Assembly (NCBI GenBank): GCA_964016885.1
Contig: OZ024743.1
Span: 146,010,001-146,074,000, forward strand
DNA from: Eledone cirrhosa
Lineage: Eukaryota
Length of the DNA: 64,000 nt
Reading direction: 5' to 3'
Positions 1-64,000 of the stretch are shown piece after piece. The notes under the pieces are model-generated. The model saw only the letters and a program-made list of their open reading frames with translations, was not told the origin of the DNA and ran no database searches. The position numbers and the translations under genes are program-made. Each line of letters starts with the position of its first letter. Within the stretch, counting starts at the first letter, position 1.

Positions 1-3000
1 TTTTAATGTTGTCATTAATGCTGACAAACGGCCATCTGAAGAGCATGCTGGCTGCTATAATCTGCCTACATACAACGAAATTGCAATTATGCTTGAAGGT
101 CAGCAGCAAAATCCAAGGGACATCGTTCTCACGTGTCGCGACAACACTCTTAAGCGAAACCCACAGATCCTACGACGCGCTACAATACCCCTTGCTCTTC
201 GTGAATGGAGAAGACGGTTACCATTTGGGCATTCACCAGCATAATCCCCATAGACCAGACGATTGCAGCAGCAAACAAGTTTCCTGTATGGAGTTCTTCG
301 CATACTGCTTCATGACCTGAAGCAACTGCCTGAATCATCTCCACAGTTCACGCGAGCTATTCCATCAATTTGCAGTCGACATGTGCGCCAAGATGGAGTC
401 TGAGAGGCTGCGCTTACATCAGGTACAACCAACAAAAGCTGCGTTCAGAGAATTACGTTCACCTTTGAGATGGTATCAAAGTCTGGCAGACTCAGGGCAG
501 GTGTGCATTTTGCCTTCCACTCTCACCAGGGGTCCGCGGTATATGCATGAGAGGACGCAAGACGCCATGACGTGCGCCACTACGGTCGGCCCGACATTCA
601 TTACCTTTACCTGCAACCCCAAGTGGAAGGAGATCGAGGCTGAACTCTTCCAAGGCCAAAAGGCCAAAGACAGGCATGACCTTCTAGCCAGGGTCTTCCG
701 ACTGAAGTTACAGAAACTCATGGACCTTATCAAGAAAGGGCAGGTATTTGGGCTTGTAATAGGCGATATGTACACAGTTGAGTGGCAAAAAAGGGGTCTG
801 CCACATGCCCATATTCTTATTTGGATGTCAACAAAAATGAACTCCATCAACATTGACAGGCTTACCTCTGCAGAACTCCCCAACCCCTCTGTTGACAAAG
901 ACCTCTTTGACATAGTGTGGGCAAACATGGTTCATGGTCCATGCGGGCGTGGATTTAACCTACACTCACCATGCTTGAGAGATTCGGTTTGCAGCAAAAA
1001 ATTTCCGAAGCAGTTTCTTCGAGAGACCCAGACCAGCAAAGACGGATACCCACTGTACAGATGAAGAAAGCCGGAAGATGGCGAGTTTACAGTGCACATT
1101 GGGCCATACAAAGTAGACAACAGGTGGATAGTGCTATAAGGGTTCAGACGCTGCTATGTTTGGCCTGCAGCAAGACGGCAATCTGGACGAAGTTACACAG
1201 TACCAAGTGGGTAGGTACATAAGCAGTAACGAGGCCTTCTGGTGCATTTTTGGTTTCCCCTTGCATCAAAGGCACCCACCCATCCAACAACATGCTGTTC
1301 ACCTTGAAAACGGTCAACGCGTAGACTTCACTGCTTTCACTGCTGCTCGATTGGTTGAGGAACCGAAGGACACTACCCTCACTGCCTTCTTTAACCTTTG
1401 TCAAGTCGATCCATTCGCCCAAACCTTGCTGTATCCACAGGTGCCGTCCTATTACATCTGGGAAAAAAAGAAATGGCAACGGAGGAAGAAGGGTTAAAAG
1501 TTGATGGATACCCTGTCATTAAATTTGACAGTTGCCTCAGGAGAGTTTACACAGTTCATCCAAGCCAACAAGAGTGTTTTTACCTTCGTCTGCTACTTCA
1601 TGAGGTTAGGGTACCAACGTCTTACCAACATTTGAAAACGGTCGGCTTTGAGCTACTTTCAGAGAGGCCTGCTTAAGACATGGACTGTTAAAAGACTGCG
1701 CACAGTGGGATGTTACACTTGCGGAGGCTGCCATTTCACAGTCGCCAAAAAGTCTCAAGGCTCTCTTTGCAGTGCTTCTGCACATTTGCGAAGTCTCAGA
1801 TCCCGTCTCTCTGTGGTTGAAGTATAGAGATGCTCTGGCGGAAGACTTTTACCACCAAGCACAATTGTGGTATCCTAGCCTTGATGCTGCCAGTGACGAC
1901 GTCTACAACTGTGCTTTTATTGATGTGGAAAACAGGACTGTTTCACTGGTGGGAATACTTTGCCAACGTACGGGCTGCTGCAACCAGTATGGACAGGGAT
2001 GGATAACCTTCCGACAGAGCTCATTCTCGAAACAGCCAATGATATTGACGCTCTTGCCCAATACGTCCGTGAAACAGAGCCAAAACTCCTTCCGGGACAC
2101 CAGGGGGCCTACAACACTATTTTCAACCATGTGCGAAACCGGAAAGGGGGAATCTTCTTCCTAGATGCACCTGGGGGGACAGGAAAAACGTTTCTAGCTA
2201 AGCTTCTAGCCAAAGTGAGGTAGCACAAGGACATCGCGTTAACTGTGGCATCCTCTGGTATTGCTGCAACTTTGTTACCCGGCAGTAGGACAGCGCACTC
2301 AGCCTTTAAGCTCCCCCTGAACTTGGCGACATCCGAAACACCGTCCTGCAACATTAGCAAAACTTCGGACAAGGGACTGGTTCTCCGAAGGTGTCAGCTC
2401 ATAGTGTGGGATGAATGTACCATGGCCCATAAACGAGCTCTGGAAGCACTAGACACTACTTTGCAAGACATCAGAGACTGCCAGACTGCGATGGGAGGTG
2501 TCACCCTTCTCCTATTCGGCGACTTCCGACAGACCCTTCCCGTTATTCCCAAGGGAACCAGAGCAGATGAAGTCCGGGCGTGCCTCAAGTCCTCTCCGTT
2601 GTGGCAAAAGGTAACAACGTTGACCATGATAGCCCAACTGGCAGCAGTTTGCTTTGGATATTTTGTCACTTGGTGATGGCAAGATTACCCTCGATGGAGA
2701 TGGCGAATTGTCACTCAGTCCAATTTGTACCACTGTCAACACAGTCGAGGACCTCAAGGCTCGTGTTTCCTAGTCTTCCTGATAACTACCAAGATGTGAA
2801 TTGGTTATGCGAAAGAGCTATTTTAGCTCCAAAAAACAGCACAGTGAACGCTATCAACGAGCAATCTCTTCCCAGAAGGCTGCATATTTACAAGTCCGTC
2901 GATACAGTCCCCGACAAAGACCAAACGGTAAACTACCCTGTTGAATTCCTCAATTCGCTAGAACCTCCTGGACTGCCTCCTCATAGACTGGGACTAAAAA

Positions 3001-3602
3001 TTGGAACTCCAATAATGCTTCTTAGGAATTTGGACCCTCCAAAACTTTGCAACGGCACACGTCTGGTTATAAAGAAGGTAATGCAGCACGTCATTGAAGC
3101 CACCATTATTTCAGGGTGGAAAAGGAGAGGATGTGTTCGTTCCCAGGATACCACTCATTCCATCAGGTGAAGAAATTCCGTTTACCTTCAATTTCCGCTT
3201 CGCATAAGTTTTGCCATGTCTATCAACAAGTCCCAGGGGCAGACATTTTCGGTGGCAGGACTTCATTTGGTAGAATCATGCTTCACACACGGTCAACTAT
3301 ACGTAGGCTGCTCTAGAGTGGGGAGCCAAGGAAGTCTTTTCGCGTACACTCCACGAGGGAAAACAAAGAACATTGTCTACCAAGAGGTTTTACGCCAAGA
3401 TGCCATGTGTGCTCAAACGGACTAACTACTACCTCTATACAATTTCGAATTTACACCTTCATATTACCATCCTTCCTTCAATCAGGTATAAATCAGGAAT
3501 TCAGAAACAACCACAGGCAGAAGAAATGTACAACAAATTATATATATCAAATATATAAGAACCTTAGAGCAAATCCCGAGCAACGCCGGGCCATTCTGCT
3601 AG
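1..3602 (+). mobile_element. Helitron (Rep/PIF1-helicase), degenerate, 5' end outside window
   Basis: Frameshifted ORFs carry Rep motifs TFITFTCNPKW and EWQKRGLPHAHILIW and PIF1 helicase motifs DAPGGTGKT, IVWDECTM, GDFRQTLP, LCNGTRL and SINKSQGQT. The 3' end has a hairpin CCCGAGCAACGCCGGG (3575-3590) and terminal CTAG (3599-3602) followed by T. Confidence 0.95.
381..3425 (+). pseudogene. Helitron RepHel transposase pseudogene
   Basis: ORF fragments 381-1064, 1156-1497, 1960-2223, 2245-2676, 2580-3170 and 3216-3425 are collinear pieces of RepHel broken by stops and frameshifts. Confidence 0.92.
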
Positions 3603-5302
3603 TTCTCTATAATTTGTTGCAAACCATTTGATCAGTTCAGCTTCATCTGATGTATAATTGTGCATTTGCACTTTGTCACTCTTTTGTAGTCTTAAAATTA
3701 GAGAAAATTCAACTTTGCTTTGATACCAGTCATCTATTTATGTTTAATTCCACATAAAGACAAAGATTAGGTCTAATATCAACCCTCCTAAGACAGTAAA
3801 ATTAAATAAATGTAAGACATTTTGTAACACGAATTGAAATTTATTTTTATTAATTCAAATGAAATATAGGCATGATTCAACATAGCTTTTTTTTCCAATA
3901 GAAATATAGATACATAAGGGTTAAATCAAATTCTCATGCCTAAGTCACTTCAATGATGGATGATCTTGTGAAATCCATTTGATGCATGGGTGCCTCCTTC
4001 TAGATATAACCATACTATTTGTACCTTCCTCCCCCAAAGGAAATAATGGATACTGAATTCATAGATTCACCATCACCTTTTACATGTTTTCCCATCGTTG
4101 GATGTCTTATTTTTTTTAGCATAGCCTCCCTCCACATGTCAGGTTCAGTGAGATCTGCTCTCAACTCTTGCTTGGGTTTTCCTCTACTGGAAACTTCCTC
4201 CCAACAATTGTCATACAGATCACATAGCCAGTCTTCTCTGTTGTACCCAGTTTTTCGCTCAGCTCTTCTATGCTTTGCTATTCATGTATATTAACATGCA
4301 TCCATCAAAGCATGCTTGTTTCATTTCTTTCCAGCATTCACTTCCAAGCATCATACAGCCAGTCTTTTGTTAATAGAGGTAATAGCTCTGTGACTTTTTT
4401 CCATCCTGCTCTTATTCTAGCTACTATACTTTCAGAGCCACTTCCTTCACTGCTAATTAGGTCATCTGGGTAACAGATTCTACTTCCATGGGGCCTTCCC
4501 AGGATTAGAAGTTTATTTCATAGGTGCTCATACTACAAATCCTATGTGGTTTAGTGGTTAAGAGTACGGGGTTCACAATTGTAATGTTGTTCCAATTCAT
4601 TCTGCTGGCAAAAATAAGTTGTAGATGTAATTCAAGGGGTCAGCCTTGTCACACTGAATCTCCATGAGAACTGTTTCTATGGAACACTCAATCACTTTCA
4701 TGTAAATAACATACATATCCTCTTTTTTTCTTCTCTTCTACATATTGAGCATGGCCACTTCCTTGATAGGATCAGAGTCTTGGTCTTATTTCTTTGCTAA
4801 CCAACTTTGCATTTGTCTTCTCCATCCAAATACTTGCACTAACTCTTGATATCAAACTGGCCTGAATTTATGAATTAAAACCTTTCACAAGTAATGTTCT
4901 AAATATCAGCTTAATAGAAACAAGGACAACAAAATGGTTAATAAAACTGCTCATACTAATCTAACTCAATCATTATGACACAAACATAGGTTGCTGTCAT
5001 TTTGGGAAATTTTAACTTATTAAGTACAAATTTTATAACCTATAAAAAATTGTATTTATTTTACAAAAAGTGTTTTGTGTGCAACTTTATTTTTTATAGA
5101 ATCACATGCATTGGTTCAAATTCATTTTTCAAGAATTTAAAGTTGTTGAGATTCTTTTAGTAGATAACAGCTTGTGCTCAGTATAACTGAGCATGTAATA
5201 TATGTTCTACAAACACAGTATATCAGAATTTTAATAAAGATTTCCTTCACCAACTGAATGTTTCATAATATATATATATATATATATTATTTATATTTAA
5301 TC

Positions 5303-5754
5303 CTATTGTTGTGTACATTCCACTTTATTGGCATCAGAAGGAGCCTTTACTTCAATAATTTTATGGCGAGGAACAGGTTTACCTTTAGTTTTGTTCATTG
5401 TTTTCTGAGAAGTAGGTGAGGGTGTTGAAAGAGGTTGCTGTTCCGTATTTCCCTCATCGTCAACTGTCTCTATATTACTAGAGATGCTGACTGTTTTCTT
5501 TGCTTTTGGAGTGCCATGAAGAAAGTCAACTGGATTGATAAAACCACAGCGGGCAAGTTCTAATTTTCTTTGCTTGGACATTGGTTGGTTTTCATCAGGA
5601 ACTTTTTGTTCTGGTTTGCAATGTATTTTTTGGGATTTCAATTTATTCTCAGAACAACTTAATGTATTTTGGGATTTCAACTTATTCTCAGAGCAACTTA
5701 ATGGAACCTTTTCAACTTTAGTTTTCCGATGATTTCTCACATCACCCATTTCAT
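5303..5754 (-). CDS. SPDL1: Spindly last coding exon (10)
   Basis: Acceptor taacag|AT completes a phase-1 codon; ends ...[13 protein letters not shown]. Confidence 0.9.
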
Positions 5755-8700
5755 CTGTTAACAAAAGGAAAATATGCCATAAAACCGAAATGAAATAACT
5801 TTAATTCATAAGCACTCAGTACTATATCAAATTTGTGAGTTACAATTGTTGCCAAACTGGTCATCTTAAATAATTAGCATCTAACCATTTGGCATTACAA
5901 TATTAAATTTACATATGTGTGTAAAGGAAAAAAAAAAATCTAGAAAAGAATATATTTGGAATTATCTGATGTCAAAATGAGAAATGATGTGTTAGACATT
6001 TTGCTTTTAATTCTAGACAAAAAACAGGATTTATTCTAATAATCTGATAAAATCCTCACCATTCAAACAATAATTCATGGAAAAGAATTATATTACATTT
6101 GCAGGCATAATGTTGAATATTTTCAAATTAAATTCAATGAATAAAAAGAGAAATTAATATTCTCTTTTAATACGATGACACACGACCATGACCTCTGGCG
6201 TCACGCAGTAATACAGAGTACCCGACCTCCCATGGGTACAAGCTGAAGCATATAGACAATATGCCCCCACACCCTCCCACAGCAAAAAAGCACCCAGCTC
6301 ACACTGTAAAGTGGACATGTAGGCGCCACGGAAAAAAAGCACCTAGTACTCAATGTAAATGAGGTTGGTGTTAGGAAGGGCATCCAGCTGTAGAAATCAA
6401 GCCAAAATCAGTTCCTGTATGAGCAAGGCATGGTCAGCCGACCAGACACTGCCCACAACAGGACAACCCGTGCTAGCATGGAAGAACGTACGTAATATGG
6501 TGATGATGATGAATACATCATTAAAAGTCGTAATAAAAATTAAATTCTGATAAGCTTTCCCATGTTGGACGGTTTGTTACATTTTGGACTAATATTTAAT
6601 CAGAACTACTGCCCTCATAGATGCACCAGAGAACCACATCTCACGTACACTATAGTTTTGGTATTGTTTTTTGACAGTAGGATGCCCTTCCTAATGCTAC
6701 ACTTTCATAATACGATTTGTAAGTTAAAGTTAGTATCCTATAGATTAAAACTTCATAAGATAGTCTGTGTATTCTCAACAAGTCAGAAAAAAATGCAAAT
6801 TTCTAATACCTGGTTTATATTTTATAAGGAGTTCATCAAGCTGTAACTTTAACTTCATGTTGCTGTAACTTAAAGTCTCTACCTTCTCTTCAGCCTGGCG
6901 TAGTTTTTTCATATAACTGACAACTTTATTTGTTTCTTGTATATACTGCATTTCTAGATTGTTCAGTTTTTCTTGCATAATCTCTAATTCCTTCCTGTAA
7001 GAGATAGTTATATATACATTTATATCATCATTTTGAGTTTCCCATGCTGTCATTAGTTGGACATAGTGGCCTTCATAGAGGACTCTTTCACACACATTCT
7101 ATTTTTAGCGTGGTTTATATAATTGGATGGCCTTCCTTAACACCAACCACTCAACAATGCATTGGGTGCATTTTATCATGGCACCAGTACTCAGGAGGTT
7201 ATGTCATCAACAAAACTGAAGAGTCCTCTTTACCTTGTGTGCTCTCCATTTGACCAATCACTTTACAGAGTATACTGAGTATTGTGGCACCAACATAGCT
7301 AAAAAGTTCTTTCCACTCTCTATCAGGGCAAAGTGTGCCTGAGAGAGCATTTTTAAGGAGAGTAAATAACTAAATACATAAACATAGGTTCTGCAACACC
7401 CATATTTTATGATCATAACACGTTAGTCCACATTTAACTAAATATATAAGAACAAGCAAGGAGCAAGCATTTGATTGTATTATGTTAACATATGCACTTG
7501 CATAAACATATCTATGTGATTATATATTGCAACAATTAGAATAAGGATTAGCAGTTTAGCAGGCCTGTCTATTGCATACTACTATTAAAGTTCACTTACT
7601 GCTTATTATTGTTTGCAGAGTCCAGAAAGTCAATTAAATCTTGATTTTCTTTGGTTCCAAATGCCTGTTGAACTTTCAACAATTTGTCATTCTGTTGTAA
7701 CTGAATAAAAACATAAAACATCAAAATGTTTTTCAATAACAATGTGACAAGACATTCATTCATATATGAAACATCCCATTAAATAATAGACATTTGCTTG
7801 AAAGCAAGAACTTGTGACTGAAAATCAATAAAAGCCATTTTCTAATATGTAATTTTATGATTTTTAAAGCTGAATTCCTGAAAATCCATTTTCCTTTATT
7901 ATTCAGCATTTAGATGGTAATTTTTAAATTGTTATTTCTTACATTTGCATGAATTACTGAAGCAGTGTGTACAGTAACTCAGAAGACTCTAGGGACACCA
8001 TCAATGATCCCTTCCCTAACAGTATTGCCAATAGATTGGCAATATATGAGAACAAAATATGAGAACAAAACTTTTGTTCAGTATAGAGCATCTTTTGAGT
8101 GCAGGCATGGCTGTATAATTAGGAAGTTTTTATTGCAGTCACATAGTTCCCAGTCTGGTTCTACAATTGGGTACTTTGGGCAAAACGTTTTCTAATATAA
8201 CCTCAGGTTGACTCAAGCCATATAACAGAAACTGTGCAGAAGTTCATTGGATGAACTGTACCTGATGAGTCATTGTTTTACCATTCTGTCACCAGTCTCT
8301 GCAATGATCATGAGAATTGCTGCTGCTTCTTCTAAACAAGCCATAAAAAAATTGAAAGCTCTTATTGCTCACGCTGCGAGCTCCATCTATCTATGATATC
8401 TACTTACAATTATGTGGATTGAGACATTTACAAACTGCCAATCTTTTGGCTATCGGCCTTTCAACTTTGTCAAGTTCAAACCTCAAAAGAGATGAACACC
8501 ATTAATACTAAGAGCTAGGTGATAAAGTAAGAGATGCAACAGAAACAAGAAGTATATTTTTATGCATTACAGTGGAGTTCATATCATCATCATCATCACC
8601 GTTTAACGTCCATCTTCCACGCTTGCATGGGTTTGGACGGGAATTTTCCCACTTGAGGCAAGATTGGTTGTCTTGCTCGTATAGGACTGTCTGGCCTTCC

Positions 8701-11700
8701 TAACACCAACCACATTTACAGTGTAGACTGGGAGGTTTTTACCGTGTTACCTACACGGCCACATTACAGCGTGGACTGTGTGTTTTTTTTTCATGACACC
8801 TACACGACCTCATTTATTTTGGACTGGATGTTGTGGTACCAACATAGCTTTACATCGAAAGGGGTGGTGTGGATGGTGGGATGGGGGTGTATTTTTGTTA
8901 GAGGTGCCTACTGACTTTAGGTTTTGCTTTGTACTTAGGAAAGGCGGGTCTTCTGTATTACTGTGTAGCGCCAAAGATCTCGGTCCAGTGACATTGTCTT
9001 GGAGAGGTGTAAGTGTGTGAGGTCGGATTTTATCAAGTCATCCCAGGTTTTTCTGGGTCTATATATAAATAAAACAAAATTTGTTTTTGCTCTTAAAATG
9101 GTGGATACCTAAATGTATTCATGAGTGAATAATAATAATATTATTAATATTCGGTTTGTTTGCAAGCAAACAGCCTAATAAACACCATGTGTGTTTTCTA
9201 GACAAACAACTTCATCCTCTTGTTCCAGCAGTAGCTGAGAGCAAACACTTCGAAAAAATTGTCGACTGTTTTCTCTCAGCTACCGCTGGAACAAAGGGAT
9301 GAAGTTGTTCATCTAGAAAACACACATGGTGTTTATGAGACTGTTTGCTTGTAAAAAACCGAATATTAGTAATATTATGATATTATTATTATTATTCACT
9401 CATGAATACATTATATATATATACACACAGGAAAAGGCACCACTGATGCCCTCTTCCTTGTGAGGCAGTTACAGGAAAAGTACCTAGCTAAAAGTAAGCC
9501 TCTCTACCTGGCATTCGTCGATCTGGAGAAAGCCTTTGACACAGTCCCCTGTGTTATAATCTGGTGGGCTCTTAGAAAACTAGGAGTAGATGAATGGCTT
9601 GTGAAAGCTGTACAAGCCATGTATAGGGGAGCAGTCAGCAAAGTTAGGATTAGTAATGACTATAGCGAGGAATTTAGCATACAGGTTGGTGTTCACCAGG
9701 GCTCTGTTCTTAGGCCTCTCCTGTTCATCATAGTTTTGCAGGCAATAACGGAGGAGTTTAAGACCGGATCATCATCATCATCATCGTTTAACGTCCATCT
9801 TCCACGCTTGCATGGGTTTGGACGTGTCCATGGGAACTCCTGTATGCAGATGACCTCGCATTTATAGTTGAATCTATGGTAGAACTAGAGAAGAAATTCC
9901 AAACATGGAAGCAGGGACTAGAAAGAAGAGGTCTCAAAGTCAACCTGACAAAGACTAAGGTCCGTGTAAGTAGACGAGAAAACAGAACCCAGATCCCCTC
10001 ATGGAAATGGCCTTGCTCAGTATGTAGGAAAGGTATAGGTAGGAACTCCATCCTCTGCCCCAAATGCAAACAATGGGTACACAAGAGATGTAGTGGGATC
10101 TCAGGAAGCTTAACTAAGAATGTAGGATTCACATGTAGCAGCTGCGCTGGGACAGCAAGCAGCATACAGCTTCAGGAAACAAGCACCACCAAACTCTGGG
10201 AGAGCTCTGTAGAAACAGTAGACAGCTTCTGCTACCTAGGTGACTGAATTAGCAGCGGAGCTGGGTGTTCGGAAAGTACAATAACTAGGGTAAGAACTGG
10301 ATGGAAGAAGTTCAGGGAGCTACTGCCACTGCTAGCTGCAAAAGGCTTTTCCCTCAAAATGAAGGGCAGACTGCATGATGTGTGTATACGAACAGCAATG
10401 TTACATGGTAGTGAGACCTGGGCGCTGTCTGTCGAAGACTTGCGTAAATTAGAAAGAAACGAAGTCTCCATGCTCCAATGGATGTGTAATAGTAATATAT
10501 GCGAACGGCAAAGCATAAACGAATTGAAAGAGAGAGACAGCATAAGAGGAATCAAATGCTGTGTGCAGGAGAGGAGGTTGCATTGGTATGGACATGTGAT
10601 GCGTATGAAGGATGATAGCTGCATAGAAGTCGATGGAAGCCGCGAAGTGGGGAGACCCAAGAAGACCTGGGATGAGGTGATAAAAGCCGACCGTAACCAA
10701 TTACACTTCACAAAGGCGGTGATACACAACCGTGACCTCTAGCGTCACGCAGTAATACAGAAGACCCCCCCCCCCCCCACACGGGTACAAGCTGAAGCAT
10801 ATAGAAAATATGCCCCCAACTCCTACCACTGCAAAGTGGTCGTGGAGGTGCCACAGAAAAAAAGCACCAAGCCCACACTATAAAGTGGACGTGTAGGCGC
10901 CATGGAAAAAAAGCACCCACCATTCACTGTAAATGAGGTTGGTGTTAGGAAGGGCATCCAGCTGTAGAAATCAAGCCAGAACCAGTTCCTGTATGAGCAA
11001 GACATGGTCAGCCGACTGGCTACTGCCCACAACAGGACAACCCATCTAACCCATGCTAGCGTGGAAGAACGGACGTAAAACGCACGTTTTTATGGACAGA
11101 TACAGGAAATCTTTAACCTTTAACTTACCTCATGTTTTTCCATACTCTTAATCTTTTCTTGCAACCGCTTAATCTCATGCTGTGACTGTGTTAATTTACT
11201 ATTCAGATACTCCAATTCAGTTTCATTACCTTTGCTGGAGTTCATCTGATATAATGACATAGTTTGCATCTGTTGATATGAGAATGAGAGAATCATTAAA
11301 ACTCATACTCTAAAAAGAATAAATAAAAATACAAAGTGTATAAAATATACACAATTTTTTTTATTTAAAGAAATAATTTCATATTAAATTACTTTTCATA
11401 AGATTTGGGTGACATTGAAAATAATTAGGATATCCAGTTAGGTAGTTAATGAATAATGGGAACATTTGAAATGTTTTACATACAAAGAAAAGAGTTTGTC
11501 CTGCACTGTCATAAAACAACAGGTAAACATTCTACTCTTGTTTAAATGTTAATTTAAATTTATAAAACATTAAAAAAATATTATTCTGTACTTTGAGTTT
11601 ATAATTTTGCTGCTTTTCCAAATTGTATTTTTCTTTCAAAGCTTGGTAATTCTCTTGTAAAGTTGCTAACATTTTCTCAGCTGAAACTCGACGATCTTCC

Positions 11701-14700
11701 ACCTAGTAAGAAAATAATTTGTATTTTTTATACATATGAAATTAAAAAGGAAATGTCTCCTTGTATGATACAGTTAAATTTGTGCACCAGTGCATTTTCC
11801 AGATAAAATGAGAGGGCCGGACACAGAAGTTTTACTCAAAGGTAGCTTGGAATAAATTAATAAAAACAAATCTAGGCTTAATTATCAAGGACATGTCTTA
11901 AAAACACAAATTTAGCTTGCTGTGCTGATTTAACCAGATTCAGTACTTCAATTCTGGAAAATACCCACTTCATCATGTCTATTACAAACAATATGATATT
12001 ATCTCTAATAACTTATTTAAAAAACATATCACAATTACAAGCTAAACAATAGTATGTATTACTGAGTAAATCTTACCAAAACTGTTGTTTGGGACTACAG
12101 GTAAAAAGTTTAATTTTGATATCAACAATAACAACACAGATATGCTTATCTTCTATCTTCCAGTCTGGAAGGGTCTGTAAAATTTATAAACACTGCCTTC
12201 TCAACTCAGACAAAAAAGATTTGATTTTAAAAATGTTGATCTAAAATAAATATCTATATATCTGTTTAATATACAATTTTGAACAACCTTTAGACTGTAA
12301 AGATTTGAACATTCAGTTCCATACCTCTGCTGTCCTTTCAAAACCTTATCACTAAAATCAAACCCTTCAAGCTAACATTTATTTACACTATTTATATATT
12401 TGGTTGGAATCAGTAAAAGATAAAGCTCTCGCCTATTTAGCAGTGCAACAGCACTTTTACACAATATGGGCACAAATATTGTTTAGTTAGATCAACAATT
12501 ATGTTAACCCTTTTGATAACAAATTGCATAAGTTCTTGATTCTATGATATAAAACTGTTTATATCTATTTAAAAACCTATCATAATTTTATGTAAAGTCC
12601 TTTGTTAAGATATGTTCCAAATACCAACTTAATAATAAGAAAATTTGTTATATTACTAAATCCCTTGATTATTATCAAAAATATAGACGGCGTCTTTCAT
12701 TAGACATTAGAAATAAAACAAAAAGGATTATCAAAATTATAGACAGTGTTTTTCATTAGGCATTAGAAATAAAACAAAAAGGCAAATCTTTTGTTGTAGT
12801 TGGTTATTCGAAGGGGGATAACCGCAACTTTCACCAGTTTTTGAGCTCCATTGATTCCAATTTTACTTTCTCTTTAGTTATTTACTAAAGCCCTTCAAAA
12901 TGTTTTGAAAATTAAAGGCAGTGTTTTATTAGAAACATGGTAGCAAATTCAATGGATCATACTAGAACACCTTTAAATATTGCTCACACTTTCTCAAACA
13001 CTAGAACAATGTTTTTACAAACAGTTTTGTATGGAGAGAGAAATGGCGATATCAGTTCTTTCCTCATACAAAGCTTGAACCTTTCTCACAATCTATTCAT
13101 TTGTAATTGATTCTTTACTGTTAAATAAAAAAATGTTCTTCACCTCAGAGAAAAGAGAATTGCCTCTGTCTTTTCGGCTCATGTTCTCCACCTGGGCAGC
13201 ATATAGTTGTGCTTTTAAGTCAAGGATGTCTCTTTGAGATAGCTAGATTAAGAGAAATGTACATATTATATAATCAAGTTAATGGAAAATGTGAATATAA
13301 TATAATTATAATGACAATGATATGACAGTAACGTTTCATAAAACTAAGCTGACTGCAATTTAGGATTTATAACCATAGATGGGATGGAATGTTCTATTTC
13401 AATGTATAGTTTAAATTTTGTTTCCCAAGTTAATTTACAAACTGAATTCAAAATACACAAAAGCATGTGCAATACAATAAAACAATTATGATTTATTAAA
13501 TTGGTAGTCGTCATTATCATCACCACTGTTTAAAATCAATTTTCCATGCTTGTATGGGTTAGACGGCTGTCAACATGCTGGGGCCAGATTGGTCAAAGAC
13601 TAGGCTCTGATCATACGCTTTGATCCATCTTGGTTTCTACAGCCGGATGCCCTTCTGAATGCCAGTCAGTTTACAGTGTGTAATGGGAGCATAGTTTATA
13701 CAGCTTGAAGCCCTTCCTAACACCAACGACTTTACAGAGTATACTAGGAGCATAGTTACTACAGCTGGAAGCTCTTCCTAACATCCCCCACTTTACAGAG
13801 TGCACAGGGAACATTTTATCGTGACTCTGACACTACCACCTAACAAGAGAGACTAGGTGCTTTTTGTTGTGACACCAACACACAGGATGGGCTAAGTGCT
13901 TTTGTAGTGGTATTTCAGTTTCCTTTCTAAACTTAGCTGCCATATCTATTTCTCTTATCCTGGTGAGAAACTACTTGTTTGATTGGTCAGCTACTATTGT
14001 TGCTGGTGGAGAGGGGTCAAGTGGGTAGTTTCAGGTGTAGGTAGGAGAGAGGATGAGAAATAAGACTTCAGAAGAGAAAGAAGAAAAAAGGCACATGCCA
14101 TGGTCATGGACAAGAGAGATTGTAAAAGAGAAAATAAGCTTTAGGGATGAAGGACAAGATAGAAAAGTGGAAATATATACGAGGTGTGTCAGAAAAGTTC
14201 CAGGACTGATGTCACAAAAGATTTATTTCAAACCCAAACTTCACACAAGAGTTTTCTCCTTCAAAGTAATGCCCCTGGAGTATGTAACTGTAATCTTAGC
14301 TCTCTGCAGTGATCAAACTTTTTTCTTCATAATTTTATATACATCTCTGTTTCAAGTCGTCAAGCAATGAGCACAGAGTAACGAACAAACTTGAAAACTC
14401 CATCAGAAGCACTGGGATTGCTCCAGCAAGTGTATGGAGATGAGACGATGTCATGCTCACGTGTTTTTGAGTGGTGCAAGAAGTTTAAAGAAGGACGCGA
14501 GGACGTGGAAGATGATCCCAGGAGCGGAAGGCCCTCAACAACCAGGACTGAGGTCAACGTTGAGCGCGTCAGGCAGATGGTGCGTAACGATCATCAGCTG
14601 ACTGTTCGACTGATGGCAAATGAGCTGGGCATGAATCGGGACAGCGTCTGGAAGATTCTCACTGAAGATTAAGACATGCGGAAAGTCTGCGCGAAGATGG

Positions 14701-17700
14701 TGCCAAAACTGCTGAACGATGACTAGAAGTGTTGACGCATGCAAGTGTGCCAGGACATCCTCAAGCATCTTGAAACCGAACCAGACTTGCTAGGGACAGT
14801 CATCACCGGAGATGAGTCATGGATCTTCGAGTACGACCCGGAGGGGACCCGTTTTGAAGACATGGATGACGGAACTGCGGAGGATCCCAGAAGAATCCTT
14901 CCAGGAGTGCATGCAAGCATGACAGAAAAGGATGGAAAAGTGCATTAGACTCCAGGGGGATTACTTTGAAGGAGAAAACTCTTAGTGTGAAGTTTGGGTT
15001 TGAAATAAATCTTTTGTGACATCAGTCCTGGAACTTTTCTGACCCACCTCATATGACAATGTTTGAAAAAAAAAGGGCTTGATTAAAAAGAAAAGGTCAT
15101 TTCAGTTCCAAAGCTGCAACTCACCATCATCATCATCATCGTTTAACGTCTATCTTTCACGTTAGCATGGGTTAGACGGGAATTGTTCCCCTTGAGGCAA
15201 GATTGATCAGGTGACTGTGTCTCGTATAGGACTGTATCTGGCAGGTTTTTTACGGCTGGATGCCCTTCCTAACACCAACCACATTTACAGTGTGGACTGG
15301 GAGCCTTTTTACCGTGTCTCCTACATGACTACTTTACAGCGTGGACTGGGTGCTTTTTTGTTGTGACACCTACTTAACCTCTTTACTTTGGACTGGATGT
15401 TCTGTGGTACCAACATATATATGTATATATCATCATCATCATTTAACATCTATTTTCCACACTAACATGGGTTAGACAGGTTTGATGTATGTATATATAT
15501 TTAGTAGTAGTAGTATAGTGGTAGTGCTTGTGCAACAATAAAATGCATCCAGTAAACTCTGTAAAATGATAGTGTTGTTATGATAAAAAGCACCTGGTAC
15601 ATGCTGTGAAGTGGTTGGCATCAGGAAGGGTATCCAGCCATAGAAAGCATGTCAAAATGAAATGTGAGAACCCATTTAATCAATGCGAGCATGGAAAACT
15701 AAACATAGAAATGACAATGAAGATAATGAAGTCAATGTAACATACTTTATCAATTATATATTTCTGATCTATGAATAGAGAACTTTATCTAAAGCATTTA
15801 TTTAACAGAATAATTTAACACCGAATCCATTATAAAATGTGATAAGTTGTAAACTTCTATGCTAATAAATTGTAAACTTCTAAACTAATTGCATTGTCTA
15901 TATAAAGTTAATGGTTTATAAAACATACCGCAAGAGTTTTTTCATAAGAGTTAATTTCACTCCTTATTTCTTCATATTCTTGCTGTTTTTCATCAAGTCG
16001 TCTTTTAGTCCTTAACAATTCCTCCTCCACTCGAGCTGTGCTAGCATTACTGCTGATAAGCTGTGATTTTAATGTAGTCTGTAAGTAATGTTAAAAAAAA
16101 AGAGAGAGAGAGTGAAAAGTTAGTTCTTACATTTAAACATCTTCACTTTTATTTTATATTTGAACTAAACCATTTATTTGTTAATTATTTCCACCATTTG
16201 GATTTTTTCCCAGCAAATATAGTAGAGAAATGTTTCAAGGGAAGAGATAATAGGTTGAGAAACAATAACCATGTTAATATTTCATTATTCTATAGGAGTT
16301 AGCTTAGTTTCCACATTTCTACTGATACAAAAGGTTGTATAGTCAGCTAACAAAACTTTGGTACAACATTTGATAATTTTATAGTTCTCAGAGAGATGAA
16401 AAGCAAAATTGACCAGGGCATAATTTAAACTAAGAATAAAGTGAGATAAAACTAGGATAGCTTTGTTTAATTTGCCAGTACATTGTCTTAACCAACTGCA
16501 CTTCCCTTTTTTGTTTCTTTTTAAGACACTGAGAAATTATTATTTCTAATCTTTGTATCAGAAACAATGATTTTTCATTAGCATCAGGAATTAGAATGAT
16601 AAAAAGACTAAATAATAGATAAAAGTAGAATACTTTCCACAACTAAAGTCATGTTATTGTACTTGATTATTCAACAGCAACATTTTACATAATGATGACA
16701 ATGTCTTTCCAGAGATCCAGGCCACCCGGCACACACGAGTCAACCAGAGATTACCTTCTCTATTTAAGGCTTTCAACATCTTGGGCCTTGCCACATTTGA
16801 GCTCTTTAACTGCTCTTGTGATTTAAGCCTCTGAAAGATTAGTCTTTCCAGATGCACCTCGTGTACATAAGATGCTGCTGTTGTAATCAGGTGTAGGAGA
16901 TCAGCAAAGTATTCTCTCCACCTTATGAGGATGCACCTCTCTGAAGACAGAAGAATCCCAGACACATTCTTGATAGTATATGTGGAGGAGGGCTTCTTAT
17001 GAAGTCAGTGGATGGTCTGCCAAAACACTTTGCTGATCTGAAGTCAGATTCCAGCTTTACCCTCAAAGCCCTCCCATGTCTTAACTTTGGACGCATTTAC
17101 TGTCGCTGCTGCGATTTTTCATGCCTGCTTGTACTGGAAGTGAATGAAGGAGGACTTATTTCCAAGCCAAGCTTTGTAGGCCTCCTGCCATCCGGCCCCA
17201 CAACATTTATCAGCTGAAGCAGAAACTGCTGAGCTGAACAATCCCTACTCTGTTTCAATGTCCTCAGTTTGCTCAGGGAGCTTTCTGAATTTGGATGCAT
17301 TAGTATCTACATACCTGGTCCTGACTTCCTTATCCACCAATGCTTCCCACTTTATCCTGTAGGTCACCCTGGACCCACCAGTTTTGTGGGCTTCTTTGGC
17401 TTTAAGTAGTCTAAAGTTGCAGATAACTAGATGGTGATCAGTTGACAGCTCAGCCCTTCTCTTAACACAAACACCCATCACAGAATCGAAGAGACAATAG
17501 CAAAATCAATTATTGATCTCTGTCCCTAATTCCCCGTATACCATGTCTCTGTGTTGGAAGGTGTTCATAATAGTCTCCATTGCTAGAACAGAAGTCTAAT
17601 AAGGCCTCTCCACTCATATTTAGATTGGGGTCCTTCCAATCACTCCTTTCCATGTCAGGTGGTCAGTGCCAACATCTGCATTGAAGTCTCCCATGACGAT

Positions 17701-20700
17701 ATATGACTCACTCTTAACTACATCTAATGCTGTAGTGACTTCATCAAGGAAGGACCTGTATTCAGACTCCTTCTTTGGTGCTTAAACTTGCACTACCAAC
17801 AGAGACCTATTTTTTTAGCTTAAACTTCAAGGGGAAAATCCATCCTTCTAATGAGATCTAGTCCATAACACATTCTGACAGCCACAGTGCAATCATTTCT
17901 GGCGCCACATCTGAATAGTGGAGTTCCCATTATCCATCCAAATCTATAGTTCCAGAGCCATGGACCCTCTTTGGGGTTTTGGGATATGCGATCTTTGTGC
18001 ATCCATCCCATGCCTCCCAGGACAGGTCGCAGTCCCATCGCCAGATTTTGTGGCATGAAATAGAGACTGCAATATATTTTTCGAACAAGCCCCTCTACCT
18101 AAGGCCTGAATGCGTCCCTTGTTAACCTGCACAAAGGATGATGTGGTAGGGTTCTTTTTTGTTTTCCTCATCATATTGCAGTTTCAGTTTCAGTGGTCTT
18201 ATTCATGACAGTCACTAATCTGGTACTTTGTCAAACCACGAAGACTAGGTTTTTGTAGAGGCAGCCTTTACTCACCTCCTCATACCTACATCACTGGGTT
18301 GTGAGAGTTTTCTTGGGGGGGGGGGGCTACAATTACAGAGGAATCTCCTTGTTAAGCCAATCCAGTAAAGTCTATGCTAAGTGTCTGGCAAAGAGATGCA
18401 GGGATATTGTCAAGTCCAAGGTAGCTGATGAACAATGTGGTTTTAGTCCCAGATGCAGCACAGCCAACCAAATATTTACAATACGGTAGGTATTTGAGAA
18501 ATCGTGGGAGTATTGCCAAGAGGTATATTCTTGATTTGTCAACTTTGAAGAGGCATATGACCACATTCCTTGGGAACTTCTGTGGAAGGTTATGCAGGAG
18601 CATGGGATTGATGGTCAGCTTTTTGCTGCCCTGATGTGGCTATATGAATGCTCGAGTATTTATGTTTGGATAAATGGTGCTAAATCGAAACCATTCAATG
18701 TGGGAGTCAGCCTCCGCCAAGAGTGTGTATGGTCACCGCTCCTATTCATTATTTAAATGAACAGGATTGACATGCGCAGCTGGGTTGGAAGTGATATCAT
18801 GACTGGCAGATATAAAATCAGTCGGCTGGTATTTGCAGACAACATGATGTTACTTAACTCGACAGGTGATCTCTGGCTTGCACTTGATAGGTTTGATGGC
18901 TGGATTGAAAATCAGTGCAGTAAAAATTGAGACATTTGCCCTCTCAAGGAAGCCTGTGCAGTGCACTCTACATGTGAATGGAGTTCCACTGAAGCAGGTA
19001 GAGATTGTCAAATATCTCAGCGCCATGTTCAGGAGTGATGGAAGGCAGGAGGCTGAATTAAGTGCAAGAATTGCAGGGGCTGGTGCAGTAATGCAGCAGC
19101 TTTACCACTCGGTAATCAAAAGGAAGGTAGGTGTAAAAGCCAAACTTGCTATCTTTATGACAACCCTTACCTAAGGTCACAAATCTTGAAGAAGATGACA
19201 ATGATGATGACAATATCTGAAATGGATTTTGTGTTGTCAATTTTTCTGGACAATAAACTAAAAAGGAAAACAAAGTTGAGTACTCACACATTCAGTTTGA
19301 AGATCTAACACTTTCTTCTCCAGTGCAATTTGCTGCTGATTATCTTCAGAGAAACTTTGATAAGAATAATGTACAGCTTCTTCAGTTTTCTCAAGGAGCA
19401 GTTTTTCTAAATTTTTTATAGTTGTAGTTAATTCTTCTTCCTTCAAATTTGACTGTTCAAGCAAGTAGTCTTTATTTCTCAACTGTATCATCATATGAAA
19501 ATGAAATTAAAATTAGATTGCATTTTAAGTTACAGCAATACAGTATTAACAAACAATTAATTAAAATATATTCTTTAGTCTGGTACTCATTTTATAGATC
19601 CATTTATCAAATGAGTGAGTTTATTTTGAGTTACGTCCCTTCTTCAGGAGTAAGTAAATACCACAAAGAATTAACCTAGGTTGTATGCCTCATGATTGTA
19701 TCCTAGATCACTACTTTCCTCCCTCACATCACCTTATCAATTTCATTCCCTTCTACACCTATCTCATACTCATAACATTACACTTGCCCCCCCCCCCCCC
19801 CATTACATAGTTCCTATTAAGCTCCCAAGAAGCTCTTCAGTCGACTCAATGACTGGCAACCTCCCTAGTGTTGGTGTCATGATAAAACATACCCAGGACA
19901 CTCTGTAAGACGGTCAGTGTTAGGAAGAGTTCCCAGTCATAGAAACTATACCAAAAAGGTTTGAGAGGACTCTCCAGCCACGATATGGCAACCTCTCTTG
20001 TGCTTGTGCCACAAAATGCACCGACTGCACCATGTAAATTGGTTGGTTATAGGAACGGTATCCAGCTGTACAAACTATGCCAAAAAAGAGTTGAGAGGAC
20101 TCATCAGTTCTGTCAAGAGCAAGAGAGCCTATCTAGTGCTGGTGCCATGATAAAATGTACTAGTAACTCCATGATAAAATGTACTAGTACACTCTATAAA
20201 ATGGTTGACCTTAGAAAGGGTTTCCAGCTGTAGAAACCATCCAAAATGGAATATATTGAGCAAGAAGGACAATAGTTTTGATAAGTTGTGAAGTCATATC
20301 CAATTCATGCCAGCATGGAAAGACAGATGTAAAATGATGATATATCAGCATTCATCACCAACATCATCATTTTTAGTCAAAATTTTCCATGGCATGGGTT
20401 GGACGACACTTTTTGAGGCACTATTATATGGCCAGATGCCCTTCTATATACCAACACATATATGTCTGTAGGTATAGTACTTTTTCCACTGATCATCTTT
20501 TAAACTAAGTTTCAGGACCATAAACAGATGTTACTAATTGTTTTTAGTTGTGCCAATGTGGAGACATACATAAACACACACACATATATATCATCATCAT
20601 CATTTAACATCCATTTTCGACAATAGCACGAGTTAACTGTCCTGTTGTGAGACTAACCAGGCCGGATGACTGCTTTTCTCACACAGAACTGATTTTGGCT

Positions 20701-22054
20701 TGGTTTCTACGGCTGGATGTCTTTCCTAACACCAATCATATCATGACACATTCATGACTACTTTACAGTGTGGGCTGGGAACTTTTTGTTGTGTCACCAA
20801 CATGACAACTTTACAGTGTGGACTGGGTGCTCATTATTGTGACACCAAGATGACTTGGGTACTTGGGTGGAGGAGGTAGATCTAGGAGTGGAGTGTTACA
20901 TGGGAGGAGTGATAGAAGGGAAGGTGACGCATACTAGATGTACACCTCAGACCCTGCATATGGGAAGGCGGGTCTTCTGTCTTACAGCATAGCGCCAGAG
21001 ATCACAATCTTGTGTTATTGTCTTTGAGAGGTGCAATTGTGTTAGGTCAGCTTTTATCACCTCATTCCAAGTCCTCCTACTCCATAGCTTCCATCAACTT
21101 TGAGCGTTCTGCACCTTTTTATACAGCTGTCATCCTTCATTACCATGCAACATTGCTGTTCGTAAAGATGCATCATACAATCTGCCCTTCATTTTGAAGG
21201 AAAAACCTTTTGTAGTTGGCAATGGTAGTAACTTCCTGAATTTTCTCCAGCCTATTCTCACTCTGGCTACTGCGCTTTCGGAACACCTCCCTCCACTACT
21301 AATTTGGTCACCCAAGTAACAGAAGCTATCTACTACTTCTACAGAGTCCTCTGGGCATTTGAAGGAGCTTGTATCCTGTGCGCTCTTGCTACTTACTGTA
21401 CCTGTGCATTGGCCACATGTAAAATTTACATTCTTTGCTAGCCTGTCAGAGATCCCACTACATCTCTTGTGTACCCATAGTTTGCATTTGGGACATAGGA
21501 TGGAATTTCTACCTACTCCTTTTCAGCACACACAGCAAGGGCATTTCACTGAGGGAATCTGGGCCTGGTTTTCCTTCCTGCATAGTAGAACTTTGGTCTT
21601 TGGCAAGTTAACTTTAATCCTCTTGGCGCTGTGGGTGACTGAATACATCGATAGAGTAATCTCTCCTTAATACATAATACAGTATCAAGGGAAGCAATTC
21701 ATAAAAAAATTCAGCCTCCAGAAGGTTAAGACCCTTTGAATCTAGGCCATGCTTCCAGGTTTCTCTAATTCTGCCATAGATTCAGCTATAAGGATTAGGT
21801 CATTTGCATACGTGAGTTCCCATGGGCAGCCAGTCTTAAATTCCTCTGTTATAGCCTGCAGGACGATAATAAACAGGAGAGTGTTAAGGACTGAGCCCTG
21901 ATGGACACCAACATGCATGCTAAATTCTTCGCTAGTCATTGTTAATTCTGACCTTGCTAACTGTTCATTTATACATGGCTTGTACTGCCTTCACAAGCCA
22001 CTTGTCTACTTCTAGTTTTCTAAGAACCCACCAGATAGTGGAACAAGACACACA

Positions 22055-22099
<45 letters not shown>

Positions 22100-25000
22100 C
22101 AGAGAGAGAGAGAGAGATTGCAGTGGGCAGAGATTGGATGTATGTAGGACTAAGAGAATCTCTCTTTATGTGGGAGGTAGAAGTCTACTCCTAATTTGTG
22201 GGGAGTGTGGTAGGGAGAATCTAAGAAAAGAAAGCGAGTGGGAGTGATTCTTATGAGGGTGAGATATATCAGATAGGATAGTTGGGAGGATAGGTATGAT
22301 AGCAGAGCATCAGATTAATAGAGAGTGGGGTCCTAAATACTTTAACATACTTCTCTATTCAGATGAGTTTCTTGTTTCTGGTATGACTGCACATCGCTTT
22401 TGATTTTAGTTATTTCATTCTGGAGCAGAGAAATTTCTTCACTGTATTGTTGTTCCATGTACTCTTTGGATTCTAGCTTCATTTTTGAAGAATGCTTCTC
22501 CTTTTTCATTTTCTGAAAGACAAACAGAACAACAGAATGTAATAATTAAAAGATTTCAGTATATTTACATTTGGATTTAGTCTAGATTAGAACAGCAAGA
22601 ATATCTAGTGGATATTATACTAATTAGCTACATGACAATGAAAAAGAAAGGAAGATACTGGAAATGAAAAGTCATTTTTGTGTTGAGCTGTACAAATGAG
22701 CTGAATGCTCTGAAGGATCATTTCATCTATACATAATATAAAAGAGAAATGTTGGTTGGTTCATTCCTTCACGCATCACACAAAAACGAAAAGTAAGTAC
22801 AGCAATGGAATAAGGGTATACCCAGGAAGGTTTATTGATAATAATTGTATAACATCAAAGAAGAAGAAAAACATACCGGGTATGCTAACTAACTTGTCTG
22901 CTATTTCTAGCAGGTTGGGAATCAAACATAAGGGATTCTCTTTGCGTGTTCGTTATTAGTGATGATCGTGTTTCATCGCCAGTGTCTCTGATTGGAACAG
23001 ATATGGGATAGCTATGATACCTACCACTCCAGCCACCTAAATATATGTTTAGATAAATATAATCAATTATAGATGTGTGTTTTGTAAGCTATGCTAAGAG
23101 GACAGTGACTTCAAATAAAATAAATTAGCATAGGGCAGACTTGGGCTCCATAAGCCATGCAGAAGGTAGCCTGTCTAGGAGGGCAGCGACTCTGAAAAAA
23201 TATGACTGCATGGAGTAGATGTGGGCTCAGTAAACTTTAGTGTATAGGTAACCCATCTAGAAGAGCAGTTACTCTGAATAAAAACTGATACAGAGTAGAG
23301 AGGAACCTTCACTTCAGTCAGACAACCTCTCTAGAACTGGTGGCATGAACAATCTGCTCAGTCTATGCTGTAAAGTGGTTGGTGATAGGAAGGGCATCTA
23401 GCCAGTAAAACCATGCCAAAATTTGAAAAGTACAACATATAAGTCTCTTGCTAATTGCATCTATAGGACTAACACTGGTCATGTTAGTGTCACGTACGGT
23501 AGTGGGGTGGCTAACATAGCCATGTACAAGAACCCCTTGACCATCATCAAACAGTTGCACATCCTTATTCCTTTCCAGGCTCAAAGGTACTAATCACTAC
23601 TGTCAGATAACACATTTCAGGGTTGCCACACTCAATGTGTTGCATACTGAAAGGTAGATCATGTGAAATTGTGGAGTTGTTTGAGAGGCAATGAGTAGAT
23701 GTATAATGTATTCAAGAAGTGGGATGGAGAATCACCTCTGCAAAACTTATCAGTTTTTCTGGGAAGGTAATGATAATGGGGTAGGTGGAGTAGCATTCTA
23801 CTAGCTGAGAAGTGGATAGATAAGGTAATCGGTAGAGTAAGCGGCAGAATGATCAAACTCAGAATAATCATAGGCAATAGAATGACAACAATTATCTTTA
23901 GCTATGCACCACAAGCAGGACTAAGTAAGGAACAAAAAGATTGTTTTTATGAATAATTTTTAGAGACAAACTCAGTAACTGATGACAGAAAATGGACTTG
24001 TTGGACAGAACAAAGATGGCTACACCAGTGTACATGGTGGTTATGGCTCAAGAAATGAAGAGGGAATGAGGCTGCTGGAATTCTTTGCAACACTAACTTA
24101 GGAAACCGGCCAGCCATCTGATCACCTATCAGTCAGGCAAACACATAAGCCAGATTGACTTTGCACTTAAGACTTTCCCTGGAGAGGAATGCACTGTCCA
24201 ACATAAGTTAGTTATTAGCGACATCAGAATAAGTACAAGAAAAAAGAAGAGACACAGGAAAATCTAGAGGAGCAGAGTTTGGAAGCTTAAGGATATTTCT
24301 GTTAAGTGTAGGTTCAGGAAAGCTGTGTGAGGCATATGATAAGGAAGACAAGTTAGATACAAATGAAAGTTCTTACATGACAATCTACTACAGACTACTG
24401 ATAAGACTTGTTGTTGGAACAAAGCACCAGTCAGACAGAGGATGACTTGGTGGTGGGACAACACAGTGGATAGAACCATTAAAGCCAAGAGACAGGCATA
24501 GAAAGACTGGAAAATGGGAGCAGCAGAGACCAGTACCAGGTAACCAAAAGAGAAGATAGGTGACATGTATATGTAACATGAAAAGAGGCTGAAAGAAGGA
24601 GGTTTGCCAATGCCTTCTGACATGAAGATCACAGATGTGAGGTGTTCCGCATTGCAAAGCAGTGTGTCAGTGTGAATCAGAATATTTGTTGGGGAAAAGC
24701 GTGTTCAAAATGACACTGGTGCACTTAGCAACACTGACACTCAAAAGAAAGGAGCCTAGAAATGCTACTATGAGAAGCTAATGAATGTAGAGAATTAGTA
24801 GGAAGAAAGACTACCTCCAACTTACCCAACAGAGAGACTAGCTATTGAAATCGAAAGAAGCAATCAAGGAGATGAAAAATAGTAAAGCCACTGGACCATC
24901 TGAGATAGTTGCTGAGATGTTTAAAGCATTTGAGGAAGTAGAGTTAAACTAGCCACCCACATAGTTAATCAGATAAAACAGGACAGAGTCATACCCAATG

Positions 25001-27707
25001 CTTGATGAAGCAGCATAATCAATTGCTACAAAGGAGCAACTACAGGGGAATAAAACTAATGAACTAAGTTATGAAAGTGACAGAGTTCTAGTAAATTAGA
25101 TGAGATGCAGTTTGGTTTTTTGACATAAGAAGCCACTCTATCTAGTTTTTGTTGATCTTGAGAAAACCTTTGATCGAGAACTATGATCTGTCATTTGGTT
25201 GTCCTTAAGGGGACTAGGTGTAGAAGAGTTGATTATGAAAGCAGTGCAAGCCATGTAAAGAGGAGTTGTCGGTAAAGTGAGAGTAGGAAGTGAGTTTAGT
25301 GAGGAATTCAAGGTATAGGTACAAAGAACAGGAGTGCACCAGGGTTCAGTTCTTAGCCCACTTCTGTTTATCATAGTCTGCCAGGCCATAGCAGAGTAGT
25401 TTAAGACTGGTTGTCCATAGGAAATTTTGTATGATGATGATCTTGTCTTCATTGCTGAATTTGTTGAAGATCTAGAGAATAAATTCTAACTGTGAAAATA
25501 GAACTTTGAATCAAAAGGGCTGAGGGTAAACTGAATGGAGAGAAGATGCAGTAGGCGAAGACTTGGGTGGAGGTGGTGAGGCTCACAGAGATGACAAAAG
25601 AGCAAAACAAGTGGAGAGATGCTGTGCTGAAAAATACCTGTTCAACCCATGCAAACGTGGAACAGCAGACGTATGATGATGATGGTGATATATCATACCT
25701 ACATATTAATACATGTACACACTCAAGTACACTCACAATATGTTTATATAGAAATGAATACATCTACTTGTAGCACTGTGAACCTATAAATGTATTTGTG
25801 TGTCTAAATCAGAGGTTCTCAAAGTGGGCACTACCACCCCTTCAGGGGGTGCTGTGGCCTAAAGGCGTGGTAGAGATGATATAATATATCAAATATCAAA
25901 TGATACATATTATATATAAATATAGTAAAATAAAAAATATATAATGCCTTACCTCATCAATTACAATCATTTTCTGCTCAAGTGTGTTCACTTTTTCCTT
26001 GAGTTCATCATTCTCCTCGAGAAGTTGCTTGCCAAAAGTTACAGCCTGTTGAATCAATTTTTGTTTATCATTTAGCTGCTTTGTTAAAGATTCCACTTCT
26101 TTTTCCTTCTTTAAAAAATTAGCTTTTTGTTGAAGGAACCTATCTTCAAAAGTTTCACAGTCTTCTTCAGCATAGGAATCCAGTACCTGTTGTTCAATTA
26201 CACTTTCATTTCTCTGATCAGTTTCACAATCCACAGAAGACATACTATCTTCAATATTACTGCAAACATTAGTTTTGTAGGATCGTTCTGTATTTATACT
26301 GTCATTGAGAGTTCCTTCCGCAGAAAATTTACTACTTATAATGACACTGTTAGAATCTTTGACAGGGCACTCAGTGTTTATCATATCCATATCAACAGAA
26401 ATTCCAGTAGGAGATTCTGTCCTTATCTCATCCATGTCAATATCAACACAACCAGTAATTTCAGTAGAAGGTTCTGTCTTTACCATATCCATATGATGGC
26501 TTTCCAAACTATTTTCAACATTAGTCTCATCCTTTATTAAGGAATATTCCTTTTCCTTGTCTCTTTTAGGACTGAAGGTACTTACAACACTTGAAATAAC
26601 ATCTTTGTTTGTCTCTGCAGCAATGTTGTATTCTCCAACTACATTTTCACATAACAATTGTGAACTATTATCATGGTCATTGTCATCAATTGTATTATCT
26701 CTATGGTCATTGTCATTATTAGTAGCATGGCTATCAATAGTATCACAATCCTTAATACTAGTATTAGAGTGATCAATATCAATATTATCAACTACATTTT
26801 CACATAATTGTGAACTATTATCATGGTCATTGCTATCAATTGTATTATCTTCATGGCCATCGTCATTATTTGTAGCATGGCTATCAATAGTATCAGAGTG
26901 ATCAATATCAATATTATCATTACCATAATTATCAATATCATGATCAATATGGCTTTTGTTTCCATTATCATAATAACCAACATTATTATTGTCATGGTCC
27001 TTCATACTAACATCACAATTAACAATATCATTATCACCCCGACTCATAATACTACAATCATAATTATCAGCATCATTGTCATGGAACTCAATCTTATTCT
27101 CATAGTTACAGGTATTCTCATTGTCATCATAGTTTTCAATGTTGCTATCATCATGATCTTTATTATGTCTATCATACTTATCACTGTTGCATTCATTCAT
27201 TTCCACACTATTGCAAGTTTTTGATTCTGATGAGGAAACTTGGGAAAGCTCTTCATTCAAAGATAGAATTTCTTTAGGCATCTTAGATACTTGAACTTTA
27301 ATTCCATCCATAATTTGGTCTGGTAACTGGGATGTAGCCAGAACATTTTCTTGTGTTACATTTAAAGAATTACTTTCAAAGTTGGATTCTTGAAAGTTCT
27401 TTTGATCTGAAACAGCTTCCATTGAAGAACCAGTCACTGCATGTTGAAGTTCTTGATCCAAATTAATGGCACAGTTTTCAAATAAGGTAGAGTCATTTTT
27501 GTTGGTTATGTCAGTGCTATCATATTTATTGTCAGTATAAATATTTTTCATATGTGATAAGTCAACTGTAAAGTCCTCAGAAACTGAATATAACATAGAA
27601 GAATCATTCAAATTATTCATTGTATCAAAATCTTCATGCTTCATAGGATTCCCCAATAACTCATTTGAATCAACCCCTGCAGATACTAATTCATCCATCA
27701 AACTCAT
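5303..27707 (-). CDS. SPDL1: Spindly (kinetochore dynein-dynactin adaptor), spliced CDS of 10 exons, 1116 aa
   Basis: Ten GT-AG exons join in frame (3351 nt). CC1 box [14 protein letters not shown], long coiled coil, Spindly motif [10 protein letters not shown]|[20 protein letters not shown] and C-terminal CaaX CTQQ* (human CPQQ). Confidence 0.93.
6168..6512 (+). mobile_element. RTE LINE 3' end fragment
   Basis: Matches the 3' UTR of the longer RTE copies (gttggtgttaggaagggcatccagctgtagaaa) and ends in (GAT)n. Confidence 0.85.
6810..6994 (-). CDS. SPDL1: Spindly coding exon 9
   Basis: tcttacag|G ... CCAG|gtatta; [12 protein letters not shown]...[14 protein letters not shown]. Confidence 0.9.
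7600..7700 (-). CDS. SPDL1: Spindly coding exon 8
   Basis: ttttattcag|TTA ... CA|gtaagt; [33 protein letters not shown]; its phase-2 end fits the next exon. Confidence 0.85.
8584..9060 (-). mobile_element. RTE LINE 3' end fragment
   Basis: (CAT)n tail, 3' UTR and ORF end; reverse complement of about 42580-43087. Confidence 0.85.
9112..9412. repeat. About 300-bp foldback (long imperfect palindrome)
   Basis: Arms aatgtattcatgagtgaataat... and ...attattcactcatgaatacatt; centre near 9250-9265; abuts (TA)n. Confidence 0.9.
9431..11082 (+). mobile_element. RTE LINE, 5'-truncated (RT, PHD-like finger, 3' UTR)
   Basis: [31 protein letters not shown] and RRLHWYGHV motifs. Confidence 0.93.
11129..11269 (-). 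CDS. SPDL1: Spindly coding exon 7
   Basis: caacag|ATG ... GAG|gtaagt; [14 protein letters not shown]...KSMEKHE; 141 nt. Confidence 0.9.
11592..11702 (-). CDS. SPDL1: Spindly coding exon 6
   Basis: ttactag|GTG ... AAA|gtacag; [26 protein letters not shown]..., the second half of the Spindly motif. Confidence 0.9.
12671..12782. repeat. 56-bp tandem duplication
   Basis: attatcaaaa(a/t)tatagac...ttagaaataaaacaaaaagg present twice. Confidence 0.8.
13144..13242 (-). CDS. SPDL1: Spindly coding exon 5 (Spindly motif)
   Basis: aatctag|CTA ... GAG|gtgaag; [13 protein letters not shown]...[11 protein letters not shown]; 99 nt. Confidence 0.93.
14180..15051 (+). mobile_element. mariner transposon, internally deleted, about 100-bp TIRs, TA TSD
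   Basis: TA-CGAGGTGTGTCAGAAAAGTTCC...GGAACTTTTCTGACCCACCTCA-TA; HTH motif [18 protein letters not shown] and C-terminal GDYFEG. Confidence 0.93.
15125..15415 (-). mobile_element. RTE LINE 3' UTR fragment
   Basis: (CAT)n-cgtttaacgtc tail and the shared 3' UTR core. Confidence 0.8.
15929..16078 (-). CDS. SPDL1: Spindly coding exon 4
   Basis: ttacag|ACT ... GCG|gtatgt; TTLKSQL...[15 protein letters not shown]; 150 nt, coiled coil. Confidence 0.88.
16703..19203. mobile_element. Second RTE-clade LINE family with an inverted 5' half (APE on minus strand, RT on plus strand)
   Basis: Minus strand: [51 protein letters not shown]. Plus strand from about 18330: [24 protein letters not shown]. Candidate TSD ATGATGACAAT. 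Confidence 0.85.
19288..19482 (-). CDS. SPDL1: Spindly coding exon 3
   Basis: atacag|TTG ... TGT|gtgagt; [10 protein letters not shown]...VLDLQTEC; 195 nt. Confidence 0.88.
20590..22040 (-). mobile_element. RTE LINE fragment
   Basis: [21 protein letters not shown]-like cysteines, [12 protein letters not shown], 3' UTR and (CAT)n. Confidence 0.9.
22351..22512 (-). CDS. SPDL1: Spindly coding exon 2
   Basis: tttcag|AAA ... GAA|gtatgt; [22 protein letters not shown]...; 162 nt. Confidence 0.88.
23650..25690 (+). mobile_element. Highly degenerate RTE LINE (APE endonuclease, RT and tail)
   Basis: Remnants of [32 protein letters not shown], with many stops; (GAT)n end. Confidence 0.8.
25953..27707 (-). 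CDS. SPDL1: Spindly first coding exon (585 codons; acidic D/N-rich extension plus CC1 box)
   Basis: Acceptor tttgcag|TCAAT-ATG at 27712; uninterrupted ORF; donor GAG|gtaagg; CC1 box AVTFG at 26031-26045. Confidence 0.88.
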
Positions 27708-29801
27708 ATTGACTGCAAAGATATAAAATAAAGAAAAACACCAACATCATATAACAAGTTTTCATTAAGATAAAAAAAAGTATGCTGAATCAAAATCAAT
27801 TATGATAGACTGAAAGGGCTTTTACACATTATTTTGTAAATACTCAAGTAATTTAAATCTAGTCTTAATTCATCCAAGCAATTAAGTAATGCTTAAGATG
27901 ACAAAATATTCTATTACTATTAATGCCAGCATAAAATGGACAGATGAAAAAATGTTATTCAAAGTCATATCATCATTTAAAATCGTCATATCATTTCATA
28001 TTCGTCATATCATCATTTAAAATCCATTTTTCCATGCTAACATGGGTTAGACGAGTTATCCCATTGTGAGACATGCCAAGTCAGATGCCAATACATAACT
28101 GAATTTGGCTTGATTTCTATGGCTGGATGCCCTTCCTAACTCCAACCACATTTACAGTGTGTGTTGGGTGCTTTTGTTATGACATATATGAAATTATTTT
28201 TTATGGAAATTAGAGGTGTAGCAAGTGCTGGACTGTTTTTTGGGTGTAGTCACACGTAGTTGTTTGTATTGCTGATGACTTTAGCAGAGACTCGGTGTTA
28301 TCAAGACCATCGCTACTATTAGGATAACTAGGCAGCCGCCTAGGGCGTATTACTGAAACTTAAAGGAACAGTTTTATACAAATTAAATATATACTTTTTT
28401 GCAAATAAATAAATTGTTAAACATATTTGCCGTGTAGCAGCATTGTGGAAATATCGAAAGTAGTGGAGAAAGGCATATGATGTTTTGATTTGTAACATGA
28501 TACGGCGGGGGTGAGTGAGGCCTGAGCAGTTGGAAATATAGGTTTTATAGTTTTCTAAGTGTGGTGTGGTCAGTGCATAATTGGGTGAAGGACGTGTATC
28601 CGTATTGCTAACCAAGGGCGCTAAATATCGATCTTGGATGTGATGGTATTAAGAAACGTTTACTCTTGTTGTCATTCCTTATATCACCAGTGAATAACGC
28701 TTATTTTATTCTACGCTAAACGCTTATAATGAAAATATTAGTGATTTAAAAACAAGCAGTTTCTATAATCTTACTTAATCATTGTCTCAATTTTATTCGC
28801 CCTAGCCTGCGAGATATTTGAATATTTGTAATCAGGCCCGCTTCCAAAAAGGTTTGCCGAGCCCTGTTCTAGAATATCACTAAAATAATACAAAATATAT
28901 CATGTTTCTTATTCTTAATAATCAATACTATGATGAAAATATTTGATATTACGCAACACAGCAACAACCTTTAAGTTTTATTTCCCGTAAATAAACATTG
29001 ATAATTTCTTTAGCCTCATATTTGTGGAGACGGGTTCAGCCAATAATGATATAGTACTTTACTGGTACTTATTTTATCGACTTCAATAGGATGAGAAAAA
29101 AAGCTAACTTTGGTGGGATTCAAAGAAATTAGAATGTAAAGCGTAGCTAAATACCTAATATTGCCAATCCATAGTCTTTTTAACACTAGCAAATGTCTTT
29201 GCGGTCTTGTCTGAGGAGCGCAGCCCCAACACCGCCGCGCCCTAGGCCCAGAGCCCATCACCCTCCCATTCTTCTGTGACCATAGAGCCTTTGCCTTTCC
29301 CTTCATTTACCGTTTTTAAATATCTGTAGTGTTGTTATTCGAAATAGATTTGTTTATGAATTTTTTTATTTTTATTAATAAAAACGTTTTTCTTTGTAAT
29401 AGAGTATATTAAAAAAATTAATAAAGTACCAGCAATATATTTCATGAAGGAATCGGCGGTGTAGTTATGCGTAATCCTGAATATACTAAAGACAGGATGG
29501 TCCTGGCTGGAACGTTTTTAGATCATTATGCTTTACTAAGGCTGATTTGGGATTTTATTTTCCTGCTTTTCTAACACTGCCTTGAACTGCATTCAACTAT
29601 AATACATGTCGCTGGAGATACACTAACGCATTATAAACAACAGCACAAAACGGAAATTATTGTTATTAATAATAAAAAAAGGTAACTATAATATTTATTA
29701 ATTTGATAACTTACTTATACATGATTAATAAACGGTGTTTTATATATATAATTTAGTTAATAAACGATTTAATTTCAACAAATAAATTGTATACAACTCA
29801 C

Positions 29802-29880
29802 CTATTTATAACTTAAACCGTCTGATAAGCTGTTTTCAATTTGAATTTGAATGAGGCGCCTAACAGCTTTATTGGAAAGC
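29802..29880 (-). promoter_or_regulatory. Putative non-coding first exon and core promoter of Spindly (CHR/CDE/CCAAT-like)
   Basis: Perfect donor AG|GTGAGT at 29802/29801; tandem TTTGAA at 29840-29851; GGCGCC at 29855-29860; ATTGG at 29871-29875. Confidence 0.55.
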
Positions 29881-30419
29881 TCTACACACAAGGGAAGTAA
29901 ATTCAGCTAATTACTCCAGTTTTGCGGGTCTCTCTCGCTCTCTATTTTTTATTGCTGGAGTTATAATTGTTTGGCAGATCTGAAAGAATTGCATCGCAGA
30001 AGGAAGAACCATTTTAAATCACACAAAAAACTGTTGCATTTACTTTCATTTATTTCTACGTTGTATTGTCAAAAAGTTCCGCCCCACTCTTGTTGTATTT
30101 TGATTTTCTATAAAATATCATGTTGCTTTTAATTTATATTTAGAATTATTTATTTGGTTGTTGTCTAACCTGATAGAACAGAACTATGGCCATTCATCTT
30201 TTTAGGGGTATCTAGGACTATGTTATGTAAATGTAGTAGGGTAAGATTTGAGGGAAATTAGGCTGCCATTTCTAACAGGTAGGGTAGTTCGTTCACTCGA
30301 CATATACATGGGCTACCGTACTCCAGAGAACACTGCTCACTTCACACAGGCTCGCATATACATATAAACAATTAATTATTGCTAGGAACCTTATAAATAT
30401 AATACACAAAAATATGCAA

Positions 30420-31610
30420 TCAGAGCGAAAAAAACAACAACAAACAACAAAACATCAATTCATCACTAAGTGCGTCAATCGGTCACACATCACAAGGGTC
30501 ATCGGAAATTTTTGAGGCAAGCCAGCACACTCGCAACATTACTGCAAGTGATGGCTAGGCTAAGGCACTGAAACAACAAAGTACCCACACGAACATCACC
30601 AGCCATCTCGGTAGGGCGAGCCGCTAGGGATAACAAGAACTTCGCTGTCAGCGGCCCAATTCCCCAAAACATCTCGAACGCCATGACTGGAAAAAATGGT
30701 TTACTGATAAGTCTCGGTACTTTAGAATTTTAATCCGTTTGGCTACAGAAGCAGTGACCCTCACATTTACTGCAACATCCAGGATGTGGGAGGGAACAAA
30801 AGAGTCACTGACTGTGGCGTCCCAAATGAGACATCTACCTCTTACCCAGTGACAAAATATTAGAACATCTGATTTCTTCCCATCAACCCTCGACAATCTA
30901 TCTGGTTCCAGAACTGAGGGGATATTTACCTGAGCTAGGACACACTTAATTATCAGGTTTAGCTCGGTGTGGCGAGCGAAGCGACCAACATTTCAGACGA
31001 CAAGACAAACCACGAAGGCCTGTGGAATCGAGGGTCCTACCACAGCGACATCGGTTCCCACTCTGAGTAGACTTGCATTTTGTGCTTGCAGAAAGTAGGC
31101 AATATCTTGAAAATTGATCAGATTGATCAAAGAGATAGTTGAAGGTATCACCCGAACGCAGACTGTCCCACACTCTCTCCTTACGTCTATCCTCATCTGT
31201 ATCAGAAACTGACAAACAGTGTCGGATTTAGTACAAATGAGGCCCTGTGCTAGTTAAGTTATGAAGTCCTTTACTTGGGCCCCGAGAGATGTAAAAATGC
31301 TTTTTGGCTGGAAGATGGACCCCCTTGAACAACGGGACCCTGTGCTTAAGCACAATAGTAAATCCGGCACTGCTGATAAACCTAGCTCTCTCCACTGTAG
31401 TAGAGTTTCACCCATCTCCTTGTTGGGATTAGTCCATTTTGGACAAGAGAGTGTGCTACCCAGTAGAGGAGAGAAAGCTTCGATGGAGGTAAGAAAACAG
31501 ACAAGAAACAGAGACTTAGACCTCCAAACCGTTAAATTAGATAGACAAGCTGACAGAAAATATTTCCCTCTCAACTTTGGTAGGATATGAATAGAGAGAA
31601 AACTTCTATC
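30420..31610 (-). mobile_element. CRE-clade non-LTR retrotransposon 3' fragment (CCHC-like knuckle plus restriction-like endonuclease)
   Basis: CRCGRTLDSTGLRGLSC; DGKKSD...W.RGRCLIWDATVSD...KILKYRDL; FEMFWGIGP...LFQCLSLAITCSNVASVL. Confidence 0.8.
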
Positions 31611-32099
31611 GTAAATTTGTCTCTCAATTTCACAAGAACATAAATTATTTCTTATCAAGTTACTTTTTTTTGTTTGAATAAAAAAAATATCTAAGTTTGA
31701 CTGGCTGCTTTACAGGAACAACGTTTCATTACTGTTCTAGGGGTCTATAATTTAATACAAAATAAGTATCAGAAGTAATAATATACCAGAATAGTCGCAT
31801 TCATACGAAAAATAATACTAGACCCCCCCCCCCACACACACACAAAAAAAAAAATCACCTAAGACGGAGCCAAACAAATCTCCAACTCTTATCTGTAGCT
31901 CATCTATACTGTCCAAGCAAAATGTTATATTTAAATTTCACCATAAAAGTGAATATGAATTCCACTCACCTCACTGCTTTGACTTTTTTTTAAATATTCA
32001 TTATATATATATATATCATTAAAAAAAAAATTATTTACAGTTGTATAAATATCCTTACAAATCCTTACAGAATGAAAATGTAAACACATATAGAAAATA

Positions 32100-32250
32100 A
32101 TATAATATAATTGTTTCTACTTTTTGGCACAAGGCCAGCAATTATCTCAGTGTATCGACCCCATAAGGATGAAAGGCAAAGTTAAACTCGGCGGGATTTG
32201 AACTCGGACCATAAAGGGCTGTAACTCTTTGCTGTAAAGCATGGTGTCAG
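32100..32250 (-). mobile_element. tRNA-derived SINE
   Basis: B box GAGTTCAAATCC followed by aactttgcctttcatcc...ggggtcgat and tail ggccttgtgccaaaaagtagaaac. Related pieces at 55150-55310, 58060-58220, 63350-63490 and 63735-63790. Confidence 0.7.
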
Positions 32251-32329
32251 ACCCACTATACCGATACTGCCAATAATATAATATAATACACAAAAATATA
32301 TCAGAAATAATATACCAAAAGGAGGAGGC

Positions 32330-32640
32330 GAAAACAAAAACGAAAACGACCACCAATTCACAACTAAGTGCGACAATTGGCCGCACATCATAAGGGTCAA
32401 CGGAACACTTTGAGGCAAGCTAACACGCTCGAAACATTTCCACTGGTGATGGCGCTAAAACAACCAGGCACCCCCACGAGCATCACCTAACACCTCAGTA
32501 AGGGGAGCCGCCGGCGATGACAAGAACTTCGCTCTCAGCGGCCTAACTCCACCAAACGCCTCAAATGCTCAGGCCGGAAAAAATAATTATTAGATAAATC
32601 CAGGTTTTTCCGAATTTTATTTTACTCGGATATCAGCAAC
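32330..32640 (-). mobile_element. CRE-clade 3' end fragment, same family as 30420-30730
   Basis: Aligns to the endonuclease C-terminus and 3' UTR of the previous copy (actaagtgcg, aagggtca, tttgaggcaagc). Confidence 0.75.
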
Positions 32641-32669
32641 GAGAAGTTTCCCTTCACTTCTCCAAGCAC

Positions 32670-33250
32670 GCCTGTTTCCTCTACCGCTCTCCGAATTCTT
32701 CCAGCTACCAACGTCTATTCAAACCTATCTCTTCCTGCACCGAGTACCTCATTTCGACTCTCTCTGAAGTCATTATCCTTGGTGACTTCAATGATCATAA
32801 CACTTATTCATTCTTGGATTTACCCAACCCTAATGCTGCTGGTGCAGAAACTGGATCATTTGCAATCCTTAACACTTTACAAGAAGCTGACACACAGACT
32901 GTCAAAACCTCTTCGATTTCTTTTCTTACTTCTAAGCCTAGATTATACAGAATCGTCACCGTCTTTGCATCTTTCGAGTTGTCCGACCGCAACCTTATCT
33001 CAACTACCACGACACTTTCACTTTTTACACAATGCCCTTTACCATCCGGACCACATGGAACTTCAATCAGCTGATTTGTCGGTGTTTCACAATTTCTATG
33101 CTGTCTCTGGCAACGCATATATTTCTTTACCCCTGACTTACCAGATGCAGCTAAGCGGATGACTGAAACCGTTCGCTTAGGCACGGTTCTCAACATCCTA
33201 CACATAATTAAAACCTAAATCACCTCCAAGGAGTTCTTTCATAGATGCGC
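32670..33250 (+). mobile_element. LINE APE-endonuclease fragment (CR1/L2/Jockey-like)
   Basis: LYRSPNS, EVIILGDFN and LSDRNLIS motifs. Confidence 0.65.
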
Positions 33251-33552
33251 TTCAACAGTAGATGCAAAACATCTTCCTTGTAACATTTTTTTTTTATTGA
33301 TTAGTTTCTTTTGTAAATAACAAACATTATATAATTTGATACACGCCAACACAATTCGCTTGTTAAAAAAGGTTTATTCTGTATCAATGTAAGCCATAGA
33401 AGACTTTAGGAACACGTTGTAAAATTGAAGTTTAAGAGATATATTACTTATTGCAAATGTTATTACAACGCATATTTACTATAATATAATTGAATGGAAT
33501 TAAGAAGGAAAAAAAAGTGAACAGAATCGCTACTACTACACCAAGAGGAATC

Positions 33553-34423
33553 TGTAGCGGATAAATATATTCCTTTCGGGATGAATAATAAAAAGAATAA
33601 TACCAGAATTGTGATGTTAACAATGTTTATTTTACAATACCAATATTCACTTGTTGGTACATTGAGCATCGAGTAATAAACTCGTGGCAGCAATTATCTC
33701 TACATTATTTGCTGGCTAACTAGCTAGCTAGCGAGTATGTATGTATCAATTACAACGATATAATAGACGGGAAATAACAGGAAGACGAAACATTAGTGAA
33801 AAACATAAGTAAACCTACGGTGTGTGTGTTTCTGTTTGTCTATCCTGTCGTTGGTCAAATTTGCCGAGCGGGTATGAAATGTGAGAGCCAGAGACCAGGA
33901 GAGAGAAAGAGTAAAAGGTCTGCTGATGTAGTCTGTGGCCGAGAAGGTGAGAGCCAGTAAGGCCAGGAGAGAGAAAGAGTAAAAAGTCTGCTGATGTTTA
34001 AATCGTTATCTCTCACGGACTGCTTGCTGTTTCGGGGTCTCTCTGTCTGGTGGTCTAGTCTGTGGCCGAGAAGTTAAGAGCCAGTGAGGCCAGGAGAGAT
34101 AGATAGAATAAAAGTGAATTGGCTACATCATTATTCTCTCAAGGACTGCTGCTTTGTGGTCTGGCTGCTGGATTCCCCAAGTCCTTGCATTTATAATAAC
34201 CCTATAGCTAGAAGGATGTGTATATGGGTTGATTTATGGGCAGCCCTATGTGTTTCTTCTGTCGACAAACTGGGGTCACAGGTCAAGTGGTATGTACGTT
34301 TATCATACTTGTTTCTTGACAGGACAGTCATGGGAAACTCCCAACAATAGGTGGTTCTAGAGTCTTGAAACCTCAGATTCGATTTCGAATCTTCGCCGGT
34401 AAACATAGGAGTATTCCGTTACA
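33553..34423. mobile_element. Solo LTR
   Basis: TGTAGCGGA...TCCGTTACA termini; near-TSD AATC/AGTC; internal tandem subrepeats; homologous to 36035-36726. Confidence 0.7.
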
Positions 34424-34469
34424 AGTCTTCCCACTTCTTTCCCTTAATTTATAACTCATATCTTTCAGC

Positions 34470-34880
34470 TAGAATGTTACACTGCAAACAATGGAAAGCA
34501 TAACCCGTCACAACCGAAGCCTGCTCGCCTTGACCATGAAGAAGGTAAATCTCTAATTTGGGATGCCACGTATTGCAACACGTTCTCTGCTTCCAGCCTT
34601 GTCGCTTCGGCCACAAACCCGAACACTACCGCTTGCAATGTAGAGAAGAGAAATAAAGCTAAATACCGGGACCTGACTAATCTTTTTTATACCTGTTGCT
34701 GTCGAGACCCCGGGTTTGCTCGGTCCCCGAGCTGCCATTTTCCTCCACAAAATTGGGAGGAGTGCATCACGCCTAAAGAAGGAGCTCCGTGGGGTAGAGT
34801 GGCTGATGCCGTGGGTCTCGTTTGCTGTTCTCTGCGCGAATGCCTTCGCTAGTTTGTCCGCGGGGCGCAGCTGAGGCATA
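34470..34880 (+). mobile_element. CRE-clade restriction-like endonuclease fragment
   Basis: EGKSLIWDATYCNTFSASSL...EKRNKAKYRDL, followed after a frameshift by PVAVETPGLLGP...VSFAVLCANA. Confidence 0.75.
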
Positions 34881-35513
34881 CCGCTTAGACTAGTGTGTAG
34901 AATCTGCCTCTCTCTTTCCCTTACTTTCATTATTTAATTTTTCCTTTTCTCTCTCTTTCGTTCGTTTTTCTTTCTATTGTATTACTTTATGTAATAAAGA
35001 AAGTATTGTATTACTTTATGTATTTTTATTTCCACGAATAAAGTTTTCTCATTGAAGTAGAAAAAGAAAGAAAATATAACAACGAAAAATAACTCTGTTT
35101 TATAAATATTTTAGTTACCTCCCTTGGAATCGTTTTCGTTATTTAAATTATATAGATGTATTGAATGACAATTGAACATTGAACTACCGACTCTTACATA
35201 CTCTGCGGTCCGAATTTCGCGTCTGGACTAGGTACATCATGTACTGGCAAATAAAATAAACAAGATTGGTGGAGTTGTTAACATTTTTGCAAGCTCTTTT
35301 CTTGTTTAGCTCCGGGTCCGCTGTTGTAACCATCTTGTTTTTTTTCCCAGACATTTTATACCTCGGACTATATTAGCCAATATGTCCCTCCCTTATTTTA
35401 AGATGGTAGGGCTTATTCCGAGGAAGAATCGACTGATATATCTAGCAGGTATACCCACAGTATATATGATTTTTCGTTGGCTCCTGTGTGCATATATGTG
35501 TAGTGATAGGAGT

Positions 35514-35998
35514 TGTAGCGACGTCGTTAGTGGGTCTGGTCACTACTTCTGAGCGGATCCGAGAATAGCCCTTAAAAGGACTGTTATCGCATACGGTATG
35601 ATCGGATCTGAGGATAGTCCTTAAAAGGACTGTTGTCACATATGGTAAGGATGAACAGACGAAATCACAAGTTGAAAGGACGAGCAAGGCGAGAGATGTA
35701 GTTTCGGTCAGCTATTTATTTTCATGCATGAAGCGACGATACAGAGGTACAAGGCGTGTGTGAGTGACAAGTGTGGCAGAGGAGAGGAACAACGATACGC
35801 GAGCTGACTCTGCCAAAGTCGACTGGCGAAAGTGTTTGGAATCACTCTATTTATACAAAAATAATCGTTTGATGTTTAGCCGCTGCGTAGGCGTTTTATT
35901 TTGCTGGCTTTAAGGGTTGCTTGTTTCACGGTGAGGTAGCTAGCTAAGCAGATAGATGGAGTTGTTTATTTCACAGATGTTATTTCCGGTGGTTGTAC
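35514..35998 (-). mobile_element. Probable solo LTR
   Basis: Starts TGTAGCG; about 49-bp internal tandem repeat; minus-strand TATAAATA (about 35850) and AATAAA (about 35715); right boundary uncertain. Confidence 0.45.
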
Positions 35999-36034
35999 AA
36001 GGTCACCATTATGTAGCGAATAGGGTCACGTCCA

Positions 36035-36726
36035 TGTAACTGTTAAGATGTATTTGCAGGATGAATGATAAAAAGAATGATGAAGAATTGTGATGTTGAC
36101 AACGTTTATTTTGTAATATTATATAACTCACTTGTTGGTACATCGAATATTGAGTAATAAAATCGTGACACAATTATCACTACATTAATTGTCTTACTAG
36201 CTACTTCGAGGTAGCGTAAATACATGTATTAAAGAAAATGATACAGTAGAAGTTGTGTTGTACTTTACAGTAGTAGAGAAAGACAGGAAGCCAAAAGGAT
36301 AAAGTGTACAAGGAAACAATAGAAGGAAACCTTCTGTGTGTGCATGTGTGTGTTAATCTTTAGCTTATGTGGTTTTTGTAGTAGCGGTCAAGAATTGTGA
36401 AAGAATAGTAGGCAGAAGACTGATTTCGTGATGAGAATCCATAGTGTAGTAGAACTGTTCTTCTGTGTCAACCACTATCTCTGGTTCGGTTCTCGAAGTG
36501 ATTGTATTTATAAGAATACTATAGCTAGAAGGATGTGCATATGGTTTTTGAGACAATAGTGGCCATCTGCCTATCGTCTGGGGTCAAGTGGTATATCATG
36601 TTTATCATAGTTGTCTTTTGACAGGACAATGGTTAGAATACCTAACAATAGGTGGTTTTAGAGGCGAGAAATTTTAGATTCGATTTCGAATCTCTGCCAG
36701 GTAAAACATAGAAGAATTCAGTTACA
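36035..36726. mobile_element. Solo LTR (relative of 33553-34423)
   Basis: Perfect 8-bp terminal inverted repeat TGTAACTG...CAGTTACA; shared blocks gaattgtgatgtt, tatagctagaaggatgtg and agattcgatttcgaatc. Confidence 0.7.
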
Positions 36727-36980
36727 TATGCATTGCTGTGAGTGTACATGAGTGTCAATACACTCGTGCATGGATTCCCAATTATAGTTATAAGTTTACT
36801 AAACAAAAAGAAAAAAAGAATAGTGAATAAACAGCTGAGTATATATTATTACTACTACATAACCTATTGATTTACTAATGGAATAAGTAATATTAATTTT
36901 CCTCATGATTTCCCCCAAACAGTAAAGAGGCAATGTTTGTGGTGCAGGCTTTGTAGCCATGTTATTTTTGGTTCAGTCCC

Positions 36981-38580
36981 ATTATAATAATAATAATCAA
37001 ATTATTGTGTACAGTGCTCAGGTGCACTACAACTCATCAAAGGTCCATGTATAGTACATAGAATAATGTACAAATAATGTACAAATATAGTACATAGAAT
37101 AATGTACAATAATGTCAAGAAAATGAACAGTGTACGAGTCATGAAATACATGTGTGCATGTGTATGGAGGGGGGGATATCAGGTGTAGTGTTGGCGAATC
37201 TCAGGAAGCATGGAGGTTTTAAAGGATGCAGTGTCTCAACAACTAACAACTGATGCAGGTAGTTTGTTCCATGCTTCAGCAACTCTGAGCATGAAAAAAT
37301 GTTTATGAAAGTCATGAGAGCTGTGCTGTTTTCTGACTTTGGAGGCATGCCCACGTGTGTTAGACACAAGGAAATCAAAAAGGTGCTCAGGGTTGTTATT
37401 GGCAAGATGGTTAATGATTTTGTGGGTGTTTGTCAAATCAGTTGCCAGATGTCGGAGCTTCAATGTATCCATGCCCAGGGAAGCAAGGCATTCAGAGTGT
37501 GGTAGATGCCTGATGGAGGGTATTCGTTTGGTTGCACGTCTCTGAACAGTTTCCAGGCGGTCAATGTTCTGAGCAAGATAGGGGTTTCAGACTGGTGATG
37601 CAAATTCTAAGTGTGGCCACACCATAGCTATATACAGCTTTAAATAGATAGCTGTAGAGCAGTTGACAAAGGTCTTGCTGAGTGATGCTAAGACACCCTC
37701 GGCCTTCTTGACAATTTTAGAGACGTGGTTTGTCCAACGCAAATTGCTGCTGACCGTAATGCCCAGGTCACTTTCACAAGAAGACTTCTTGATATTAGTG
37801 TTGTGGAGGGAGTATGTGGACGCTGGGTTTTTACTCCCAAAATGCATGGTGGTACACTTGTCCACAGCCAACTTGAGTTGCCAGTCTGTGATCCATTGTT
37901 GCATTGTGTCCAGGTCTGATTGCAAGAAAGATCTATAGTGTTCAGGATCTGTCCTTTTTAGCTCAAGGTACAGCTTGATGTCATCCTGCATATTTCAGTA
38001 CTGTGACATTCTTTAAGTTGGCATCTATGTCATTAATATATGCCACAAACAAAAGGGGGCCAAGAACAGATCCCTGTGGTACACCAGATGACATCTGATA
38101 CGGTGAGGAATGCTGTCCTAGAACCGTGACCAGCTCTCTTTGACTGAGAATGAAGGATTTCAACCAGTTAAAAAGATCATCCTTCACACCCATTGCAGAG
38201 AGTTTTGCCATAAGTCTTTTGTGTGACACAGAATTGAAAGCTTTAGCAAAGTCAAGGTAAACAACAGCCATGAGCCACCATCAGTGATCCGGGTGATGTC
38301 TTCAAGAAACTCGATAAGTTGATCACAGCAGCTGGAGTTAGGGATAAATCCAAATTGCGAGGGCTGGATAAGACTAAGAGTTCCAGAAGTTCCAAAATTT
38401 TTCTCTGACACAGGATTCCATCAGTTTGGCAATGCAGCTAGTAAGACTGACTGGATGATAGTTGATAGGTGATATACGGTCACCATTTTTGGACAGAGGA
38501 ATGACACTGGCAGTTTTCCACTGTTCTGGAGTAGCACCGTTGTTCAGACAGAATTGAAAGAAGCGTGATAGCTGGAACCT
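36981..38580 (-). mobile_element. CR1-clade LINE, 5'-truncated
   Basis: NYHPVSLTS, QFGF, YLDFAKAF, SGVPQGSVLGPLLF, KYA/DDIKL (frameshifted) and PHLEFAS; 3' end tgtagtgcacctgagcactgtacac with an (ATT)n tail. Confidence 0.92.
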
Positions 38581-39158
38581 TGGGCAAGTGTCTTCTATAG
38601 CCTTGAGTTGATCAATGCCATGTGAGTGAAATTAGTGACAATATATATAGTGTAAAAAATTGTGGACGTTAGAAAACATTCTAGAAAACAGAACATGTTA
38701 TATAAGGAAAATGATAAAAAAAGGGTTTGAAAAGTGTACCTGGTACATATATAAAAGATCTTTATAACATGTACAAAAATTGATGTTAAAAATTGATGTA
38801 AACAGTTTTTGGTTGTATTTCATTTGTTTTTGTTCTTTTCATCAGAATATAATATTTGTTTAACACCACAGTTATCAATAAAATCTATATACTACGTATT
38901 ACCCAATTTCATATATGTTCATATTTATAGAGAATTTTCTGGTAAATTGATTGTAAATCAATGTAAAAGATTCCTTCATACAGTATACATTGAGGTACAA
39001 TGAAAATAAATGGAAGTTAGCCCACTAATGAAATATAGCAACAAGAACAAAATATACACCATCTATATATGTATACACACACATGCACACACACACGCAC
39101 ACACACACACATATATATGCTAGCGTGGAAGATAGACGTTAAACGATGATGATGATGA

Positions 39159-39203
<45 letters not shown>

Positions 39204-39206
<3 letters not shown>

Positions 39207-40456
39207 GGTGCAGACGGTAGTTAAGGACAGATTTATGGTTTAAAAAAGGCGCTTATATAATAACAGAAAAAACTGTATTCTTATAAAAACAACATAAACA
39301 TAAAGCTAAATTATCAATTTAATAATTTTATTCAATAAAACCACCATAAGCATCAATAACTGCTTCTACACGGGGTCGAAATCATTTGCAAGCTCGGATT
39401 AAGTGGTCCTTGTTCATATCGGACATGACTCGAATTAAGGTGGATTTCAAAGAATCTTTGGTGCTATGGGGGTATTCATTGACATTTTTCTCAATGATGT
39501 TCCATACATAGTAGTCCAGTAGATTGAGATCTGGAGAATTAGGAGGCCAAATGTTGGGGGTGATGTGATCATGCAAATTGTCAGCCATCCATTCTTGTGT
39601 CATTTGAGCCTTGTGTGATGGTGCAGAATCTTGTTGAAAGACATAAGGCCTTCCATTGCATACACTGTTGATTCAAGGCTTAACAACTTTATCCAGAACC
39701 TCAATAAACGCAACAGAATTCACCCTAAGGCCTTGTGGAAAAAAGTGAGGAGGCATCACATGTCCTTCATTGCTAACAACACCCAAAACCATGACGCTTG
39801 CAGGAAATTTTCTTGGAACCTCAGAAGGGTCTGCACATAGCCACTTGTCATTTCTTCTGTTAATTTTGTGGTCCTGGTCAAAGTTTTTCTCATCTGAGAA
39901 AAACCAAATCACACCATCTTCTGATGGATTTTTAAGTTTGTTTAAAAGTCTTTTGGATCTGATTAAATGCTTTTCTTTTATTTTTTCTGACATGAATCGA
40001 CCTCTCCTAATCCCATAAGATTTGTACCTGATGTTGTCATGCACAACATTTCTGGTTGTTTTTTCTGACAGACCAACATTTTTTGCAATTGACCTCATAC
40101 ATTTTCTTGGATTGTGATCAATGTTTTGCTTAACTTCCTGAATAAATTCAGATGTCCTGATAGAATCAGAGCGTTTGGAATGTTTTTTATGTTTTGATAC
40201 AGGTAATAAGCTTCCATCTTCTTTCTCTAACTCACACCGAATCTTGTGGACAAAAGATCTTGCAACTTTCAGAAAACAAGAAATTTCTAAATCCCTATGC
40301 TTAGCCTTCAAAGCCACAATCACAGAATGCCTTTTCATTTCATTAGTAAGCATAGTTATTTTCATTGTTATTTTCTGAAATGGAAGTTCAATAAAAATTA
40401 GTCAAATAAAATAATGACTAAAAATACATGTGTCCTCAAATACCGTCCACACCCTG
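39204..40456 (-). mobile_element. Tc1/mariner maT-type (DD37D) transposon, full length, inactivated
   Basis: About 26-bp TIRs CAGGGTG(C/T)(A/G)GACGGTA..., flanked by TA. Transposase 40365 to about 39328 in one frame with two stops; FSDEKNF...QQD-x37-D (SPDLNLLD). Confidence 0.93.
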
Positions 40457-40756
40457 TATATACATACGTACATACATACATGTATTTTATTTTATAGATA
40501 CAAGGGCTGGCCTTCAAAGAAACAACACTATGCATTCGGCCAGCCCCTGTATAAAGAAAAGAAAATCTTTTTTTGAGGAAATCTTTTCAAATTCAAAGGG
40601 TTTTTTTAGGAACTTTCAAAGTTGGCAAGTTTTTATAGGTTATGTCATCTGAAGAGCTCAGACTATCATAACTGATAGTCCTCAATGAAATATGTATAAT
40701 GGAGTTTTAAATAAATCTGAATCAACTGAATATGGCCTCCGATCTTTTAATAATAT

Positions 40757-43087
40757 ATGTACTTCGCAAGAAGGGAAGCAGAGGAAAGAAAGATCAAGCA
40801 TGTTCTACAACGCGAGGACCAGAAACGTGAGGTGTTCAGGATTGCTAGGCAATGTGTCAAGGAAAACCGTGATATTGTCGGGGAGAAGTGTGTACTTAAT
40901 GATGATGGTGTACTTGCCATCACTGACGCTGATAAGAAGGTAGCTTGGAAGTGTCACTACGAAAGGCTACTAAATGAGGAGAATAAATGGGAGAAAGACA
41001 GTCTCCCCCACATCGACCCAATAGAGGGACCAGCAGTGTTAGTCGAAGGTAGTATAATAAGTAAGGCAATCAAAGATATGAAGACGGGTAAGGCGGCTGG
41101 GCCTTCGGAAATAGTTGCTGAAATGCTGAAAGCTTCTGGAACGGTGGGACACACCATGGTCACCCGGATAGTAAACCAAGTCATACAGAATGCGGTTGTT
41201 CCGAAGGACTGGCGTAGCAGCATCATCATTAACTGCTACAAGGGTAAAGGAGATGCCCTAGATAGGAGTAACTATAGAGGCATTAAATTAATCGACCAGG
41301 TCATGAAGATCACAGAAAAAGTAATAGCGCAACTAATCAGAGAGAGAATTGATCTAGATGAAATGCAGTTCGGGTTTGTGTCAGGCAAAAGTACCACATA
41401 TGCTCTTTTCATTGTACGACAACTACAGGAGAAGTACCTAGCTAAAAGTAAACCCCTATACTTAGCTTTTGTCGACTTGGAGAAAGCCTTCGACAGAGTC
41501 CGCCATTCCAATATCTGGTGGGCTCTTAGAAAACTAGGTGTTGATGAATGGCTTGTGAGAGCTATACAAGCCATGTATAAAGAAACAGTCAGCAAGGTTA
41601 GAATTAACAACGAATATAGTGAAGAGTTTAGCGTAAAAGTTGGTGTTCATCAGGGCTCCGTTCTTAGCCCCCTACTATTTATTATTGCCCTTCAGGCTAT
41701 AACAGTGGAGTTCAAGACCGGCTGCCCATGGGAACTCCTATACGTAGATGATCTAACGCTCATAGCTGAATCAATGGCTGAACTAGAGAAGAAATTCCAA
41801 ACATAGAAGCACGGCCTAGAATCAAAAGGCCTTAAAATTAACCTGTCTAAGACTAAAGTTCTAGTTTGTAGGAAGGAAAATAGGGCGCCGGTCCCATCCG
41901 GGAAATGGCCATGCTCAGTGTGTAGGAAAGGAGTAGGTAGAAACTCCATTTTATGTCCCAAATGCAAAGTATGGGTACATAAAAGATGTAGTGGGATCAC
42001 AGGTAAGCTAACTAAGAACATAGATTTTACATGTGGCCGGTGCTCTGGTGCAATAAGTAGCAGCAAGTGCCCACAGAATACTAGCTCTTTCAATTGCACA
42101 GAGGGTTCTATAGAAATAGTGGACAGCTTCCGTTACCTGGGTGACAAAATCAGCAGTGGTGGAGGGTGCTCTGAAAGTACTAGAGTCAGAACTGGATGGA
42201 AAAAGTTCAGAGAGCTTATACCACTATTAGCCGCTAAAGGGTTCTCTCTAAAAATGAAAGGCAGGCTGTATGATGCCTGCATACGAACAGCAATGTTGCA
42301 TGGCAGTGAGACCTGGGCATTGTGTGCAGAGGATATACGCAGACTAGAGAGGAACGAAGCTTGCATGCTCCGCTGGATGTGTAGTAGTAATATACGTGAA
42401 CGGCAAAGCATTAACGAACTAAGGGAAAAATTAGAAATAAGAGGGATCAGATGTTGTTTACTCGAGAGAAGGCTACGTTGGTATGGTCACGTAATGCGCA
42501 TGAAAGACGACAGCTGTATAAAAAAGTGCAGGGCAATAAAAATAGACGGTAACCACGGAGTAGGCAGACCCAGAAAAACCTGGGACCACTTGATAAATTC
42601 CGACCTCACACACTTACACCTCTCCAAGACAATGTCACTGGACCGAGACCTTTGGCGGTACACAGTAATAGAGAAAACCCGCCTTACCTAAATACAAAGT
42701 AAAACCTACTACAGTCAGTAGGCACCTCTAACAAAATACACCCCCGTCCCACTACCCCCACCCCATCCACAACGCCCCTTTCAATGTAAAGTTATGTTGG
42801 TACCACAACACCCAGGCCGAAACAAATGAGGTCGTGTAGGTGTCATGACAAAAAAACACACAGTCCACGCTGTAATGTGGCCGTGTAGGTAACATGGTAA
42901 AAACCTCCCAGTTCCACACTGTAAATGTGGTTGGTGTTAGGAAGGGCATCCAGCCGCAGAAAACCCGCCAGACAGTCCTATGCGAGCAAGACAACCACTC
43001 TTGCCTCAAGTGGGAAAACTCCCGTCCAAACCCATGCAAGCGTGGAATATGGACGTTAAACGATGATGATGATGATGATGATGATGA
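40757..43087 (+). mobile_element. RTE LINE, longest copy; 645-codon frame with one stop; 3' UTR and (GAT)n tail
   Basis: ORFs 40757-41806 and 41918-42691 are in the same frame (TAG at 41804 in place of Trp); complete RT with YVDD. Confidence 0.95.
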
Positions 43088-43344
43088 ATACTTCGGCTTG
43101 CACCATTTATACAGATCATTGAGTGCTTCTTTTCATCTGCTTCACAACCGACAGACCATAATGTGGTTCACACATCTCTGTTCGGTTAACTCCATGCTCT
43201 AATATATACATATATATATCTATATCTATGTATATATATATATACACACATCTATATGTATATATATACATCTATATACATATATATATGATTCGAATAG
43301 AATGAAACGAAATTTCATTTCTCACTCTTAATACGGCACTTACT

Positions 43345-43940
43345 TAAATGTAAGTATGTATGTATGTATACGTACATACATATATGTATACAGACGTACA
43401 GTAGTATGTATATATATACATAGAGGCACACATATATATATGTGCGTATCGGTTTACTGATTTATTATAATTTATTATAATGCTCGGTTTGTTTGTTTGT
43501 TTACGGCGTAATTTGGGCTGTTTGTTTGTTTACAAACAAACAGCCCAAATTACGCCGTGTTTAAGCAACCACGTTACCTTTTTGTTCAACACTGACACAG
43601 GAACGATGTACTAGTTTCAAGCTTATTAGCTATCGTCAGTATCGTATACCTTCCGGCCAGATGGTTGAACGTCTGAAAGTATATACTTTCCTTACGCATA
43701 TCAATGGCTGATCAGCCCAACTTGCATATCGAGTGAGTTCAAAAAGGTGACGTGGTTGCCTAAATACTGTACGGTGTAATTTGGGCTGTTTGTTTGTTTA
43801 CAAACAAACCGAGCATTATAATAAATGTTTGGTAAACCGATATGTGCATATATATATGTGTGCCTGTATGTATATATATACATACTACTGTACGTCTGTA
43901 TACATATATGTATGTATGTATACATACATACTTACATTTA
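43345..43940. repeat. About 600-bp foldback with a central minimal hammerhead-like motif
   Basis: Arms taaatgtaagtatg... and ...catacttacattta, with inverted unique blocks tacagacgtacagtag and gcaaccacgttaccttttt. Confidence 0.85.
43603..43645 (-). ncRNA. Minimal type I hammerhead ribozyme motif (Penelope-type, degenerate)
   Basis: ACGAUA-CUGACGA-UAGCU AAUA AGCUU-GAAA-CUAG-UA-CAUCGU. Confidence 0.6.
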
Positions 43941-44208
43941 TATATGAATCTATATACATATACACTCATGCACACACACACACACACTCACACATATATA
44001 TTCACCATCATAATTTTCTGTATATATGTATATATATATATATATATATATGAGCAAGACAAGGCCACCCAACCTCGCATTACCCACAACAGGACAACCC
44101 GTATAACCCATGCTAGAATGGAAGAATGGACATAAAACGGTGATGATGATGATGATATATACATATACATACATATACATATATATATATACATGCACAT
44201 ACATATAC

Positions 44209-44264
<56 letters not shown>

Positions 44265-44268
<4 letters not shown>

Positions 44269-44389
44269 AAGTATGACCCCGACGGCAGAGCTCAAGCCGT
44301 TTTGACAGCTATTTCTGGACTAAAGTGACTTTAGTCCAGAAATAGCCGTCGAAACGGCTTGAGCTCTGCTGTCGGGGTCATACTTTCTC
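44265..44389. repeat. 125-bp near-perfect palindrome after (TA)n
   Basis: 62-bp arms, 1-nt loop, 3 mismatches that are all CpG-type transitions. Confidence 0.92.
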
Positions 44390-44492
44390 CTATTACCCAC
44401 TCTACTACCCCAAGTATTGAGTACTCTGGTGCGTTATGGTCCATCTGGTTCCTTACCACAACTCCTTTTCGTTATATATATATATATATATA

Positions 44493-46574
44493 TTTAGCAG
44501 CATAATATATAAATGTTATTGGGACATGAGTAACATAATAATGATGTCAACAGCAGAAATTAGAGATGAAACGTATGTTTATTTTTGTTGTAGCACAAAT
44601 AATGTTTGTTAATTTGTATGGTTGAAGTTACACATAAAATGAGGTTACAAAAGGGAATGTGCCATTCTGCCAGGCCCAAGGAAGGCCGGCAGGCCAAAGT
44701 GCAAAATCTCACCGTTACATGTTGGCTAGTGATTTCACGATGAAAGAAAGTTAGTTGTTTACCTTTTTACAGTCAGGATGCGAGAGGCTGATTCTTCAAA
44801 TCAATGCAGGAATTTTTCCCTCAGGGCGCGTAGAGATACATTCTCTTCTACTGGCGCTGATTGGCTGATCTGAGCCAAATCACGCACAGAGAATGTATGT
44901 GAGCCCGCGGAATGTAGTCACTACAATACTCCCCCTCTAGACGTAAGACGATACAGATTATTGAATCAGCAGGAAAAAATGCTGAAAGAGCACATCATTG
45001 AAAAAAAATAATTGAACAGAAGAATGCATGCAAGAAAAAAAATGAGGCGCTAAGGGCCGTGTTGAGCAGCTGGGTCAAATGACTAGCTGTTTTGTAGTTT
45101 ATACGTGACCACCAAGGGTCTAACAGAAAACGGATAAAGTCTGACATGGGCGCAGTTGCTGTTCTTGCATTAAATGTTAATGGTAAGTGTTGTACCAGTA
45201 GCTGTGGATGAAGCTATTATGGTAGTTTACCAGTGCTGGCAAGAAGATGATGGGTAGGCGAGAAAATGTCGGCCTCCCAGATGTATTGCCGAAAGTGCTA
45301 GGCAGCCAGGAAAAAATGGCTGGTTGCTTTGAAAAGAAAAAAGCAAGTTGAATCTGTAGGTGGGTAGTAGTTGCAGTGTAAATTCCATAATTCCGGCGAA
45401 TCCACAGAAGTGGTGGAAATGCTGACAGGTCCAGTTCCATTTGTTGTTTTCCCAGTGAGTCGGGTAAGATAACAAGATGGAGGTTGTTATGGACGATGAG
45501 TGTGCAACAAGATGCGAAGCTGTTTGAATCCAGCTGCAATTAGCAGTTCTCGTGTTGCGGTGCCTGTTTGAATCCAGGTGAATTAAGCTCTATGAGTCGC
45601 TAGCATGTGTCGGCACCTCAACTAGGTGAAAAGGGATCTCGCAGAATATCACGTTTGAAGAACATATACTAAGAACAACATGTTGGTGTGTGTCAAAGAA
45701 ATGTGTGTGCATATGCAGGCATGTAATACAGCAAAGAATGTGTGGGTGCAGTCATATATACAATGATAAAGAAAATGATAGTCATATATACAATGATAAA
45801 AAAAAAATGAATTTTCATATAATACAGTTTAAAAAAAATAAATGTCCAAACATTGCCTGAAAAAAAAGGAAGAAAGAAAGAATTGTTTCTTTTCTTTTAA
45901 CAAAAAGTTCGCCTTTTCTTTTCTTTGAAATTTCTTTGGGAAGCTAGTAGAATTTTTGTTGTTGCTATCGAAGCGAAGTCGAGCTTTGAAGAGCCGTAAG
46001 TCACCACATGAGTTCGGTGTTTGCTTGTTTGTATTGCAGGAAGCAATACAAAGAAAAATGTTTCCGTGACATAATTTTGAAAATACAACTAATTTTTTCT
46101 TTCAAAGATGTTGTCGCAGGCAGATTCATGAAAGTTAAACCACGTGTTGTTCTTCTTAAAAAAAAACTACTTCCATTTTTTATTTCTTAACGGTAGAGAC
46201 GATAGAAGAGGTGAAAGAGTAGAAGTAAACAATATGATGTGTGGTGGTTTGCGTTGGTAAAGGCTATGAAGCTGCCACTTCGCTATTCCCTGTTGTTGGT
46301 TAGTAGTTAACCATGTGTTGTTGCTGCTGCTGATGTATTTGGTAGTGGTGATAGCCATGTGTTGTTGCTGATGGCTGGTAGTAGAGAAATACAGCCAAAG
46401 TGCAAAATCTCACCGTCACATGCTGTACGTGCTGCTCCTTCGAAGTTCAGGATCCGAGAGTCTGATTCTTCAAATCAACACGGGAATTTTCTCTTCTACT
46501 GGCGCTGATTGGCTGAGCTGAGCCAAATCACGCACAGAGAATGTATGTGAGCCCGCAGAGTGTAGGTCACTACA
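44493..46574 (-). mobile_element. Non-autonomous LTR element with one truncated LTR
   Basis: Direct repeats 44693-44925 and 46394-46574 both end in CACTACA; PPT AGAGGGGGAGTAT next to 44925; no coding interior; left edge approximate. Confidence 0.7.
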
Positions 46575-46579
46575 TATAC

Positions 46580-47174
46580 ATAGAAATAGAAGGGATCAGA
46601 TGCAGTTTACTTGAGAGGAGATTATGTTGGTATGGTCATGCGATGCGCATAAAAGATGACAGCTGTATAAAAAAAGTGTAGGGTGATCAAAATTGATGGA
46701 AGCTACGGAGTAGTTAGGCCCAGAAAAACATAGAACGTCATGATAAAATCTGACCTTGCACACTTACACCTCTCTAAGACAATGTCACTGGATCGAGACC
46801 TTTGCTACGCAGTAATACAGAAGACTTGCCTTCCCTTACATACAAAGTTAAACCTTCTGTCAGTAGGCACCTCTTAACCAAATATACATCGCAACCCCAA
46901 CCCCTACTCCATCCTTGCACTTCCACCCTTTCTCTGTAAAGTTATGTTGGTACCTTAGAACATCCAGTCCACACTAAAGTGGTCGTGTAGGAGACGACCA
47001 GTCCACACTGTAAATATGGTTGGTGTTAGGAAGGGCATCCAGCCATAGAAAACCTGCCAGATACAGTCCTATATGAGCGAGACATGGCCACTCGACCAAT
47101 CTTGCCTCAAGTGGGACAATTCCCGTCTAATCCATGCTAGCGTGGAAGATAGACGCTAAACAATGATGATGATA
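46580..47174 (+). mobile_element. RTE LINE 3' fragment
   Basis: Homologous to 42430-43087; (GAT)n tail. Confidence 0.88.
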
Positions 47175-47229
47175 TATATATATGCATACACATATACATA
47201 TATGTATGCATATACATATATGTATACAT

Positions 47230-47276
<47 letters not shown>

Positions 47277-47330
47277 TGCATACACATATACACACATATA
47301 TACATATATATATATATACACACATACATA

Positions 47331-47774
47331 TGTAGTGAAATCTGTCCACGCCTCGAACCCTGAGTGACACAGAAAGGTCAAATTCCGGGTCACCTCCTTT
47401 TCGGCATAAACAAGTTCATGCGTGGGCAGTCCCTCAAGGCGGGAAACAGAAAACGACAGGTATAAAAAGCCTGTATCATCCCACTTTTAACACAGAGAGA
47501 TCGGAGCAGTACACAAGAGAATAGCTATGTAAAACATCCACCGCTAACTACAGGCCACTGGGGTCTACCGACAACTACTGACCTTTACTCTCTCTCTCCT
47601 GGTCTAAGACTACACCAGGATCATGAAGCAACATCAAAAATACCTTCAACTATTATAACTCTTAATAACCTGTTCATTTATGAAGTAAAGTGAAGTAAAC
47701 CTTTTACATAAAAAATAAACCAGCTATTCGTGTTATTTCATCTAACGATAAATACTAACCACATTCGCTTCACA
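47331..47774 (+). mobile_element. Probable solo LTR in a microsatellite
   Basis: TGTAGTGAA...TTCGCTTCACA; TATAAAA at 47461 and AATAAA near 47714. Confidence 0.55.
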
Positions 47775-48732
47775 TATACATCATCATCATCATTCTTCGA
47801 CTACTGTCGAGATGATGGATCTCACTCTCATGCCCCAGAATTCCCTGTCCCCCATCGCTGCCCCCCAGGTCCTGTCTACTGATTCCCGTATCCCTAGAGA
47901 TCATTATGATCAGAAACAGGACCCGGGAAAGCAGGGGCTGGACCTATATCAACAGGTATACCATATAGTGTGGTTCCCTGAGGAACAGGAACCCTGGTGC
48001 AGTATACATACATATACATATATACATACATACATACATATACATACACATACATATACATATATACATACATACATACATATACATACACATACATATA
48101 TATATATATATATATACATACATGATGACTGCAACTTGATTTCAAGTAATGCCATAGCTTGATACTTAAGCATGAACATCAAGGACGTTGCTTTTCAGTC
48201 CTGCTAGGGACTTGCCAATAGTCAGTAATGCATTGCAAAAAATGTCACATATCAAGCGATACCTGTGCTTGAAGCTTTTTTAAGTGAGGAAAGGCTTTGC
48301 ATGGGGCCAATCCCATTCCCTGAACATTGAATGCATTTACCCAAAAAGTAGAACTGGTCTACATTATTGGATGCAAATGAAATCGTTGGTTTTATATCAG
48401 AGTGACCTTCTCCTAGACAGATGTCTTAATGAAGACTAGGAGTCTCTCGCTCCACAAAAAAAAAAAAACGAAATACATACATATACATATACACACACAT
48501 ATATATATATATATACATATATACACATATCATCATCATCATCATCATCGTTTTACGTCCGCTTTTCCCTGCTTGCAAGGGTGGGACGGGAACTGATTCT
48601 GGCTTGATTTCTACAGCTGGATGCCCTTCCTAACACCAACCTCATTTACAGTGAGTGCTGGGTGCTTTTTTCCGTGGCGCCTACACATCCACTTTGCAGT
48701 GGAATGATAGGGACCCCAGTCCCTATCATCTC

Positions 48733-48872
48733 ATTTCTACAGCTGAGTAAACTGGAGCAATGTGAAATAAAGTGTCTTGCTCAAGGAAACAACACATCAC
48801 CCAGTCTGAGAATTGAACTCACAACCTTTCGATTGTAAGGCCAATGCTCTAACCACTAAGCCATGTGCCTCC
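48733..48872 (-). mobile_element. tRNA-derived SINE head
   Basis: A box TGGCTTAGTGG, B box GAGTTCAATTC, then ccttgagcaagacacttta. Confidence 0.75.
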
Positions 48873-48935
48873 ATCAGCCATGTGCCTCCATATATAGATA
48901 TACATATACATACATATATATATACATATATACAC

Positions 48936-48972
<37 letters not shown>

Positions 48973-49116
48973 ATATACATACATACATACATATATATAT
49001 ATATATAAATGAAAGGTATAGAAAACACTGCAGCGAAAAGCGAACAGCATTCCATAGTATATAAGTGACTATAGCGTCAAAATGGGAAAAATAGTTAACG
49101 TAAGATATATATATAT

Positions 49117-50398
49117 CATCATCATCATCATCATCATCACCGTTTTACGTCCGTTCTTCCATGCAAGCATGGGTTAGACGGGTTGTCCTGTTGTGGGCAG
49201 TGTCTGGTCGGCTGACCATGCCTTGCTCATACGGGAACTGATTCTGGCTTGATTTCTACAGCTGGATGCCCTTCCTAACACCAACAGTGAGTTGGTGTTA
49301 GGAAGTGCTGGGTGCTTTTTTTCCATGGCGCCTACACGTCCACTTTACAGTGTGGGCTGGGTGCTTTTTTGCTGTGGCACCTCCACGTCCAATTTGCAGT
49401 GGGAGGGTGTGGGGGCATATTGTCTATATGCTTCAGCTTCAGCTTGTACCCATGGGGGGGTTGGGTCTTCTGTATTACTGCGTGACGCCAGGGGTCACGG
49501 TTGTGTATCATCGCCTTTGAGAGGTGTAATTGGGTAAGGTTGGCTTTTATCATCTCATCCCAGGTCTTCTTGGGTCTCCCCACTCCGCAGTTTCCATCGA
49601 CTTCTAGTGCTCTGCACCTTTTTATGCAGCTGTCATCCTTCATACGCATCACATGTTCATACCAACACAACCACCTCTCCTGCATACAGCATTTGATTCT
49701 TCTTATGCTCAGTCTCTTTCTCAATTCATTTATGCTTTGCTGTTCATGTATATTACTATTACACATCTATCGGAGCATGCAGGCTTCGTTTCTTTCTAAT
49801 CTAGGTCTCACTACCATGTAACATTGTTTATCGTATACACGCATCATACAGTCTGCCTTTCATTTTGAGGGGAAAGCCTTTTGCAGCTAGCAGTGGCAGT
49901 AGCTCCCTGAACTTCTTCCATCCCGTTCTTACCCTAGTTATTGTACTTTCCGAACACCCACCTCTGCTGCTACATCGGTCACCTAGGTAGCAGAAGCTGT
50001 CTACTGTTTCTACAGAGCCCTCCCAGAATTTGGTGGTGTTTGTTTGCTGTGGCTGTTTGCTGCTTGCTGTCCCAGCACAGCTGCTACATGTGAAGCCTAC
50101 ATTCTTAGTTAAGCTTCCTGAGATCCCACTACATCTCTTGTGTACCCATTGTTTGCATTTGGGTCAGAGAATGAAGTTCCTACCTACACCTTTTCTACAT
50201 ACTGAGCAAGGCCATTTCCCTGAGGGGATCTGGGTTCTGTTTTCTCGTCTAATTACAAGGACCTTAGTCTTTATCAGGTTGACTTTGAGACCCTTTCTTT
50301 CTAGTCCTCTGCTTCCATGTTTGGAATTTCTTCTCTAGTTCTACCATAGATTCAGCTATAAGTGCGAGGTCATCTGCATACAGGAGTTCCCATGGGCA
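49117..50398 (-). mobile_element. RTE LINE, 5'-truncated
   Basis: [11 protein letters not shown] through the 3' UTR and (CAT)n; close relative of 9431-11082. Confidence 0.92.
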
Positions 50399-50471
50399 TA
50401 TATATATATATATATATCGTTTCTGAATTTGTTTAGCAAGATTCTTTATCTGAAATCGTGTGTTGAAACCG

Positions 50472-50902
50472 ATATTGTTATACTTTGGGAGGGTCATGTT
50501 GCCAATAAGAAACACACGCACCAGTTGCTTTCACTTCAATTTATTATACATTTATAAATTTACAAATTTATAAATTTATAAATTTCTGGTTGGTTGGTTG
50601 CTTCCACAACCAGATAGTTGTTTATATATAGTCATAGTCCTTTCGTCCACACACTCTGTGACCTTTTCAGTGACTGGGGATTCCTTTCTGAACAAAGAAA
50701 GGAATCCCCAGTCACTGAAGAGGTCACAGAGTGTGTGACGAAAGAACTATGACTATGTATAAACAACTATCTGGTTGTGGAACCAACCAACCAACCAGAA
50801 CTTTATAAATTTATAAATTTATTATAAATTTATTATAATAAATTGAAGTGAAAGCAACTGGTGCGTGTGTTTCTTATTGGCAACATGACCCTCCCAAAGT
50901 AT

Positions 50903-50910
<8 letters not shown>
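50472..50910. repeat. 439-bp foldback (Penelope-like inverted pLTR) with a hammerhead motif in each arm
   Basis: Arms of about 215 bp, atattgttatactttgggaggg... and ...ccctcccaaagtataacaatat; loop 50689-50696; lies between (TA)n tracts. Confidence 0.9.
50710..50754 (+). ncRNA. Minimal type I hammerhead ribozyme motif
   Basis: AGUCA-CUGAAGA-G-GUCACA GAGUG UGUGAC-GAAA-GAAC-UA-UGACU; mirror copy at about 50630-50675 on the minus strand. Confidence 0.65.
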
Positions 50911-50934
<24 letters not shown>

Positions 50935-51006
50935 CATATTTCAAAACAAAGGAATATCTTTGCTTGTTTAATTATTATACAGAGCATATAAATAAATTTA
51001 CAGTAG

Positions 51007-51126
51007 AATAACATTACAAATATGTTTTAAATATATACATAAATAACATTACAAATATGTTTTAAATATATACATAAATAACATTACAAATATGTTTTAA
51101 ATATATACATAAATAACATTACAAAT
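51007..51126. repeat. 35-bp minisatellite, 3.4 copies
   Basis: Perfect units of aataacattacaaatatgttttaaatatatacata. Confidence 0.92.
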
Positions 51127-53049
51127 GCTTAGACATTATAAATTGCTCACGATTCTTTCAGAAAGATATATTCTTTTAATGTTGCAATACTAAAGAAAAT
51201 GTAAAGTAAGGGGTGAACAACTAAGCCAACACCAGAGCAAAAGACAACAACGTCGCGAGGAGTACCTGGAAATCTCTCTCATGATTTTCTTGTTTAATTA
51301 GGAATACTTTCTGGTTGTAATACATAAAAGTGAAAAAGATAAATTGTTTAACTTTTCAATGATTTAATGTTTTTGTGATTGTAATTTTAATTGATTAATA
51401 AAAAATTTTGAGAGATTTACTAAAATTATTATTACATTACAAAGATTTAAGTTTAACTTATGGTTCTTATATAAAATTATGCTGGAAGATTTAAATTGAA
51501 ATAGGAAGCCTTTAAAATAGGTGGCCTTGTTTTATAGGATCAAAAGCCTTTTTGACCAGTTTGATAGCAAAAAGGTAAAGATGTCTATATGTATACTGGG
51601 GGACAGAAAGGCCTTCGCCTGTCCAATTGGCCAGAGCCTGCTCAAGTTCTGGGGCCACTGTTTCTTGGCTTTGTTTTTATTTTATTTTTTCATATTTCCA
51701 CCAATTCTAATGCTATTTATACAACTGTGAATAAAAACACTTTCGTTCCTTTTTCACTTGGTAAAAAAAAAAAAAAATGTATATATGTATATATAGATTA
51801 GCACTCTCATCCTGCTGAAAAGTTTGCCTTTAGACTTTCTTGTGTGGCAATAAAATCTGTTAACCCTTTAACATTTACATTATTCTATATTTACTATTGT
51901 ATTTTCATGGTAAAGACTTTACCTCACATAATTATCTCACTTAGTATTGAATCTATGAGATTTTGACATTATTTATTTTGAGAACAATACCTTAACATCA
52001 GTATGAGTGGCTGGTTACAGCTGGTTTTAACAGAAAGAAGTGAGAGAATTCTGGCCGAATATGGCTGGTTTAAATCCCTAATTTACCTCTTTTAACTGCA
52101 GTTAAGCCATGTGTTTTTTTTGTTTTTTTTGTTAATATTGGAAGATGAAGAGGGCATTGCAAGGTAGAAATGCCAAATGTTTCAACCTATCCACTTCTTA
52201 TAGGTTTCTTTATATACTTTATTTTACACTTTTGATATTAAACCACCTGAAATCACCCCTGGTTCTACAATACATAGCTGTTTGGTTTGTTTTAAAGTAT
52301 TTTCATTTATCTAAAAATCTCTCATCATAATTTTATGTATGAACCTTTATTATGTTCCAGGCACATAACTTAATAATGAAAAAGTTAGTTATTTTACTAA
52401 ATCCCTTCAAATTTTTGTTTACTTTCAAAGCGATTTCAAAATCACATAGAGTGTGATAAGAAATATAGTAGTGAAAGGCTTAAATATTATCTAGGTTGAG
52501 AATAAGACTCAGATCTTCTGAGAAAATATATGTGATAAACATGTAATCTATCTAAAGGGATATATATCCCACATCTATTTAACGCAGTACTGGCTCTATT
52601 AATATCTGGGGTTGGAAAGGGAACTACTAAATGTAGTAATATATATGAGTATATATGTGGTATTATATATATGTATACATACATATGTGTGTGTGCACAC
52701 ATGAAGTGTCCTAATGGCTAACAGAATATCCGCCTCTAATGCTTAATTTTGTATATCTCATTACCAATATAGAAGAATGCTTTTAGGCAAGCGCTGAATT
52801 CTACCACCCTTTCTGGCTACTTTCTCTCCCTCTCTCTTTCTTTTTAATTTTCTTTTGCTCCAAATTACATAACCAAAAGATAGATACGCTGATGGTTATA
52901 GCACTGACTGCAATATCTAATTAACAAGTGGTTTGACAGCCTGTTGTAGTATAATGTTCAAAATATTCTGTGTTTTAAAAGTTAGGATTTGAAGGCATGG
53001 TTATAGCTGCAGTCATATAAGTTGTGTGTGTGTGAGAGAGAGTTGTTTT

Positions 53050-53260
53050 TATTGTTTAGCCTCATGTTAGTCCTGATCAAGTGGACCTATGATAAAAAAA
53101 ATGCATTCATTCCAGTCATGACCATACATCTTTTTCTGGCATAGTGTATCTTGGACTACTTTATCCAATGTGTAAGATGGCAGGGTCTGATTTGAAAAAG
53201 AAATGGCTGCTATTTTCTAGCTGGTCTAGGGACCACATAGAAGCTCCCGCATTGACTTGT
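53050..53260 (+). mobile_element. Short interspersed repeat, family unassigned
   Basis: Shares ggactac/tattat and ggctgctatttctagcagg blocks with 30170-30300, 35300-35480, 53750-53930 and 54150-54290 (minus). Confidence 0.55.
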
Positions 53261-55994
53261 GTGTGAGAGCATGTGTGTCCTTATCTATGACTGTATTTCA
53301 ATTGAATCACAAAACATTAGTGGATAAATAGCTTTGTACATAATATTATTAGCACTGTAACACTGTAGAAGATTGGGTATTTAGAGTTGCTTGAATGACA
53401 ATAATGACTGTTAAATCTTTAATACACTTTCTTTTAATATCAGTTAGGCATTGTAAGTTTTTTTCAATGTTGGAAGATGAAATTGAAAGTGAGAAGTTTT
53501 TACTGTTCCAACATACCAAATTCTTATGAGTTTATCTGATTAAATGATATTCATCTACGTTGAGAATAAGAGTTACATAGACATATATTTTATTGGAAGG
53601 GAGATATAGCTTACAAAATGTGTAATAATCTTAATAATATATGTTATATAATATGTAAAGGGGAAATGGTTGAGTCAATAAGATTTGAACTACCTGCTAA
53701 CAAGCAGTGAATTTCTTTTTGAAGCAGACATTGTCATTATTTCTGAACACCTAGCTAGCATCAGACCAGCTTTGATTAAGTAAAATACAATCAAAGGCAT
53801 TTGATTCATGACCATCTTGTCTTATTTCTTGTACATCTAGGACTACATTATATAATGTCTTTTCCTTTTTTTCAAGAGAGCAGGTTATCATTTGAAAGAG
53901 ATTTTACTGCTATTTCTAACAAAGTAAAGAACCACGAAACAAGACACATTCTTTGTTTCAGTTTATCTAGTTGGTAGAAATTAGGTACCCGAGCCTCTGA
54001 GTATGCCACACTGGCATTTTATCTGAGTCTAAATATATCCTCTCTTTCACTGGAGTTAAGCACTGGTGTTAAGCACTGGTCTTCAAAGTTCCACTGGAGC
54101 TAATATAACATTTACTTATTTTATTATACCATCGAAATAAACTTTCAGCCTCTACTTGGTCAACTGTCTTGCTAGAAATAGCAGAAATATATCTCATATG
54201 ATATTAATGAGAAGGACACATTAGATAAATGAAATATGTCTAAAAAAATATAAGATGGTATGGTTATAGTCAGGTGTGCTCAATTATAGCTCACCTATAA
54301 CAAACATCAGCAGCATAATTCTATTTCATGTATGTCATGAAAGTCATTGCCAAAGATATAAACATTACAACAATTCATTTGTTTACCCTAAAACCTCTTT
54401 GCCTGTGAGTTTGGTTGTAGCAAATAACCAGGAGTAGGATGGGCTATATGTTTTTAACATAAAGGTATAGTTTTTAGTAGTGTCTTTCTGATTTGATACA
54501 TTACAGGCAGACCCATGCAAAGCTGACAGTAGACCTAGGTCAGATGTCAAATGTAGGCTTCATTTCAAATTGCTCATTAAGTATTTTAGTAATAAATGCT
54601 AAATACAGGTTATTGGTATATATATATGGATTATTGGTATATACATGCATTTGTAGAGTAAATGATATTTACAAGTATCAGAACAGAATAGAATAACTAG
54701 ATCTTGAGGTGAGTAGGCCTCCTCAAAATTGTGGACCCATGTCAACTAGCCCCCCTGCCTTCACCTGATCTGGTTTAGTTACGGGACATCTCTAGAATAC
54801 TAAAAGTGACTAAAAAAAAATAGATATCCATCACAACTTCACTATTCGTGTTTAAAACACTTGTCATTCATTTCTCTAAGGTTGATGAAATAAATAACAG
54901 TAAAAAGAAAATTCTTGGTCATAGCAAACAGCTATACCTCTCTTTCTGATCTGTACCTTCTGGGGGAGTCATAGGGGCACCATAATGACCATATGGCATT
55001 TCTTGAGCATTTTCTAAATCTAGCAGAGCCCATCTCCCCTTCAGGTTTGAATGCAGCTGATTTCTTCTAGAGAAAGGGAGAGAGAGAGAGAGAGTGTTTG
55101 TGTGTGTGTGTGATAGAGGGGAAGTGAGAAAGAGATATAGAAGAAGAATCACCCCTAGTATTGGACTGGTACTTTTTTTTATCAACCTCAAAAGGATAAA
55201 AGACAAAGTTGACCTTGGCAGCATTTGAACTCAAAGTGCAGAGAGACAGAACGAATACTGTAAAATATTCTATCAGATGTTCTAAGGATTCTGCTAATTT
55301 GTTGCCCTAAACAGATATATATATATATTTACCTACAAAAATTAGTTTTATCCTTAAAGAAAAAAAAATCACTATTGTAGCATTTCAATGGAGAAAATTA
55401 TTAATTTCACATGCATTCTGAGTTTTTGTTAAGGCCAAGATATCCTAAGAGAATATGATGGGCTGTCAGCTTCTGATCACTGTACATCCTGATATGGTGG
55501 AGTATTTCTTGAGTGGCTATGGTATTTTTGTTTGTTTTTGCAAAGTAGGTTAATTTTTACTTGGTCACTTTATCATGAATTATTTATGGAATCCGTAGGA
55601 TATCATTAAAAAGATTTATTTTATATTTATTTTAATTTTTATTGTTCAGAACATTTTCAAGTGCAGTAAGCAGTGTGTCAGTCTTGTTGAATACATATTG
55701 ACATTGTTGCATTATGGGAAATAGTGACATCAGTTTTGTACAAATAAAGAAACTATTGCTTTCTCTCTTGATGACATCTTTAGTTTATTTTATAACAATT
55801 CATCCAAACTAATAATTAAAAGGTCATTCAACTTTATATCTTATAACATTCCTCACAAGCACCAGATTTTCTTCAGCAAAGAGAAAATAAATGGAATATT
55901 TTTTTTGTATATAAAAGTAAAAATAATAGTAATGTAATTGTTATTTAATCAATTTCTCCTTGCCCATTCTAATCCTTTGCTGTTTCTATCAAGT

Positions 55995-58038
55995 TATAGC
56001 GAGATTACTGGTAGTGTGAATGTAACAAAACGAGACAATGTTTGTGTATATAATATTTAATTAACGGTAGATAGAATACTTGACATGTCAAAGATAGATG
56101 TTAGAATGAAACAAAGTTAGTAGTTACCGTTTTGATTGCCAGGCAAACGCGGCTGGCAGAGGGCGCCTGGCCTTAGCCAGGCGCCTGTTGGCCAAATTAA
56201 TGGCAGAGCCAAATGAGAAGACTCTTGACCTGGTGCCGAAAAGGCAAAGAGAGGGAGGAAGCCCAAAGTTGTTAGTTTTATAGGGCTCTGACCGGAAGTT
56301 GCAGAAAGGGTTCCACTTCCCGTCTAGATCCCAATCAAAACAAGGGAGACAACCGCTACATAACCTCCCGCCAGAATTTTAGTGTATAAAAATCGAAATG
56401 AAAATATGTAGCAAGTTGGCGAGAATTTTGTAACAGGCATGAAAATTACAAAAGAATGTTTGGAAAAATCAATGATAGATATCAAGGTAGCCAACCGCTC
56501 TTGGCCAGAGAACGACTGGACATCCATCTATCCATCACCCAAAGATACAATGTAATAAAGTAAAAGTAATAGAAGAGCTCAAAGTTCAAAATATAGTTCA
56601 CAGGTGTGCAATCACATGACAGCAGGAAAGAAAGTGTGTTCCAGAGAATGAATGCAGGTGGTTTCTGTTCTGTGGTATATCGTGAAATTTCCAACCTCCG
56701 AATGGATTTTCTCACAGGAAGAGTGCTGCAAAAATAAATTCTCTGGCTTTGGTGAAGCTGTTATGATGTATTGCTGTTGCTGTTATATTGCTGTTGCTGC
56801 TGCTGTTGTCTCGCTGAGTGAGCGTATTCGGTGTTTAAATTCACAGTAAAAAAAATTTTTTTTTTAGAAAAAAAAATGAGTTGCGCAAAGTGCTAGAAAT
56901 AGCAGCCGAAGTTGAGAATGCGTTGACCTGGAAGGGTCAAGAGGCCAGCGACCAGAGAAATAAGCATTCTTAATAAATGCGCGGTTATCAACGGTAAATT
57001 TACATTGTAAATTTATAAACCGGCAAATAGAAGAATATAGCTTAAGGCTGAAGAATCCTTGGGGGAGAAATGCTATCTCTGGCGTGCGGCTATGTCTGTG
57101 AGTAAGAGACATCTCAGTGAATCGAGAATTTATGCTGCCTACACGTGCCAATACAAGGTTGAAAAAAAATATTTCTAACGCGCGAGAAAATGATAGTGCA
57201 ATTTTGAAAGTGACAATGATGAAAAAGAAAGGCTTCAATCAGCATAATTATAGGTGTGAACTTTTTGAAAAAAAAAAAAAAAAAAAAACTTGAACGATGA
57301 AGAAAACGAAGAACAAAAGGCAATGGTTCATCGAAAATAAATGTTCCTGTTGAAATGTTTTTTAAAGAATATCAAATTTCTTTTTTTTTTTTGTGTGTGT
57401 TTTGAAAGAGTTCGTTGTAAGAAACGAGAAACATATATATATATATTGGTGAAATGCGACAGTTAATTGATGCGTGAGAGAAAAAGTATGTCTGTGCGAA
57501 TTCCACATGTGCTTGTGTGCGTGTCCTTGAGTATTTTCATAGTTTGTCGCTAAATTTGCCGTGTATTCGTAATGTTACTCACAAAACCAGATGTGCTATT
57601 TTTTTCTTTTTTTGGGGGTGACCACTTATAGCGATGAACGGCTGCGTGTTCGTATCACGTCGGGGTCACCAATATAGCGAGATTACTGGTAGTGTGAATG
57701 TAACAAAACGAGACAATGTTTGTGTATATAATATTTAATTAACGGTAGATAGAATACTTGACATGTCAAAGATAGATGTTAGAATGAAACAAAGTTAGTA
57801 GTTACCGTTTTGATTGCCAGGCAAACGCGGCTGGCAGAGGGCGCCTGGCCTTAGCCAGGCGCCTGTTGGCCAAATTAATGGCAGAGCCAAATGAGAAGAC
57901 TCTTGACCTGGTGCCGAAAAGGCAAAGAGAGGGAGGAAGCCCAAAGTTGTTAGTTTTATAGGGCTCTGACCGGAAGTTGCAGAAAGGGTTCCACTTCCCG
58001 TCTAGATCCCAATCAAAACAAGGGAGACAACCGCTACA
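55995..58038 (-). mobile_element. Young non-autonomous LTR retrotransposon (366-bp LTRs, tRNA-Trp PBS, TSD AAGT)
   Basis: LTRs 55995-56360 and 57673-58038 look identical by eye; AAGT at 55991-55994 and 58039-58042; PBS TGGTGACCCCGACGTGAT; PPT-like GGCGGGAGG; no gag or pol. Confidence 0.95.
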
Positions 58039-58763
58039 AAGTAATAAATCCTTACAATGGGTGGTGTAGTTGACTGAAACATTTGAGCACCAAAGGTAAA
58101 ACTAGTACAATATTTGGATTCATCCTTCTGTTGTTCAAATTTAAATTCTGCTAGGATCTACTTTGCATTTTATTCTATTGGTGTCAATATGATAGGCACC
58201 AGTAATACACTGGAGTTTATTTAAACTCCACATCCATCTTTAGCAATCCCACTGACTCCCACTCCTACCTCAATTTATTCTCCTCCCATCCTACTTGCAA
58301 TAAATCAGCTATCATAATTCTTTTATCTTCACAACATTTGTAGCCAAGGCTCTCACACAGAGTTACTTGCCAATGAAACTTGCAGCCTAATTCCTTTACA
58401 CCTTTCAACACTCAGCCTGGAACATCTATTTCTATCAGTTCCCATTGTAACACATACACTTTGGATATTGTTAAATGAAAAGCAGATAACATTGAAAGTT
58501 CAGTGAGAACAGTTATTTGTGATGTGAATAAAAGCACAGAAATGTGTTTTATATTTTCAATATTCCAGAGATGATATCTTTTGGAAATAACAATGACATA
58601 GTTTTAGGAGAAGTTGGTAGAGAATTTAACAGTTTAGTTTTGGGAATGAAGTGATGGTTGGAATGTTATCTGGATAATTTGCAGTTATTTCTTTTTTCAT
58701 TTTGTTGAAGAAAATGAGGATTTGGTGTTAGGATAAGTTAAGAAAAGAGCTGATTGAAGTAAC

Positions 58764-61700
58764 TGTGGTGAGAAAGCTATTCCACTTACTACGAGTCTGC
58801 TGGTTCACTCCAAGCCGGGCATCAATCTCCGTCGTTATAATCAAGTCGCCAAGCTGCAGCTTAATCCGGTACGTCCGTCTTGCTCCAAGTCGCCGTGAGA
58901 GATGCCTTACGGACGCCGCCTTGGAAACACATGGACGCAGCCTACAGACGCTGCCTCGGAAACGCATAGCCGCCCCAGCCTACGGACGCCGCCTCAAGCA
59001 CATCTCGCCTCACTCCTCCTCCGCCTCCGGTCAAGCGTCCACATCTGACGTCACCTTCTCCACACAGCCCCCCCCCCCCCTCCCTGATCTCAAGGATCAA
59101 TCTCCCCCTCACTCTGCTGAATGTGATAATCTGCCGTCCACCCAGGCAGTCGGCGATCCCGTCGCGATCTCCGTAATGTTGGGGTGGCACTTTTGATTTC
59201 CTCTTCCTCTTCCTCGGAGTCTGTCAACACAATGATTCTACGGACATCCAGGACGTGACGTGGTACTCCGTCCACGGACACATTATTCTGGGAATTCATG
59301 GCCGTAACCGTTCCCTTTCCCCATTGAGATGTGCTGCGTGCATCTGGGGGCTTAATTCAGACTTCCTCGCCCACCTGTACGAATGCGCTCTCTCTCTCTA
59401 CTGGCTGTTGTGGTACCGTGCATGGATGCCGCCACTCGTACTTGTATATCGCTCTGTGTGGCACCGATTCCTCAGCCTGTCCCACCCGAGGGGACATGTT
59501 GTACCTAAACACTGCCTCCATTGGTGAGATGTGCCCCCGTTCCGCCATTGCTTTGATTGTGCGGTGGTGTCGCTCCATGATCCCATTTCCGCTCGGCCTG
59601 TATGATGCTCTGAAGAAGCAGTCCACCTTCCATCCATCAAGCATTTCCCTCAGCGCCTCAGACCGGAACGCTGCACTGTTGTCCATCAGCAGTTTATCCA
59701 CAGGGCCCTGCTCCAAAAGTATCTCTCTCAACGTCCGTGTGATTTCCTCCGCAGTTCCCATCTTCATTTCCCTCCATATCGCCATCCATCCCGGTCCACA
59801 ATCAACCATCGAGAGGTATGTTCCCTGTTGGTAGTACGTCACATCCACTGCCAATCGTTTCCAGTCGCGATCCACCAGGAGACTTCCCGACTCGTGCACA
59901 CTCGGGGCTGGATCGATAGACTGGCATCGGACGCAGCCTCTGACCACACTCTTGACACTGTCTCTGCGAACGTCGGAATCGATTTTCTTGGCTAGGAACA
60001 GGGTTCTATCCCCTCCCATGTGGTGCATGGCATGCAACCCTTTAAGGTCCAACTCGCTCAGCCGACACACAGCGGCTATCCCCTCTTCTGCATCCTCCGA
60101 CGCTTCCATCCAGGCTTTCTTCACCCTGGTTAAGATGTCTGCTCTATTTTTCTCTGAGGGCACGAAGACTACACTCAACTTCAGGCCGAACTCGGTGGCC
60201 AGCTCTCCTAGAGGTACCAGGCGGCGCTTTATCAGCATTTCTGCCGCCCCTCTCGTTCGCACTCTCTTCTCACTGGTAAGCACTGACCTCACCCATCCGA
60301 GTACAGTCGCCGAGTCGGTGCGAATCTCGATGGTGCGCAGTCCCCACCTCAAGGCGAGGTTCACCCCTTTCAACACAGTGTCCAGCTCGGCCAAATTGAT
60401 GTGGTTACAATCATCTTTCTTCCTGAGCCAGGCTGCATCCTTGACCTCGACACCTCCTGTCTCCAGCATGACACCTAACGCTATGCTGCTGGCATCACAC
60501 CATACAGTTCCACTCTGCGATTTGGGGACATACCAGCGTCCTCGCACCGGGTCATCAGCCTTCACCCTCCCCATGATCTGCATCATGGCCATCGTCCTCT
60601 CTCCCACCTTGTAATTCCAAGTAACCCCGTCCGCTCGTCTCTTGACATAGCTGCATGCCGTCCGGAGCCACCCAGCAATTGGGTAGTGACTCACCAATTT
60701 TCCACACACCGAGAAGAGTTCCCATCTATTCATGATTGGGCCCAGTTCCGGGACTTCATTTCCCCTCCGAAATACCAACATGCCCGTCTTGTCTCTTCAG
60801 AGCCGAAGTCCCAGTGCGGCTCCTCCCTCCAATGCCTCCGATGGTTTTGCAGTCAATCCGTACCCTTCTAAATGGGTCGTGACCTCCACCACCAACACTA
60901 TAGTCTCGTCCACTAGGATGTTGACGATGTTGGAATTGGTGGCCCTCTTCGTCTTGTCAGTCTTTCCCAGAATGGTCTTGAGGACCGCCGCCATGATCTT
61001 CGGTGCAGAGTTCAGCCCGAAGCCGAGCCTGGTCAGGCAATATGTCTGACCCTTATACTTGACAAGCTGATATTGCCACAGCTTCTTCTCCACGTGTAGC
61101 TGTAGACATGCCGACTTTAAGTCGACGATTGTGGAAGCCCCCGTCATACGTCTCCACTCGCGCAGAGTTTCCCCGCAGACATCCGTGACCTCACCACCCA
61201 TGTGACATGACACATGCTCATTCAGCTCCCGAAAATCCAACACTGGTCTCACCTTGTTCTTCGTGAGTTGCACCACAGCCATTAACGGCAGTATCCCACA
61301 CTTCACCTCCTCCTTCCAGGGAAGCAGTATGCACCTCCTCGATCCATTTCTCTACCTCTCACTCAAACTCTCTCCTAGTGTCTCTTTTCAATGTGTGCTG
61401 ATAGCAGCCCACTTTTTTCTTCAGTGTTGGTGGTTTTCCCTTCCAGTACCACTCAACAATCCATCGCTGCCCGTCGAACATGGCCTTGAAGTCCTTATCC
61501 TGTACGGTATGAGCGGCATATTTTTCCTCGTGGGCCTTCTCGCTCTCCTGATGCGTACTCACAGGTCATGCTGGTGCAGCACCACCAAATGTTACTCCGA
61601 CATCGTTCACTGACGCCTCCTAATCGGCCAATCATGTCCATGCCCATAACCACGTCAATTCCATCTACTACGCAGTCGACCACAATGGCTGAAAGCCTAA

Positions 61701-63013
61701 TTCTTTTTCCCCTTACCACCATCTCCACCTCGCTGCGACCTCTACCTTAAATTTTCCTGCCGTCAACTGCCCTTATGATGCTCTTCCCTCTCCACTTTTC
61801 CACCACCCCCGTGTCCACGAGGGCTCGTAATGGCTTTCCCTTCACCAGGAATTTCACCACAGGCAGTGCCTCTACACTGGAGGGGTAGCTACCGGCGCAA
61901 TAACTCCCCTTGGACCGTTTCCCTGGTCGCAATTGGTAGCGATGTGGCCCGGTAGCAAATTATGTCTGGTGTCGACTCCTTACAATCTCTCACCATGTGC
62001 GCACCCTGGCACCTATAACAACGACCCCTAAACGTGCATGGGCGACTGTTCACCGTGTTTGTTGCCCTTTCGGCATTTTGCTGTCGGCTGCCCTGGGCCC
62101 CCATCGCCGCTATTGCCACAACACTCTTCTTAGCATCATCCGCTATGATGCGGGCTTGCTCTACCAATGTACACATCTCCATTTCCTTGTAGCCAGGTAT
62201 TTGTTGCAGTCTCACTGCGATGTCATCCCTAAAACCGTTTATAAATGCCAGCCGCACTGCACACTTGCACTCGACCTGAAACTCCACCAGCATGGCCAAT
62301 CTCCTTTTCTCCGCAGCAAAAATATCCACACGCTGACCTTCCCACCTTATTCTTGCCATCTTGGCAAACGCGGTACATGGACCTTCCGCAAACGCCTTTA
62401 TCATACGCTGTTCAATTTTTTGCATGTCCCTCTGGCTGATTTCGTCCATCTCGAGGTACAATGCTAGCGCATCCCCCTCGAGCTATAGCGCCATGAGACC
62501 GGCCACATCGTCTATCTTTTGTAGCTTGGCGACCACCCCAACCTTTCGCATCCAAGCGATAACATCTCCTTCACCGGTAAAAGCTTTAAGTACTTCACCG
62601 CTCAACCGTAAACTCGTTGCCATCTCTTTAGTCCTGTGGTAAGCTCGCGGTAAGTGATAAAACAAGATTCTTTCTTTTTTTTTTTTTTTTTTTTTTCAAT
62701 TGTACGTCTTCATATGCCGAAATAGCTTGTGGTGAGAAAGCTATTCCACTTACCGTGAGTCTGCTTGTTCACTCCAAGCCGGGCATCAATCTCCGTCGTT
62801 ATAATCAAGTCGCCAAGCTGCAGCTTAATCCGGTACGTCCGTCTTGCTCCAAGTCGCTGTGAGAGATACCTTATGGACGCAACCTACAGATGCCACCTCG
62901 GAAACGCATAGCCCCAGCCTACGGACGCCGCCTCAAACACATCTCGCCTCACTCCTCCTTCGCCTCCGGTCAAGCATCCCACATCTGACGTCACCTCCCC
63001 ACACAGCCCCACA
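58764..63013 (-). mobile_element. Ty3/Gypsy LTR retrotransposon, full length, decayed
   Basis: LTRs 58764 to about 59073 and 62728-63013; TSD GTAAC; gag with CYRCQGAHMVRDC, PR ALVDTG, RT RPVLDFRELN and LGFGLNSAP, RH WCDASS, IN with HHCC, LAVDVT, LMDN and GNGIMER; G-rich PPT. Confidence 0.95.
59130..62623 (-). pseudogene. gag-pol pseudogene (PR-RT-RH-IN order)
   Basis: Collinear ORF fragments with stops and frameshifts; the RT catalytic YxDD has degenerated to NIVN. Confidence 0.9.
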
Positions 63014-64000
63014 GTAACATTGAAGAAATGTTTATTTTCTGTATATGAAAGTAAATCAAGAGGCAAAGGTATTTCTAACAAATTCACATGAGATGTTGAC
63101 TCTTTTCTATACATATGTGATTGTATCTCTTATACTCAACCATAATCGTTGGACTATTTCTCAAAAGATAGTAGTTTTGAAGCTCTGACAGACATTGAAA
63201 TAACTTGTTGGAGCAACTTTTTCTTTTTGATTCTTAATCCTTTAGCTACTACAATGATATATATGTCGTTTATCAAATAATTGCTACACTGACACATACA
63301 TTGCCTTTATAGATGAAGGTTAAAATTTGTTTAATTTTGTTGTATCAACTGGAGATTGCTAGAGCCATTGGCTCTTTACATTTTGAGTTTAAATCCTGCT
63401 GATGTCAACTTTGCCTTCCATAATTCTGGAGTGAATAAAACAAAGTGCTAATCAAAATTCGTGACCTTGTGCTGATATTAGAAATGATTGTATGATAACT
63501 AGTAATCACTGCCATAACTAGAAGTGTTTTTATCAACTTAGACAAAGTTACAAAAGCAATTTTGTCTATGTTGAGGACTCAAATGGTTTTTTCCTCAAAA
63601 TGTGATATCGCAGATGAGGTAAGCCAAAGGTTGGTGGATTCTGATGATTCTTTAAGTTACTCAAAACCTGAAGATCATTTAAATGAATCCAATTTTGATG
63701 CTCTGACTTTAGACTGTGGAAGTGATAATAATTGTTTCTACTTTTGGCACAAGACCAGCAATTATTCCAGTGTATTACTGGTACTTTATTGAAAGTGATA
63801 ATAATAATAATAAATAGGTAGTGGGTAATGGATATTGGCTATGGTCATTACTCCAGGGAGTGACAACCCTGTCTGTCACAAGTCCTAGGCTCAGCTGGCT
63901 CCAGCTGACAGCACCTGGTATGGATCCCTCACTAGAGTTTTGGAATAACAAATCTCTGTGATCAAGAAACACCCGGTTAATATCTGAATCGGTTCAGTCC

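Follow-up and report, generated by a model that had tools for sequence, protein, structure and literature searches.

Our work has identified a lineage of LTR retrotransposons in which the twelve bases that directly follow the 5' LTR are complementary to the 5' end of a tRNA, i. e. to its nucleotides 1-12, and in which different elements match different tRNAs. The site lies flush with the LTR, its conservation spans exactly twelve bases, and it is shared by a copy in Eledone cirrhosa and its distant relatives. From this geometry we infer, with considerable confidence, that the lineage primes the synthesis of minus-strand DNA from tRNA nucleotides 1-12, which would be set free by a cut or by trimming between nucleotides 12 and 13.

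The element in the window and its site for the tRNA-Phe 5' end

The window, a stretch of 64,000 nucleotides of the E. cirrhosa genome, contains a 4.25-kb LTR element on the minus strand (58764-63013). Direct LTRs with TG...CA ends, a target site duplication (TSD), a polypurine tract and gag-pol mark it as an LTR retrotransposon: The 5' LTR (62728-63013) has 286 nt, the 3' LTR (about 58764-59074) shares 94-96% identity with it in the aligned blocks, and the TSD GTTAC, read from the sequence, flanks the element on its 5' side (63014-63018) and on its 3' side (58759-58763). The polypurine tract (59075-59086) ends in a G run that overruns the first bases of the 3' LTR. The copy is decayed: gag with its CCHC-like knuckle (61889-62623) is interrupted by a stop near 62483, and the pol remnant (59150-61880), which has the order PR-RT-(DUF7047 thumb region)-RNase H-IN, carries several stops and frameshifts and has lost the YXDD motif of the RT. 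The closest named proteins come from Octopus and Argonauta. The candidate site for binding of the primer (PBS) at 62716-62727, which reads GCCGAAATAGCT on the plus strand, is the complement of nucleotides 1-12 of tRNA-Phe(GAA). Since both LTRs end at the same CA and the TSD follows the 3' LTR, the 12-mer abuts the 5' LTR with zero spacer; the LTR ends and the TSD thus confirm the earlier note, which had placed the 12-mer directly behind the 5' LTR in the absence of a TGG site.

The window also holds a second LTR element on the minus strand (55995-58038), which has a length of 2.0 kb, no long ORFs, identical LTRs of 366 nt and the 4-bp TSD ACTT. Its canonical TGG site at 57671 resembles the tRNA-Trp PBS quoted in a passage of PMC3587641, and this suggests ordinary priming for this neighbour. 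Several dispersed copies of a LINE-like repeat as well as of a SINE-like family with ATC-repeat ends are present at 8500-11100, 21000-22050, 41400-42700 and 49400-50400.

The assignment of the 12-mer to tRNA-Phe(GAA) was borne out with the host's own genes. The earlier note had seen a different 5' end of the host tRNA-Phe as a possible objection, and in fact the tRNA-Phe(GAA) genes of E. cirrhosa start with exactly the twelve bases complementary to the site. A 25-nt pattern of the tRNA-Phe 5' end has 219 matches in the 3.0-Gb genome, compared to none for the reversed control, and the Phe(gaa) call made by ARAGORN begins at the first G of the pattern match. Likewise, the combination of CA, 0-2 nt and the 12-mer is found 753 times (with some places counted twice), compared to four times for the control. 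Among 111 distinct tRNA calls of host, bacterial and viral origin, with a partial host set, the Phe(gaa) 5' end is the only one that pairs with the 12-mer; in the same set, no tRNA pairs with it through an internal stretch or through its 3' end, and no match of the copia type, i. e. with an internal stretch that ends in the anticodon stem, was present. A chance match was rejected based on the genome counts relative to the control, the conservation in the lineage and the sharp limit at twelve bases.

The host genome contains large tandem arrays of tRNA genes on C4 (from about 117.37 Mb, and at 79.56-79.62 and 128.67-128.74 Mb) and on C2 (102.03-102.14 Mb), with Phe and Asn genes in 1.26-kb units, Lys-CUU genes and elongator Met genes. 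Moreover, host genes for the elongator tRNA-Met and for tRNA-Lys(UUU) (L158-L163 and L165-L167; on C2, C3 and C14) are interrupted in the anticodon loop by introns with a length of about 19-23 nt.

The site is retained in the other copies of this genome. A DNA search yielded 17 5' junctions, 14 with the exact site, two with one change and one in which it is disrupted. When 40 copies were picked by their protein alone, 33 had retained the site, either exactly (27 copies) or with one change (6 copies), and the remaining seven had no readable junction. The host subfamilies vary in U5 and in the bases 3' of the site; the site itself is constant. A search of the E. cirrhosa genome for Met- or Lys-type sites gave a single match, to a combination that corresponds to no tRNA. 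As read by eye, at least 14 host copies have a TSD of 5 bp, and two have an apparent TSD of 4 bp.

Conservation of the site and its different tRNA partners

As the earlier note had proposed, relatives were collected by Pol homology and the bases behind their LTRs were compared with tRNAs. The Pol alignment retrieved 83 loci with 38-61% identity, 76 from metagenomes and seven from prokaryote assemblies, the latter evidently eukaryotic contamination; viral contigs searched with the same alignment contained no relative. Among the named relatives are sequences from Oratosquilla, Petrolisthes, Aplysia, Nymphon, Macrosteles, Trichuris and Watersipora; named relatives occur in molluscs, crustaceans, a sea spider, an insect, a nematode and a bryozoan. 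The catalytic residues of RT, RNase H and IN are invariant in all 30 intact Pol sequences, and the homologous gag ORFs encode 227-272 amino acids.

Some of these loci show peculiarities of their own. L117, L118 and L120 are located on one 25-kb contig of a bacterial metagenome-assembled genome (MAG), in an 8.16-kb tandem unit that holds two tRNA-Ser(UGA) genes as well as an element of the DUF7047 lineage with two LTR-site junctions; these loci, and likewise L115, L116, L119 and L121, are evidently eukaryotic DNA in a bacterial bin. In L087, the primer site is separated from gag by an insert that derives from a tRNA and contains a T run (1845-1945), and L086 (about 1070-1160) has an atypical site, of which 11 bases are directly repeated inside the LTR. 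In a Nymphon gene model (P0231), a GCN2 kinase is fused to the Pol of the lineage, probably a prediction artefact over an insertion.

The junctions were first found by the motif and then checked against the position of gag, which was located by protein and blind to the site. The N-terminus of gag was found in 57 of the 83 loci. Two of these loci start inside gag, and the site is present in 54 of the other 55; the sole exception, L065, has upstream sequence but no recognisable site. In most relatives, the site lies 0-40 nt upstream of the gag ATG. Duplicate removal, together with the addition of L109 and L121 (found by the motif only) and of the window copy, resulted in 49 distinct junctions. 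Four relatives have both LTR ends in full (L054, L070, L078 and L097), and in these the last base of the repeat is the one that directly precedes the site. The mean pairwise identity of the 49 junctions is 0.83 in the 12-mer, but only 0.29 upstream and 0.29 downstream of it, and the column counts show that conservation stops at base 12. Within the site, positions 1-5 and 10-12 are almost invariant, and the variation is concentrated at the bases opposite tRNA nucleotides 4-7. A canonical TGG site, which would pair with a tRNA 3' end and lie 0-3 nt from the LTR, is absent from all 49 junctions. Thus, neither of the two observations that would have spoken against the earlier note, a TGG site in other copies or a lack of conservation of the 12-mer, was made. 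As judged from these alignments, the site is real and lineage-wide.

The partner is not always tRNA-Phe. The earlier note was right to name this tRNA for the window copy, but across the lineage the 5' ends of elongator tRNA-Met and of tRNA-Lys are matched as well. The host-type Phe start accounts for 15 of the 49 sites. Eight sites match the 5' end of tRNA-Phe of Plasmodium falciparum, for which a 5' tRF primer listed in the PMC6332904 supplement gave the sequence. Two sites (L073 and L082), from loci that share no DNA similarity, match nucleotides 1-12 of the host-type elongator tRNA-Met and differ from the Phe type by five changes. One site matches tRNA-Lys(CUU), with four changes from Phe, and two correspond to the 5' terminus of human tRNA-Lys given in a passage of PMC3710361; the 5' start of tRNA-Lys(UUU) of E. 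cirrhosa differs from the latter sites. The Met, Lys and Plasmodium-type matches are to tRNAs of other organisms, and the switching was observed between loci rather than within one host. The only match of L097 is to a tRNA-Phe from a viral contig, which is weak evidence because many bacterial and phage tRNAs begin in this way. What speaks against tRNA 5' ends as partners is that for the remaining 20 sites, no eukaryotic tRNA was matched: Five of them are degenerate, and the others are tRNA-like and form groups of 11, 2, 1 and 1. The search for a eukaryotic tRNA behind these sites returned only bacterial tRNAs in the three MAGs with element contigs, bacterial and phage tRNAs of many types plus four Phe genes in the viral scans, and no match in the Toxoplasma supplement of PMC10269570.

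The length of the site is reflected in its edges. At the position adjoining the LTR, 47 of the 49 sites have A; the other two, which have C, are precisely the Met-type sites. Since this base tracks tRNA nucleotide 12 (U12 vs. G12), nucleotide 12 is paired, whereas C13 cannot pair because the last base of the LTR is A in all 49 junctions. Pairing past nucleotide 12 or into the pre-tRNA leader was rejected because the 49 junctions have no constant base behind the site (27 A, 13 C, 6 T and 3 G) and the host leaders differ. In a quick RNase H-IN tree, which covers 41 of the 49 junctions as eight with short protein cover were left out, the site types are scattered, and differing types occur inside well-supported clades. 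The scatter fits a template outside of the element.

A putative priming mechanism and its alternatives

We suggest that the site hybridises with nucleotides 8-12 and with the 5' strand of the acceptor stem, either of the whole tRNA, of a 5' half or of a 5' tRF. A 3'-OH would have to be generated at nucleotide 12, because the tRNA cannot pair from nucleotide 13 onward, with the last A of the LTR facing C13. The RT of Tf1 cuts its own RNA with its RNase H to release a primer of 11 nt, and the RNase H of RTs has a 5'-end-directed mode. We therefore slightly favour the element's own RT-RNase H, which would measure from the tRNA 5' end, over a host nuclease. In a structure model, the RNase H is predicted to follow directly after the thumb, with no connection domain (pLDDT 74). 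The RT would then extend from nucleotide 12 into U5, and plus-strand synthesis would run off at tRNA nucleotide 1. Such a run-off would set the far edge of the site and would allow it to be recopied from whichever host tRNA is used. Recopying of the site is not universal among LTR elements: According to a passage of PMC7472051, Ty1 and Ty3 inherit their PBS.

The energetics are compatible with whole tRNAs as well as with fragments. The 12-bp duplex of site and tRNA has a computed energy of -20.7 kcal/mol. With tertiary contacts and modifications ignored, the net energy of invading the folded tRNA is -6.4 kcal/mol as compared to -5.1 kcal/mol for a canonical 12-nt 3' site, and if the host U5 hairpin has to be opened, this net gain is lowered, under the same simplification, to about -1 kcal/mol. 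Thus, both kinds of primer are possible, and fragments would be used more easily. Every partner tRNA that could be identified has A9. As m1G9 blocks base pairing, this choice of tRNAs would avoid such a block.

The U5 hairpin could offer a primer from within the element. In the window, a U5 segment (62739-62748, minus strand) can fold back onto the site's first 9-10 bases, resulting in a hairpin of 10 pairs including G-U with -5.3 kcal/mol in a 50-nt stretch, and of 33 host copies with a readable junction, 32 maintain it by means of purine exchanges. The inverted copy of the site that the earlier note had pointed out (AGCTATTCC on the plus strand, 62739-62747) is therefore real, but it is limited to the octopus-type subfamilies: The pairing segment is absent in the distant relatives, and the host subfamily L217 has the site but no hairpin. 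Tf1-type self-priming, in which the transcript of the element would prime itself with U5 or with a different part of the LTR, could draw on this well-kept hairpin. Yet the longest pairing between site and LTR averages 6.98 as compared to 7.19 in shuffled sequences (48 junctions), and self-priming was therefore rejected at the level of the lineage. The earlier note had named a match of the 12-mer to the start of the element's own transcript as an argument against tRNA priming; such self-complementarity of the LTR is not conserved in the lineage. Moreover, the hairpin misses the last three conserved bases of the site, priming from it would leave just about 11 nt to copy, and the matches to tRNA-Met and tRNA-Lys would find no explanation. 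We thus regard self-priming as very improbable. The hairpin may rather gate the access of the primer in E. cirrhosa.

The remaining alternatives accept the site but give it another role. The most serious one, although in our view still improbable, is that binding of the tRNA 5' end by the site serves solely for anchoring or regulation, i. e. for tRNA recruitment or as a target of a 5' tRF or of a tRNase Z guide, with the 3'-OH coming from elsewhere. Auxiliary tRNA contacts do exist in Ty1 and Ty3, guides for tRNase ZL made of 5' half-tRNAs occur in abstracts among the matches of our literature search, and the base after the site, with A in 27 of 49 junctions, looks discriminator-like. However, the LTR end offers no alternative primer site (TGG in 0 of 49), and an anchor accounts poorly for a site that is flush with the integration-defined end of the LTR and whose first base tracks tRNA nucleotide 12. 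There is little to recommend the idea that the tRNA stays uncut and that its nucleotide 12 provides a 2'-OH for priming through a retron-like branch: The same geometry would fit, invasion of the folded tRNA is energetically possible, and no nuclease would be required, but to our knowledge branch priming occurs only with retron RTs, and the modelled fold of the Pol resembles retroviral and LTR-type RTs. Equally hard to defend is a DNA or RNA motif bound by a protein, be it at the integrase end, in packaging or in the translation of gag, with the likeness to tRNA arising by chance. The closeness of the site to the gag ATG and its nearly fixed positions 1-5 and 10-12 would be in line with such a motif; the exact matches to three other tRNA 5' ends, at 2-5 changes each, and the lack of any other PBS are not. 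Priming from tRNA nucleotides 1-12 is the reading that we prefer.

Classification of the lineage and comparison with known priming systems

The elements share the TG...CA ends of the LTRs, the TSD of mostly 5 bp, the polypurine tract, the CCHC gag, the order PR-RT-RH-IN and an integrase with H2C2 and rve domains with Ty3/Gypsy elements (Metaviridae). To this extent the label "Gypsy" of the earlier note fits, but the RT and RNase H profiles make a canonical Ty3/Gypsy element doubtful: None of six intact Pols matches PF17917 or PF17919 at E 0.05, PF00078 reaches only 26-28 bits where it is matched and thus stays below the cut-off, and all six contain DUF7047, which marks the lineage. Conversely, the lineage profile gives 7-11 bits for the RT in 4 of 18 canonical Gypsy loci of the host, and 9-43 bits for the integrases. 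The element is thus probably not canonical Ty3/Gypsy, as set apart by profile scores rather than by named reference RTs; the BEL and copia copies of the host are too decayed to serve as outgroups. Searches of the PDB and for similar folds returned retroviral, foamy, caulimoviral and Ty3 proteins at 10-19% identity with no clear nearest relative, the best match in the Atlas is the DUF7047 cluster itself, and a search for longer proteins gave one fused gene model among 5917 candidates, which is weak evidence. The lineage may be a long branch inside Gypsy, or one of the unnamed or MolGy clades of PMC6238403, whose passages on these clades do not mention a PBS. The Troyka elements (Kuafuorterviruses), as presented in parts of PMC12440569 and PMC11673190, are likewise a divergent LTR lineage of aquatic invertebrates with the order PR-RT-RH-IN that was once placed under Gypsy. 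Yet they have CG...CG ends, a 3-bp TSD and (I/V/L)ADD in the RT, in contrast to TG...CA, 5 bp and (Y/F)XDD here, and membership was rejected since all three features differ; the parts of PMC12440569 that we covered do not mention a PBS.

According to a passage of PMC6317226, LTR elements use three types of primers: the whole tRNA, a half tRNA cut in the anticodon stem, which is limited to copia lineages, and a self-primer. Half-tRNA priming is assigned there to the Ty1/copia lineages Osser, Bryco, Gymco-II and Bianca. In Skipper, an unexplained polypyrimidine site is described (PMC5006619, in part). Among the matches listed in our literature search, none describes an LTR-element site complementary to tRNA nucleotides 1-12, and the passages of PMC3587641 and PMC12859917 contain nothing on such a site; Repbase Reports, GyDB, subscription journals, Figshare data and preprint supplements lay outside the scope of this search, terms with a prime sign could not be matched, and a prior description there is possible. 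If our reading holds, the lineage would add a fourth type to the three primers listed, and it is possibly tRNA-fragment priming of a new kind in an unnamed lineage. The full scenario can be put forward only tentatively, and we doubt that every part of it will hold: a deep, unnamed lineage outside of canonical Ty3/Gypsy, present from animals to probably protists, whose RT-RNase H would cut host tRNAs in trans 12 nt from their 5' end, prime from the fragment and recopy the site, which would thus adapt to the tRNAs of the host. Such a lineage, of which a single animal genome contains hundreds of copies, would provide a defined substrate for an RT nuclease that acts on a tRNA in trans, and 5' tRFs rather than 3' tRFs would be predicted to prime or to block its elements. 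PBS finders that rely on tRNA 3' ends only, such as the search with 3' 12-mers described in PMC13524379, would score all these elements as lacking a site.

The putative mechanism shares features with each of the three known systems. With canonical priming from the tRNA 3' end, as used by retroviruses, most Ty3/Gypsy elements, BEL and copia, it has in common the host tRNA as the source, the site next to the LTR and the switching between tRNA types; in contrast, the site described here faces the opposite strand of the acceptor stem and contains no complement of CCA (0 of 49). Half-tRNA priming is used by copia and Ty5. It resembles our system in the use of a 5' fragment of a host tRNA, the 3' end of which would, as the geometry suggests, be made by cleavage, and in the lack of a TGG site. 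However, the copia-type primer results from a cut in the anticodon stem and pairs through an internal stretch of the tRNA, whereas here nucleotides 1-12 would act as a 12-nt fragment, the tRNAs are those for Phe, Lys and elongator Met, and the Pol has the order PR-RT-RH-IN. The closest parallel in geometry is self-priming by Tf1, sushi and Tj1 (passages in PMC6317226 and, for Tj1/Tf1, PMC4600332): In both cases, the site is complementary to the very first 11-12 nt of an RNA at its 5' end, and a cut would be needed to provide the 3'-OH. Here, the partner is a host tRNA in trans rather than a segment of the element's own transcript, the LTR contains no complement of the site in the lineage, and the Pol gave no match to a chromodomain. 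If confirmed, priming from tRNA nucleotides 1-12 would thus join Tf1-style cleavage to tRNA priming.
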